Of a stretch of 64,000 nucleotides of DNA, positions 1 through 64,000 are shown one piece after another (within the stretch, counting starts at the first letter, position 1; each line of letters opens with the position of its first letter). Location of the stretch: contig CAVZTH010000043.1 of the NCBI GenBank assembly GCA_963778125.1, forward strand, positions 70,760 to 134,759. The letters run 5' to 3'. The translations under genes and the position numbers were made by a program. The stretch comes from an uncultured Alphaproteobacteria bacterium. GTDB lineage: Bacteria > Pseudomonadota > Alphaproteobacteria > Acetobacterales > Acetobacteraceae. The notes beneath the pieces were generated by a model. The model did not search any database. It was not told the DNA's origin and worked only from the letters and a program-made list of their open reading frames with translations.

Positions 1-773
1 ATCCAGAAGAACAGCGCCAGCGACACCACAGCAACGATCGACAACCGCACGATGAACGGCGAGCCGAACCAGTCGTCCTTGTTGCCTTCCTCCAGCACCG
101 TCTGCAACGACGCGAGGCCGATCGCGAGCGTGGCGATACCGGGCCAGTCACCGTCCCGAAGCATCGCCAGTTTCATCGGCGAGGGCAGCAGCGACGGCCA
201 AAGCGTCGCCAGCATGATCGCGCCGGGGATCAGGTTGACGTAAAAGATATACTGCCAGCCGAAGTTTTCGGTCAGGTAGCCGCCGATCGTCGGCCCGATT
301 GCCGGCGCGAACGTGGCGGACACCGCGAACATCGCAAGGCCGACCGGCTGCTTGGACTTTGGTAGCATGGTCAAAGTGATGGTGAAGGCCATCGGGATCA
401 GCACGCCGCCGAAAAAGCCCTGCAACGCGCGAAGAGCGATCATCTGGTTCAGATTCTGCGCGTAGGCACAGGCCACCGACATCACCAGGAACATGATCGT
501 GTTGCCCAGGAGATAGCGGCGCAGCGAGAATACCGGGGTCAGAAATCCTGTCAGCGGGATGACGACGATCTCGGCGACCAGGTAAGCGGTCGAGATCCAG
601 CCGCCATCGTCGATGCCCGCGCCGATCGCGCCCTGGATATTGGGTAGCGAGGCGTTGGTGATCTGGATGTTAAGCACCGCGATGAAGGCACCGATGATGG
701 AACCGCCCACCGCCATCCAGGTCTTCAGATCGGTTTTTGGTTCGCTATCGGTACGAACGCGAGGATTGCTCAC
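1..773 (-). CDS. DHA2 (EmrB/QacA-family) MFS efflux transporter, 3' end runs off the window
   Basis: Hand translation from GTG at 773 (GTGA overlap with the upstream HlyD stop, GGAG RBS): ...KTWMAVGGSIIGAFIAVLNIQITNASLPNIQGAIGAGIDDGGWISTAYLVAEIVVIP..., later RALQGFFGGVLIP and ATFAPAIGPTIGGYLTENFGWQYIFYVN, all typical EmrB motifs. Not in the ORF track. Confidence 0.92.
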   Translation of the reverse strand, partial: MSNPRVRTDSEPKTDLKTWMAVGGSIIGAFIAVLNIQITNASLPNIQGAIGAGIDDGGWISTAYLVAEIVVIPLTGFLTPVFSLRRYLLGNTIMFLVMSVACAYAQNLNQMIALRALQGFFGGVLIPMAFTITLTMLPKSKQPVGLAMFAVSATFAPAIGPTIGGYLTENFGWQYIFYVNLIPGAIMLATLWPSLLPSPMKLAMLRDGDWPGIATLAIGLASLQTVLEEGNKDDWFGSPFIVRLSIVAVVSLALFFW

Positions 774-1963
774 GGCGGATCTCCCGGATCATGGATCAGC
801 GCGAAGCGACAGAGGTCGGGGCCGCCGGCTTTGGCGTCACCCGCCTTGGTATCGATCGTCGGTTCGACTGACATGCCCGGACGCAGCAGGCCGAAAGCCA
901 CGGCACGGCCTGAGGGATCGCGATCAAGCACGATCTTGACGGGCAAGCGCTGCACGATCTTAGTGAAGTTGCCGGTGGCGTTATCTGGCGGCAGCAGCGC
1001 GAATTGCAGGCCGGTCGCCGGGGCGACGCTATCGACCCGGCCGTGGATCCTCGCATCCGGGAACGTGTCGACGGAGATCTCGACCGGCTGACCGGGATGG
1101 ACGTCGGTGAGCTGCGTCTCTTTGAAGTTTGCCACGATGTAGACGGCGTCCAGCGGAACGACTGCCATGAGCTGAGTTCCTGCCTGGACATATTGGCCGA
1201 CCCGCAGCGAGCGCGCGCCTACCGTGCCGTCGATCGGGGCTATAATGCTGGTATAGCCGAGGTTCAACCGAGCCTGCTGTTCGGCGGCGCGGTAATGCTC
1301 GAGCTGCGCGGTGGCTTTAACCCGGGCGGCCTGAAGCACATCCACCTGCTGTTTGGCGGCGGCCAGGGCGGCACGCGCCTGCAGCAGGCCGGCCGTGCGC
1401 TGCACCAGCGTTGACTCGGTCTGCTGGGCGGACTGGGTGGTCCCGGCACCGGTCCGGGAGAGCAGGTCATATCGAGCATGATCCTGCTGTGCGAACTTCA
1501 GCGAAGCCTCGGCTGACGTGACCTCCTGGTTCGCCTGTTCGATGGTGGAATTCTGCAGGATCAACTGGGCATCGATCGAGCGGATCTCGCTGGCGGCGCT
1601 TTCCCGATCGGCGATCGCCTGATGCAGCGCGGTCTGAAAGTCCTGGTCGTCGATCCGCGCGAGTAATTGCCCCGCCTTGACGGGCTGATTGTCGGTGACC
1701 AGCACCTGGCTGAGGTAGCCGGAAACCCGCGGGGCAATCAGGGTGTTGTCCGCCTGGACGTAGGCGTCGTCGGTGGATACCTCGAAGCGGCCGGTCTGCC
1801 AGTATTCCGTGCCGTAATAGGCGCCGGCCGCCAAGCCAAGCACCGCGATTGTGCCGAGCGCGGTCTGCTTCAGCAGGCCCTTGCGGCGGGACGCGTTGCC
1901 CGCGCGGATGCCAATGCCCGCGGAGCCGCCGTCCATCCGCTCGACCGTCGTTGCCTGACTCAT
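770..1963 (-). CDS. HlyD/EmrA-family membrane fusion protein
   Basis: STDDAYVQAD, APIDGTVG, NFKETQL, LLPPDNATGNFTKIVQRLPVKI motifs; ATG at 1963 (MSQATT) preceded by GGAG-like RBS. Confidence 0.92.
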   Translation of the reverse strand: MSQATTVERMDGGSAGIGIRAGNASRRKGLLKQTALGTIAVLGLAAGAYYGTEYWQTGRFEVSTDDAYVQADNTLIAPRVSGYLSQVLVTDNQPVKAGQLLARIDDQDFQTALHQAIADRESAASEIRSIDAQLILQNSTIEQANQEVTSAEASLKFAQQDHARYDLLSRTGAGTTQSAQQTESTLVQRTAGLLQARAALAAAKQQVDVLQAARVKATAQLEHYRAAEQQARLNLGYTSIIAPIDGTVGARSLRVGQYVQAGTQLMAVVPLDAVYIVANFKETQLTDVHPGQPVEISVDTFPDARIHGRVDSVAPATGLQFALLPPDNATGNFTKIVQRLPVKIVLDRDPSGRAVAFGLLRPGMSVEPTIDTKAGDAKAGGPDLCRFALIHDPGDPP

Positions 1964-2223
1964 AGGCGCCCTCTCCTCCATCAAGTGCGAGCACAAGTAG
2001 TATCGCTGGCGCCAAGGGATAATCGGGCGCCGGGGCATTGGATCTATGCGTCTAGCGTGGAAATCTGCAGGGGAACGTTCAGGGTTGATTAACCGGATTG
2101 TTTGACATTGGCCGGACCGTCCTATGAAGTGCTGGACGATCCTGCGCCACGCTGATCGATGGTCGGCCAAAGCGCCAATAATCCGATTGCCGTCGCGCAC
2201 AAACACCAACAGGGAGAAAATTA

Positions 2224-3478
2224 GTGGATGCTCCAGTCAGCTTCGATCATCGCCTGCATGCCGCGACCGTGCCGCTTGACCAGATCGACGTCAGCAATCC
2301 GCAACTCTATTTCGACGATGTCTGGGAGCCATATTTCGAACGGCTCCGTCGCGATGATCCGGTCCACTACGTAGCGGACAGCGCCTACGGGCCGTATTGG
2401 GCCATCACCAAGTACAAGGACATCATCCGCCTTGAGGTGAATCACAAGGCGTTCTCGTCCAGTTGGGAGCTTGGCGGGATCAGGATCGAGGACATCCCAT
2501 CGGGCTATGAACGGCCGAACTTCATTTTGCTCGATCCGCCGGTTCACGATGAGCATCGGTTGGTTGTCAGTCCGACGGTCAATCCGATCAATCTGGCGAA
2601 GATGGAGAGCTTGATCCGGGAGCGGACCGGTCAGGTTCTGGAAGCGCTTCCGCGCGGCGAGGCGTTCAACTGGGTCGACCGCGTGTCGATCGAACTTACC
2701 TCCATGATGCTTTGCACGCTGTTCGATTATCCCGTCGAGGACCGGCGGCAGTTGGTTTACTGGTCGGAGGTGGTGATTACCGACATCAACGCGCCGGGGG
2801 CGCTGGTGAAGTCGGAAGCGGAGCGGTTTGCGATCCAGCTGCAATACACCGAGCGTTTGAACGAGCTTTGGGAGGAGCGGGCGAAGTTGCCGCCGAGCTT
2901 CGACATCATCTCGATTCTTGCGCACAGCGATACCATGAACAAGATTGTCGTTGCGGGAACGGATGGGAATCCTGACGTTGTTCCTGGTCGGCGGCAACGA
3001 CACGACGCGCAATTCGATGTCCGGCGGGCTGTGGGGATTGAGCCAGTTCCCCGATCAGATGCGGAAACTGCGCGCCAACCCGGCGCTGGTGACCGACACG
3101 GTGCCGGAGATCGTTCGCTGGCAGACCCCGGTGATCCACATGCGGCGGACCGCGCTGGAGGACGTGGATTTCGGCGGCAAGGTGATCAAGAAGGGTGACA
3201 AGGTCGTCGTTTGGTATATCTCGGGGAACCGTGACGACACGGTCATCGAGCGGCCCAACGAGTTCATCGTCGACCGCCGCCGGCCGCGCGAGCATCTGTC
3301 GTTTGGCTTCGGCATCCATCGCTGCCTGGGCAATCGGCTCGCGGAATTGCAGCTGAAGATTTTGTGGGAGGAGGTCATCCGGCGCAACCTGGAGATCGAG
3401 GTGCTTGGGAAGCCGGTGTATGCGTATTCGAACTTCCTGCGTGGGATAAAGGAACTTCCGGTGCGTCTGGCGGCTTGA
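2224..3478 (+). CDS. Cytochrome P450, CYP153-like (one frameshift near 2945)
   Basis: ORFs 2224..3198 and 2945..3478 join into one P450: [23 protein letters not shown]-helix [21 protein letters not shown] (ExxR), heme motif [13 protein letters not shown]. Confidence 0.9.
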
Positions 3479-3528
3479 GCAGAGGGACGGCGTCGGGCGT
3501 CTGATCCGCGCGTTGGAGTTGCAGACCG

Positions 3529-4518
3529 ATGAAGTTCGGCGTCCTGCAGTTCTTCAGTTGGCCGGAACGGCGGGTCGATCTGGCCACGGTGTATGATCGG
3601 GCGATCCAGCGGATCGAGATCATGGATCGGTCCGGCTATGACGCGGTCTGGCTGGCTGAGCATCATTTCTCCAGCTTTAGCGTGTGTCCGTCGGTCCACA
3701 TGATGGGAACGCTTGCCGCGGCTCGGACCCGGCGGTTGCGGATCGGCACCGCGGTGTCACTGGCCGCGTTCTACCATCCGCTCCGGCTTGCCGAGGAAGT
3801 GGCTCTTCTGGACGTGCTGTCGGGAGGGCGGGTGAATTGGGGTGCCGGCCGCGGGTTTTCGCGCGGGGAGTTCACCGCGTTCGGGGTGGCGCCGGAAGAA
3901 AGCACGTCTCGGTTCCGGGAAACCGTGGAAATCGTGCTGCGGGCGTGGAGCGAAGAGCGGCTGAACTACGCGGGGGAGTATTTCCGGTTCGAGGATGTCG
4001 AGGTTTTGCCGAAGCCGGCACAGACTCCGCTGCCGGTGTGGATGGCCGCGAGTTCCAGGCCGGCGATCATTTGGGCGGCGGGCCGCGGCTTCTCCATCCT
4101 GATGGACCCGCATTCCACCTTCGCGGAACTTGCCGAAAAGCGGCGTTATTACGAGCAGGGACTGGTCGCCGGCGGGTTCTCGCCTGCCGGCCGGGACATT
4201 CCGATGGCGCGTTTCGTTGCACTGGCCGACACCGACGCCAAGGCCGAGGCCGTGGCTCGGCGGGGCGCCGGCTGGCTGACGGCGTCCTATGTCGGGCCGC
4301 GGCATAACGCGGTGGTGCAGGAGGCGCGGGTATATAGCGGCGGGGATCTGGTGGAGCACTACGCCGGGCAGGTGATCCTGCATGGCACGCCCGATCGGGT
4401 GGTCGACCAGGTGTTGGCGCTCCGGGAAGAGGCCAGGCTGGATTACCTGCTGTGCGCGCCGCTCAGCCACGAGAGTTTCGTGATGCTGACGGACCAGGTG
4501 TTGCCGCGGCTGGGGTGA
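3529..4518 (+). CDS. Luciferase-like (LLM class) flavin-dependent monooxygenase
   Basis: MKFGVL start, VWLAEHHF, HPLRLAEEVALLDVLSGGRVNWGAGRG, PKPAQ motifs. Confidence 0.92.
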   Translation: MKFGVLQFFSWPERRVDLATVYDRAIQRIEIMDRSGYDAVWLAEHHFSSFSVCPSVHMMGTLAAARTRRLRIGTAVSLAAFYHPLRLAEEVALLDVLSGGRVNWGAGRGFSRGEFTAFGVAPEESTSRFRETVEIVLRAWSEERLNYAGEYFRFEDVEVLPKPAQTPLPVWMAASSRPAIIWAAGRGFSILMDPHSTFAELAEKRRYYEQGLVAGGFSPAGRDIPMARFVALADTDAKAEAVARRGAGWLTASYVGPRHNAVVQEARVYSGGDLVEHYAGQVILHGTPDRVVDQVLALREEARLDYLLCAPLSHESFVMLTDQVLPRLG

Positions 4519-5963
4519 GCAATTCAGGAACAGGAACCACCGATGAATCAGCCATCCGACCCTGGACGCCGATGCGACGGACGGCGCTCCGCCTGATGGG
4601 CCCCGATCCCGCGAACTGGGTTCCGGATCGTCCCGGCATCGACCATAACGTCACGATCGTCGGCGGCGGGCAAACCGGGTGCGCGCTGGCTTTCGCATTG
4701 CGCCGCGCCGGCGTCGGCAAGGTCTCGATACTGGAAGCGGCGCCGGACGAGAAAGCCGCGGGCATCTGGCTGAATGCCGCGCGCATGAACCTTTTGCGCA
4801 CACCGAAGGCGCTGCCTGGGCCGGAGCTTGGGATTCCGGCGCTGAGTTTCCAGGGGTGGTATGAAGCGCGCCACGGGCAGGCGGCGTATACCGCGATCGA
4901 TCGTATCGAACGCACTTGATTGGGCGAATTATATTAGGTTGGTACAGGCGATTTCTCGGGATCGACCCACGCTACGCGACGCGCCTGACGCGGATTGAAC
5001 CGATGGGTGATCATTTTCGGCTGCATCTGGACACGTCCGGCGGTGCCAGGACAGAAACGACCAGAAAGATCGTTTTGGCCACGGGGTTCTTCGGCGGCGG
5101 CGGCAAGTTCATTCCGGATGTGCTGACGAGCAACCTGACCCCGGACTCATACGCGCACACCGAGGACGTGATCGACTTCGCCGCCCTACGGGGCAAGGTT
5201 GTGGGGGTGGTGGGCGCGGCGGCGGCTGCGTTTGACGCGGCGGGCGTGGCGCTGGAGCATGGTGCCGCCGAGGTTCACCTGTTCGCGCGGCGCGACACGA
5301 TTGCGTCGATCCCGGTGACCCGAGCGCGGGCGTTTCCTGGGGCCTATGACAATTACTATCAGCTTCCGGACGCGGATCGAATGGCATCAGGCGATCCGGT
5401 ATTTCCGCTTTGGATCAACCCCAACGACCGATGCGATCGAGCGCACCGTCAAATACCCCAATTTTCATCTGCATCTCTCCGCGCCGTGGTCCAACGCGGC
5501 GAAGCGCGGCGATAAAGTTGAGACGACCATCAACGGCACGACCTATCGTATGGATTTCGTGATCGCCGGCACGGGCTATTCCCCAGATCTGGCATCGCGG
5601 CCGGAGTTGGCTGATTTTGCCGGACAGATCCTGCTCTGGCGCGATCGATATACGCCGTCTCGGGACGAGCAGGATGAAATGCTCGGTTGCTATCCTTATT
5701 TGGGTGCAGGGCACGAATTACTGGAGAAAATCCAGGGCGCTTCGCCTCTTCTCGCGCATATTCATGTGCAGAACCCGGCTGGGTTCCTGAGCTTCGGATT
5801 GCCGATCGGCGATGTTCCGAGCATGAAACGTGATATTCCAGTCATTGTCGGCCGAATCAGTGCCGATCTGTTCCGCGACGACCTGGACACATTGCGCCAT
5901 CGCATGGTCGGCGATGTTCCGCCCGATTTCACCGATGAACTGTATCGGCCCGCGGTCAGGTAG
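4515..5963 (+). CDS. FAD/NAD(P)-dependent flavin monooxygenase, HpyO-like (two frameshifts, near 4916 and 5380)
   Basis: GTGA overlap with the LLM stop; VTIVGGGQTG FAD motif, ARMNLLRTPK, IVLATG, VVGAAAAAFDAA NADP motif, DFVIAGTGY across ORFs 4452, 4916 and 5346. Confidence 0.8.
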
Positions 5964-6084
5964 AGGGGGCCAATCTGAGAAGAAGGACGATCACGCCAAC
6001 GTTTTCACTGCGGCTGCGACGTTGGCCTTCTCGGCCGGGGCGATCCTGTCACGGCCGTGATAGTCCCCCTCCAACCTCCCCGTC

Positions 6085-7481
6085 GTGCAAATCGCCTGGA
6101 GTGGATCGGCACCCCGGAGCCAATCTACAAACCGATTGCCGATCGGCCTCGGAAACAGGAGTTCAGCCATCTCTGAACCGCCAGCACGCGTGTTCCGACT
6201 TTGCTTGGCGCTGATCGTCTGTTCCGCGCTGCAGGCGGTCAGCGGCGCCGCGCATGCGGAGTCCGCGGGAAGAGGGACGAGCGGGGGAGAGGGCGGGCGG
6301 GCGGCGCCCGTCGCGCAGCCTCAGGTCGACCTTGCCGAGCCGGACGACTCGTCCGGCTTCATGCAGGCGATCACCGTCGATCTGGACCGCGTCTACGACC
6401 ATTACCTTGCCTTCAAGGACAAGATCCAGAGAGCGACCTCAACATCCAGGTACTCGATGCCGGTTTCGATGTTCGGCCAATCGGGTATCTCCGAAAAGTG
6501 GTCCCGGTGTTGCCGAAATCGTCTATTTCCCGACAGTCACCTGGACGCCTTTCACCGATACGGCGATGGGCTCGGGCGCCTTCACCTTTAGCTTTCTGGG
6601 CAACCAGTTCTGGACGCACGCGAACACCAACTCCCAGCAGGTCAGTATGGGCCTGTTGACGACCCAGAACGATTGGGTAGCGAACGGCTATCAGTACGCG
6701 CAGATCACCTACACCCAAACATTCCCCGGCGATTGGCTGGCCGTCACCGTCGGCCAGTATTCGTTCGCGTTGGGCGACGGCAATCAATACGCCGGCGATG
6801 CACAGACCAATTTCATCAACTATGCGCTCGCCCAGAATGCCACGCAGACACATGCCAATGCCGGCACCGGTGCCTATGTGCAGATCACGCCGAATAGTGT
6901 GCTGGAGTTTGCAGGTGGCCTGCAAAGCGCCACCGACGTCACTGGGCACGCGCTGACCACCAATGGCTTCGGCGACGGCAAAATCGCCTATGGCCTATTT
7001 GGACAATGGAAGCCGACCTATCTGGCCGGCGGCGCGTACGGCATTCTGTATTACGATCAGCCGGGGGTGCCGCAGCAACCGAGCGCGTCCCAAGGGGTCT
7101 CCTTCAACGCCGTGCAGAATCTGAACGCGAGATACGGGCTGTTCCTGAGAGCGAATAACGCGTCGGGCGCCGCGAGCCCGATTGAGACGTCGGTGGCGTT
7201 CGGTGGAATTGTGAATAACCCGTTCGGGCGCAACCGGCTCGACCAAGCCGGCATCGGCCTCGCCTGGGACAAGACCAATACATCGGCTGCCCCCACGCCA
7301 GCGCGGGGTTCGGAATGGGTGGGTGAACTCTATTACAATTACACGGTCTCAAGGCTACAATTACACGGTCTTCAAGGCGATGCAGTTGACACCGGACGTG
7401 CAGGTCTATGTGAATCCCGCGCTCGCCCCCAACACTAGCGTGGCAGCGGTGTTCTCGCTGCGCGCCACGTTCAAGAACTGA
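6085..7481 (+). CDS. Carbohydrate-selective porin, OprB-like (frameshifted; start uncertain)
   Basis: Signal-like ALQAVSGAAHA, QTNFINYALAQN, RYGLFLRAN, EWVGELYYNY, and C-terminal LTPDVQVYVNPALAP...VFSLRATFKN* (TGA 7479-7481) in a shifted frame. Confidence 0.75.
7334..7378 (+). repeat. Tandem duplication of 22/23 bp inside the porin gene
   Basis: tacaattacacggtctcaaggc (7334-7355) is immediately followed by tacaattacacggtcttcaaggc (7356-7378). Confidence 0.9.
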
Positions 7482-7648
7482 GCCGCGCCCCGAGGATACA
7501 CCCGTGCTTGCGGCGGTCTCCCCGCTGGGCCCCCACGTCGGGCGCTTACAGCGGGAATGTTGCTGGTACGATTGATGCCGGCGTTTGCTGCGCGACACCG
7601 CGCGCACGTGCTACGGTGTCGGACCTTTACCGCGGACCCGTGGCGACG

Positions 7649-10600
7649 ATGTCAATCGAAGCACCTGCCTTTCCTGGGCCTTTCGCCGCCTTCGCGGCAT
7701 CGATCATGGGGCAGTCTCCACTGCGCGCGGCCATCACGGCCCAAACCCGGGTAGACGAAGCCGAGTGCGTTGCGCGGTTGCTTGAGACGGCGACCCTGCC
7801 GAGCCTTGCGGTCGTGCAAGCAGAAGTATTGGCGCGCCGTCTGGTGACTGCCCTCCGAGCGAAAGGTACCCAGGGGGCGGTCGAAGGGCTGATGCGGGAA
7901 TATGCGCTGTCGAGCGACGAGGGCGTCGCGCTCATGTGTTTGGCCGAGGCGCTGCTCCGCATTCCCGACCGGGCTACGCGCGACGCCTTGATCCGCGACA
8001 AGACCACCAAGGGGGATTGGCAAAGTCACGTTGGCCACTCGCCGTCGATGTTTGTCAACGCCGCCACTTGGGGGCTTCTCGTGACCGGCAAATTGGTCGC
8101 CACCAACAGCGAGGTTGGGCTTGCGGGCGCACTGGCCCGGCTGATCGCGCGTGGCGGCGAGCCGGTGGTTCGCAAGGGAGTCGATATCGCGATGCGGATG
8201 CTGGGCGAACAATTCGTTTCCGGGCGAACGATCGCCGAGGCGTTGGCGAACAGCCGCCGCCTCGAGGCCCGTGGCTTCCGCTATTCCTACGACATGCTCG
8301 GTGAAGCCGCGCTGACGGCGACTGATGCTTCTCGTTACTATAACGAATATGAGCGGGCGATCCATGCGATCGGCGCATCGGCTGACGGCCGTGGTCTCTA
8401 CAGGGGACCGGGGATCTCGATCAAGCTTTCGGCTTTGCACCCACGCTATTGCCGAGCGCAGCGGGACCGGGTGATGGCTGAACTGCTGCCGCGTCTGCAG
8501 ACGCTGGCAGTGCTGGCGCGCCGTTACGACATCGGCCTCAATATCGATGCCGAGGAAGCGGACCGGCTGGAGCTCTCGCTCGATCTTGCTGGAAGCGCTG
8601 TGTTTCGACGGGCGGCTTGGTGGCTGGGATGGCGTGGGCTTTGTGGTTCAGGCCTATCAGAAGCGTGCGCCGTTCGTGATCGACTTTCTGATTGACCTCG
8701 CGCGCCGCTCGGGCCACCGGTTGATGATACGCCTGGTGAAGGGCGCATATTGGGACAGCGAGATCAAGCGTGCGCAGGTGGATGGGCTTGAGGGGTTTCC
8801 GGTGTTCACCCGCAAGGCACATACCGATGTTTGCTATCTGGCTTGCGCCCGCAAGCTTCTGGCCGCTCCGGCAGAGGTGTTTCCGCAGTTCGCGACGCAT
8901 AACGCCTATACAACCGCCGCTATATACAGCATGGCGGGCGGCGATTTCCAGTTTGGCCAATACGAATTCCAATGCCTGCACGGCATGGGCGAGCCCCTGT
9001 ATGAGGAGGTTGTGGGACCTGACAAGCTTGACCGGCCCTGCCGGATCTACGCTCCGGTTGGCTCGCACGAGACGTTGCTGGCTTATCTGGTGCGCCGGCT
9101 GCTGGAGAACGGGGCCAACTCGTCGTTTGTCAACCGTATCCAAGATCCATCGGTCTCAATCGAGGAGCTGGTGGCCGATCCGGTCGCGTTGGTCGCTTCG
9201 GGGTCGCCGATTGGCGCGCCGCATCCCCGCATTGTGCTGCCTCGTGCGTTGTTTGGGGCCGAGCGGGCAAACTCCGCGGGCGTTGATCTGACGAACGAAC
9301 AATGCCTGGCGGATCTCGCGCGCGCCGTGACAGCCCCCCAAGCCTGGAGCGCGGCGCCCATGCAGGCCGCCGGTGAGGCTTCGGGGCCGCGCAAGGAGGT
9401 TCGTAACCCGGCGGATCACCGTGACCTCGTCGGCTATGTTACGGAGGCCGTGGCGGAGCAGGTGGACCAAGCAGTTGCCGCCGCCAGGGCGTGGGACGCG
9501 ACGGCGCCGGGCGATCGCGCCGCGTGCTTGTTTCGAGCCGCCGATCTGCTGGCAACACGGATGGCGCAATTGATCGGGCTGATTGTGCGCGAGGCTGGCA
9601 AAACCTTTGCGAGCGCGGTTGCCGAGGTGCGGGAGGCGGTGGATTTCTTGCGTTATTATGCGGCGCAGGTGCGTGACCATTACCCGGCGGGCAGCCACAC
9701 GCCGCTTGGAATCGTCGCGTGTATCTCGCCATGGAACTTTCCTCTGTCGATCTTCACCGGGCAGGTCGCGGCGGCGCTGGCGGCTGGCAACGCCGCGCTT
9801 GCCAAGCCTGCCGAGGAGACGCCGCTGATCGCCGCACAGGCGATGGCGATCCTTCGCGAAGCGGGGGTTCCCGTCGGTGCGGCTCAACTTCTTCCCGGCG
9901 ATGGCGAGGTCGGCGCTCGGCTGGTCGCTGATCCACGGGTTCAGGGGGTGATGTTCACCGGCTCGACGGAGGTTGCCCGGCTGATCCAACGTCAACTCGC
10001 CCTGCGTCTGACGGCGGATGGGTCGCCGGTGCCCTTGATCGCGGAGACAGGGGGGCAAAACGCCCTTGTCGTCGATTCCTCGGCGCTGGTCGAACAGGTG
10101 GTGACCGACGTGATTACTTCCGCGTTCGACAGTGCCGGACAGCGCTGCTCGGCGCTTCGCGTGCTGTGCCTGCAGGAGGACGTGGCGGATCGGGTCCTGG
10201 CCATGCTGAAGGGCGCGCTGGAGGAACTTAGGGTGGGCAACCCGGACAGGCTGGCGACCGATGTGGGCCCGGTTATTTCGCCGGCGGCGCGCGACCGGAT
10301 TCTCGGGCATGTCGAGGCGATGCGAAGGAGGGGCCGAGCGGTTCATCAGTGCGCGTTGTCGCCCGAGGCTGTGCTGCACGGGACGTTCGTGCCGCCGACG
10401 ATTATCGAGATCGAAAGCCTGTCGGAGCTTCAAGGCGAGGTGTTCGGGCCAGTGCTGCACGTGGTTCGGGTGCCCAGGGACAGGCTGGAAGCGGCGGTCG
10501 AAGCGGTGAATGCCACCGGCTATGGGTTGACCTTCGGGGTGCATAGCCGGATCGATGAGACGATCGGGCGGGTTACCGCTCGCAGCACGGCGGGCAATGT

Positions 10601-11273
10601 CTACGTCAACCGCAATCTGATCGGCGCAGTGGTGGGGGTGCAACCTTTTGGCGGGCATGGCCTGTCGGGAACTGGGCCGAAGGCGGGCGGCCCGCTTTAT
10701 CTCCGCCGGCTGATGCGGCACGGACCGGCTGCCATGCCACTGCCGAAGGGGCGGCCGCCCGCGGCGGCGCGTGCGTGGCTGGCTCTTAGCGACGGCTCCG
10801 AGGCGGGGCGGGAATTTGGTCGGTCGGTCTTGGCGGGAACGCCTGCCGGGGTGGCGATGGACCTGGTGGGTCCCGTTGGAGAGCGCAATGAATACTCCAC
10901 GATCCCGCGCGGGGCGGTGGTTTGCATCGCCCCGGATCGAGAACAGCTTATGGTCCAGGTGGGTGCGGCGCTGGCGACGGGCAACCGGGCGCTGATTGCC
11001 GTGGGGGCGCTCGGTGGGCCGCCCCCATTGGACGATATCCTGGAGGTGCCGGATGTCCTGCAAACGGGTTGCGACGCCGTGCTGTTTGCAGGGAGCCGTG
11101 TTGATTTGCTGGCGATCGCGCGGAGACTGGCCGACCGGGAGGGCCCTATCGTGCCGATCTATCTCGCCGATCCCGACGGGCGCTACCCGTTGGATTTTCT
11201 GGTGCGGGAGCGCTGCGTCAGTATCAACACGGCGGCGGCGGGCGGCAACGCGAGTCTGATGACAATCGGATAG
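7649..11273 (+). CDS. putA: Bifunctional proline dehydrogenase / P5C dehydrogenase (frameshift near 8585)
   Basis: EGVALMCLAEALLRIPD, YSYDMLGEAA, GISIKLSALHPRY, RLVKGAYWDSEIK, FATHN, ISPWNFP, AETGGQN, SAGQRCSALR, C-terminal INTAAAGGNASLM. Confidence 0.96.
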
Positions 11274-11305
11274 AGAGGCCTGACCATCGACTGTTCAGGA
11301 GAACG

Positions 11306-12220
11306 CTACGGGTTCAGCGGTCCGCCCAGCCTTGCTTCTACCTGAGTGGAGAGGTCGACAAGTCGTGAGAGAAACCTCTCAAGTATGGGCGATTTGTTTG
11401 CCTTGTGAAATCCTAGCACCAGATCAATCATCGGCTTTTCTCCGGCCAGAGAACGGCTGACGATTGATGGCGGCAGGTAGCTGTCGATAGAAGCCGGCAA
11501 CAGCGCGACGCCTCCCGTAGATCCAACCAGAGAAATCGCCATGGCGAAATTATCGATTTCGAGATGCGGTGTGATGCGCACGGCCGATCGATCAAGATAC
11601 TCGCTGACGACACTGCGCAGTATGCGGGGTACAGATGAAATCCCGATAAAGGTTTCGCCGATCAGGTCGCGTGGATCGATGGACTCGCGCACCGCAAGCC
11701 GGTGATCGCGCGGCAGGATCGCGACCAGCGGTTCTCTGACAACTAAGCGGTATTCGAGATTTGGGTTTGGTTCGCGCCGCAGGAATGCCATGTCGAGTTT
11801 CCCGCGCAGAAGATCGTCGGCGAGATCGGCGGAGAACCCGCTGAAAACCCGGACTTCGAGGTTGGGCAACTCGTCCCGGAGTGTGTTCGTCGTGGGCGGG
11901 ATGCAGTCGACCTCGTGGCCCGTCAGAAAGCCGACGGCAAAGACCGGCTTTGCGGGATGTGCGATGCGCCGAGCGGATGCGACCGCGGCTTCCGCCTGCG
12001 CAAGCGACAGCCGCGCGTGATCGAGAAAAGCCCGGCCGGCCGGGGTGAGTTCGATACCCCGCACGCTGCGCTGAAAAAGCTTTGCGCCGACCTCAAGTTC
12101 GAGATCGCGGATCTGTCGGCTGAGTGAAGGCTGCGAAGTGTGCAACCTTTTCTCGGCCGCGAGGTTAAGGCTCCCCTCTTCGGCGACGGCGATGAAATAG
12201 CGAAGATGCCGGAGCTCCAT
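11306..12220 (-). CDS. LysR-family transcriptional regulator (HcaR-like)
   Basis: MELRHLRYFIAVAEE...SQPSLSRQIRDLE HTH; divergent from the SDR gene. Confidence 0.93.
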   Translation of the reverse strand: MELRHLRYFIAVAEEGSLNLAAEKRLHTSQPSLSRQIRDLELEVGAKLFQRSVRGIELTPAGRAFLDHARLSLAQAEAAVASARRIAHPAKPVFAVGFLTGHEVDCIPPTTNTLRDELPNLEVRVFSGFSADLADDLLRGKLDMAFLRREPNPNLEYRLVVREPLVAILPRDHRLAVRESIDPRDLIGETFIGISSVPRILRSVVSEYLDRSAVRITPHLEIDNFAMAISLVGSTGGVALLPASIDSYLPPSIVSRSLAGEKPMIDLVLGFHKANKSPILERFLSRLVDLSTQVEARLGGPLNP

Positions 12221-12329
12221 GACCGCTTTTATGCCTCCTGAGCATACCCTTCACCTTACAAAGTCTTATTCACCGCGGCCAGCGTGGCTTAGATCTGTCC
12301 TCGAAAGATCCGGGCTTGAGGAGTTAAAA

Positions 12330-13070
12330 ATGGCAAACCTGACCAACAAGATAGCGCTTGTCACCGGCGGTTCACGAGGCATTGGCGCGGGAATTGCCAA
12401 GCGGTTGGCGGCCGACGGCGCGAGCGTGGCGATCACCTACACCAGAGGCGCGGAAGCGGCGGCCTCGGTCGTGAACGAGATTGAACGTGACGGCGGAAAA
12501 GCCATCGCGATTCAGGCCGATGCCACCGATGCCAAAGCCGTCGTGGGCGCAGTCGAGAGGACCGTCGCGGCGTATGGCCGGCTTGACGTGTTCGTCAACA
12601 ATGCCGGTACGGCAATTCCGAAGCCATTCCTGGAGACGACGCTGGAGGAGTTGGATCGCATGATCGAACTCAATTTCCGTGGCGCTTTGATCGCGACCCA
12701 GGCGGCGTTGCGGCAGATGGAGGACGGGGGTCGCATCATCATGATCGGCTCCTGCGTGGGAGAGCGCATGATGACGCCCGGCCTGGTTGCTTACGCGGCC
12801 ACGAAAGGCGCCATCAAGATGTTCACGCAGGGGTTGGCCCGAGAGGTTGGGAGCCGTGGCATCACAGTCAACAATATCCAACCGGGTCCTATCGACACGG
12901 ACTTGAATCCCGCCGCGGGCGAATGGGCGACGCCACAAATCGCCCTCACGGCGCTCAACCGTTATGGCCGGGTTGAAGAAATCGCCGCCATGGTGGCGTT
13001 CGTCGCGGGTCCGGAGGCGGCGTACATAACGGGCGCGAACCTGACCGTGGACGGTGGGACGAACGCGTGA
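12330..13070 (+). CDS. Short-chain dehydrogenase/reductase
   Basis: TGGSRGIG, NNAG, YAATK, PGPIDT, ITGANLTVDGG; ATG at 12330 after GAGGAG. Confidence 0.93.
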   Translation: MANLTNKIALVTGGSRGIGAGIAKRLAADGASVAITYTRGAEAAASVVNEIERDGGKAIAIQADATDAKAVVGAVERTVAAYGRLDVFVNNAGTAIPKPFLETTLEELDRMIELNFRGALIATQAALRQMEDGGRIIMIGSCVGERMMTPGLVAYAATKGAIKMFTQGLAREVGSRGITVNNIQPGPIDTDLNPAAGEWATPQIALTALNRYGRVEEIAAMVAFVAGPEAAYITGANLTVDGGTNA

Positions 13071-13109
13071 TTTACGAGGTGCGATCGCGATTTGTCGGGA
13101 TTTGGCCGC

Positions 13110-13215
13110 TTCGGCAAGCGCCTTGCAGACACTGAACGGCTTGTCGGCTGCGGCCACACGATCGCCGATATCGCAATCCTTCCCACGGTATGGCGGCCTA
13201 TCAAGGGCTGGCATT
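13110..13215 (+). pseudogene. Possible remnant of a glutathione S-transferase (YghU-like) C-terminal segment
   Basis: Translates as KRLADTERLVGCGHTIADIAI then, shifted, FPRYGGL..GW, resembling the GST motif xRLAxxxYLAGxxYTIADIAIxPWYGGL. Short and degenerate. Confidence 0.4.
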
Positions 13216-13506
13216 GCAGCCCGGCTTCCCAGGGGTTTGCTCAGCGATCCTGACAAAGTCGTAGCCTGGTATACGTCTTCACCGGCGACGGGCGGCAGGT
13301 CTATGACCGGCTACTCGATTAAGAACGGGCTGCTGGATGAAGGCCGCTTTTACCAACCTACTTTGGAAGTGATTAATTCTATTTGCCGATTTACTTGCCA
13401 CCTATCGTGAACGTACCGATCCACTGGACGTATTGCATGTGCCTGAGCATGCCACCGCGACATTGACATTTCACGCCCGATCAGCCCGCAGTTCAAGGAT
13501 GGCTTC

Positions 13507-14481
13507 ATGGATCGAGATCGCCTCCTTGCGGCTTCACAAAGTATTACCTTTGGTGCGGCCTGCGGGGTGACGATGGCATTGGCCGCCGCTTTCTCATTCG
13601 CAGCGGCTCGCTTTGGGATGTTGGGCGGCGTGGCGTCTGACAAACTCGTACTACTGCGGTTCCTGATCGCGAGCGTGTTCTTTCTTCCCTTCCTGGTGCG
13701 ATGGGGTTTGTTCTCGCTTGCCGGTATCGGCTGGCCGCGCGGCCTGACCCTTTTGCTGGTGGGCGGTCCGGTGTTCGCCTGGCTGCAGTTCGCGGCGTAT
13801 CGGTATGCACCGCTAGCGCATGGCGCGATCATCAATCCACCGACTGTGGCCATCCTCAGCACCATTGCCGCGGCTGTTTTTCTAGAGGAGCGTATCAGCG
13901 GTCACCATATTGCCGGCGCGGCTTTGGTCATTGGTGGCATCGTGCTCCTGGGGTGGGACAGCGTGGCGAATAGCACTAATCCGCGCTCATGGATTGGCGA
14001 TCTGATGTTTCTGGCCTCCGCGGTGCTCTGGGCCTGCTTTACCGTGCTGCTCCGCTACTGGCGGCTAAATGCCGTTCGGGCGGTCGCCGTTGTATCCGTT
14101 CTCTCGACCATCATCTTGCTGCCGGTATATGCGATTTCCGGCGAGCTCCGGTCATTGCTTGCCACTTCCTCTCCCGTGCTGGTTACACAGGGGCTTGTGC
14201 AGGGCGTGCTGCAGGGTTTGATCGGCACGACGGCCTACTCGCATGCCATCCGCGTGCTTGGCGTGAGCCGGGCCGTGTTGTTTCCTGCCACGATCCCAGC
14301 ACTCGCGATTCTTGTCGGTATTCCGCTCACCGGCGAGAAACCGAGCCCGGTCCAGATTGCGGGCCTTGGGGTTGTGACGGCTGGCCTTCTCGTCGCGAGC
14401 GGCATATGGCGCATGTTCCGGCATCGATCCATTGCGCCGGCATCGCTTATGCCCGCCGTGTGGAGCAACGATGATGTTTAG
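13507..14481 (+). CDS. DMT/EamA-family transporter
   Basis: About ten hydrophobic segments; LRFLIA, FLEERIS, GDLMFLASAVLWACFTV, LTGEKPS. Confidence 0.88.
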   Translation: MDRDRLLAASQSITFGAACGVTMALAAAFSFAAARFGMLGGVASDKLVLLRFLIASVFFLPFLVRWGLFSLAGIGWPRGLTLLLVGGPVFAWLQFAAYRYAPLAHGAIINPPTVAILSTIAAAVFLEERISGHHIAGAALVIGGIVLLGWDSVANSTNPRSWIGDLMFLASAVLWACFTVLLRYWRLNAVRAVAVVSVLSTIILLPVYAISGELRSLLATSSPVLVTQGLVQGVLQGLIGTTAYSHAIRVLGVSRAVLFPATIPALAILVGIPLTGEKPSPVQIAGLGVVTAGLLVASGIWRMFRHRSIAPASLMPAVWSNDDV

Positions 14482-14503
14482 GCGGACTGCATTACTGGCT
14501 GAT

Positions 14504-16055
14504 CTACCCTCGGGGGTCCTCGCGCAGCCGGATCATGGTCCACGACGCCGCCGGCAGCGTCACCTTGGCTCGGTCACCAAACATCGTGATGCCATCTAGA
14601 GGTTCGGGAATCACTCGGTTTGGGTATTCGGCGGTGTTGACCGCGGCCAGGTCGTCGTGCCGGAGTACCTGTGCCTCGGTCAATGTGAGCGGGCCGAAGC
14701 CGGACAGCGCGACCTCCAGCGGCATCGCTTCGTCCAGGCTGCGATTGATCGCAAACATGGTGACGTGGCCGTCGTCCGTCCGCACCGCGCCCAGTTTCAG
14801 ATAGGGGGCGGTGACCGGGTAGTATTGATCGATATCGCCGCGCGGGTCGAAGTAGCGGGCGTTGTAGCATGGTGAGTTGATCGTGGCGCGCAGCACCTGG
14901 CCGCGGCCGTGGCGGCTCCATTGCGCGAAAGGCCAGAAGATGGTTTGGCGCCAGGCCGGTCCGCCGGTCCGCGTCATGATCGGGGCGATGACATTCACCA
15001 ATTGCGCGAGGCAGGCTGTTGTGACGCGGTCGGCATGGTTCAGCAGCGCGATACAGGCGCCCCCGAAGGCCAGCGCATCGGCCATGGTGTAGAGTTCCTC
15101 CAGGATCTCCGGCGCGACGGGCCAGCCGGGCTTTACCCGATCAGCCTGTTTGCGGCGGGTTCGGTACCAGACATTCCACTCGTCGAAGCTCAGCATGATG
15201 CGTTTCGAGGAGCGCCGCCGAGCCGCGACGGCGTCGGCGATGGCTGTGACTTCCTCGATGAAGTTGTCGATGAGATCAGGGCTGGCAAGAAATGCCGCGG
15301 TGTCGCGGGCATAGTCGTTCAGATAGCTGTGCAGCGAGATGTAGTCGACGTGATCGAAACAATGCTCCAGAACGGTATCTTCCCAGGCGCCGAATGTCGG
15401 CATGTTGCGGCTGGAGGAGCCGCACGCGGCGAGTTCGATCGAGTTGTCGATCAGTTTCATCATTTTGGCGGCCTCGGTGGCAAGGCGGCCGTATTCGGTG
15501 GCGGTTTTCGCCTCCATCTGCCATGGGCCGTCCATCTCGTTGCCGAGGCACCAAAATCTGATGCCGTGCGGCTGGTCCCAGCCATGGGTGCGGCGGAGGT
15601 CGGACAGCGTCGTGCCGCCGGGATGGTTGCAGTATTCCAGCAGGTTGCGGGCGGCATCGCCGCCGCGGGTGCCGAGGTTGACCGCGAGCATCGGTTCGAC
15701 AGCCGCGACGCGGCACCAATCGATGAACTCGTTGGTGCCGAACTGGTTGGTCTCGGTTGAGAGCCAGGCCAGTTCCAGCCGGCGAGGCCGCTGCTCGACC
15801 GGGCCGACGCCGTCTTCCCAGTTGTAGCCGCTGACGAAGTTGCCACCCGGGTAGCGGATGATGGTGGGTCCCAGTTCACGCACTAGTTCCAGGACGTCCT
15901 GGCGAAAGCCGTTGGCGGTCGGCGGTGGGATGGCCGGGCTCGAAAATGCCGCCGTAGACGCAGCGGCCCAGATGCTCGACGAAGGCACCGAACAAACGGG
16001 GGTCGGTGCGGGCGATCACCGCTTCGGCGCGGAGTTGCACGGTGACCTGACGCAT
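14504..16055 (-). CDS. Alpha-L-arabinofuranosidase, GH51 (frameshift near 15918)
   Basis: N-terminus MRQVTVQLRAEAVIARTDPRLFGAFVEHLGRCVYGGIFEPGHP from ATG 16055; RYPGGNF, WCLGNEMDGPWQ, SFDEWNVW, AQLVNVIAPI. Confidence 0.93.
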
Positions 16056-16065
16056 TTCGTTGTCG

Positions 16066-16557
16066 TCAGGCGCGACGCGCGGTTCGGGACAGCAGAATGG
16101 GTAGAATGATCCCGACGCCTAACCCCCAAAAGCCGTTGATCAGGAGGGAACGGAGCCAATTCAACGGCACCCAGCCGTAGCCGATCGGATTCCCCTTGAT
16201 GGCGGGCACGACCAAGATACCGACGAGGGCCGCGATAATACCGAGCGCGAGGCCGCATAGCCAGGGGGGCGCGGTCAACCTTGGCAGCAGCAGGCCGAAG
16301 ACGGCACCGTAGAGGCCTCCCCAGAAGCACAGGTTGAGGATCTGAGGCACGCCCCACGGCGGGATCGGCCTTGTGGGGTACGGCGGCGGCATTCCGAGCC
16401 CCGGAATGTCGAGGACGTGCAAAACTCCCCACATGGCCTGGTGGAAGGTCAGAACCGAGATCGCCGCCGCGAGGAAGCCCACCACGGCGCGTGTTGCGGG
16501 CGGCGGGATGATGCTGTCCCGTCCGAGGGGCAGCATCACTTTGGAACTTCGAGGCAT
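16066..16557 (-). CDS. Hypothetical membrane protein (about 4 TM)
   Basis: Hydrophobic ORF (GFLAAAISVLTFHQ, PPWGVPQILNLCFWGGLYG, SLLINGFWGLGV) co-oriented with its neighbours; start uncertain. Confidence 0.7.
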   Translation of the reverse strand: MPRSSKVMLPLGRDSIIPPPATRAVVGFLAAAISVLTFHQAMWGVLHVLDIPGLGMPPPYPTRPIPPWGVPQILNLCFWGGLYGAVFGLLLPRLTAPPWLCGLALGIIAALVGILVVPAIKGNPIGYGWVPLNWLRSLLINGFWGLGVGIILPILLSRTARRA

Positions 16558-16698
16558 AGGCCTCGACGCTTGTTGGGTTCGCAAGGTGGCACGGGACTGT
16601 CTCCTTATTGTTTCGTTGGATTCGGCTGGATCGGTTTACTCGAATGGTGCTGTTGCGGCCAGCAGCGGTGACGTGGGGGCTTTCTCTGGTCGTTGGCT

Positions 16699-17903
16699 TT
16701 AGACGCTGGCGCCTTCGATCAGGTCGCCGAAGCGCACCCAGGTCTTGCCGTCCCATTTCTGGAACTGCATCGCCTTGATCGGGCGATGGTCGGTTGGGCT
16801 GGTGTTGATCTTGATGCCGGGCAGCAGGATCGGGTTTTCCATGTCGTGCAGGTTCTCGGCCTGCCGCATGACGTTCGTACGCGAGAAGTCGCCTTTGCAC
16901 TGCTTGAGCACCTGCAGCATGGTCGTGCTGATGCCGTAGGCGAAGACCGTGGCGGCGTCGGTGGTGTCGCCGTCCGGCAGGTACTTGGCCATGAAGGCGC
17001 GCCACTGCTTCATGTCGGGATCGTCTCGCCATGACGGGTCGGTGGGATCCTTCAGATAGTTGCGTGCTCAAGCAGGCCGATGGCCTTTTCGGGTCCGGCG
17101 GGCTGCATCACCGTGCCGACCGAGATCGCCACGTTGGTCATGAAGAAGGTCGGCTTCCATTGCAGGTCGTAGACCTTGCGGATCGCCTGGGCGGCGAATT
17201 TGGGGATGGCCGCGACGAGCAGCACGTTGGCGCCGGAGCCTTGCAGCTCGGCGATCTGGGACTCGATGGTGGCGTCGGTGGTTTCGTAGCTGACCGATTT
17301 TACTACGATCTTGTCCCAGTCATCGCCCAGGATATCTTTGACGCCGATGGGGTAGTCCTTACCGAAGTCGTCGTTCTGGTAGAGGATTCCGAGCTTCGGG
17401 TTTTTGACGTTGGCGAGGATGTATTTGGCGTAGATCTGGGCCTCGGTGCGGTAGTTCGGCTGCCAGCCCATGGTCCAGGGATATTTCTTGTAGTCGCTCC
17501 ATTTACTGGCGCCGGAGCCGACGAACAGTTGCGGCACGTGCTTGTGGTTCATGTATTCGGCGACGGCGGAGTTGGTGGGGGTGCCGAGCGTCTGGAAGGT
17601 GAAGTCGACCTGGTCTTCCTCGACGAGGCGGCGGATCTGCTCGACGGTCTTGGGCGGGCTGTAGCCGTCGTCGTAGGAGATGAAGTCGATCTTGTGGCCG
17701 TCGACGCCGCCCTGGTCGTTGATCATGTTGAAGAAGGCGGCCTCGGTGTGGCCGATGACGCTGTAGGAGGAGGCTGGCCCGCTGTAGGGCATGGTGTTGC
17801 CGATTTTTATGGATGTGGGGGTGACGCCTGGGGTTTGGGCTTTTGCTGTGGGGACGAAGGCGGCGGTGGCGGTTGCGGTTAGGATGGTCCGACGCTTGAT
17901 CAT
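16699..17903 (-). CDS. ABC transporter substrate-binding protein, branched-chain amino acid (LivJ-like) family (frameshift near 17065)
   Basis: Tat-like KRRTILTA, IKIGNTMPYSGPAS, YDDGYSPPKTVE, LYQNDDFGKD; C-terminal LLPGIKINTSPTD...WVRFG in ORF 16699..17013. Confidence 0.9.
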
Positions 17904-18194
17904 GCTTTGTTCTCCCGGTTCGTTGTGTGGTTTTGCGCTCCCTGCGGGCGTTCCGGGGTGGCCCGGAGGCCAGCGGCGGGAGGGTGCGCTTTTGGGTGGG
18001 GGCGTGGGGGTCACGAAGACGGGAGGTGGGGTGCTGCCGTCAGAGGTTGAGTTAGGGTGGATCACTGGGCGAGTGCGCTCAGGGCCCTCTTCCTCGGTGG
18101 TGGGGCGACCCCAGCAAAGATCACTCTTGTTTCCTCGCGCGCCGGCGGTCTAGTTTGCTGTTAAAATCAGGATGGAAATGCAACCGTGTCAAAC

Positions 18195-18478
18195 ATGATT
18201 TCAGTCATTGTGACGAAAAGCGACCCTGCAAAGGGCATATTCGACACCGGCCCCTTGATGTCTGTCGAAATTCCCGTGGAACGGCTGAAAGCCGCCTATC
18301 TGACTTGGTGGCCAAGTTGAGAGCTGCGACTGTAGAATTGGCCGCGAAGGCTGATGGCTTATCTCTCAAAGAGCTTGAGGTTGGCATTGAGGTCACCGCT
18401 GAGGGCGGCGTGAGTTTGATAGGAAGTGCCAAAGCAGGTGGGACTGCTTCGCTCAAGCTAACTTTCGTTCGCGACTAA
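18195..18478 (+). CDS. Small Pepco-like (peptidase co-occurring) protein (frameshift near 18290)
   Basis: Reconstructed MISVIVTKSDPAKGIFDTGPLMSVEIPVERLK / SRLSDLVAKLRAATVELAAKADGLSLKELEVGIEVTAEGGVSLIGSAKAGGTASLKLTFVRD*. The C-terminal L-x-E-x-E-V...A-E-G...G...L-x-F pattern matches my recollection of Pepco/Trypco partner domains. TAATG overlap with the caspase gene. Confidence 0.6.
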
Positions 18479-21400
18479 TGAGCCGTCGTGCACTACTATT
18501 GGCGATCGCTGACTACGATCCCTTACAGCCGCTAGGCTACGTAAGTAACGATGTTCCGCGGCTGAGTGCTGCGTTGGCGCGTGCAGGATTCGAACCGAAG
18601 AATATCATCGCGGCGGGAGCTGGAGCCGGCGAGACGCGAGTTCGGGAGCTTACCACCACTCGACTGCGCGAGGCGATTGGGGACTTTCTGGACAACGCCG
18701 ACACGCAGGACGATATGCTCCTGTTCTTTTCGGGCCATGGAATTGAAATCGAAGGCCGGCGTGTATTTTTGCCCCAAGACTTTACGCCAAGGCGGCCCGG
18801 TTCGGCAACGGACCTAGTCAGCGATAGCTGGATTTCCGTATATGCCCGAGCCTGCAAAGCCAGATCGGTTGTAGTGACTTGTTGATGCGTGTCGAGAAGG
18901 CGCGCGCTACACACTTGCGCCAACCAAGTCAACGTCGTTCGAAGAGGCGGACGACGACATCCCACTAAAGAACCAGTACGGTGGGGAAGCAACAGATGCC
19001 CCAACAGTCGGTTTCCTTTACAGTTGTGCATCGGGCGAGAGTAGTGGGCGTGATCATCAGGGGGCCGATTGCAGCGCCTTCACCCGCGCGTTCGCCGAAG
19101 CGATCGAGCTCGAAAATGGCCCCGCAGAGCTGGAAGGCGTTTCTGCCGAGGGCGTGCCGCCGGCTTAACAGTTATGGTAAGGGGGAGCAGACGTTCACTG
19201 CTTCCGGGCGACACGGCCGAGGCGGGCCGTGGCATCAGCTTGTGATAAAGGAGGACGAAGCAGCGCGGTTCCGCGATCGGATCGCCCGGTCTCGTTGGTC
19301 GGTACGGCTTCACTCAGTTGAACCTCTTCCCCCAGTTGGAAGCAACCCTACCGGCGTTCGCGACACAACTGCGTGCGATTGCCATGCGGGCAGAAGAGCA
19401 GGTGACAGAGGCCGGTCGCGTGTTGCCGATTTAGCGGTGGCACGACGAGGATGCCTGGTACAGGCAGGCCGCGCGGGTTCAATATGTGTTCCTTCACGCT
19501 TACGGGGGAGGTTTGCCAGCTGAAGAGATTGCTGTGCTTTTGGCCGTACCGTTTGTTTACGAAGCCGTGCTTGCGGCGGCGGAAATTCGTCTCGTAGCCG
19601 CTGGGGCAATGCCCGATCCCGAAGTTGCTTCTGGCTCTGGCTATCTGGTTAATGCCTGGCGCAATGCTTGGCGTGAGAGCGATGCGGCGCAGATTAGGCG
19701 TAGCCTTCTTGCCCGAAATAAGCACGATGAGGCTGATGATCAGGCTTGTTGGTCACTCGTCAATTTTTGCCACACCTTTGGCGAACTATGGGATGCGCAC
19801 CGCGATTCCCAGGATCGTAGTGGGTGGGCATTGGAGACAGTCGTCGCCGTAGTTGCTCCAGCTCCACTACCTGAGGTCACGCAAGATCATCGTGTTTGCG
19901 AGATTTTGAGCGTGCCGCGTCTACTTCGGCTGGCACGGCTAATGCACACTACTTTCGATGATGTGACGCTCGATGCCGCTGGTGGCCATCGGCTGCTTGA
20001 AGCGCAGGTCAGCAGCGGCGAACTGGCAGAGCAGCTTACTATCAGCGAGGTTAGGCTAGCGCACCTTCTGAATCTCGGATCACGCTTGGCACTGGATTTA
20101 AGACGAATGCCGCCGCTCATGGCCGAGCATGTTGGCACTGACGACGTGCTATCGGCGGCCTGGCTCCGCAAACACTTGGCTGGTGCTGAATGGCAGGTGC
20201 GCACGACTGAGGGAGACAAGCTCGGCCAGGAGGCGCGATGGTTTGATCTCAAACTCGACTGCGCGAATGACGCAGTGGACGCAGCGTTGTTGTCGGTAGT
20301 GGATGCGCTGGAGAACTACAGGACTCGATTGTTGCAGCGTCAAGACATACACGCAACGTTGATGAGGAGCCTTCTTCCGGCAGGATTTACGGCCAATCGA
20401 TTGAATTCTGCGCCGAGCGGCTGGCATCCGACCCGCCCGCCATTGCGCTTTGAGTTGGACCGTACCCGTATCATCAACCTACTAATGGGTCAGCAACTGT
20501 ATGGCGAAAGATGGCCGGCGCTACGCGAGCTATATCAAAACGCGCTGGACGCATGTCGCTATCGCCGAGCTTCGGAACAACTCGCGGTGAGCGAGGGGCG
20601 TTGGCGGCGGGGTAGTATATACGTCGGACAAATCGCGATTTGGTTCGGGGCCAGTGCGGGCCGCCGCTTCATCGAGTGCGTAGACAACGGTGTCGGGATG
20701 GCCGACCGCCACATACGTCGGCTGTTCGCGTACGCAGGGCAGCGATTTGTTGATAGCCACGAATTTCATATCGATCAAGCACGGTGGGATGTAGCGAAAA
20801 TAAAATTTTATCCGAACAGCCGTTTTGGAGTGGGAGTTCTGAGCTACTTCATGTTGGCAGAGGAACTCGACATCGTCTCGCGCCGCTGGGCCGCGCCGAC
20901 AGATTTCCCTTTCCGGCCCCGTGCGGGCCCGCATTATTGGAAGCGGTAGTCTATTTCGTCTGGAGTCCACGATTGATCCAACGCGTCTATCGGATGACTA
21001 TGGAACGTCCGTTCGAACTCTATCTTCGCGAGGACGCACCAGAGAATGACGCTCTTCACAACTCAATTCTCGATTGGCTTGCGCTACCTGAGACGGCGGT
21101 GGTCCTCAGCCAAGATGGGGGTGAACCACTGCATTTGGCCGCAGGCCAGCCCACCCAATCTCTCAGAGCCGAGTGTAACGAAAGCTTGCTGGCGATTCCC
21201 GGATCGGAAGGAATAAACGGTGCGGCGAGAGTTTTTCTTTGCCCTTACCGTTCTCTGGGTGAGATCCCTACGAGCTTCGCGTTAGTTGATGGGATCAGAA
21301 CAAGACTGGCGGATCAACCCTGGCTAGATTCCCTTGTTGTCAATCTTACCGAGGACCTACCTAAGTCGTTGACGGTTGATCGTCGTTCCGTCGGCGCAAG

Positions 21401-22963
21401 TGATGAAACGATCCGGGCAGTCGAAGGGTGGGTTCGAAAAAGGGCAGGGTCAGTGACTCGCTACGTGGAATGACCCGGACTTTGCAGCGCTCCATTGGTA
21501 CTCTGCACGATCTTCACCCCGATGCTGCCGCTGTTGCGGACGCCACGCTCAGAGCCAGCGAGGAAGCCACTCCAACGGTAATGCTGCCGGGATCCGAGGT
21601 AAGATGGCCAATCCGGAATGCCGGACTGTCCAGTATCGACCCGGACATCGCCTGGGATGTGCTGGTAGCTTCGGGCCTCGCCATCGATGAAGTCTGGGGA
21701 TTGGCGGACCGACCCGAGCCTAAATTTGCTCTGCAGGTTCGTGCTTTATTCAATCTGAGCCTTAGGGGTCCACGAGTTCGTTCCACCCCGTTACGTCTGC
21801 AATTATGTCATCCCGAGCAAGTGAGCTTTCGGAAACGGGGTTGGACTTTCCTGGATGGCTCGGACACGCTGTGGCATTCGAACAGAGCGGCAGGCGCTTG
21901 AGCTTTCCGAGAGCGTGTGGACCGTTGGTTGCTGAACTGGAGAATTTTGGTATCATCGGTGTACGCGAAGTCCTACGGTGGACTGATTTAGACCATGGCC
22001 CTATACTCGATGCGATGAAAGAACTAATAGGTCAGTTCCCTGGCCTAATAAGTTTTGATCCGGAAAATCTCAGTAACCTTGGACCATTACATCGGCGACT
22101 ATGCAGTCTTTCCTCTGGCAATCGACTTAGCTGGGTTGAGATGGCCTATTTTTCACAAACTGAAGGATTGTCGCTAGAGCAAGCCAACTCGATTGCGAAT
22201 GAACTGTCAAATTTCGGAATTTCGATTTCCGACCTGGTCGAATTGCCAGAAAACATTCGACTTAGTGAACCGGAGTTGCAGCTCCTATCAGCATTCTTTC
22301 GGCGTGAGGCGGCATCGGTACATCCTAAGCAACGGTTGCTGACACGATTGCGCCGCTTCGCGGAAACTGGCTACTCCCCTTTTAGCATTGGTGTAGCTTT
22401 GGATATAGTAAGTTCGGTTAAAAGGCTTCTGACGAAAGGCGACAACGCGAACGGAGAACGTTCTTTGGCGCTCGAGCGGCTCCAAGGGACTTTGCTTTCC
22501 GAGGATTTCGGCAATAAAGCCCCCTATCTACCCTGCGTAAGCCCTCTGCAGATGTTTAAGGCCTCGCGAAATCGCGAGTTTGGGAGCTTCGTCCGAGTGG
22601 CTGAGGTCGCGCGGTCACTCGATCCCGCACTCCTTCTCGACAGTCTCGCGAGCTCACTGGACGATTCGCTTTTTGCGCAGATCGACAAGATAACATTGAC
22701 AGACGGTGCCAACGATATTGTCGGACGATTATTCGATGCAGTCGACTGTGGCCGCCCAGCCTCTGTCTGGGATCTAGCATTAGCTGCAACGCTGGCCAAA
22801 TTAAATCCTTACGCCCTCCAACCGTTTCTGTTTTTCTTGGCAAGTTGCGATGGAGATGTCAGAGCATGCCAGGAGTTTATTATCCATTGTCAGCGCTCAT
22901 GACATAGAAGTAGAAGTCCAAAAGGAAAGGGTACTTGTCGCTAATATCCAAGTCGACCTCTGA
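18478..22963 (+). CDS. Large caspase-domain / HD-CE-like helical region / HSP90-like (GHKL) ATPase / helical-repeat protein; multiply frameshifted, possibly a pseudogene
   Basis: Caspase: RRALLLAIADY, LLFFSGHG (His codon 18736), VVLVDACREG after a shift (Cys codon 18890), LYSCASGE...SAFTRAFAEA. ATPase: LLMGQQLY..ALRELYQNALDAC, VDNGVGM, SRFGVGVLSYF, GTSVR/LYLR. C-terminal helical repeats. Pieces are ORFs 18478, 18981, 19486, 20784, 21428, 21805; the end is 22902 or, after one more shift, 22963. Confidence 0.72.
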
Positions 22964-22973
22964 CAGTAGCTGC

Positions 22974-24642
22974 CTACCCATACACCCCGACCCCCTCCCC
23001 TCGCGTCATCCGCTCGACCAGCGGGGTCCCGGTCAGACTGGAAGCCACAGCCTCCGCCACCCTGATCCCGTCCACGCCGGCCGACATGATCCCGCCGGCG
23101 TATCCGGCGCCCTCCCCGGCCGGGAAAAGCCCTTGCGTGTTCAGGCTGTGCCCATCGGCATTTCGAGAAATGCGGATGGGGGAGGACGTGCGCGTCTCCA
23201 CACCCGTCAGCACCGCGTCGTGCATCGCGAAACCGGGGATGTCGCGGGCGAAGTGCCCCAAGGCCTCGCGGATCGCCTCGATGGCGAAGCCGGGCAGGCA
23301 GGCGGCGAGGTCGGCGGGCTGCACGGCCGGCTTGTAGGACGGCACCACCGCGGCCAGCGCCCGCGATGCTCGGCGTTCGAGAAGGTCGCCGACCAGTTGG
23401 GCCGGTGCGGCGTAGGTGCTGCCGCCGGCGCGGTAGGCGCGGCGTTCCCATTCCTGCTGGAAGGCGATGCCGGCGAGCGGGCCTGCGGGGTAGTCGCCTT
23501 GGGTGATGCCGGTCGCATAGTCCGCGGGGCTGACGCCCACGACGATGCCGGCGTTGGCGTTGAACTCGGCGCGCGAATACTGGCTCATGCCGTTGGTGGC
23601 GACGCAGCCGATTTCCGACGTTGCGGCGACGACCCGGCCGCCGGGGCACATGCAGAAGCTGTAGACCGAGCGGCCGTTGCTGGCGTGGTGCACCAGCTTG
23701 TAGTCGGCGGGACCGAGCGTGGGGTGGCCGGCGAAGGCGCCGAAGCGGGCGCGGTCGATGAGGGACTGGGGGTGCTCGATCCGGGCGCCGATGGAGAACG
23801 GCTTTGCTTCGATGTGCGACGCCGCGGCGGTGCAGCATGGCGAAGGTGTCGCGGGCGCTGTGGCCGATGGCGAGGATGACGGCGTCGGCGTCGATTTGGT
23901 CTCCGTTGGCGAGGGTCAGGCCGCGGATGTGGCGGTTGGCGTCTAGTTCGATGTCCTCGACGCGCGACGAGAAGCGGTATTCGCCGCCGAGGGCTTCGAT
24001 TTTGGCGCGGATGGACTCGACGACGGTGACGAGGCGGAAGGTGCCGATGTGGGGTTTGCTGGCGGTGAGGATTTCCTCCGGGGCGCCGGCTTCGACGAAC
24101 TCGGTGAGGAGTTTGCGGGTGAGGTGGCGGGGATCCTTGATGCCGGAATAGAGCTTGCCGTCGGAGAAGGTGCCGGCACCGCCCTCGCCGAACTGGACGT
24201 TGGATTCGGGGTTGAGGATGCCGCGGCGCCAGAAGGCCCAGGTGTCTTTGGTGCGTTGGCGGACGGGCTGGCCGCGCTCGAGGATGAGTGGCCGAAAACC
24301 CATTTGGGCGAGGGTGAGGGCGGCCATCAGGCCACAGGGGCCGGTGCCGATGATGACGGGGCGGCTGCGCGGGGCGGTAACGTGGACGGGGAAGCGGTAG
24401 CTGGTGTCGGGGGTGGGGCGGAGGCTGGGGAAGCGCGCGAGAACGGCGGCCTCGTCGCGGAGGGAGACGTCGACGGCGTAGACGAGGTGGATCGCCGAGC
24501 GGCGGCGGGCGTCGTAGGCTCGGCGGGCGATGGTGAGGCCGAGGAGGTCGTCGGCGGGGATGGCGAGACGGGTCAGCACCGCGTCGCGGAGGGCGTCGGG
24601 CGGGTGGTCCAGGGGGAGTTTGAGTTCGGTCAGACGGAGCAT
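22974..24642 (-). CDS. Uncharacterised NAD(P)/FAD-dependent oxidoreductase (frameshift near 23815)
   Basis: MLRLTELKLPLDH, PVIIGTGPCG, FGEGGAGTFSDGKL, LAIGHSARD, YSFCMCPGG, GVETRTSSP, GEGAGYAGGI. Confidence 0.9.
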
Positions 24643-24772
24643 GGATAGGTCCCGCGGCGTGGCCGGACTGGTTCCGCCCATCTGTGGACGACCGATGAAG
24701 GCGCCCGGCCATGACGCGAGAGCGAGGGACCGCGTCAGGGCACGCCAGTCGAACGTGAGTTTTCGCGGAGAG

Positions 24773-25843
24773 TTAGCGGCCTTCCAGCGGGCGCGCCCAG
24801 CCGTGCGGGTCCGGGGCGGTGCCATACTGGATGCCGACGATGGTGTCGTACAGCTTCTGGGTCAGCGCGCCGGTTTTGCCGCCGTTGATGACGTAGCGCT
24901 CGCCCTTGTAGCCGAGTTCGCCGACCGGGGAGATCACGGCGGCGGTGCCGGTGCCCCACATCTCCAGCGTGCCGGCGCGGGCGGCGGCGAGGACGTCGTC
25001 GATGGCGATCGGGCGTTCCGATACGCGCAGGCCCCAGTCGTGCAACAGGGTCAGCACGGAATCGCGGGTGATGCCGGCGAGGATGGCGCCGTTCAGCGGC
25101 GGCGTGATCACCTCGTCGCCGATTTTCAGCATGATGTTCATGGTGCCGACCTCGTCGAGGTACTTGTGCTCGACGCCATCGAGCCACAGCACCTGGGTGT
25201 AGCCGGCTTTTGCCGCGACCTCGGCGCCGAACAGGGAGGCGGCGTAGTTGCCGGCGGTTTTTGCCGCGCCGAGGCCGCCTTGGACGGCGCGGACGTAGGT
25301 GTCGGAGGCCAGGATGCGGACCGGGTTCATGCCTTCCTTGTAATAGGCGCCCACCGGGCCGACGATCACGTAGTACAGGTAGCTGTTCGATGGATGCACG
25401 CCGAGGAAGGTCTCGGTGGCGATGACGGTGGGGCGGATATACAGCGAGGTCCCCGGCATCGAGGGCACCCAGCGCTGGTCGATCTCTACCAGCGCGCGGA
25501 TCGATTCCTCGACCATGGCGGGATCGATCTCCGGGATGCAGAGGTAGTGCGCGGAGCGGTTGACGCGGCGGGCGTGGTCGGGGAGGCGGAAGAGGCGGAC
25601 GGTTCCGTCCGGGCCGCGAAACGCTTTCAGGCCGTCGAAGATCGACTGGCCGTAGTGCAGGACGCAGCACGCGGGGTCCATGGTGAATGGCCCGTAGGGC
25701 TCGATACGGGGGTTGTGCCAGCCTTTCCCGTCCTCGTAGTTCATCAGGAACATGTGGTCGGAGAAGACCTTTCCGAACGCCAGCGTCTCATCGGCTGGGG
25801 TGGGTTTTGGCGTGGCGGTCCGGGTAATCGCGATCTGGTTCAC
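24773..25843 (-). CDS. ilvE: Branched-chain amino acid aminotransferase
   Basis: FSDHMF, LHYGQSIFDGLKA, SLYIRP, AKTAGNYA (PLP Lys), EVGTMN, ILAGITR, GTGTAAVISP; GTG start at 25843. Confidence 0.93.
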   Translation of the reverse strand: MNQIAITRTATPKPTPADETLAFGKVFSDHMFLMNYEDGKGWHNPRIEPYGPFTMDPACCVLHYGQSIFDGLKAFRGPDGTVRLFRLPDHARRVNRSAHYLCIPEIDPAMVEESIRALVEIDQRWVPSMPGTSLYIRPTVIATETFLGVHPSNSYLYYVIVGPVGAYYKEGMNPVRILASDTYVRAVQGGLGAAKTAGNYAASLFGAEVAAKAGYTQVLWLDGVEHKYLDEVGTMNIMLKIGDEVITPPLNGAILAGITRDSVLTLLHDWGLRVSERPIAIDDVLAAARAGTLEMWGTGTAAVISPVGELGYKGERYVINGGKTGALTQKLYDTIVGIQYGTAPDPHGWARPLEGR

Positions 25844-26117
25844 TGGTGTCTCGTTGTCTGGAAGGGACGTCTCGGAGGCGGACACTACGATATCATGACA
25901 GCGAAGGCCAATGCAGGTTGTGGGTATCGGGCATGCCGTAGATTTCCGAATATCCGCGACGCCCGTCGCCTGATTGAAGCGAGCGCGGCGAACGGCCCGG
26001 GCGTCCGCCCGCATCCGGCAGCGAAGCTCAAACGGGGAGTGGACAGGACGAGGGCGTTGTGGAACGCATGCCTCGAAGCCTTGCCAGCTTCGTTCCGATA
26101 CGTCTGGATCGCCACCT

Positions 26118-27128
26118 ATGAGCACGCCAACGCCTCCAGGCTGGCCGCATGAACGGTCTCCGTTTCATCCGGCGGAGTTCGCATTGCAGGAACGGTTCGG
26201 GCATCGCCAAGCGCTCGAGGTCCGGGCCCGGCGGACGGTTCGGGGCGTGCTCATCGAGCAGCACAGGCACTTCTACCCGCAACTGCCGTTCATTCTCGTC
26301 GGCAGCGTCGATGCGACCGGCCAACCTTGGGCCTCCATGCTGGCAGGACATCCGGGCTTCGTACATTCGCCGGACGCCCAGCATCTGCAATTCGACGTGG
26401 CGCCGATCGATGGGGACCCGATCAAAGCCGGGTTGGCGCTTGGCGTGCCCCTCGGCGTTCTTGGCATTCAGCCTTCAACGCGGCGGCGCAACCGGATCTC
26501 GGGCCGCGTCTCTGCGATCGACGAGCTCGGCTTTACTGTGGAAGTCGTGCAAAGCTACGGTAACTGCCCGCAATATATTCAATCTCGCGTGCTCTATTTC
26601 CTGGATTCGCTACGACCACGCCAGGAGATCATCCGCGCGGATGATCTGAACCAAGCCGATCGGACGTTGTTGGAACGATCGGACACATTCTACATCGCCA
26701 CCGTCAATCCGAACCCGGCCGACGGAGTTGCCGGTGGCGCCGACGTGTCGCACCGCGGCGGCCGTCCCGGCTTCGTGCGCGTCGACGACAACAAGACCAT
26801 CATAACGCCGGACTTCGTGGGTAACTTCATGTTCAACACCCTCGGCAATCTGATGGTGGAACCACGCGCCGGTCTGCTGTTCGCTGACCTCGACACGGGT
26901 GATCTGCTGTTCGCCGCGGCGCGGGCGGACATCATTTGGGATGGTCCCGAGGTAGAGGCGTTTGCAGCCGCTCAACGGCTGATGCGGTTTCACCTGACCG
27001 AGGTGATCCGCTTGCCGGGCGCGTTGCCATTCCGAGCAAAGCCCGAAGTTGACTATGCCCGCGAGCTGGCGGCGACCGGCACCTGGGCCGAGACTGACCA
27101 AGGCAACGTCGGAAAGACTTTGTTGTAG
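26118..27128 (+). CDS. Pyridoxamine 5'-phosphate oxidase-family FMN-binding protein
   Basis: SPFHPAE..LQ, GQPWASML, TRRRNRISG, SYGNCPQYI, DVSHRGGRPGFV, PDFVGNFMFNTLGN. Confidence 0.88.
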   Translation: MSTPTPPGWPHERSPFHPAEFALQERFGHRQALEVRARRTVRGVLIEQHRHFYPQLPFILVGSVDATGQPWASMLAGHPGFVHSPDAQHLQFDVAPIDGDPIKAGLALGVPLGVLGIQPSTRRRNRISGRVSAIDELGFTVEVVQSYGNCPQYIQSRVLYFLDSLRPRQEIIRADDLNQADRTLLERSDTFYIATVNPNPADGVAGGADVSHRGGRPGFVRVDDNKTIITPDFVGNFMFNTLGNLMVEPRAGLLFADLDTGDLLFAAARADIIWDGPEVEAFAAAQRLMRFHLTEVIRLPGALPFRAKPEVDYARELAATGTWAETDQGNVGKTLL

Positions 27129-27344
27129 CAGCCGACCGCGCCCGATGTGCGGGAAAAGATGTGGCCGGTGCGAGGAAGTTTCAGATCTAGATCGGAATGA
27201 CATGCCGTTGTCCGAAACGCAGCGCGAGCTCGCGTTCGGCTTCTGATTCGTAGTTGCCCGTTCAGCGACTTTTCCACGAATTTGGCGCTCCAAGCAAACC
27301 AGTGTTACGCATTAAAAAACGGCACGCTTCCGGGAAGGACCGCT

Positions 27345-28706
27345 ATGAAATCTGGATTGTTCGCCAGCGAGCCGCTGCCGCCGGCAGCGCGACGCGCCAT
27401 CATCGCCGGCTTCGTCGGCTTTGCCGTCGATTTCTTCGATATCTACCTGCCAGCGTTGGTCCTGGTCCCGGTCATGAGCTACTTCCAGCCTAAGGGCCTC
27501 AGCTCAGCGGCGACCACTACGTTGTACTATTTCACCATCGTCGCCACCATGCTCGGCCGCCCCTGTGGTGCCGTCATCTTCGGCCATTGGGCCGACAAGA
27601 TCGGTCGCCGCTTGACCACAATGATCAGTATCGCCGGCTTCGGCATCTTCACCGCGGTGATCGCTTTCCTCCCCAGCGACGCCGTTGTGGGGGTTTGGTC
27701 GATGATCCTGCTGATCGTGGTCCGCTTCGTGGGCGGCGTGTTCATGGGCGGCGAATACACGTCGAACAATACCCTGGCGCTTGAGATGGTGCCGCGAGAC
27801 CGCCGCGGTTTCGTCGGCGGCCTGATCCAAAGTGCGTACCCGGTCGGCTTCGCCCTGACCACCTTGGTTACCTCGGTGATGCTGAGCATCACCACCAAAG
27901 AACAGTATTATGCATGGGGCTGGCGCATCCCGTTTCTCATCGGCTTCGCCATCGCCTTCGCTTTTCTGCTTTACTACCGCACAGTGCCTGAATCAGCGAT
28001 GTGGGAAGCAAGTGAAAAGAGCGAGGCGCCATTGAAGGACGTGCTGTCAGGCAAACACCTCCGCACGCTCGGTCAAATCTTCCTGATGATGACCGGCTTC
28101 TGGTTCGTCGCCCAGCCCTCGAACCTGCTGCCAAGCATCATGATCCAGCATTTGCACGTGCCGAGCGAGATGACTTCGAACGGATTTCTGTTCGCCAGCA
28201 TCACGCTGTTCTTTGCGTTCGTCGGCTATGGCCTGCTGAGCCAGATGATTGGCCGTCGCCGAGCCATCGTGGTCGCCGCGACGGCCGTCCTGGTTGGGTG
28301 CCCAGTGCTCTATTACGCCATGGTCAGCAATGCCCTCTCTGGCGGATCCCCGGTCATGACCACGGTTCTTGCCGCCGCTTTCCAGGTGCTTGCGCTTTCG
28401 CCCTGGGGCATCGCGACGGTGTATATTTGTGAGCGCTTTCCGACCCATGTCCGCGCCAGCGGCTACGGTATCGGCTATAGTTTGGCGGTAGTGATCCCTT
28501 CGTTTTCTGGCATCTATGTGCTCTGGCTCGCGCATGTGATGCCCTATCTCTTCGCGCCGATCGTGCTGGTGGTGCTCGCCCCGGTGCTGATGATCGCCGG
28601 CGCGATGATGGGACCCGAGACGCGAGAAGCGGAACTGCACCTGCCCGATCTAGGGCTGGAGCCAGTTCCTGCGAGGGCACCTGTCGCGGCGCCACGCTCC
28701 GCCTGA
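27345..28706 (+). CDS. MFS transporter, metabolite:H+ symporter-like
   Basis: DFFDIY, GRPCGAVIFGHWADKIGRR, RFVGGVFMGGEY, WGWRIPF, ERFPTHVRASGYGIGY, GPETR. Confidence 0.92.
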   Translation: MKSGLFASEPLPPAARRAIIAGFVGFAVDFFDIYLPALVLVPVMSYFQPKGLSSAATTTLYYFTIVATMLGRPCGAVIFGHWADKIGRRLTTMISIAGFGIFTAVIAFLPSDAVVGVWSMILLIVVRFVGGVFMGGEYTSNNTLALEMVPRDRRGFVGGLIQSAYPVGFALTTLVTSVMLSITTKEQYYAWGWRIPFLIGFAIAFAFLLYYRTVPESAMWEASEKSEAPLKDVLSGKHLRTLGQIFLMMTGFWFVAQPSNLLPSIMIQHLHVPSEMTSNGFLFASITLFFAFVGYGLLSQMIGRRRAIVVAATAVLVGCPVLYYAMVSNALSGGSPVMTTVLAAAFQVLALSPWGIATVYICERFPTHVRASGYGIGYSLAVVIPSFSGIYVLWLAHVMPYLFAPIVLVVLAPVLMIAGAMMGPETREAELHLPDLGLEPVPARAPVAAPRSA

Positions 28707-28761
28707 CCGGCGATCGCCAATGCCGGCGGGCACACATGGCCGGCTACCTCCCACCGGCCAA

Positions 28762-29443
28762 CTATGAGCGAGACGGCGGCGGACGATCAAGTGGCCAAAG
28801 TTCGGCAAGCCCCAATCCCCGGACCCGGATGCCATTCGGAAGCAGCGCTTCGTAGGCTTGGTGGTGATGGCCGTGGACGATCAGGCTGGCGCCGCAGGCC
28901 TCGGCGAGGGCGTCGATCACCGCGAAGCCGTGCGGATGGCTGGATGGCGCCTCATGGGACACCAGGACGTCGAAGCGGGAAGCGGCCAGGTGGTCGAAGT
29001 CTTCCGGAAAGATCGTATCGCGGTGGAACAGCGGCAGGCCGCCGCGCCAGGCCTCGCCGGGTCGCAGGGCCGCCTGGAATTCGGCACGGGTTTGGAAGGA
29101 TGGGGCGGTCCGGTCGGCAGGGTCCCAGATCCTCGGCTTGAAGACGCCTGGCAATCCCGCGATGCGAAGTCCGCCGATGGAGGTTACGCGCAGACCGAGA
29201 TCACCCCGGGCGGGTGGTGAGATTGTCGTAGGAGGCCTCGGTTTCCGTGTCGTGGTTGCCGAGGATCCAGCGGAGATCCCAGCCCTGGCTTATCGGCGCG
29301 GCAAAAATCTGGTGCAGCGGCGCGGGCAGGTCGCAGTCGCCGAGCAGGATCAGCATGCCCGGCGGCCGGGCGGCGCAGGCGCGGAGGATGGGGGCGAAAT
29401 TCCGGTGCGGGTCGCCGGCGAAGAGGATTCCTCGACGTGTCAC
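28762..29443 (-). CDS. Calcineurin-like metallophosphoesterase (frameshifted near 29200)
   Basis: LFAGDPH, LILLGDCD, WILGNHD (ORF 29201..29443), then LVSHEAP and VHGHHH (ORF 28762..29154); GTGA overlap with the amidase stop. Confidence 0.82.
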
Positions 29444-30712
29444 TCAATCGCGGCTTGTACCCAGCGGGCCCAGGCCAGGACCGCTCGGTCATCACCTTGG
29501 CGGCCGACGATCTGAATACCGAGCGGCAAGCCGTTCGGGCCGGTGCCCGCCGGGACGGTGACGCAGGGAACGTGGAGCGATGTCCAGATGAAATTGAACG
29601 CGGGGTCGCCGGTCCATTCCAGGCCTTTTGGTGCCTCGCCTGGCGCGGACGGCGTGACCAGCACGTCGAGGCCGTCCATGGCGTCGGGGAACGCGCGCTG
29701 GGTTGAGGCGAACACTGCGTAGGCGTCTTCCAGGGCGGACTGGGGTTGGTTCAGGCCCCAGGCCAGGCGTTCGCGCAGGCCTTCGCTGATCTAGGTCCGG
29801 GTGGTGGGTGAGTTCCCAGCCTAGGGCGCGGGCGCTCTCGCTGTTCATGACGACGGGATGGGCGTCGATCAGAGCATTGAAGTTAAGCGGCAGTTCGCGG
29901 TGGGTGACCGATGCTCCGGCGCGGCCGAGGGCGTCGGTTACGCGGGCCAGCAGGGCTTGGGTTTCCGGGGCGGCGGCGTCCCAGGTTGGCGAGCGGCAGA
30001 TGCCGATGCGCGGGGCGTGGCCGGGCTTGGTGTCGGGATCGCCGAGGTTCGGCCGGAGACGGCGCTGGCGAACAGCGCGCAATCGGCGACGGTACGGGCC
30101 ATGGTGCCGATCGTGTCGAGGCTGTCGGACATGATCTTCATGCCGATGCGGCTAATCATGCCGTAGGTCGGCTTGTAGCCGACCACGCCGCAGTAGGCGG
30201 CCGGGCGGATGACGCTGCCGGCGGTTTGGGTGCCGTAGGCGAGGGGGAACAGGCCAGCGGCGACTCCGGCGGCGGACCCGGAGGACGATCCGCCGGGGGT
30301 GTGGGCCGGGTTGGCAGGGTTCATGGTCGGGCCAGGCTTGCGGGTGGCAAACTCGGTGGTGACGGTTTTGCCGAGGACGACGGCGCCGGCGTCGCGGGCC
30401 CAGGCGACCGGGGCGGAGTCGGCCTTGGGCTGCATGGTTAGCCCAGATGGGGGAGCCGTACTGGCTGGGCATGTCGGCGGTGTCGAGGACGTCCTTGACG
30501 CCGATGGGGATGCCTTGCAGCGGGCCGGGTCTGGCTTAGGCGGCCGCGGCGCGGGCCTGGCTGGGGTCGAAGTGAGCGAAGGCTCGGACGGCGGGATCGC
30601 GGCCGGCGATGTGGTCCAGGTAGGCGTCGATCAGCGCCTCGGGGCGCAGCTTGCCGTCATGGATCAGGCGCACCGCCTGGGTTGCGGGCAGGCTGATGAG
30701 ATTGCTCGACAT
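29440..30712 (-). CDS. Amidase signature-family protein (several frameshifts)
   Basis: GVKDVLDT, GKTVTTEFA, TPGGSSSGSAA, GTQTAGSVIRPAAYCG, GLPLGIQIVG across ORFs 30536, 29938, 29492 and 29440. Confidence 0.88.
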
Positions 30713-30958
30713 GTCCAGGGCTCCGTTTTGACGCACCGCAACACTACACTCACACGACCCCCGCGTTCCGGCCGGAAGCTTCGCGACTCAATCCAGCGGA
30801 ACACTCCGACGTCGATTGAGATGTATGGCGCTGGCACCGGATGTATGCCATTGGCACCAAAGATTTCGTATAGCGAGACTGCTTATCACAAAACACCCGA
30901 TGGGCGGCAAAACTCAAACCTTGCAATGACTTGGGCATATTTGCTGCGGGAGGATTGA

Positions 30959-32210
30959 TTGAAGCTCATATCACGGCGGAACGTCGTCGCAGCCACATCA
31001 GCGGCTGCTGCCGCGGCGGCGGGAGTTACGCAGGCCGCGAGTTTCGGCAATCCGGATCTCCCACCGCAAGGTGCGGTTAACGTCACCAACCCAAGCACGC
31101 TCAAAATCCCCGGTCCGAACGATCCAGCCATGGCCGGCGAGATGCCTGCGTTCCTCGACCCTCCCGCCACCGATGTCGGCAGCATGCCGCAGTTCTGGGC
31201 CTCGTTTAACCTGGCTGCCAGGCGTATTCAGGACGGCGGTTGGGGCCGACAGGTCACGCAGGCCGATTTCGCGATATCAAGCGAAATCTCCGGAGTGAAT
31301 ATGCGACTATCTGCCGGTGGTATCCGGGAACTCCACTGGCACCAACAAGCCGAGTGGTCGATTATGACCTACGGCAATTGCCGAATCACGGTGCTCGACG
31401 CTCAGGGCCGCCCCTATGTTCAGGACGTGAAGGAAGGCGATCTCTGGTATTTCCCAGCCGGGCTGCCACACTCGCTGCAGGGACTGGGGCCAGACGGGGC
31501 GGAGTTTGTCTTGGCGTTCGACAACGGCGCATCGTCGGAGTTCAACACACTACCGGCGACCGACTGGATGGCGCACACGCCGCCGGAAGTCCTTGCCAAG
31601 AACTTCGGTGTCCCAGCTAACGCATTCAAAAATATTCCGTTGCAGAACCGGTGGATCTTCCAGGGCAAGGTGCCGGGACCATTGGCCGAGGCGCAGGCGG
31701 CGGTCGCTAGCAGTGCCGGTTCACCGGAGTATCCGTTCGTGTTCTCGTTGTATGAGGCGCCGAAGGCCGGCGAAACCGAGGGTGGCTACATACAGATCGC
31801 CGACAGTTCCAATTTCAAGGTTTCAAAGACTGTCGCGGCCGGTCTGGTCACGGTGAAGCCGGGCGGTCTGCGGACGATGCACTGGCATCCGAATGCCGAC
31901 GAGTGGCAGTACTACATGCAGGGGTTCGGCGCGTATGACCGTGTTCAATGCCGGACCGGCCGCAAATACCGCCAACTTCCATCCCGGGGACATCGGGTAT
32001 GTGAAGAAGGGTCTGGGTCACTACGTCGAGAACACGGGGACGACTGATCTCGTTTTCCTCGCGCTGTTCCGAGCACCATTCTACGAGGAAGTGTCGTTCT
32101 CCGACTGGCTGGCGGGAACGCCGCCCGAAATGGTGGCTGCGACGTTCAACCTAGATCCCGCGATCGTCGCGAAATTTCCCAAGGGACGGGCAAACGTGCA
32201 GCCGGGGTAA
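30959..32210 (+). CDS. oxdC: Oxalate decarboxylase-family bicupin with a Tat-like signal (frameshift near 31925)
   Basis: Two cupin Mn sites, RELHWHQQAEW...GLPHS and RTMHWHPNADEWQYY...GHYVEN; lid region FDNGASSEFNT; N-terminal SRRNVVAA. Confidence 0.88.
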
Positions 32211-32501
32211 CGTCGCACTGCGATGGCGGCTCTCACAGACGGCCGACCCGTGTCACGATATAACATGCCCTGAACCTCTGTCGCGGCCTGACGAAACAGC
32301 GCTCAGGTCCCCAATATGCCGGGCTGTGCCTCACAACCATGATGCGTTTACGGTTTCAACCCGAAGTCTGGCTCAGAGTGGGGATAGCGGGGCTTGCGAG
32401 GCAGCGGTCCCGTGGCGTAGCGGCGGGCTCGGGATGCGTGCGGCATCGTGTTAATTGGTGATGTGCGCTAGTCTCTCCCCAGGGAGCATGGGAAGTCCAG
32501 G

Positions 32502-33849
32502 ATGAGACTGTTTTACGGCTGGGTGATTGTCGCCGTCGGCATCGTCGTTGGATGCATCGGGATGGGTGGCCTGATGTCGTTCGGCGTGTTCCTGCAGCCG
32601 ATGGCCAACTCCCTCGGCTGGTCTCGCGCGGGAATTTCCATCGGTTCGACCCTGGCCTTTCTCTCGATGGGCGTCGGCGGGTTTTTTTGGGGCCGGATGT
32701 ATGACCGCTACGGAGCGCGGGTGGTCGTCATCCTCGGCGGACTGCTGCAAGGTCTCGGTCTTGTCGCGGCGAGCCAGGCGCAAAGCCTTCCGGTGTTTCT
32801 GGCAGCCTACGGAGCGATCGCCGGGCTCGCCGTCGGTGCGTTCTACGTCCCGTTGACCGCTGCCACTGCAAGCTGGTTCACGCGCCATCGCAGCCTCGCG
32901 GTCTCGCTGGTCTCAGCCGGTCTGGCGCTGGGCACCACGCTAATGGCGCCGCTCGCTCGGTGGCTGATCGTCACCCATGACTGGCGCTTTGCCATGCTCG
33001 TGCTCGGTCTTATCGCGTGGGCCGTCATTCTGCCGATCCGCGCTGCTGCTACGTCCAGCACCTGCGATCGATGCTGGGTCCCCCAGCGTCCGATCCGCAA
33101 CTGATACGTACCGGGCCGACATGACTTTGGCGCAGGCGTTGAAAACGCCGGTGTTCTGGAGCCTGGCGTTGGCGAATTTCGCCTGCTGCGCCGCCCATTC
33201 CGGGCCGATCTTCCACATGGTCTCCTATGCCGCGGACTGCGGGGTGGCGCCTCTGACGGCGGCCACGGTGCTCGGCGCGGCGGGGCTCGCGGCGCTGTCG
33301 GGCCGCATCATCTGCGGGTTGCTGGCTGACCGCGCCGGCGCGAAACGCACGCTGGTGGCCTGCCTCGCGCTGCAAGCCGTGGCGATCGCACTCTATTTGC
33401 CGGCCCGCGATCTGAACACCCTCTATGCCGTGTCAATGCTGTTCGGATTTTCCTACGGCGGCGCGATGCCACTGTACGCGATCCTGGTGCGGGGGAACTT
33501 CCCGGCGAAGATCATGGGCAGCGTTTTCGGGGTCGTCGCGATGGTCTCAACGTTGGGCATGGCGCTGGGACCGCCCGCCGGCGGTTGGCTGTTCGATCAC
33601 TTCGGCGGATACGGATGGCTTTACGTCGCATCGTCCGCGATCGGCATCGCAGGAGCGTTGATTGCCATGACCGTGCGGCCACACCTGCCGCAACCGGTGG
33701 CGGTGGCACGATCAGCGATGGCACGGTCGCTGAGGAGGCGGGCGTCCGCTGAAAATGGGACCGCTGTCGTAAATGGGCGTGGTGGCCACCTATGGCGATG
33801 TCTGCTATTCGGGACCCGGAGCAATTCGTTGTTCCGATACCGGCTGTGA
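32502..33849 (+). CDS. MFS transporter, monocarboxylate/OFA-like (frameshift near 33040; 3' end uncertain)
   Basis: FYGWVIV, WGRMYDRYGAR, WFTRHRSLAVSL, GRIICGLLADRAG, GPPAGGWLFD. Confidence 0.85.
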
Positions 33850-33860
33850 GGACGATCTGA

Positions 33861-34391
33861 ATGCGATTCACGGCCGCTGCGCTGCCCGGTCTGGTTATCG
33901 TGGACATTGCGGTCATGAGCGACGATCGAGGCTATTTCGCTCGGACATTTTGCGCTGAAGAGTTCGCCGCGGCCGGCCTGCCGACTGTCTTCCCGCAATG
34001 CAACACATCGTTCAATCTGGCACGAGGCACATTGCGTGGCATGCATTGGCAGGCGGATCCATATCCTGAAGGCAAGCTCGTCCGCTGCACGCGAGGCATG
34101 GTCCTGGACGTGGCTGTAGACCTGCGGCCCGAAAGTCCGACCTGCCGCGGCTGGTTCGGTATCGAACTCAGCGCCGAGAATGGACGCGCCCTCTACATTC
34201 CACCGGGTTTCGCGCACGGGTTCCAGACCTTGGCCGATGAGACGGAAGTCTTCTACCAAATGAGTGAGGCCTACCGTCGCGACCTGTCGCGCGGCGGACG
34301 TTGGGACGATCCCGCATTCGGCATCGACTGGCCGATCCCCAATCCAATCCTCTCGCCGCGGGACGCCGCCTACCCCGATTACGTGCGGTGA
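33861..34391 (+). CDS. rfbC: NDP-4-keto-6-deoxyhexose 3,5-epimerase (RmlC/RfbC family)
   Basis: DDRGYFARTF, GTLRGMHWQ, KLVRC, DVAVDLR, IPPGFAHGFQTL, RWDDP. Confidence 0.92.
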   Translation: MRFTAAALPGLVIVDIAVMSDDRGYFARTFCAEEFAAAGLPTVFPQCNTSFNLARGTLRGMHWQADPYPEGKLVRCTRGMVLDVAVDLRPESPTCRGWFGIELSAENGRALYIPPGFAHGFQTLADETEVFYQMSEAYRRDLSRGGRWDDPAFGIDWPIPNPILSPRDAAYPDYVR

Positions 34392-35254
34392 CCCGCCTGC
34401 GTCGCGTTCTGGTCACCGGCGCGAGCGGCTTTATTGGCCGTCACGCCGTCCCGCTTCTGCGAAGCCGGGGCTTTGAGGTGCATGCTATCGGCCGCGAACA
34501 AGCAGATCTCCTTGCGCCAGGCATCCCCGCCGCCCTCGTCAATCAGATCAGGCCGACACATCTGCTCCATTTGGCCTGGAATGCGACGCCAGGACGCTTC
34601 TGGACGGCGCCTGACAACCTCAACTGGGTGGCCGCAAGCCTAGCACTGCATCGTGCTTTTGCCGCTGCGGGCGGTGAGCGCGCCGTCTTCGCCGGCACCT
34701 GCGCCGAATACGATTGGTCGCACGCCGTGTTGGATGAGGCCGCCACTCTGTGCAATCCGTCAACCCTCTATGGTGTCGCGAAGGATTCGCTGCAGCGTTT
34801 GCTGCAAGCCTCGCCGGAGGGCGTAAGCCTCTCGTGGGGACGGGTCTTCTTCCTCTACGGCCCGCACGAGGCACCGACACGACTGGTACCGGACGTCATC
34901 ACCTCTCTCCTGGCAGGGCGTGAAGCACTGTGCAGCGATGGGCTTGTCGAGCGCGATTTCATGCATGTCGCGGACGTCGCGGCTGCCCTGATTGCCGTGC
35001 TGGAGAGTGACGTGACAGGTCCGATCAATATCGCATCCGGTTTCTGCCTGCCTTTGCGCGACGTCATCTGTCGAATAGCCGAGGAGATCGGGCGCCCGGA
35101 GCTGGTTCGCCTGGGCGCACGCCCGAATTCAGTGTCCGAACCGCCGCGCCTGGAGGCTGTGATCCACCGGCTGCGAGATGAGGTCGGTTTCCATCCGGCG
35201 CACAGTCTGGATGAAGGTCTTGCCGAAACGATAGCCTGGTGGCGTGCCCGCTGA
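34388..35254 (+). CDS. NAD-dependent epimerase/dehydratase (probable 4-keto sugar reductase)
   Basis: VLVTGASGFIG, HLAW, AGTCAEY, YGVAK, RDFMHV; GTGA overlap with rfbC. Confidence 0.9.
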   Translation: MTRLRRVLVTGASGFIGRHAVPLLRSRGFEVHAIGREQADLLAPGIPAALVNQIRPTHLLHLAWNATPGRFWTAPDNLNWVAASLALHRAFAAAGGERAVFAGTCAEYDWSHAVLDEAATLCNPSTLYGVAKDSLQRLLQASPEGVSLSWGRVFFLYGPHEAPTRLVPDVITSLLAGREALCSDGLVERDFMHVADVAAALIAVLESDVTGPINIASGFCLPLRDVICRIAEEIGRPELVRLGARPNSVSEPPRLEAVIHRLRDEVGFHPAHSLDEGLAETIAWWRAR

Positions 35255-35396
35255 TGACAGACACCGAGAATAGCTTGCCTGAGCGTTACGCGACCGTGGC
35301 AAAGCGGGTGTCGGGGCGGGAGGCGGATTTCCTGACCCTGGCACTGAACGCACTTGGGCCCTTAAATAGGGTTAAAGCTTCCGCCTGGAGATCGCT

Positions 35397-36584
35397 GTGA
35401 TTTCGTTCCAGATTCATCGTCGCGTTCCGCTGTTGCGCCGTCCGTTTTATCAGCGGGATAAGGCCATCGCAGAGCGGGATCATGCGATCGCGGAGTTGGA
35501 TAGGCTCCAGGCCGAGCTCCAAACCCTGGAAGCGAGGGATCGTACCTATTGGTGGCGGCACCGAAGCGGTAAACGAACCGCAGGTGAGAGCGGTGTCACG
35601 GGCCCGTCGCAGGCCGACGATGCGTCACTCGTTGCGCGCATCATCGCGGCGTACAGGCCAGCGAGTGCCACGGCGCTCGGCGATCAAAGCTCGGTATGGC
35701 TGCCGTCAACCAAGTCCTCAATTCATGATGCGCTCATGAGCCGGGAAGCGGAGACCGTCGTAGCCCCGATGCTGCGCGACCCGGGTAGCAATATGTTGTT
35801 CTACGGATTCGACAACCTCTCGTCCGGCACCAGGGATCCCAACCAGATATGGGATAACACACACCATGTTCGTGTCTATGACGACTTATTGCGGCTCAGC
35901 GAGGCCGTCGGCGTACAGCCGCTGGAATATCCCGAAGGGCCTGAACAACGCCCGGCACCCGATCCCGAAGTCATCCTTCGCGACCTTGACACCGCATTCG
36001 GTTTCACCATCCAGTTTCCAAATCCATACCCTGACGAAGTCGGTCTCAAAACCTCGCGTGGCGTCGCAAGTTATCGCGCCATGCAGGGCCTGTATCAGGC
36101 ATATCGCGTCGCCGAACTGGTTCGCGATCGGCCCAACGCCCGAGTGCTCGAGATTGGCGGAGGGCTAGGCCGCACCGCGTTCTACGCCTGGAAATTTGGG
36201 CTCCACGACTACACGCTGATTGACCTGCCTATGACGAACGTTGCGCAGGCCTATTTTCTCGGGCGTGCCCTTGGCCCCGACGCAATCAGCCTTTTCGGTG
36301 AGGATCGCCCCGGTATACGTATCCAGCCGCCGGCTGTGTTCCTCGACGCAGCAGATCGCTACGACCTGGTGGTAAATGTGGACGCGCTGCCCGAAATGGC
36401 GGCCGAGACCGCGACCGCCTATTGCCGGGCGATCAAGGCGCGGGCCGATATATTCCTTTCGATCAACCACGAATACAACGCCCTGACAGTGCGAGAAATC
36501 TGCGCCGGACTGAGCATGCGCGCCGAGTCTCGGATGCCCTACTGGCTACGACGTGGATACGTCGACGAGGTGTTCAGGCTTTGA
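35397..36584 (+). CDS. Putative sugar O-methyltransferase
   Basis: SAM motif VLEIGGGLGR, YTLIDLP, DLVVNVDALPEM; N-terminal coiled coil RRPFYQRDKAIAERD. Confidence 0.75.
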   Translation: MISFQIHRRVPLLRRPFYQRDKAIAERDHAIAELDRLQAELQTLEARDRTYWWRHRSGKRTAGESGVTGPSQADDASLVARIIAAYRPASATALGDQSSVWLPSTKSSIHDALMSREAETVVAPMLRDPGSNMLFYGFDNLSSGTRDPNQIWDNTHHVRVYDDLLRLSEAVGVQPLEYPEGPEQRPAPDPEVILRDLDTAFGFTIQFPNPYPDEVGLKTSRGVASYRAMQGLYQAYRVAELVRDRPNARVLEIGGGLGRTAFYAWKFGLHDYTLIDLPMTNVAQAYFLGRALGPDAISLFGEDRPGIRIQPPAVFLDAADRYDLVVNVDALPEMAAETATAYCRAIKARADIFLSINHEYNALTVREICAGLSMRAESRMPYWLRRGYVDEVFRL

Positions 36585-36892
36585 GGCAGGAAGATATGCG
36601 TATCCGAAGGCAGCCATGTGTTACGCTGGTCGCCCCATCCACGCGCGCTATCGGTGGAAGCAATCCGCGTGATTTCCTGCGCGGTGTCAATTGAGAAGTT
36701 TGTGCGTGTTGGCATTTGACGTGTGTGCTACTCAGCTCCCCAACCGTGGATTGTATGGCCGGCGCGCGCCGGGGCCGGACCGGATCACAGGTGTTCTGGA
36801 GGCTGGGATTGCAACGCATTTGGCGTCACGGCTATTTTCGGCTGTTCGGCTTTCCCTGTAAGGTCGACGCCAGTTCCGAGCATGCCCCGATC

Positions 36893-39800
36893 ATGACGCG
36901 CCCCTTGTTTTCCATCCTGCTTCCCAGTCGCAACCGGCTTGAATTGCTGCGTCACGCAGTCGACAGCGTCCTGCGCCAAGACGCCGATCTGGAAATTGTC
37001 ATCGCCGACAATGCATCAGATGAGTCCTATAGCGATTACATATCGTCTCTCGGCGCCATCGCCGCGCGGTCGGTACGGAGCAAACGCCCCCTGACGGTCA
37101 CGGAGAACTGGAACCGGGCACTCGCTGCCTCTACAGGCCGGTACGTCGTCATGATGGGCGACGACGACGCGCTTGTCCCCGGCTGGCTTGCAAAGGCAAC
37201 GAGATTGTTTCGTCAATTTGACGAACCGGATGCGCTTTACGCCATGGCGCACCACTACGCGTATCCCGGTGTCGTGCCGAGCCGGCCGGAGGGATACTTG
37301 GCGACCGTTGACAATTCAGAGCTTTTTCGCGCCTTTGACCAGCCGTATTTGCTTGCCCGCAAATGTGCTTTGGTGGTCGGAGAGCAGGCCCTGCGTTTTC
37401 GGCACAGATTTAGCTTCAATAGCCAGCATTTCATTTGGAACAGACACTTTATCGAGTCATTGTCTGGTACCGGAACGTTCTTTCAAGGACCATATCCCGA
37501 CTACTATACTTCCATGGTCACCATGCTTGCGGCGCAGAAAATCGTCGTCGTTCCGACGGCCGAGGTCATTATTGGGATATCGCCAAAGTCCTTCGGATTT
37601 TATTACCACAACGAGCAATATGACAGCGGCCAGCACATGCTTGGCAATGCCGCCCTGGATGACGCCTGGTTGACAGGGCAATCAGACGAGGTAAGGGCTG
37701 CTGTCGCCTTTCCGGGTTCCGCACATTTGCGCAATTGGCTGATTGCCGCGCTTCTGGTCGCGCGCAATTTCAGGCAGTCGGGGGAAGTGGACGTCCGCCG
37801 CTACCGGCGTCTACAAATCCTGGAATTTGTTTCGGGTCATACCGGCCGGGATCTCGGCACGGCTGAGCGGCTCAGGCTGTTGAAGCCTTACCTGCAGTCG
37901 TTTGAACTGCGGTTGCTGGAGCAACTTGGCTGGCTTGAGCGGGTCGGCCAACGCCTCCCGATCGGCAGCGATGTGCTTAGGAATTCGGTGGGCGGATTGG
38001 GGGCGATATACACGCAGGCCGTGGTCACCGAACATAACATCGGCGAACACAGCTCGATCGCCGACGCCTACCGCTGGCTCGCTGGTGAAACTCATGCCGG
38101 ACCGGCAGTGCCTGCTGCGTCCGACCCGGAGACGGAGGAGACGCCGCTCGACGCTTTCACGCCGGTCACGCAGCATGGTGAAGAACCGAACATCGAGCAG
38201 CAAGAGGCGGTCACGCAGCGTGATGAGGAACTGGACAGCGAGCAGGAAGAGGCGGTCACGCAGCGTGATGAGGAACCGGACAGCCAGCAGGAAGAGGCAG
38301 TCATAGATCTTCCACTTCCAATTCTTGATCCGCTCACGACTACGACAGACGGTAAAACGATCGCCGTTGTTTATCTGGCGCGATCAGCGGACGGCTCTGT
38401 GAGCGATTTCGAGCCGTTCATTACGTCATACCGGCTGCATGATGCGGGGATTCCCCACGACCTGATCATCGTCCGAAAAGGTCTACATCAGCGGCCTGGC
38501 TCACAGGCTGCTCTGACCGAGATGCTGAACGGCATTCCGCATCGAGCGGTTGATGTTTTGGATGACGGCTTCGACATCCAAGCCTATCTCAAGGTGACGC
38601 CTTATCTGCGGCACGACCGCGTCTGCTTCCTGAACACTTTCTCGCAAATCGGAGCCGGCAACTGGTTGAGGAGCCTGAACGCCCCGCTTGACCGCGACGA
38701 TGTCGGCATGTCCGGAGCGACCGGGTCCTACGAGAGCCTTTTCACGTCGCTATTCTTCCTCTACAAGGTAATTTGGTTAACATCTGTCCAAAGCATTCAG
38801 TATTCTCCGAAGATTGCCGAGCAGTACCGTGAATTACTGAGCGGACAAGCGCAGAATTGGCTCGGCAAGCGCGGCGGCATCTGGATGCAGATCAAGCGTG
38901 AACTAGCCCGTCCAATACTCGGGCGTCCCTTCAATACCGATGAGATAGAAGCAGGGTTCGGTATGCAGTGGGAAACGCTTACGCGACCTGGAGCGGTGCT
39001 GTTTCCATTTCGTGACTTCAGGCCGTTCCCGAACCCGCATCTTCGCAGCAACGCTTTCATGATATCACGTCAACTGTTGATCGATCTCGACTTCAAACTG
39101 GACAATACAAAGGGCGCCACCAATCGGTTCGAGAGTGGTCCGGACGGATTGCCGACGGCTCTAGCGCAGCGAGGCCTGTCCTCCGTTCTCGTCGGTGCCG
39201 ACGGCGTCGGCTACGAAGTCGCAGACTGGCCGAAAAGCGTTACCTTTCGCCTGGGCGACCAGGCCAATGTGCTGGTGACCGACAACCAGACGCGTGGCTT
39301 CTCGGCTATGTCGAAATGGCAGAAGACATTGCATGAGCGTATGACCTGGGGTGACTTTTTATCAGCAAAAGAGCCTAAAATCATCGATTTCGGCGTCAAA
39401 TTTCCCCGGGGCGGCCTCGATCTCGCGCCGTCCTTCGCGGAACCTCGGCCCGTTGCCTCAAGCCGGACTGACTTGTTCTTCTCTGTCGTTATTCCCACCC
39501 ACGACCGGCTTGACCTGCTCCGCGATGCACTTAGCTCTATCTCAGGGCAGTCCGGACAAAATTGGGAATGCGTGGTTTTTGACAACGCGTCGGAAGCGCC
39601 TGTCGCGGAGTATGTTTCGTCGCTCAACGACTGTCGGATTCGCTATGAGCGCTCAGACGAATTTCTTCCCATGACCGCAAGCTGGAACCGCGCAATCGAT
39701 CTGGCCAGGGGCGATTACGTTACGCTTATCGGCGACGATGATGGGCTGGCGCCAAACTACTTCGAGAAGATCGCTGACCTCGTCGCGACGTTCGACCATC

Positions 39801-40711
39801 CAAACGTGGTCTGCTCCTCGGTCTACCAGTTCCTTCGTCCGGCCGTGGCATCCTGGGAACGTGCAGGCTACGTCGTTGAGTTCAGGAACGGCTTCTTCTT
39901 CCAGAATCGCTCGGAACCTTTCCTGTTGAACCCACAGGCGGCCCAAAGGGCGGTCGCGGGTTCGCTAACCCTACGGCGAAATTTCGGGTTTAAAATGCCA
40001 GCCTTCACCTTCAGCCGCGCATTCCTGAATCAGGTACGGACTGAGGGCGTCGTCTTCCATTCGCCGTTCCCAGACTGCTATCTGGCGAACGTCGCAATGG
40101 GGATGGGCAGCACGATTGCGATATCACCGGAACCGCTCGCCATCGCCGGTGTGTCGCGGCCCTCGGTCGGCGGCACATCTTTCAACCTTGAGGAAATGGG
40201 CACGGCACTGCCGAACGCAAACCTGCGCGGGGATAGTCTTTACAGTGCATGCGAACCGCTGTTGCTGTCTGGGCCCGCGTACAACACCAACTACGTCATC
40301 ACCATGGAACATGTGGTGCGGAAACTTGGCGGCCGGACACCGGCGCCGGTCGACTACCAACGCTACCGGCGGCTCCAGATCTACTCGGTTATTACCGCGC
40401 AGAATGACTTATACTGGATGCGGAGGCGGCCAGGATCGATGCTGTGGGCGAAGCTGACGCCGACGGAGCGATCGTGGGCACTTTACCTCGGCTTCCTTAA
40501 TTGGAAGGCAAAGTCCGGCAGCATCAGTCAAGCGAGGTCGATCGACGCCACCAGGAGGAAGGTCGAACCTTGCGACTTCACCCCGATCCAAACGAACCGG
40601 GTTGTCGGACTTTTTGCCCGGTTGACGGAATTGTTCGGTGCGCTCCACGCCGGGACCTACCCTGACCGAGCGCTGCCGACTGCGGTTCGCGTGATCGACG
40701 GAACATCGTAA
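36893..40711 (+). CDS. Multi-module glycosyltransferase (GT2 - central domain - GT2)
   Basis: N-terminal FSILLPSRNR..DNAS..NWNRAL..MGDDDAL and C-terminal FSVVIPTHDR..DNAS..SWNRAI..IGDDDGL; central domain with DGFDI, CFLNTFS, FPNPHLRSNAF. Confidence 0.85.
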   Translation: MTRPLFSILLPSRNRLELLRHAVDSVLRQDADLEIVIADNASDESYSDYISSLGAIAARSVRSKRPLTVTENWNRALAASTGRYVVMMGDDDALVPGWLAKATRLFRQFDEPDALYAMAHHYAYPGVVPSRPEGYLATVDNSELFRAFDQPYLLARKCALVVGEQALRFRHRFSFNSQHFIWNRHFIESLSGTGTFFQGPYPDYYTSMVTMLAAQKIVVVPTAEVIIGISPKSFGFYYHNEQYDSGQHMLGNAALDDAWLTGQSDEVRAAVAFPGSAHLRNWLIAALLVARNFRQSGEVDVRRYRRLQILEFVSGHTGRDLGTAERLRLLKPYLQSFELRLLEQLGWLERVGQRLPIGSDVLRNSVGGLGAIYTQAVVTEHNIGEHSSIADAYRWLAGETHAGPAVPAASDPETEETPLDAFTPVTQHGEEPNIEQQEAVTQRDEELDSEQEEAVTQRDEEPDSQQEEAVIDLPLPILDPLTTTTDGKTIAVVYLARSADGSVSDFEPFITSYRLHDAGIPHDLIIVRKGLHQRPGSQAALTEMLNGIPHRAVDVLDDGFDIQAYLKVTPYLRHDRVCFLNTFSQIGAGNWLRSLNAPLDRDDVGMSGATGSYESLFTSLFFLYKVIWLTSVQSIQYSPKIAEQYRELLSGQAQNWLGKRGGIWMQIKRELARPILGRPFNTDEIEAGFGMQWETLTRPGAVLFPFRDFRPFPNPHLRSNAFMISRQLLIDLDFKLDNTKGATNRFESGPDGLPTALAQRGLSSVLVGADGVGYEVADWPKSVTFRLGDQANVLVTDNQTRGFSAMSKWQKTLHERMTWGDFLSAKEPKIIDFGVKFPRGGLDLAPSFAEPRPVASSRTDLFFSVVIPTHDRLDLLRDALSSISGQSGQNWECVVFDNASEAPVAEYVSSLNDCRIRYERSDEFLPMTASWNRAIDLARGDYVTLIGDDDGLAPNYFEKIADLVATFDHPNVVCSSVYQFLRPAVASWERAGYVVEFRNGFFFQNRSEPFLLNPQAAQRAVAGSLTLRRNFGFKMPAFTFSRAFLNQVRTEGVVFHSPFPDCYLANVAMGMGSTIAISPEPLAIAGVSRPSVGGTSFNLEEMGTALPNANLRGDSLYSACEPLLLSGPAYNTNYVITMEHVVRKLGGRTPAPVDYQRYRRLQIYSVITAQNDLYWMRRRPGSMLWAKLTPTERSWALYLGFLNWKAKSGSISQARSIDATRRKVEPCDFTPIQTNRVVGLFARLTELFGALHAGTYPDRALPTAVRVIDGTS
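38165..38302 (+). repeat. Three in-frame 45-bp tandem repeats (acidic linker, about VTQRDEEPDSQQEEA)
   Basis: Units start gtcacgcag at 38165, 38210 and 38255. Confidence 0.92.
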
Positions 40712-41734
40712 TTGCTCACCGAACCCGCTGGCTTAGGCTCTCAGCCACTTACTCAGATCCATATTCACCAGGCTCGCCAAGCGCCTCACATCATTGACGA
40801 ACTCACCTCTCAAGCTTTCATATTCAACGCTCGACAGCTCGGCCCTTGGGCCGGTTCCGTTTTCTTCCCCGATTGCGAGGTTATTGATTCCCCCCGATGC
40901 GGGGGCCGGATCAGCTGTTTGAGACGTCGCAGAACCGTATCTTTCCGATACGTCGACCTTCATTGGCGACAGTGCCAGAAATTCGAAGACAGACTGGACG
41001 ACCGCTTGCGTTGCGCTGCTGAATTGCTCAAATATAATGACCTTGACGTTGTTCTGGCCAAATTTTTGCTGAAAGTCCTCTACACCGTCGGCGTAAAGAC
41101 CCCGGCGCACGTGCGCAAAGATGGGGTCGTAGCCCTCGGCGAAACGCCGCTTCTCCTCGCGAAGGGACTCCGCAAAGGACAGCGTTTGGAAATTCGCCGC
41201 GATCGAGTGCTGATATTCGGAATAGGCCCGGTCGATGGGATCGCGCAGCATCACGATGATTTTGGCGTCAGGGTTCCACGCGTGAAGTCGCTCAGCCACA
41301 CCTGGGCGTGACAGGTAATCTGTCGAGGCCTCGCCCAATATCGCGCCTGGGGGAGCGTCACAAAACAGACGAAGATATTCGTCGGGAGCCGTCACTATGC
41401 TTGGATGGAACTGCTTCGTGCCGAACTCGAAGCTGGCGACGGGGTAGTCGCAAAAGAACCGCGGCTCTTTGTTTTCCGGCATGAACACGCGCGGGTGCTG
41501 CTGCAGATATCGATAAAGGGATGTGGTCCCGCACTTGGGGGCACCGACTATCACGAAGTGCGGAATTGAGGATCGATTTCGCCTGACTGGCGGCCCCGAA
41601 CTTCCCTTCCAGTTAAGGAAGCCGAGGTAAAGTGCCCGCCATCGCTCCGTCGGCGTCAGCTTTCCCATAGCAGTGATCCTGAAGGCCTCCGCATCCGGTT
41701 AAGTCATTCTCCGAGATACTGGAAACCCGAGTAG
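40381..41734. repeat. Diverged inverted repeat of about 160 bp: 40381-40543 (+) versus 41571-41734 (-)
   Basis: For example aagctgacgccgacggagcgatcgtgggcactttacctcggcttccttaattggaagg (+) versus aagctgacgccgacggagcgatggcgggcactttacctcggcttccttaactggaagg (- strand). Confidence 0.9.
40733..41668 (-). CDS. PAPS-dependent sulfotransferase
   Basis: 5'-PSB motif IVGAPKCGTTSL, KEPRFF, GEASTDY, 3'-PB motif MLRDPIDRAYSEY. Confidence 0.9.
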   Translation of the reverse strand: MGKLTPTERWRALYLGFLNWKGSSGPPVRRNRSSIPHFVIVGAPKCGTTSLYRYLQQHPRVFMPENKEPRFFCDYPVASFEFGTKQFHPSIVTAPDEYLRLFCDAPPGAILGEASTDYLSRPGVAERLHAWNPDAKIIVMLRDPIDRAYSEYQHSIAANFQTLSFAESLREEKRRFAEGYDPIFAHVRRGLYADGVEDFQQKFGQNNVKVIIFEQFSSATQAVVQSVFEFLALSPMKVDVSERYGSATSQTADPAPASGGINNLAIGEENGTGPRAELSSVEYESLRGEFVNDVRRLASLVNMDLSKWLRA

Positions 41735-41813
41735 CAATCGAAATACCCCTTCGTGGAGGCGGAAACCGCAGTCAAGTGCTATAACCATCCAGCGCAATCG
41801 TCAACACCGCTTC

Positions 41814-42731
41814 TCAGATTAGGTCCGGCCGCATGTCCGAGAAGAGGCCAACGCCGAGCAGATTGATACGCGGATGGGCCACTTTCCGGATCTGAATGCG
41901 GCGCTTCAGGCCCTCGAACTCCGCAAGCGCGGCTTCCTTCGTGCTGCTGGTGATCCCCCGGTTATCCCAGAAGACGCGCATCTTCTCCGCATATTGCTGC
42001 TTGTCGTAGGAGAAATACTTCCACGACAGGATAAGGTGGCTCACCGCCATGTAATACTCGTGCAAGGGGACCGAGTAGCTGTTGTACCGCTCCTCGAACA
42101 GCCCCTTAGTCATATGTGCCGCAATCGCGTCGTATCGATAGATACACGTTCCGCCGTCGAGCCATGCCCTCCAGCTCAGATCAACATCCTCGCAATACAG
42201 AAAGATGGTTTCATCAAAGCCGCCCTGCCGCTCAAAAAAGGCACGGGACAGAAGGACGCATGCACCGCTGCACCAATCGACCTCCAACGTCCGCGGATCG
42301 AACGCCCGCGGCGGATTCTCGATGGGAAACTGGCGAGCTTCGACAATAAACGCCTTTCCACCGCTTTCGTCGTATGACGAATAGAGCTTGTCCACGACAT
42401 CCGGCAACAGGATCATGTCGGGATTTATCGTCATAAACGCGTCGAATCCCTCAGCCCTTCTGCTTGAATACTCGTTCCAGATCAGGTTCTGCTTCTCGCC
42501 GTAGCCACACTTTTTATCGATCAGAATTGGATTAATGACGAGCGAATCGCGCGAAAACGATTCGAGCCGGGCGATCATGACATCGGATACCGGCTCATAG
42601 ATCCCGATCTGCACAATGAACCGATATTTGTTACCGAGTCCGTCCTGCTGACGCAGCGACATCAGGCAGTCCTCGATGTAACGCAAAAGCTCCGCGGCGT
42701 TGGCAAGAATTTGGATTGGGATCGTAATCAT
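41814..42731 (-). CDS. Glycosyltransferase family 2
   Basis: GYGEKQN, INPDMIL, DWCSGAC, GFDETIFLYCEDVDLSWR. Confidence 0.88.
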   Translation of the reverse strand: MITIPIQILANAAELLRYIEDCLMSLRQQDGLGNKYRFIVQIGIYEPVSDVMIARLESFSRDSLVINPILIDKKCGYGEKQNLIWNEYSSRRAEGFDAFMTINPDMILLPDVVDKLYSSYDESGGKAFIVEARQFPIENPPRAFDPRTLEVDWCSGACVLLSRAFFERQGGFDETIFLYCEDVDLSWRAWLDGGTCIYRYDAIAAHMTKGLFEERYNSYSVPLHEYYMAVSHLILSWKYFSYDKQQYAEKMRVFWDNRGITSSTKEAALAEFEGLKRRIQIRKVAHPRINLLGVGLFSDMRPDLI

Positions 42732-42846
42732 ACCACAGCGAGCCTCTCAGGAATCGACGCTACGGCAAAATAGCCGCGGTCATCGACGCGCTGCTTCGGC
42801 TCGATTTAGCGTGACACTCCATGGATGTCAGTCGGGCGGATATGCA

Positions 42847-44079
42847 TCAAAGAAGTTCGACTTGTGGGATCGGCACGGCAAAACGACCGCCCCACTCGCG
42901 CACCGCAGCCATCTGCTCCATCACCTCCTCTTTCAGGTTCCACGGCAGGATCAGCACGTAGTCGGGCCGCGTCAACAGGATCTGCTCCGGCGCGTGGATC
43001 GGGATGCGCACTCCTGGCACAAGCCGACCCTGCTTGTGCGGACTGCGATCGACCGTAAATTCAATGAGCTCGGGACCGATACCGCAGTAGTTGAGCAGCG
43101 TGGTGCCCTTCGCCGGAGCGCCGTAGGCGGCAAGCCGCTTGCCCTCGCGTCGCACGCGCAGGCAGAATTCGAGGATGTCGCACTTGCTCGCGACGACCTG
43201 CTTGCCGAACCGCCGGTAGACATCAAGCGATTCCAGTCCTGCCTCGCGCTCACGCCCGATGATGGCCGCGACCGACGGCAGCGTGGAATGGCGTGCACTC
43301 TCGGAATGACAGACAAACACGCGGAGCGAGCCGCCATGCGTCGGCAGCTCCTGGACGTCGAACAGCCGAAGTCCGTGGTGAGTCATGATGCGCTCGACGA
43401 CCAGCAGCGAAAAGTACGAGAAATGCTCGTGATAGATCGTGTCGTACTGATTCTGCGCAATCAGCTGAAGCAGATGCGGGAACTCTACGGTGAGTACGCC
43501 GTCGGGCTTGAGCAGGATCTTAAATCCGCGAACAAAGTCGTTCAGGTCCGGGACGTGGGCCATAACATTGTTGGCGGCGATCACGTCCGGAGCGACGCCC
43601 GCGGCTTTCAGGCGAGTTGCGGTGCCCGCGCCGAAGAACGCGACCTCGGTCGGTATTCCTTTGGCGATTGCCACATCAGCAACATTTGCCGCCGGCTCGA
43701 CACCGAGCGCTTTGACGCCGCGCTTGACGAAATACTGAAGAAGGTAGCCGTCGTTGCTCGCGATCTCGACGATCTGCGAATCCGCGTCCAGCGCATATCG
43801 CGCGATCATATGGTCGGCGTAAGCGGCGGCGTGACGCAGCCAGCCTTCAGAAAACGAAGAAAAGTACAGGTAGTCCTCAAAGATATGTTCTGGAGACTCA
43901 AACTCATCAAGCTGAACCAGATAGCACTTCTCACAAACGAAGGCGTGGAGCGGATAAAACGGCTCCATCCGCTGGGCGTTCTCCGGCGCAACGAACGCGT
44001 TAGATAGCGGCGACATCCCAAGATCGGCAAAGTTCTCAGTCAAACGGTTGCCGCAAAAACGGCAGTGGTTGTCACGCAT
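42847..44079 (-). CDS. NDP-sugar C-methyltransferase (C3-methyltransferase family, zinc-binding N-terminus)
   Basis: CRFCG...DLGMSPLSN...CEKCYLVQ, EIASNDG, DTIYHEHFSY, PTHGGSLR, YGAPAKGTTLLN, ILPWN. Confidence 0.9.
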   Translation of the reverse strand: MRDNHCRFCGNRLTENFADLGMSPLSNAFVAPENAQRMEPFYPLHAFVCEKCYLVQLDEFESPEHIFEDYLYFSSFSEGWLRHAAAYADHMIARYALDADSQIVEIASNDGYLLQYFVKRGVKALGVEPAANVADVAIAKGIPTEVAFFGAGTATRLKAAGVAPDVIAANNVMAHVPDLNDFVRGFKILLKPDGVLTVEFPHLLQLIAQNQYDTIYHEHFSYFSLLVVERIMTHHGLRLFDVQELPTHGGSLRVFVCHSESARHSTLPSVAAIIGREREAGLESLDVYRRFGKQVVASKCDILEFCLRVRREGKRLAAYGAPAKGTTLLNYCGIGPELIEFTVDRSPHKQGRLVPGVRIPIHAPEQILLTRPDYVLILPWNLKEEVMEQMAAVREWGGRFAVPIPQVELL

Positions 44080-45157
44080 CACCGCTATCCCCAATCTTCT
44101 CGTAGGCCTCGATGTCTTCGCCAACCAGGTCGGCGGCGGCTCGGCCGTCGCGGTGCGCCTTGTACCAGCGGACGCTCCAGGCAAGAGCGTCCTCCAGGCC
44201 AAGACGGGGCTGCCAATTGAGGCGTGCCCGCGCTTTCGCTGCGTCGACGGCTAGTAATGCTGCCTCATGCAGTCCAGTTCCGCCGACCGCGGACCAGCTT
44301 GCCCCCTCGCCCCAGAGTGCGGTTACATGGTCGACAATGTGTCGCACCGGCTTCACGTCCTGAACGGCGGGCCCGAAATTCCAGGCCTCCGCAAAACCGG
44401 TTTCACCTTTCCAAAGGCATTCCGCCAGCAGCAGGTAGCCGCAGAGCGGCTCCAGCACGTGTTGCCAAGGGCGAGTGGCGGACGGATTCCGAATAGCAAT
44501 GCTCGCCCCGCTGCTGAGCGCGCGAATGCAGTCCGGAATAAGCCGGTCCTCCGCCCAGTCACCGCCCCCGATAACATTACCGGCGCGCGCGGATGCCATG
44601 GACACCTGCCTGCCCTCCAGCGCCGGAAAATAGGATCGCCGCCAGGCTGCCACGGCCAATTCGGCGCAGGCCTTGCTGGAGCTGTACGGGTCGTAGCCAC
44701 CGAGCGCATCATCCTCGCGATAAGCCCACGGCCACTCACGGTTCTCGTAGCACTTGTCGGTCGTCACGATCACCACGGACCGCACCGATGGCGTGCGACG
44801 AACCGCCTCCATCACGTGCACCGTTCCCATGACATTGGTTTGGAATGTCAGCACAGGCTCTCGGTATGAGCGCGTGACCAGCGACTGGGCCGCCAGATGC
44901 AGCACGACGTCCGGTGCGAAATCCTGCATCGCGCTCGACAGCGGGGTCTCTTCGCGAATGTCACCGTATACGCTGGTGATCAGCGCGCCGAGGCTCATCA
45001 GCGAGCTCAGGTTCTGTTCAGAATCGGGGGGCAGTGAGAATCCCATGACGTGGGCGCCCAGCCGATGCAACCACATGGACAGCCATGCACCCTTGAACCC
45101 GGTGTGGCCGGTCATAAAGACGCGCTTGCCCCGCCAAAACTGCGGACTCGGGATCAT
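44072..45157 (-). CDS. rfbG: CDP-glucose 4,6-dehydratase
   Basis: FWRGKRVFMTGHTGFKGAWL, HLAAQSLV, TTDKCY, DPYSSSK, RAGNVIGGGDW, RPWQHVLEPL. Confidence 0.95.
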   Translation of the reverse strand: MIPSPQFWRGKRVFMTGHTGFKGAWLSMWLHRLGAHVMGFSLPPDSEQNLSSLMSLGALITSVYGDIREETPLSSAMQDFAPDVVLHLAAQSLVTRSYREPVLTFQTNVMGTVHVMEAVRRTPSVRSVVIVTTDKCYENREWPWAYREDDALGGYDPYSSSKACAELAVAAWRRSYFPALEGRQVSMASARAGNVIGGGDWAEDRLIPDCIRALSSGASIAIRNPSATRPWQHVLEPLCGYLLLAECLWKGETGFAEAWNFGPAVQDVKPVRHIVDHVTALWGEGASWSAVGGTGLHEAALLAVDAAKARARLNWQPRLGLEDALAWSVRWYKAHRDGRAAADLVGEDIEAYEKIGDSGDA

Positions 45158-45484
45158 TAGACGCGCCAAGCCGCGGCCTCCTTTTGCCCCAGATCCTCTA
45201 ACCGCTTGAAACCGTCGTGCCGGTAGGCCATCAGCTCTCCATCCCTCGCCAGTCGCTCCAAAGACTCGTTCCTCCACACCGTTGCATCACCTTTAGTATA
45301 GCCGAACACGTGGGGCGACAGATTTCGACCGTGCCCACCGCATCGCCATTGGGAGGCTGCTGTGTGGCGGATTTTCCACGGTCTTTCGGAGCCACTGCAG
45401 CGTCACGACACTGCGAGCCGCTTGCGTGAGCGCGACAAAAGGTCGTCGCAGCCGCGCGCGCATTTGCCCCCACGAGAGCTGGGT

Positions 45485-47164
45485 TCAACGCAATCCGACC
45501 TTTCGGTAAATCCTCCGAATCCTTCTCAAGACGCTGTAAGCCCAGAATATTCCTGCGACGATCTTTGGGTATTGGGCTAGCTTCACTCCGATCATTGCCT
45601 CCCTCGATAGCTCCGGAATCGGGGCGGGGACAGGCGGAACCCCTCCATGCCGCTTTTTCATAAGCAGGAAGGCGTAAGGATAGCGAGACCGAAAGAACTC
45701 ACCTAAAATCGTGATCTCCTCGAACTCGTCCTTCCCGGCCGCCTCGAGCTCAGGGGTGGATGTCTTGATGAAGCCGCCCAAGCGGCGAAGGAAAAATACC
45801 CTCGCGTGCTCCAGCACCTTCAGTACGAAAACGTCGTCCAGCAGCGACCCGTGAACATGGCTATCCAACACGGCGCTGAAGATACGCACTGGTAGTCCAA
45901 AAGACGAAATGGCAATGAAATTGTCGGGAACGATGTCCTCTATCGTTTCGGTTTTTTGGCTGTGGACGAGCCTGGCCGGCGCGGAACCGCAGGTGGCCGT
46001 CCCGGCGTGATCTGTGACGGCATAATTCATATCAAGTGCTGCGACCGTCTCTGCTCCGCCGAGACAATACACATAGAAATTCTTGAAGTCCCTGACATAG
46101 TTCGGGAAGACTACCGTGCGGCTGTCGATAACGGACACGATACCGCCGGCAGGGAGCAACGCTCTGATCTTGTTACCGCAACCGAAGAAGACATCCAATG
46201 GGTTATCATCGTCCGGGTAGACCACGATAATGTCGACGATGACGCGAAAGAACGTCGCGAGGCGATCAAGATCCTCACGGAAAGTCTGGCGGCACAGAAC
46301 GACCACGCGCTCAGGTTTAGTGAACTGCGCACACACAGCCAGCAGCGCCTCCTGGACAGTATCATGGTCTTCATGATCGATTTTCACGATGATCGTCGCG
46401 TCGGGCGCGCGCACGTGGGCCAAACTTGATTCAAGCACGGGGATCACCTCATGCTTATAGAAATCGCGAGTGTTCCCGAATGCCGGGGCGAGCTGTATTG
46501 GACCCATTGAGGTAATGAGCGCCTTGTTTCCATAGATCCTGGAAAGTAGCCGCCCGAGATAAACCGAGCGCTCTCGCCATTCCTGCACATTGCCCTGCCC
46601 GAGATGGCGGAGCGGGAGATTGATAACGAAGGCCGGAAGACCCTGCCGCCAGGATTGGATACAGAGCAATGTATCATAGTGGTGGAACCCGCGAAAATTC
46701 GGCTCGAATTTAATATCGAGGGTCCTATGGATGACTAGGATATGTCCGTCCAGGTGCACCGCAGGAAGCGGCCGCCAGAACGGATAGAGGATGCCATGGA
46801 CGTCAACCACGTTCCGTACGATTTTGAAGTAAGGAAAAGTAACGCCCGCCGCGCCAAGAACGCCCCACTTCACGCCAGCCTGTTCAATGATCGCGATCTG
46901 CTCGATCAGTCGCTCAAAAAAGTCCTCTCCGAAGAAAATGTCCGCGTGCATGACGATTAGATTCTTGTCGCGATGCCGCTGCTTCACCAATTCAATGAAT
47001 GAGAAATAGTCAAGCCGGCTTTCAAAGTTGCGAACGATGTCGGTCGACATCTTGGTCTCGATCTGCCACCGTTCAATGCTTCTCAGAGTGGCCGAGGTGT
47101 TGAGGTGATACTCGCCCACCAAGACGGCAACGACGTAATCGGCAAGCTCTCCAAGGCGTGTCAT
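45485..47164 (-). CDS. Glycosyltransferase-like protein (two GT-A-like regions)
   Basis: IVMHADIFF, WGVLGAAG, HLDGHIL, FHHYDTLLC, RHLGQG followed by a second degenerate GT2-like region; lies inside the glycan locus. Confidence 0.65.
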   Translation of the reverse strand: MTRLGELADYVVAVLVGEYHLNTSATLRSIERWQIETKMSTDIVRNFESRLDYFSFIELVKQRHRDKNLIVMHADIFFGEDFFERLIEQIAIIEQAGVKWGVLGAAGVTFPYFKIVRNVVDVHGILYPFWRPLPAVHLDGHILVIHRTLDIKFEPNFRGFHHYDTLLCIQSWRQGLPAFVINLPLRHLGQGNVQEWRERSVYLGRLLSRIYGNKALITSMGPIQLAPAFGNTRDFYKHEVIPVLESSLAHVRAPDATIIVKIDHEDHDTVQEALLAVCAQFTKPERVVVLCRQTFREDLDRLATFFRVIVDIIVVYPDDDNPLDVFFGCGNKIRALLPAGGIVSVIDSRTVVFPNYVRDFKNFYVYCLGGAETVAALDMNYAVTDHAGTATCGSAPARLVHSQKTETIEDIVPDNFIAISSFGLPVRIFSAVLDSHVHGSLLDDVFVLKVLEHARVFFLRRLGGFIKTSTPELEAAGKDEFEEITILGEFFRSRYPYAFLLMKKRHGGVPPVPAPIPELSREAMIGVKLAQYPKIVAGIFWAYSVLRRIRRIYRKVGLR

Positions 47165-47693
47165 CTTCGAGTTCCCAGCGAGCCGGAAGTCATGGCATAA
47201 CGAATCGGCTGTCGGGGTGGGAATAGTGAATCAAAGCAGTTGGGGATAGCCCCCTGAAAGCAGAATCAAAGGGATCGACGGTTGCGTACAAGCCGTCGCG
47301 GTCTGGCTAGGGGTTATTGGGTGTCGCATGACCGTAGGGGTTGAGGAACAGCCCGCGACGGTTGTAATGGGTCAGCCATAGGCGGCTCGGCTCGTTGAAA
47401 ATCAGCGGCGGCAATGCCACGAGCCGCCGCTTGCCGACGATGTGCAGCCCACGTCCCAAATTTGCGGCAGTCCAGGAATACCTGATCCCGCTGGACGGTG
47501 AGTCCCCGTCCTATCAGGAGCCGGATGCGCAAATCTGGCGGCTCGTCGAGGTTAGGGGACGCTGCTTTCTCGCCAGACTATACGTCGCCGTGCTGGATCG
47601 TCTAGATGGAGCAGGAGAGATTCGGCCGGTAGTGGAGGCATCCTTGACGGGAGCCGCCGGTTTGAAGTTGCCTCAGCCCCAACATCGAGGAGC

Positions 47694-48470
47694 ATGGATT
47701 TGACGAAAGCAGTTATTCTTGCCGGCGGCTACGGTACCCGTCTGATGGAGGAAACCGAGACTCGTCCTAAGCCGATGATAGAGATCGGCGGAAAGCCGAT
47801 CATCTGGCATATCATGAAGATATATTCGGCTCACGGGATTAACGAATTCATTATCTGTCTTGGTTACAAGGGCTACATGTTGAAGGAGTATTTTAGCAAC
47901 TATTACCTCCACATGGCTGATGTTATTTTTGACATGAGCAACAATACGACGACAATGCTGGCCGGCAAGGCAGAAAAATGGAAGGTTACATTAATAGATA
48001 CCGGTCAGGATACCATGACCGGCGGACGGTTGAAGCGGATCGCATCGCATCTCGACAATGACGATTTCTGCATGACGTATGGGGATGCTGTCACTACGCT
48101 GGACGTGACAAAGACGATCGAGTTTCATCGGTCCCATGGTAAGCTTGCGACCGTAACGGCGGTGCGGCCTCCAGGCCGGTTCGGTGCGCTCGATATCCAT
48201 GACAACGTGGTCCAGGGATTTCGGGAGAAGCCTCACGGCGACAATCAATGGATCAATGGTGGGTTCTTCGTGCTCTCGCCCAAGGTCCTCGAGGTTGTCG
48301 AGGGCGATGAGACTGTCTGGGAGAAAGACCCTATGGAGGCGCTTGCGCGCTCCGGGGAGTTAAGAGCCTACGAACACGACGGCTTTTGGCAGCCCATGGA
48401 TACATTGCGCGAAAAGAAATTGCTAGAGGATCTCTGGAACCAGGGCAACGCGCCATGGAAAGTCTTCTGA
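47694..48470 (+). CDS. rfbF: Glucose-1-phosphate cytidylyltransferase
   Basis: KAVILAGGYGTRL, PKPMIEIG, TMTGGRLKR, TYGD, WINGGFF, FWQPMDTLR, APWKV. Confidence 0.95.
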   Translation: MDLTKAVILAGGYGTRLMEETETRPKPMIEIGGKPIIWHIMKIYSAHGINEFIICLGYKGYMLKEYFSNYYLHMADVIFDMSNNTTTMLAGKAEKWKVTLIDTGQDTMTGGRLKRIASHLDNDDFCMTYGDAVTTLDVTKTIEFHRSHGKLATVTAVRPPGRFGALDIHDNVVQGFREKPHGDNQWINGGFFVLSPKVLEVVEGDETVWEKDPMEALARSGELRAYEHDGFWQPMDTLREKKLLEDLWNQGNAPWKVF

Positions 48471-48531
48471 CAGGATGCACCTCATCGAGACGACACCATG
48501 AGAGGCGATTAACGAAAGTTACGCTGCCTGC

Positions 48532-48618
48532 TCGGTTCCCGCTGGGCGGCCACGGGTGGGCGGCGACAACTCTGGCGCCGCCCACCCAGTGGTCTCGGGT
48601 CAGTGGCTCGGGAGCCGA
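48532..48618. terminator. GC-rich nested hairpin between convergent genes
   Basis: Perfect 12-bp stem gggtgggcggcg (48554-48565) / cgccgcccaccc (48576-48587); outer arm tcggttcccg / cgggagccga. No clear U-tract. Confidence 0.45.
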
Positions 48619-48655
48619 ACCGGGCAACGCGTCCGGGTTTGGGTCACAGGCCGGA

Positions 48656-49279
48656 CTAAATCGTGGCCCTTCGTTGTAGAACCTGTTGCGGGTTGACGAA
48701 ACCTGCGATCTGCGGCCCGGGTTGGTTGGCGTAGTTCCCGTCCGCCGGCTGGTTCGCATAGGGCGAGGCGTCGTTCACGACCGGCGCCCCCATGCCGCCC
48801 TGCGGATTGCCGGGAACGTTGATCGGGGCGGGCGGCGCCTTCGCATCACGGTTCAATTGCGCGTCGTTCTCTTGCCACTTGCTGAAGTCGCGGGCCTGGG
48901 CGATGGGTTGGATCATGTGCGGCTTCCAGTCCGCGGCCGGGCCTCCGCCGCCGAAGTTTTCGACGCAAATCACCTGGTAGAATTTCTGGTCGAGCATGAC
49001 CTCGATCACCTCGGCGAGGCCGCTTTTTGGGCAGAGCGCCACGCAGGGGACCTTGCTGGTGAAGTAGCGGTTAAGGGGAAAGAGCAGGTTCTTGTCGGAA
49101 ACCGAGGGCGTGCCCGGGCGCTTGTCGATACCGGTTTTCGCCGCATCGGCAAGGGCGCCACCGGTGTAATCCAGGTTGACGTTGATATTTCCGGTGTTCT
49201 GCAGAGTGGGGACGATGAGGTTTTGCTCCTGCGGCGCCTGGATCAGGCGGTCGAGCGCGAAGGCGAAGTTGATCGGCAT
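48656..49279 (-). CDS. Hypothetical protein (207 aa) with a Pro/Gln/Asn-rich C-terminus
   Basis: AAGGA RBS before ATG 49279 (MPINFAF), GC-biased third codon positions; no family recognised. Confidence 0.7.
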   Translation of the reverse strand: MPINFAFALDRLIQAPQEQNLIVPTLQNTGNINVNLDYTGGALADAAKTGIDKRPGTPSVSDKNLLFPLNRYFTSKVPCVALCPKSGLAEVIEVMLDQKFYQVICVENFGGGGPAADWKPHMIQPIAQARDFSKWQENDAQLNRDAKAPPAPINVPGNPQGGMGAPVVNDASPYANQPADGNYANQPGPQIAGFVNPQQVLQRRATI

Positions 49280-49553
49280 GGTAGTGTCCTTGAAGCGAGA
49301 TGGGGGTTGCCGCGGCCCGTCGTGGGCGGCGGCGGGCGCCCTCTTAGGCCGCACCTTGTGGGCGCTGTGTGACGGGGGTCACCGGGATCGCGTTTTTGCC
49401 CGAGGCGGCGCAGTGCGCGGGCTCGCGCCTGGGATTGGCCGCGACATCGGCTGGGGCGTCGATGCGCGTCAGCTCTGGCCCCGCATTGCGCACGACCGAC
49501 GATCGACCGTAGCTTACCGGCCGGTATCGAAGTGACAGAGCTAGCAGGAAGCG

Positions 49554-51168
49554 ATGGCCGACGAAAACGTCACCCAACCCCAGGCCGAGCCGCTGCACCT
49601 TAGCCCGGTGGGTTGGGAAGCCGAACTGGCCGAACTCCGTCAACGTCAGGCGCTCGCCAGGGAACTAGGCGGCAAGGATCGTGTCGCCCGCCAGCACGCC
49701 GGCGGCCGGCTGACGGTCCGCGAGCGAATCGACCGGATGCTCGACCCCGGCACCTTCAGGGAAGTTGGCAGCATCGCCGGCAAAGCGAGCTACGACGCGA
49801 AGGGCGACATCACCGGCTTCATCCCAGGCAACTGCGTATTCGGGCGCGGCACGGTTGACGGACGCCCCGTCGTCATCGCCGGCGACGACTTTACCCTTCG
49901 GGGCGGATCCGCCGATGCCTCCATCAAGGGCAAGCCCAAGATGTCGGAGGACATCGCAACCCAGTTCCGCATGCCGATCATCCGGCTGATCGAAGGTTCA
50001 GGTGGCGGCGGATCGGTCAAGACCATTGAAACCACGGGCCGGGCAAACCTGCCGGGCGGACTGACCGAGACCACGTCGTTCGACCTCGTCGCTAATCAAA
50101 TGTCCCAGGTTCCGGTTGTCGGGCTGGGGCTGGGATCGGTCGCGGGCCTCGGCGCCGCGCGATTGGTCGCGTCGCATTACTCGGTCATGGTCAAGGAGAT
50201 CGCCGCTGTCTTTGTTGCCGGGCCGCCGGTGGTGGAACGGTTGGGCGAACCACGCTCCAAGCAGGAACTCGGCGGCTGGCAGATCCAGTTGCGCTGTGGC
50301 GCCGTCGACCATGCGGTCGATACCGAGGACGAAGCATTCGAAGCCGTTCGGCGGTTCCTGTCGTACCTGCCCAGCTCGATCCACGATGTGCCACCGCGCG
50401 TGCGGGGGTGGGACGATCCGCATCGCCGCGACGAATCGCTGATCTCGGCGATTCCGAAGGTCAAGAAGCAAGCCTATCACATGCGGCGGATCATCGGATC
50501 GATATTCGACAAGGACAGCTTCTTCGAGATGGGTGCGCTGTTCGGCCGGTCGATCATCACCGGCTTTGCCCGTTTGGACGGCTGGCCCGTCGCGGTGATG
50601 GCGGGCGACCCGCTGTTCGACGGCGGCGCCTGGACCGCGGACGCGTGCAACAAGATCATCCGATTCGTCGACATGGCGCAGACTTTCCATCTGCCGGTGG
50701 TGCATCTGGTCGATTGCCCAGGGTTCCAGGTCGGCCTGCGTGCCGAGAGCACCGCCGTCATCCGCTGGGGCGTTCGCGCGCTGTCCGCCATCAACCAGAC
50801 CACCGTGCCGTGGTGCAGTATTATAGTGCGCAACTGCTACGGGGTCGGCGGCCTCGGGCACCAGCCGGTCGGTCATCTGTGCGTGCGCTACGCCTGGCCC
50901 TCCGCGAGTTGGGGGTCGCTGCCGCTGGAAGGCGGCATTGAGGCTGCCTATCGCGCCGACATCGACGCCGCGCCGGACCCAGGCCGCGAAGCTGGACGAA
51001 ATCGAGGAACGGCTGAACCGTTTGCGCTCCCCCTACCGCACCGCCGAAGCCTTCTGGGTCGAGGAGGTGATCGACCCCCGTGATACGCGGAAGTTGTTGT
51101 GCGATTTCGCTGATCTGGCGGCACCATTGCGCACGCCCGGCCGTTCTACGTTCGGGATGCGACCCTGA
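49554..51168 (+). CDS. Acyl-CoA carboxylase beta subunit (carboxyltransferase; frameshift near 50980)
   Basis: GRLTVRERID, GDDFTLRGG, VAGPPVV, GFARLDG, LVDCPGF, EEVIDPRDTR. Confidence 0.9.
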
Positions 51169-51317
51169 CATGAAAGGCGCACTGATTGCTCGATCCCAGG
51201 ATCGGGCCTACTTTGAGTTGACCGAGACTATGCCCGGGCGGCACAAGGCTCGGCCGAACGGAGTTGGAGGCCCACGGCAAGTGAGCCCAGGCCACCGCGG
51301 AGGAAGAGGAGTCCGAG

Positions 51318-53109
51318 TTGCAGCCGACCGACATCCAGGATCCCGACTATTTCCATAAGGTCGTCGATTGCCAGTGGGCTTGCCCCGCCCATACCCCGGT
51401 CCCGGAATACATCAGGCTGATCGCCGCCGGGCGGTATGCCGATGCCTTCATGATCAACTGGCAGTCCAACGTCTTTCCGGGGATTCTCGGGCGAACGTGC
51501 GACCGCCCGTGTGAGCCGGCCTGCCGCCGAGGCCGGGTGGAAGAAGAACCTGTAGCCATTTGCCGGCTGAAACGGGTTGCCGCGGATTACAAGGGCGATG
51601 TCAGCCACCTCATGCCCGGCGCGCCGGCGACGCGCAACGGCAAGCGGATCGCCCTGGTCGGCGCCGGCCCGGCCTCTTTGACCGTGGCGCGCGATCTCGC
51701 CCCGCTGGGCTATCACATCGTGATTTATGATGGCGACGAGCGGGCCGGCGGGATGATCCGCAGCCAGATTCCCGAAATTTCGCCTGCCGGAAGAGGTGAT
51801 CGACGAGGAAGTCGGCTACATCGCCGCCATGGGTCCCGAGATGCGGCTCGGCCAGCGCGTTGACAGCCTGAAATCACTACTGAACGAAGGATACGACGCG
51901 GTTTTCGTCGGGTCCGGCGCGCCGCGTGGCCGCGATCTGAATATTCCGGGCCGGCAGGAGGCCGCGGCCAACATCCATATCGGAATCGACTGGCTGTCCT
52001 CGGTCTCCTTCGGTCATATCAGCAAGATCGGCCGGCGCGTGATCGTGCTGGGCGGCGGCAACACGGCGATGGATTGCTGCCGCTCCTCGCGGCGCCTCGG
52101 CGGCGAGGACGTCAAGGTCATCGTCCGCTCCGGGTTCGAGGAAATGAAGGCCTCGCCGTGGGAAAAGGAAGACGCGATCAACGAGGACATCCCGATCCTG
52201 AACTACCTCGTGCCCAAGGAATTCAAGCACCACAACGGCCGGCTCTATGGCATGACGTTCGAGAAGGTGAAGGCCGAATACGACGCCCGCGGCCGCCGCA
52301 AGCTGGTGCCGACCGGCGAGCCCGATCCGTTCTTTGAATGTGACGACGTGCTGGTCGCGGTCGGCCAGGAAAACGCGTTTCCCTGGATCGAGCGCGACAT
52401 CGGCCTGGCGTTCAACGAATGGGACATGCCGGTGGTGGACGAAACCACCTTCCAGTCCACCGAACCGCGCGTCTTCTTCGGCGGCGACTCGGCGTTCGGG
52501 CCGAAGAACATCATCTGGGCCGTAGCGCACGGCCATCAGGCGGCGATCTCGATCCATCAGTTCTGCCAGGGTGCGGACGTGAAGGACCGGCCGCCGCCGA
52601 TGGTGACCCTCGCCAGCCAGAAAATGGGCATCCATGAGTGGAGCTATGATAACGGCGTCTCGCTCGATCTGCGCTTCAAGGTGCCGCATCGGGACAAGCT
52701 GATCGCGTTGAAGGACATCAAGGCCGAGGTCGAACTCGGCTTCGATGACAAGCTCGCCTTCGCCGAAGCACAGCGCTGCCTGAACTGTGACGTGCAGACG
52801 GTGTTCTCCGACAGTCTGTGCATCGAGTGCGACGCCTGCGTCGATATCTGCCCGGTCGATTGCATCACCTTTACCGCCGATGGGCCGGAAGACGAGCTTC
52901 GGACCCGCCTGACCGCGCCGGCGCATAACAAGGAGCAGGCGCTGTACGTGTCCGGACATCTGAAGACCGGCCGGATCATGGCGAAGGATGAGGATGTCTG
53001 CCTGCATTGCGGGCTTTGTGCCGAGCGCTGCCCGACCGGCGCGTGGGATATGCAACGTTTCTTGATCGATGTGGCCCAAGCGAGTATGAACGCATGCTGC
53101 AGCAAGTAG
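51318..53109 (+). CDS. GltD-like FAD/NADPH oxidoreductase with a C-terminal 2[4Fe-4S] ferredoxin domain (frameshift near 51780)
   Basis: CQWACP, LGRTCDRPCE, VGAGPAS, LGGGNTAMD, CIECDACVDICP, CLHCGLCAERCP. Confidence 0.9.
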
Positions 53110-54965
53110 ACCGCGTGGCAACAGGGGGCGAAGGCCTCCAGCGGGTCAACGAGTTCGTTGTAAAATTTGCCAACGTCAACGGATCGGGTTCAGCCAGCGC
53201 CAACGCGCTGTTCGCCAAGGCCGTCCTGCGCATGGGCATGGTGGCGACGCCACGCAACATCTTTCCGTCGAACATCCAGGGTCTGCCGACCTGGTACGAG
53301 GTGCGGATTTCCGAGGCCGGACATCTCGCCGCGCGCGGCGGCGGCGTGGACCTGATGGTCGCGATGAACCCGCAGACCTGGGACCAGGACGTTAAGTCGC
53401 TCGAACCCGGCGGATACCTGTTCTACGACAACACCAAGCCGATGCCGCCGGAGAAATTCCGGTCCGACATCGTGGTGCTCGGCGTGCCGCTGACCGAGAT
53501 GACGAACAAGGCTTACAACGACTTCGCGCCAGCGCCAGTTGTTCAAGAACATCGTCGGCCTTGGCGCGTTGTCGGCGCTGCTGGACATGGATCCGTCGGT
53601 CATCGAGCAGTTGCTGGGCGAGCAGTTCAAGGGCCGCGACAAGCTGATCGCCGCGAACGTGCAGGCGCTGCACATGGGCCGCGACTGGGTGAAGGAGAAC
53701 ATGGAATACCCGATCGGCCTGACGTTCCGTCACGCCAACTCGGTGGGCGACCGGATCTTCATCGACGGCAACAGCGCCGCGGCGTTGGGTGCGGTGTATG
53801 GCGGGGCGACGGTCTGCGCCTGGTATCCGATCACGCCGTCTTCGTCGCTGGCCGAGGCGTTCTCCCGCTATTGCGGCCGGCTGCGCGTCGACAAGGCGAC
53901 CGGCAAGAACAACTTTGCCATCGTCCAGGCCGAGGATGAGCTGGCCTCCATCGGCATGGTCATCGGCGCGGCCTGGAACGGCGCTCGCGCCTTCACCGCG
54001 ACCTCCGGCCCCGGCATCTCGCTGATGCAGGAGTTCATCGGGCTGGCGTATTTCGCCGAAATACCGGCGGTGATCTTCGACGTGCAGCGCGCCGGGCCAT
54101 CCACCGGCATGCCGACACGGACGCAGCAGACCGACATCACGGCCTGCGCCTACGCCTCTCACGGCGACACCAAGCATGTCCTGCTGATGCCGGAAGACCC
54201 TTACGAGTGCTTCGAGTTCGCCGCGCTGGCGTTCGATCTGGCGGACCGGCTGCAAACCCCGATCTTCGTCATGCTCGATCTGGAAATCGGCATGAATGAC
54301 CGATTGACCAAACCGTTCCAGTGGGACGACAGCCGCCGCATGGACCGCGGCAAGGTGATGACCGCCGAGGACCTTGAAGCGGGAAAACTGTTCGGCCGCT
54401 ATCTGGATGTCGATGACGACGGCATCACTTACCGCACCCTGCCGGGCACGCATCCGACCAAGGGCGCGTTCTTTACCCGCGGGACTTCGAAGAACCGCAT
54501 GGCGCGCTACTCCGAGGAGGGCGCGGACTATCAGGAGAACATGGAGCGTCTGCTGAAGAAGCATCGCACCGCTCGGACCCTGGTGCCGCCGGCGATCGAA
54601 CGGAAGGCGGACGCGCCGACCCGATTCGGGGCGATCTATTACGGGTCCACCACCCCGCCGATGGTCGAAGCGGACATGATGCTGGCCGAGCAAGGCATCC
54701 ACCTCGATCTGCTGCGGGTGCGCGGGTTTCCCGTTCGGCGATGAGGTCGCGGCGTTTATCGAGGCGCATGACCACGTGTTCGTTGTCGAACAGAACCGGG
54801 ACGGCCAGCTTCGGTCGCTGCTGGTGAACGAACTGGAAATCGATCCCAAGCGGCTGGGCAAGGTGGTGCACTACGACGGCACGCCGATCAGCGCTCGTTT
54901 CATCGCCGGCGCGATCGTGGAGCATTTGGAACGCGCTGGGCGTATCGAAAAGGCTCGTGTCATGA
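53094..54965 (+). CDS. korA: 2-oxoacid:acceptor oxidoreductase alpha subunit (frameshifts near 53525 and 54735)
   Basis: FANVNGSGSAS, YPITPSS, QAEDE, TSGPG, QRAGPSTGMPT, VVEQNRDGQ. Substrate specificity not determined. Confidence 0.85.
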
Positions 54966-56018
54966 CGTTCCTCGCAAAACCGAAGCTGCATCATCCGGAA
55001 CTGCACAAGAACAGTCTGGGCTACACGCGGCGCGATTATGAGGGCGCGATCTCAACCCTGTGCGCCGGCTGCGGCCACGACTTCGATCAGCGCCGCGATC
55101 GTTCGCGCCTGCTTCGAACTCGAACTGCCGCCGCATCGCATCGCCAAGCTCTCGGGCATCGGCTGTTCCTCGAAGACACCGACGTATTTCCTTGGCGCGT
55201 CGCACGGCTTCAACTCGGTTCATGGGCGGATGCCGTCGGTGCTGACCGGGGCCAACCTCGCCAACCGCGACCTGATCTATCTGGGCGTGTCGGGCGACGG
55301 CGACAGCGCCTCGATCGGCCTGGGACAATTCGCCCATTCGATGCGGCGCGGCGTCAATATGGTCTATATCGTCGAGAACAACGGCGTCTATGGGCTGACC
55401 AAGGGTCAGTTCTCCGCCACCTCCGATAAGGGCGCGAAGTCAAAGCGCGGCGTGGTCAACAGTGACGAGGCGATCGATCTGGTCGAAATGGCGTTGCAGC
55501 TTGGCGCGACGTTCGTGGCACGCAGCTTCTCCGGCGACAAGGCGCAGTTGGTACCGCTGATCGAAGCCGCGCTGAAGCATGAAGGTGCGGCCTTCATCGA
55601 CTGCATTTCCCCCTGCGTGGCGTTTAACAATCACGACGGTTCAACAAAAAGTTTCGACTATGTCCGCGAGCACAACGCGGCAGTGAACTACCTGGACGTG
55701 ATTACCGGCCGTGAAGAAATAACGGTCGACTACGCGCCCGGATCGGTGGAAGTGGTGACGCAGCATGATGGCTCGACGTTGCGGCTGCGGAAGCTCCATA
55801 TCGATTACGATCTGCACGACCGGATATCGGCGATGACTTACATGCAGCAGCGGCACGCGGCGGGCGAAATCGTGACCGGGTTGCTCTACGTTGATCCCAA
55901 CCCGCGCGATCTACACGGGCATCTGAAGACCTCGGATACACCGCTAAATGCGTTGCAGGAAGACAGTCTGGTCCCGGGTTCGGCTGCACTGGCAAAGATC
56001 AACGCCGCGCTGCGGTAA
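54962..56018 (+). CDS. korB: 2-oxoacid:ferredoxin oxidoreductase beta subunit (frameshift near 55080)
   Basis: LCAGCGHD, SGIGCSS, HGR, TPP motif GDGD...ENNGVYGLTKGQ, SPCV. Confidence 0.87.
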
Positions 56019-56020
56019 CG

Positions 56021-56133
56021 CTAGTGGTCCGATCCCGACAGAAGCATCCCATGCGGTCGGGTGAATTGGCCCACAAAATCAATCGATAGTGGTTCAAATC
56101 AGACAGCACTATCCGTCTGATTTGAACCACTAG
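56021..56133. repeat. CTAG-bounded palindromic element (REP/MITE-like) with a perfect 18-bp hairpin
   Basis: Ends ctagtggtccgatc / gatttgaaccactag; internal tagtggttcaaatcagac (56087-56104) and gtctgatttgaaccacta (56115-56132) are exact reverse complements. Confidence 0.7.
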
Positions 56134-56158
56134 ATGTTCCCCGTCTAACGCGGCGGGC

Positions 56159-57449
56159 TCACGGCACCGGTCCTTCATCCACAACCACCCGATTCCGGCC
56201 ATCCCTCTTGGCGCTGTAAAGCGCTTGGTCAACCCGGTGGATGACGTCGTTGGCGCTGCCGTCCGCGGCGCACACCTCGGCCACGCCGATACTGACGGTA
56301 ATCCTGATCGCGCAGCCTTTGTGCGCGATTTCCGCCACCTCCAGCGCAAGCCGCAGCCGCTCCGCCGCCACCCGACCGAAATCCTGCCCGGTTTCGGGCA
56401 ACAGTATCAGGAACTCCTCTCCACCCCAGCGGAATATGGCATCGGTCTCGCGAAAGCCGTCCCGGCAAATCCTTACTAATGCAACCAACACCTCGTCGCC
56501 GACGTCATGCCCCCACGTGTCATTAATCTTCTTGAAGTGATCGCAGTCGATCATCAGCAACGAGAACATGCGCCCGTAACGTTGCCAGCCGCGGTAAACG
56601 TCGTCCAGTTTGGTTTCCGCCGCACGACGGTTGAACGCACCCGTCATTGGATCGGTGATCGACAAAGCGACCAAGCGATCCTCCATATGCTTGCGCTCCG
56701 TCAGATCGCGGCTGACCAGCACGAAACCGCCCGGACGTCCAAATCGATCCGGCAGGGAAGCCGCGACCGTATTGCCCCAGAATCGGCTGCCGTCCTTGCG
56801 GAGCCGCCATCCCTCGAATTCCGCTGCGCCTGACTGACGCGCCCGATCAAGCAGCGACACCGATTGAGCCTGGCCTGCGGCCTCGGTGGGGAAGAAGATG
56901 CTAATCGGCGCCCCGACAACATCCGCGGCTTCCCACCCGCCGATGCGCGCCAGCGATGGGTTCCAGCTGTCGACCCGCCCATCGAGATCGACAGTATAAA
57001 TCGCATAGTCCCGGACATTTTCCACGATCGCGCGAAACCGCTGCTGGTCATCGCGGATCCGGGTTTCCTGCTCGATCGCGCGGGTGATGTCCTGAATCAC
57101 CGCCATGAACGTATCGGGGTTGATCTTGATGATGCTCAACGTCAGCACCGTGGGCGTGTTCGGAACCGCCACCTGGAGCTGATCACAGATCGAACCGGCC
57201 GGCGCCTGGAATCCCTCTGCCCGATCCCGCAGATCCGGCACCACCGCCGACAGCACAAGATACAGATCAGACATGTCCGAATCCGGTGCCAGTGGCATCA
57301 GCAGCGCTGCCGCCACCGGGTTGGCTATGTCGATCGTGCCGTCCAGTCGGAACTTTACCACTCCGACCGGAGTCAAGATAGAGGAACTCCAGCAGCATCT
57401 CGGCTTCAGACGAGGCCGCTGACTGGTGATTTTCGATCGTCTCCGCCAT
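56159..57449 (-). CDS. PAS-domain diguanylate cyclase (frameshift near 57378)
   Basis: PAS (DYAIYTVDLDGRVDSWN...WRLRKDGSRFW), DPMTGAFNRR, DCDHFKKIND, I-site RETD, RWGGEEF; N-terminus MAETIENH in ORF 57267..57449. Confidence 0.9.
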
Positions 57450-57451
57450 CG

Positions 57452-57838
57452 TCAGGCACGCCGTTCAATCCCAAGATACATGCGGCGGCCGCCGGGACGT
57501 TTCATCAAACGCAGGCGAACCTTGGTCGGCGCGAGCCGAAATGTGAAAACATAGTCGATCGTCGAATCGATCTCCGCCTCGGTTTCAAACCGATGGGCAA
57601 CCATGAAATTGTTGGTGCAAGGTGCTACGGCCGTAAAGAAATGCCGCCCGACAACCCGCTCTGGCGTCAGGCCGGAAATTTTCGCCTCCGCGAGATTATA
57701 ATGCTCGACGTTGCAGTCCGGCGCCATGGCAACGACCCCGAATGTCAGCAGGTCCAGATCGGTCGGCGAGGCTCCCTCCAGCCAGTTGAACAGATCGTCA
57801 GCGTCAAGATTGCTCGGCACTGCTTCAACGACATTCAT
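57452..57838 (-). CDS. pyp: Photoactive yellow protein homologue
   Basis: LDLLTFGVV, YNLAEAKISG, VGRHFFTAVAPCTN, YVF..PTKV align by eye to Halorhodospira halophila PYP with Tyr42, Glu46, Cys69 and Phe96 retained. Confidence 0.82.
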   Translation of the reverse strand: MNVVEAVPSNLDADDLFNWLEGASPTDLDLLTFGVVAMAPDCNVEHYNLAEAKISGLTPERVVGRHFFTAVAPCTNNFMVAHRFETEAEIDSTIDYVFTFRLAPTKVRLRLMKRPGGRRMYLGIERRA

Positions 57839-58058
57839 TTGTATGGTCCCTGTAGGACTAAATCACCAGTCCTGGAAGTTTAGGCTGAGATATTTAACAA
57901 AGGACTAATTTGCGCCGCTCTGGACCGGTGCGGCTGGATATGCTCTGTTTGCATCCGCGGCGGCAGATGCCGGGAATTTAACTTCGGCAACCAGTCACCC
58001 CACGGCATCTTGCCGGACGCACAGAAACGAAAACGACGATCCACCGGGAGAGTAGTTC

Positions 58059-59390
58059 ATGGCCCCGAACATGGCCCTCGCCGTCGAGGCGATCGAATCA
58101 GAGACGATGCGCCGGGTCGGGCGACGGCTTATCCCGCTGCTCATGATCTGCTACTTCGCTGCCTACCTCGACCGAGTGAACGTCGGCTTCGCGGCCCTGA
58201 CGATGAACAAGGCGCTTGGCTTGTCGGCCGAGATCTTCGGTATCGGCAGCGGCATCTTTTTCCTCGGCTATTTCCTGTTCGAGGTTCCCAGCAACCTGAT
58301 CCTGGAGAAGGTCGGCGCACGGCGTTGGATCGCTCGGATTCTGATAACCTGGGGTGTTATCTCCGGTGCCACCGCCTTCGTCACCGGCACCTGGTCATTC
58401 CTCGGCATCCGCTTCCTGCTCGGCCTCGCCGAAGCCGGCTTCTACCCCGGCATCATTCTGTATCTGACCTGGTGGTTCCCATCCAGCTACCGCTCGAGGA
58501 TCATCGGCATCTTCATGACCGCGATCCCAATTTCCATCGTCACCGGCTCACTGGTTTCCAGCCAGATCCTTCGTATCGGCGACTGGGGCGGCCTTTCAAG
58601 CTGGCAGTGGCTGTTCATCCTGGAGGCGATTCCCCCGGTCATTCTCGGTTTCGTGGTGATGATCTATCTGACCGACGGTCCGGCCCAGGCAAAATGGCTC
58701 GAACCGGCACAACGCGAGTGGCTGACTCGCCGCATCGCAGACGAGCGGGCTGCAAAGGAGGCGCGCCGCAACTACTCGTTGGCCGAGACGATGCGCCACC
58801 CGCGGGTCTGGCTGCTCACGCTGGTGTATTTTGGTCAGAACGTCTCAGGCTATGGGTTGGTGATCTTCCTGCCGCAGATCGTCAGCCGCTTCGGCGTCGG
58901 GGTCGGTCTGAACGGGGTGATCAGCGCCCTGCCCTTCGTTGCCGGTGCATTCGCGATGGTTTGGTGGGGCACGCATGCGGACCGTGCCAACGAGCACCGC
59001 TTTCACACCGCCGCAGCCTGTTTGCTGAACTTCGCTGGCTTGGCGGTGTGCATATTCCTGCAAAATCCGATCCTGATGATGATCGCGATCATTTTCAGCC
59101 AAATGGGCCAGTCCGCCATTGCGCCGACCTTCTGGGCGTTGCCGACAGCGATGCTGACCGGCACGGCTGCGGCGGGCGGGATCGCGATGATCAACGCGGT
59201 CGGCAATCTGGGCGGTTTCCTCGGACCCTACATGATGGGAAGTATCAAGGACGCGACCGGCAGTTTTGCCATCGGCCTGCTCAGCATCGCTATGGGTACA
59301 CTGGTCGCGACAATCGTGCTTCTGGTGATGGGTCCCGAAAAGCATCTGGCGACAGTGCCGGGCGCAACCGGGCGTGCGCCCGCCGAGTAG
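58059..59390 (+). CDS. MFS transporter, ACS family (tartrate/4-hydroxyphenylacetate permease-like)
   Basis: YLDRVNVGFA, FEVPSNL, GARRWIARI, RFLLGLAEAG, WQWLFILEA, GNLGGFLGPY. Confidence 0.92.
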   Translation: MAPNMALAVEAIESETMRRVGRRLIPLLMICYFAAYLDRVNVGFAALTMNKALGLSAEIFGIGSGIFFLGYFLFEVPSNLILEKVGARRWIARILITWGVISGATAFVTGTWSFLGIRFLLGLAEAGFYPGIILYLTWWFPSSYRSRIIGIFMTAIPISIVTGSLVSSQILRIGDWGGLSSWQWLFILEAIPPVILGFVVMIYLTDGPAQAKWLEPAQREWLTRRIADERAAKEARRNYSLAETMRHPRVWLLTLVYFGQNVSGYGLVIFLPQIVSRFGVGVGLNGVISALPFVAGAFAMVWWGTHADRANEHRFHTAAACLLNFAGLAVCIFLQNPILMMIAIIFSQMGQSAIAPTFWALPTAMLTGTAAAGGIAMINAVGNLGGFLGPYMMGSIKDATGSFAIGLLSIAMGTLVATIVLLVMGPEKHLATVPGATGRAPAE

Positions 59391-59767
59391 CCGGGATCAG
59401 CCCCATCGGCGTGTGAACGCCGCGAACGCCTTCAAATGAGTGGCAATGAAGTCCCGCGTTGGTTGATCGATTAGCGTGACAGGTCTCCGCATCTTCTTTG
59501 GTCATGATTGGGCTGACCATGACTTCGGGCCTGTTCATAACGGCGGCATCTACAGTCCCGCTCCGGCGCCACGGAACCAACCTCGTGGCCGACAATGCGC
59601 AAGAAGACGGCATGATACCGCCTACCTGACCCACGGACCATCGATACAACGGTTGCCAATCAGCGGGCGGGCAGCGATGCTTCATGGGATCGGGGCATTC
59701 TCGCCCTGAACCGAACATCCAAGCACGTGAAAAACAAAGAAATCGGCTTAACGATGAGGACCCCCCT

Positions 59768-60965
59768 GTGACAACACCCACCGGCCCGCTCACCGGCATC
59801 CGCGTCATCGACGTCACTACGGTCGTGCTCGGTCCATACTGCTCTCAAACACTGGGCGATATGGGCGCCGATGTAATCAAGGTCGAAACCACAGAGGGCG
59901 ATTCGACCCGCCTGCTTGGGCCCTCCCGCACGCCGGGTATGGGCAGCTACTATGCCAATCTCAACCGCAACAAACGCAGTATCGCACTGGATCTGAAAAA
60001 GCCCGCGGCGCACGAGGCGATCCTGCGTCTGGTCGAAACCGCGGACATCTTCGTCCACAATATGCGGATCGGCGCGGCGAACCGATTGGGGCTGGATTAC
60101 GCGACCCTGTCCGCGCGCAATCCGAAGCTGATCTACGCATGCGCGAGCGGCTTCCGTAAAGGCAGCTCCATGCAGGAGTTCCCGGCGTACGACGACCTGA
60201 TCCAGGGGGTGTCCGGCATCGCCTCGCTTAACGCCGGGCCGGATGGCGCGCCGCGCTACTTCCCTACCGTGGTGGTCGATAAGCTGACCGGTGCCATGTT
60301 GGCCTCGATGATCGGAATGGCGCTGTTCCATCGGGAGAGGACGGGTCGAGGGACAGGAAATCCACCTGCCGATGATGGAGACGATCCTTTCATTCACCCT
60401 GGTCGAGCATTTGTCGCACGCCACGCTTGGGGAACCGGAGAAAGGCCTTGGCTACCCGCGGATGCTAACGCCGCATCGCCGGCCCTATCAGACCAAGGAC
60501 GGTTACATCAGCGTAATTGCTCACAGCGACGCCCAGTGGAACAAGTTGTTCGAGGCGATGGGTGTTCCGCACCTGATCAACGATCCCCGGTTCAGCTCTG
60601 TTCGGTCCCGCGCCGCCAATATCGACGCGGTCTACGCGACGCTGACCGAGGGCATGAAGCTGCGCAGCACGGAAGAATGGCTGGCGGAGCTACGGCCGGC
60701 GGATATTCCGTGTGGCAAGGCCAATGATCTGGATGATCTGTTCTCGGACCCATATTTGACCGAGACCGGTTATTTTGAAGCTCATGAACATCCCGTGGAG
60801 GGAAGTGTCGTTATTCCGGCAATACCAGCGCGCTTCTCCAAAACGCCACCGAACATACATCGTCCCTGGCCACAACTCGGGCAGCACACGCGGGAGGTTC
60901 TTGCCGAGGCAGGGTATTCGGATGAAGAAATAGACCAGATCACAAAGCCCGCTAGGCAACGCTGA
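59768..60965 (+). CDS. Family III CoA-transferase (CaiB/BaiF; frameshift near 60355)
   Basis: GPLTGIRVID, GADVIKVE, NRNKRSIALDLK, catalytic AYD, PQLGQHT. Confidence 0.9.
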
Positions 60966-61001
60966 GGCGGATCTGGCAGCTACGCGCTCGCCAGACAGAC
61001 C

Positions 61002-62093
61002 CTACCGGTCGCCGAGGCAGATCCCCAATCCGCGGGCGGTGTGCACCAGCGTATCGTCAGCGACCGCGAATTGAGCCGGCTCGAACGCCGCTGTTAGCGG
61101 CACGTCGACGACGCGGCGGTGCTGCCAGGCGACGAGGCGGTCGAACCGTCCCTCGGCGAGACAATCAACGGCATGGACACCGAATGCCGAGGCGAGCAGA
61201 CGATCGTCCCACGTCGGCGCGCCGCCGCGCTGCACATGCCCGAGCACCGTGACGCGCGTCTCCGCGCCGGTTAGCCGGGTCAGTGCTCCGCAAAGGACAT
61301 AGCCGATGCCGCCATAGGTTTGATGGCCGGGGGAATGCTGGATCTGCACGTGGGCGCCGGTGTTGTCGCGCACCGCCTCCGCCACTACGACGATGGCAAA
61401 GTTGCGGCCGGCCACTCGCCGGATGTGGTTAATGTGCTTGGCGACCACTTCGATGTCGTAAGCGATTTCGGGCACCAGGATCACGTCCGCCCCGCCGGCG
61501 ATCCCGGCCGCCAATGCGATATGCCCGCTGTCCCTTCCCATCACTTCCAGGATCATCACACGGTCGTGGCTGGCCGCCGTTGGCTGCAGCCGGTCGATCG
61601 CCTCGGTCGCCACCATTACCGCGGTGTTGTAGCCGATGGAGTTCTCGGTGGCGCCCACATCGTTGTCGATTGTCTTCGGAATGCCGACGAAGGGAATGTT
61701 CCCTTGCTGGGCGAGATGGCGGAGGATCGCCATGCTGCCATCACCGCCGATGCCTATCAGCCCGTCGAGGCCAAGCATGCGGACCCCCTCGATCAGTTCC
61801 TCGGACCGGTCCTTGCGGGTCCCGTCATCCATCGGATAGGCGAACGGATCGCCGTGATTGGTGGTGCCGAGGATGGTGCCGGCCATCCGTGCCATCGCCG
61901 GGCTGGCGCCATGCAAATCGAGTGGTTCGAAATCCACCGGACGACGCAATAGGCCCTGTGTGCCCTGGTGGATGCCCAGAACGCGCCACCCGTAGCCCAA
62001 CACCGCGTGGCACACCACGGCGCGGATGACCGCGTTGAGCCCGGCGCAATCGCCACCGCTGGTCAGCACCCCGATTGTCTTTGCTGGAGTCAC
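61002..62093 (-). CDS. pfkA: ATP-dependent 6-phosphofructokinase (group III)
   Basis: LTSGGDCAGLN, GTILGT, IGGDGS, PKTIDND, EVMGR, LGHVQRGG. Confidence 0.93.
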   Translation of the reverse strand: MTPAKTIGVLTSGGDCAGLNAVIRAVVCHAVLGYGWRVLGIHQGTQGLLRRPVDFEPLDLHGASPAMARMAGTILGTTNHGDPFAYPMDDGTRKDRSEELIEGVRMLGLDGLIGIGGDGSMAILRHLAQQGNIPFVGIPKTIDNDVGATENSIGYNTAVMVATEAIDRLQPTAASHDRVMILEVMGRDSGHIALAAGIAGGADVILVPEIAYDIEVVAKHINHIRRVAGRNFAIVVVAEAVRDNTGAHVQIQHSPGHQTYGGIGYVLCGALTRLTGAETRVTVLGHVQRGGAPTWDDRLLASAFGVHAVDCLAEGRFDRLVAWQHRRVVDVPLTAAFEPAQFAVADDTLVHTARGLGICLGDR

Positions 62094-62361
62094 GTCCGCG
62101 CCTTTGGGGTAATCCTACCCTGCTGCGCGATGCTGCCATGCGGCGGGTCATTTGACCACTCATTTCGCGCGAAGGCTGTGCCGACTGTGACGCTGCGACC
62201 CTGACGCTTCCCACGAGAGTGTCGGTATACTCCTTCGATCCACGGTGACTGCGGCATATATCGGCTCGCGGTACCAGGCCGTATTCTCTGGCTTCACCCG
62301 GCAAGTCTCCGATCTTGGCGCAAACCATTGCGCGTGTCCTGCGTGCCCGAAACAACCCATT

Positions 62362-63378
62362 TTATCCGGACGCCTGGGTGGTGGCCCCTTGGAACGCACG
62401 CAACCCCTCCTCGATGACCGCCCGGGGCAGGTCGCTTGTGATGAAAACCAGGCGGCTCGTGCGGGGGTCGCCCTCCGGCCAGGCGGTCAGTTTGATCGGC
62501 GGGTGCATCAGATGCCGCACCGCGTGGATCGCTACCGGACGATCGTGCCCTTTCAGATTCAGAATGCCTTTAATCCTCAACAGATTTTCACCGCGTGACG
62601 CGACGAGCAGCTCCAGCCACATCGCTACGCCTTGCCAGTCGAGCGGGTCCTCCAGCGTGACGCAAAACGCGGTAATGCGGGCGTCGTGGCGGTTAGGATC
62701 GTGGTCGTGGTCGTGCGCGTGGTCGTCAAACGCGGCGGCGTTCAACCAGGCGGCCACGTCGGGAATTTTCGAGGCCGGGTCGAACAGGCCGGCGTGCAGG
62801 ACGAAGGCGGGATCGACCACGCCATGACGGGCCTCGGCCACCGGAGCGCCGGGGTTCAGTGCCGTCAGCCGCTGGCGCAGCGCCGCCGTATCGGTCAGGT
62901 CAGCTTTGCTGATGATCAGGCGATCCGCAACTGCCACTTGCCGCACCGCCTCCGCTTGCTCGTCAAGATGCGCCGCGCCGTTGACCGCGTCGACCACCGT
63001 GACGATGCCGTCTAGCCGGTAGGCGGCGGCGACGACGGGGTCGGTCATCAACGTGGCCAGGATCGGCACCGGGTCGGCCAAGCCGGTGGTCTCGATGACA
63101 ATCCGCGAAATGTCGTCGCGGCGGGCGCGGGGGAGCATCTCGCGCAGGACCCGAGCCAAATCGCCGCGGACGGTGCAGCACAGACAGCCGGCGTTCAACA
63201 GGACGACGGAGTCATCGAGTTTTTCGACCAACAGGTGGTCCAGGCCGATCTCGCCGAACTCGTTCACCAGGACGGCTGTGCGGGCCAGAGCGGGGTGGCG
63301 CAGCAGGTGGTTCAGCAGCGTGGTCTTGCCGGCGCCGAGGAAGCCGGTCAACACCGTGACCGGGGTGGTCTCAGCCAT
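62362..63378 (-). CDS. COG0523/CobW-family G3E GTPase (putative zinc chaperone)
   Basis: TGFLGAGKTT, NEFGE, GCLCC, ETTG, SKAD, His-rich DDHAHDHDHD, LLRIKG. Confidence 0.92.
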   Translation of the reverse strand: MAETTPVTVLTGFLGAGKTTLLNHLLRHPALARTAVLVNEFGEIGLDHLLVEKLDDSVVLLNAGCLCCTVRGDLARVLREMLPRARRDDISRIVIETTGLADPVPILATLMTDPVVAAAYRLDGIVTVVDAVNGAAHLDEQAEAVRQVAVADRLIISKADLTDTAALRQRLTALNPGAPVAEARHGVVDPAFVLHAGLFDPASKIPDVAAWLNAAAFDDHAHDHDHDPNRHDARITAFCVTLEDPLDWQGVAMWLELLVASRGENLLRIKGILNLKGHDRPVAIHAVRHLMHPPIKLTAWPEGDPRTSRLVFITSDLPRAVIEEGLRAFQGATTQASG

Positions 63379-63811
63379 GCGCGTGCCCGTACAGCTTGTC
63401 GGGGGAGACCTCCGGTGCAGCAATGTCGACAAGGGCGCCATCGATGACGGCTCGGTAGAAGCAGTTGCGGCGGCCGGTGTGGCAGGCGACGCCGTCCTGA
63501 TGGACCAGAAGCAACAACGTGTCGCCGTCGCAATCGACGCGGAGCTCCTTCAGGTGCTGGGTCTGGCCGGAGGTTTCGCCCTTTCGCCACAGCCGGCCGC
63601 GGCTGCGGCTGAAATAGCAGACCCTGCCGGTTGCCAGGGACTCCCGAACGGATTCGGCGTTCATCCAGGCCATCATCAGCACCTCACCGGTGTCGTGCTG
63701 CTGCGCGATGGCCGGGACCAGGCCGTTGGCGTCGAAGCAGATCGCCGCCAGCACGGCATCGGACTGGATCACGGCCGGTGCGGTAACGGCTTGGGTGGTA
63801 ATTTCGTTCAT
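63371..63811 (-). CDS. hisI: Phosphoribosyl-AMP cyclohydrolase
   Basis: GLVPAIAQ, VLMMAWMN, SRSR..LWRKGETSG, DCDGD, ACHTGRRNCF. Confidence 0.95.
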   Translation of the reverse strand: MNEITTQAVTAPAVIQSDAVLAAICFDANGLVPAIAQQHDTGEVLMMAWMNAESVRESLATGRVCYFSRSRGRLWRKGETSGQTQHLKELRVDCDGDTLLLLVHQDGVACHTGRRNCFYRAVIDGALVDIAAPEVSPDKLYGHAHG

Positions 63812-63857
63812 GAATGATATCTAGGCATTAGGCGTGGCCGCCGCCAAGGAGTGCCTG

Positions 63858-64000
63858 ATGGGGTTTTCCCCGCGCACCGAGACATTGCTGACCCGCGCCA
63901 ACGTGATCTGCGAGGGCCGCGGCGTACGGCTGACCGATCTGCGCCGCCAGGTCCTGGGGCTGATCCTGGATCGCGACGCCCCCACCGGCGCCTACGACCT
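63858..64000 (+). CDS. zur: Fur-family regulator, Zur-like (5' part only)
   Basis: AAGGAG RBS, then MGFSPRTETLLTRANVICEGRGVRLTDLRRQVLGLILDRDAPTGAYD; the C..RGVRLT..RRxVL...GAYD pattern is typical of proteobacterial Zur. Not in the ORF track. Confidence 0.78.
   Translation, partial: MGFSPRTETLLTRANVICEGRGVRLTDLRRQVLGLILDRDAPTGAYD

Follow-up and report, generated by a model that had tools for sequence, protein, structure and literature searches.

What does a two-gene island in an alphaproteobacterial genome encode, how might its small protein be switched on, and is the copy at hand still alive? In the window, by which we mean the whole stretch of 64,000 nucleotides analysed, positions 18195-22902 form a low-GC island composed of a Pepco gene (PF24393) and a gene for a fusion protein of ~1,470 amino acids (aa), in which a caspase, an iHD-CE domain, an HSP90 N plus middle domain ATPase and wHTH-like repeats follow one another. 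The GC content of the island is 0.559 versus a genome mean of 0.623, and an equally low value is found in 1.2% of 1,284 genome windows of the same size. It is flanked by genes for an ABC substrate-binding protein and an FAD-dependent protein, which bears out the AT-rich island between housekeeping-type genes described by the original prediction. The extent given there, 18195..22963, holds at its start and not at its end, the large gene stopping with TGA at 22900-22902. The features are as follows:

18195..18478, + strand: Pepco gene, ~94 aa; PF24393 match on 18155-18475; ends 3 residues past the last strand
18231..18242, + strand: predicted site of caspase cleavage, a K↓G-I-F motif within Pepco's N-terminal extension (sequence)
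18476..18480, + strand: TAATG stop/start overlap coupling both genes (sequence)
18478..19230, + strand: caspase-like (C14) domain; PF00656; broken near 18877 and 19151
18926..18931, + strand: K↓S in the caspase linker past the catalytic Cys, predicted self-cleavage site (translation)
19290..20410, + strand: iHD-CE helical domain (inactive HD-fold family); PF24401; frameshift ~19310-19323, in-frame TAG at 19432
20450..21480, + strand: HSP90-like ATPase, N and middle domain; GHKL boxes and model fold; frameshifts ~20910, 21017 and 21456
21480..22902, + strand: all-helical variable tail of diverged wHTH-HSP90-type repeats, likely sensor; own repeat profile; frameshifts ~21497 and 21767
18030..22972, no strand: insertion extent by comparison with G024

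The TAATG coupling, already noticed in the sequence, recurs as an overlap or near-overlap at homologous loci, and the sizes of ~94 and ~1,470 aa agree with those of intact homologues (97 and 1,454-1,495 aa), which had been proposed as a search target and were found, e.g., at locus L026, where the operon spans 7708-12365 (protein P0003). The same flanks enclose an unrelated sensor-kinase cassette in G024, the same chromosomal site in G009 holds an NsnB/HEC-03B-like ATPase, and no terminal repeats were found at the island ends.

The domains were named correctly at the outset (Pepco, caspase, HD-CE-like, HSP90-like and wHTH), as Pfam, our own profile and fold comparison agree. Pepco matches PF24393 with E 5e-13 and 49.9 bits (Pfam cut-off 27), and an intact relative lies at L026:7708-7998; PF19631 has no match in G000. 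The monomer model of Pepco is of low confidence (pLDDT 58) and contains a helix plus strands only, and a fold search with it returned no solved-fold match at E 0.001; weak beta-pore-toxin rows in that search do not count as evidence. The caspase is recognised by Pfam with E 1.5e-10 and carries the His-Gly and Asp-x-Cys catalytic motifs of C14 peptidases, the dyad having been placed exactly (SGHG 18730-18741; DACR 18884-18895). H87, D136 and C138 are invariant and D25 is near-invariant in alignment A3. The nearest solved relative is the paracaspase MALT1 (E 4e-11), an Arg-cutting enzyme with which two acidic S1 positions align; the matching residues presumably play that same S1 role in MALT1. 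Against the EACC1-type model NF047832 the caspase scores 67 bits, the cut-off being 140.

The iHD-CE domain precedes the ATPase in the large protein and is matched by PF24401 (78.5 bits, E 7e-22, cut-off 27), with no HD pair conserved among its invariant columns. In the HSP90-like ATPase the Glu, Asn, Asp and Gly boxes are invariant, as is the middle-domain Arg of LTVDR (21369-21386; 73 sequences), and the four GHKL boxes lie exactly where they had been reported (RELYQNALDA 20524-20553, DNGVGM 20683-20700, RFGVG 20821-20835 and GTSVR 21002-21016). The closest allele, P0016, as modelled by AlphaFold (pLDDT 88), superposes on GRP94 with Z 22.7 (rmsd 4.5, 302 aligned) and on TRAP1 with Z 21.7. 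The tail has no direct PF24410 match in the window or its closest relatives; a home-built repeat profile detects it at E 9e-7, with no hits in reversed controls. No fold was identified for the tail, as ATPase matches filled both fold-search lists. It is the least conserved region (mean identity 22% vs 58% in HSP90-N), and this fast-evolving tail is likely the sensor.

The architecture has 1,266 long homologues and Pfam families of its own, so that describing it as hidden or new was an overstatement. PF24401 occurs in 119/120 listed homologues and PF24410 in 74/120, and the N-terminal slot holds a caspase, TIR, calcineurin-like, trypsin or HTH domain. Caspase and ATPase are one fused protein in the homologues, as had been predicted. 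Within the genus, 2/77 genomes carry the fusion, a patchy, non-vertical distribution that fits the earlier expectation; iHD-CE is present in 1/401 genomes of the class, namely the window's own, and Pepco in 3/401 genomes of the phylum. Viral contigs yielded 1 weak, ATPase-only match among 126 candidates, and plasmids yielded 5 records, one near full-length. The latter copy resides on a 2-Mb Azospirillum replicon and has an IS remnant in the place of Pepco.

The small upstream gene had been predicted to be a conserved partner, and it is one, tied to the caspase. When 81 loci were collapsed to 61, several caspase-less ones ending near a contig edge, Pepco stood directly upstream at 35 of the 42 caspase-type loci that were distinct and had room upstream, and at 0/18 caspase-less loci. 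Pepco therefore tracks the caspase rather than the ATPase.

How, then, would this Pepco be activated? In SsPepco-SsAvs4, Pepco has been tested as a beta-barrel pore that a protease activates (Evans et al. 2025, 10.1101/2025.11.14.688446, PMC12642450), and a trypsin-like protease removes a 20-residue C-terminal tail past Ile97 to activate it (PMC12642450). Of the 35 Pepcos, two were left out of the alignment, one being frameshifted and one identical to another; among the 33 aligned, three of them scored by eye, the last Phe lies 2-4 residues from the C-terminus in 32, and 114 of the best 120 database matches end likewise. Because these Pepcos stop 2-4 residues past the last strand, the published C-terminal tail cut is inapplicable to them, and the absence of a published-type activation route had escaped the original prediction. 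As a control, Trypco2 genes, 8/10 of which adjoin a trypsin-type motif, have tails of 17-72 residues in 9/9 scored cases and 3-8 residues ahead of the helix in 9/10, as in SsPepco.

The candidate switch lies at the other end of the protein. All 33 aligned Pepcos have a [K/M]↓[G/A/S] motif near the N-terminus (K in 26, M in 7), as do 113/120 best database matches vs 8% in shuffles, in a search that allowed two columns of slack and whose 120 matches were retrieved with our own alignment. The motif recurs in the caspase linker, 7-22 residues past the catalytic Cys, in 65/87 caspase-bearing homologues vs a 12.6% background. Pairing of the site residue between Pepco and linker gives 19 K/K, 3 M/M, 1 M/K, 0 K/M and 8 unscored, and depends on 2 label changes on the tree. 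No S1 residue convincingly tracks K vs M, and Met at P1 is unexpected with an Asp-lined pocket. At two loci that have no Pepco, L076 and L072, unrelated genes lie upstream, and these have TK↓S-I-F and TK↓G close to the N-terminus.

Gene order, fusion, catalytic residues, the missing C-terminal tail and the shared motif are directly established. Judging from these sequences, the island probably encodes a suicide defence system under protease control, the prediction being that the caspase cuts the N-terminal strand off Pepco at K↓G, which is K16↓G17 in L026. An invader product would be bound by the fast-evolving wHTH-like tail, and the HSP90 N plus middle ATPase would act as the switch that joins caspase domains, like the STAND ATPases in related tripartite proteins. 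Motif conservation suggests that the caspase may then cut both itself, at K↓S in the linker, and Pepco, at K↓G, the latter losing ~13-16 N-terminal residues. If Pepco behaves like its homologue SsPepco, its beta-barrel would permeabilise the membrane and the cell would die. Experimental precedent exists for caspase processing of a small partner, for cleavage of R↓G by the bacterial caspase LcCaspase, and for release of EACC1 when its N-terminal beta-containing part is removed (PMC12642450).

The same system could also work with K↓G left uncut: the motif would be a docking or folding element, Pepco would be activated by binding or would itself serve as a membrane scaffold, and the caspase would kill by cleaving host or phage proteins. 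We regard this as unlikely, since the motif recurs in the post-Cys linker of the caspase and in two unrelated partner genes and the presence of Pepco follows the caspase, not the ATPase. On the other hand, Pepco is missing at 7/42 caspase loci, an effector-free caspase protects against phage (Evans et al. 2025, PMC12642450), the site residue is Met in 7/33, and the K/M co-variation is phylogenetically weak.

A different trigger can be imagined within the same architecture, in that the HSP90 module would sense misfolded proteins or general stress rather than a phage product. The model contains HSP90 N and middle domains, the idea was raised in Evans et al. for DnaK-fused EACC1 systems (PMC12642450), and most of the loci stand alone, with housekeeping genes around them. 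PADLOC matched 6/128 proteins from 19 loci, 4 of these being an ABC ATPase or GlgB, and held no system model for the fusion itself; with a plausible defence neighbour at only 2/19 loci, the defence-island association that had been foreseen is weak. Such a stress-triggered death switch is nevertheless improbable, more so than an uncut Pepco: the HtpG NCBIfam models score far below cut-off (50 bits where 455 are required, and 30 where 371 are), a hypervariable repeat tail stands in place of the chaperone C-terminal domain, and patchy spread together with effector swapping fits conflict systems. Effector swapping and conservation falling towards the tail form a pattern as in conflict sensors.

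The mechanism proposed here, cleavage of Pepco by the caspase in answer to an invader, refers to intact homologues such as L026, as the window allele may itself be dead. The need for frame repair had been recognised earlier and its scale understated, and possible non-functionality had been missed: as assembled, the two-gene island has 9 frameshifts and 1 stop. In Pepco, one base is missing at ~18293 (located against G008 and contigs from runs X5 and X6). The large gene has 8 frameshifts and 1 in-frame stop, with breaks at ~18877, 19151, 19310-19323, 19432 (the stop), 20908-20911, 21017, 21456, 21496-21499 and 21767. Whether this allele is a decaying relic without present function, more than a badly assembled gene, is evenly balanced. 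A contig from run X3 covers 18963-19185 gap-free and therefore has the same extra base at ~19151; it is because this break is common to an independent contig that the allele may be dead. The background rate predicts 4.8 frameshifts, fewer than the 9 present (P 0.05), with the stop on top, the 95% identical G008 copy is truncated past 18971 and adjoins a transposase, and the X6 copy ends at 19009. Part of the breaks, however, look like assembly errors: that at 18876 is absent from the X1, X3, X5 and X6 contigs, that at 19309 from the X1 contig and that at 18293 from the X5 and X6 contigs, genes shared with G008 show ~1.0 frameshift per kb assembly-wide, both flanking genes are likewise broken, and the catalytic motifs are all intact.

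The stop position 19432 lies within X1 and X5 contigs, and no contig among those listed bridges the breaks at ~20910, 21456, 21497 and 21767. The X1 contig that stops at 21017, leaving 4 loose letters, is of insufficient length to be counted. Phase variation at the window breaks was rejected, the longest nearby runs being 2-4 bases; in the relative L039 the break falls in a C6 run. According to locus scans, 5/7 distinct close alleles are broken. The chances that the window allele is truly inactive are about even, and it is a poor choice for experiments. The intact two-gene operons L026 and L037 make the HSP90-like ATPase directly testable as an immune switch.

Among known systems, the island is not new in kind, because its architecture is in Pfam (PF24401/PF24410) and the Pepco pore has been tested. 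The HSP90-type conflict systems (PF24401, PF24410, PF24393) share its order of effector, iHD-CE, HSP90 ATPase and wHTH repeats, whereas in the close clade studied here the repeats have drifted below Pfam detection. The prediction of such systems reportedly goes back to Nicastro and colleagues (NAR, 2023). We found no experimental test of this architecture in the literature, phage protection included, and no description of a caspase cut site in Pepco, the defining paper of the PF24401/PF24410 systems lying outside our scope. A word search of the preprint by Kibby et al. gave no mention of these domains. In the sections concerned, Kaur 2020 names Trypco1/2 with trypsin only (PMC7159879). Evans 2025 groups Pepco with Trypco1 and Trypco2, whose partners are serine or cysteine proteases (PMC12642450); HSP90, HD-CE and wHTH have 0 text matches in its main text, where no caspase-linked Pepco or HSP90 sensor appears among the systems tested (PMC12642450). 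What is new here is the Pepco-caspase linkage, the missing Pepco tail and the N-terminal motif echoed in the caspase linker and in two partner genes.

Of the protease-linked defence effectors Pepco is the most abundant, and one trypsin-linked member of it has been tested; for the caspase-linked Pepcos studied here, to which tail removal does not apply, the K/M↓G motif offers an exact prediction of how they are switched on, and it could be used to find more effectors of this caspase clade. There is, in our estimate, an even chance that caspase-linked PF24393 Pepcos constitute a second activation class within the most widespread protease-effector module, namely tail-less pores unlocked at an N-terminal K/M↓G, with the site present also in the caspase linker, an HSP90-type ATPase replacing STAND as the immune switch, and the same site marking uncatalogued effectors (L076, L072).

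A close parallel is SsPepco-SsAvs4, in which the gene for a protease-ATPase sensor fusion is likewise immediately preceded by one for a small helix plus beta-hairpin protein. SsPepco, however, begins at its helix and has a C-terminal tail with a conserved Ile at the cut, whereas the window Pepco has an extra N-terminal strand with the K/M↓G motif and no tail; the partner of SsPepco is a trypsin-like protease with a STAND switch, that of the window Pepco a caspase with an HSP90-like one. HSP90-like domains are stated to replace STAND NTPases as switches in tripartite systems (10.64898/2026.10.19.760177). The EACC1-caspase (KrAvs12) and alpha/beta-hydrolase-caspase modules of Evans 2025 are caspase-gated as well, with effector folds unlike Pepco. 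Tiamat (10.64898/2026.09.30.754977) resembles the island in using a large GHL/HSP90-like ATPase in defence with swappable effectors, and no Tiamat-type Pfam or PADLOC match was obtained on the intact homologues. In Tiamat the ATPase, with DUF3684, is at the N-terminus and a nuclease at the C-terminus, whereas the window protein has its effector at the N-terminus, iHD-CE ahead of the ATPase and wHTH repeats behind it.

The island at window positions 18195–22902 spans 4.7 kb at 55.9% GC, against 62.3% for the genome, and is flanked by an ABC substrate-binding gene and a gene for an FAD-dependent protein. Pepco, caspase and iHD-CE were recognised by three-frame translation with Pfam, and every motif of the original prediction was found in its place. 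Frameshift-aware alignment to intact homologues implies a Pepco of ~94 aa and a fusion protein of ~1,470 aa. Protein search returned 1,266 longer relatives of the latter; among the 120 listed, iHD-CE occurs in 119, caspase motifs in 87 and the wHTH-HSP90 repeat in 74, while other long relatives carry TIR, calcineurin-like, trypsin or HTH domains instead of the caspase.

The large protein of the closest allele, P0016, is 71–95% identical to the window protein depending on the segment. In its predicted structure (pLDDT 88), residues 181–523 resemble the N and middle domains of HSP90 (GRP94, Z 22.7, rmsd 4.5, 302 aligned; also matched by Foldseek), and the catalytic Glu, Asn and Asp and the middle-domain Arg of this ATPase are invariant. 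Identity as HtpG was ruled out. The C-terminal tail is all-helical and appears to contain diverged repeats, picked up by a profile built from PF24410-bearing homologues; the originally noted amphipathic segments fall within them. Mean identity among 31 homologues declines from 58% in HSP90-N to 22% in the tail.

As assembled, the large gene is interrupted by eight frameshifts and one stop, and the Pepco gene by one frameshift. The assembly is error-prone: genes that it has in common with a relative, G008, show 40 frameshifting indels over 39.6 kb (~1.0 per kb, some overlapping frames having been entered twice), and both flanking genes are broken; gene calls in this genome should allow for about one indel per kb. 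Frameshifted flanking housekeeping genes lie at 16700–17903, 22977–24642 and 15782–16055. The island holds nine frameshift breaks versus 4.8 predicted from this error rate (P 0.05). In contigs from publicly available runs, for which no library type is recorded, the break at 18876 is absent from X1, X3, X5 and X6, that at 19309 from X1, and that at 18293 from X5 and X6; an X3 contig is gapless across 18963–19185, so that the break near 19151 is common to it and the window. X1 and X3 do not represent exactly the window's strain, because both carry a 6-base deletion at 18613 that is missing from the window. The G008 copy matches the first 870 bases at 95% identity, then ends beside a transposase. 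Five of seven distinct close alleles from locus scans bear 1–2 frameshifts, identical in sibling assemblies where such exist, and two are intact; nine more full-length close homologues are among the matches listed in the protein search. From the run contigs, the G008 copy and the broken alleles, part of the damage is assembly error and part may be real decay, and functional loss seems common in this clade. The G008 copy (L013:5532–6400), cut inside the caspase, has its own 1-base deletion within the K-G-I-F codons of Pepco; a gene for a DDE transposase follows the copy, as do two genes of the integrase family. A comparable copy in run X6 breaks off at another point (window 19009).

The system occurs in 2 of 77 genus genomes, once truncated; of 401 genomes from the class, one contains iHD-CE. 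An unrelated cassette lies between the same flanks in G024, and cargo varies at the site 3′ of the FAD-dependent gene (window 22973; G001, G003, G008, G009, G011, G019, G024; L011–L018), with an NsnB/HEC-03B-like ATPase in G009:
L014: AAA ATPase and DUF3696 with NsnB/HEC-03B matches, low-GC partner
L015, 8184–10632: two low-GC genes without Pfam match
L016: DnaJ-domain gene
L011: PAS kinase cassette
L012: transposases

At three close loci (L026, L029, L035) the operon lies behind a 485-aa aldehyde dehydrogenase gene, and the intact L026 operon is also followed by an 86% identical partial copy:
L026, 5983–7437: aldehyde dehydrogenase gene (485 aa)
L026, 12400–13110: partial copy, 3′ of the operon
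This copy suggests that the operon integrated by recombination at that gene. The Pepco–caspase–HSP90 island is a mobile, solitary unit. Association with defence islands looks weak: a scan of 128 proteins out of 148 candidates from 19 loci found plausible defence neighbours at only 2 of these loci.

The small gene expected ahead of the fusion proved conserved. Among 81 loci collected, 61 were distinct, 43 with caspase and 18 without; Pepco lies directly upstream at 35 of the 42 caspase loci with upstream room and at none of the caspase-less ones. SsPepco has been shown to be a 9–10-mer beta-barrel, toxic once a trypsin-like Avs4 protease takes off a 2-kDa C-terminal tail after Ile97 (Evans et al., 2025; PMC12642450). 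Judged from sequence, such activation cannot apply here, since 32 of 33 aligned Pepcos and 114 of the best 120 database matches stop 2–4 residues past the last strand. Caspase-linked Pepcos have an N-terminal extension of 25–35 residues (strand, loop, motif); in all 33 aligned, the motif is K or M directly before G, S or A, usually as K-G-I-F. Trypco2 controls are reversed (short N-terminus, tails of 17–72 residues), and SsPepco resembles them, unlike the caspase-linked proteins. A PF24393 match at L116:1480–1881 has no K↓G motif (arrow, predicted cut); its neighbour gene carries a patatin-like N-terminal motif.

The Pepco motif is probably the caspase cut site. A basic then a small residue fits a caspase-family site, and LcCaspase is reported to cleave R↓G (Evans et al., 2025; PMC12642450). 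Of 87 homologues, 65 have the same motif in the caspase linker that follows the catalytic Cys, versus a 12.6% background, and TK↓S-I-F and TK↓G occur near the N-terminus of two unrelated genes replacing Pepco. Related proteases self-process in this linker. The caspase retains the two acidic positions that align with those of the S1 pocket of MALT1. K or M state tends to agree between Pepco and linker, which is weak support because it reflects only two independent changes on the tree. The replacements are candidate new caspase-activated effectors, with no match in Pfam or NCBIfam:
L076, 6161–6976: 272-aa protein, TK↓S or TK↓G near the N-terminus
L072, 3296–3649: 118-aa membrane protein, TK↓S or TK↓G near the N-terminus

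The sequences establish the gene order, the fusion, the catalytic residues, the absence of a Pepco tail and the motif common to Pepco and linker. From these we infer every causal step of a mechanism that we hold to be somewhat probable: the tail would sense, the HSP90 switch would oligomerise, the caspase would cleave itself and Pepco at K↓small, and the Pepco barrel would open and kill the cell. In the literature searched, to which the architecture's defining paper and one supplement did not belong, no experimental test of the caspase–HSP90 architecture and no N-terminal cut of any Pepco was found. The architecture itself is already known computationally, from Pfam names, HSP90-like domains are cited as STAND substitutes in a 2026 preprint (10.64898/2026.10.19.760177), and Pepco pores are already known from one trypsin-linked example.
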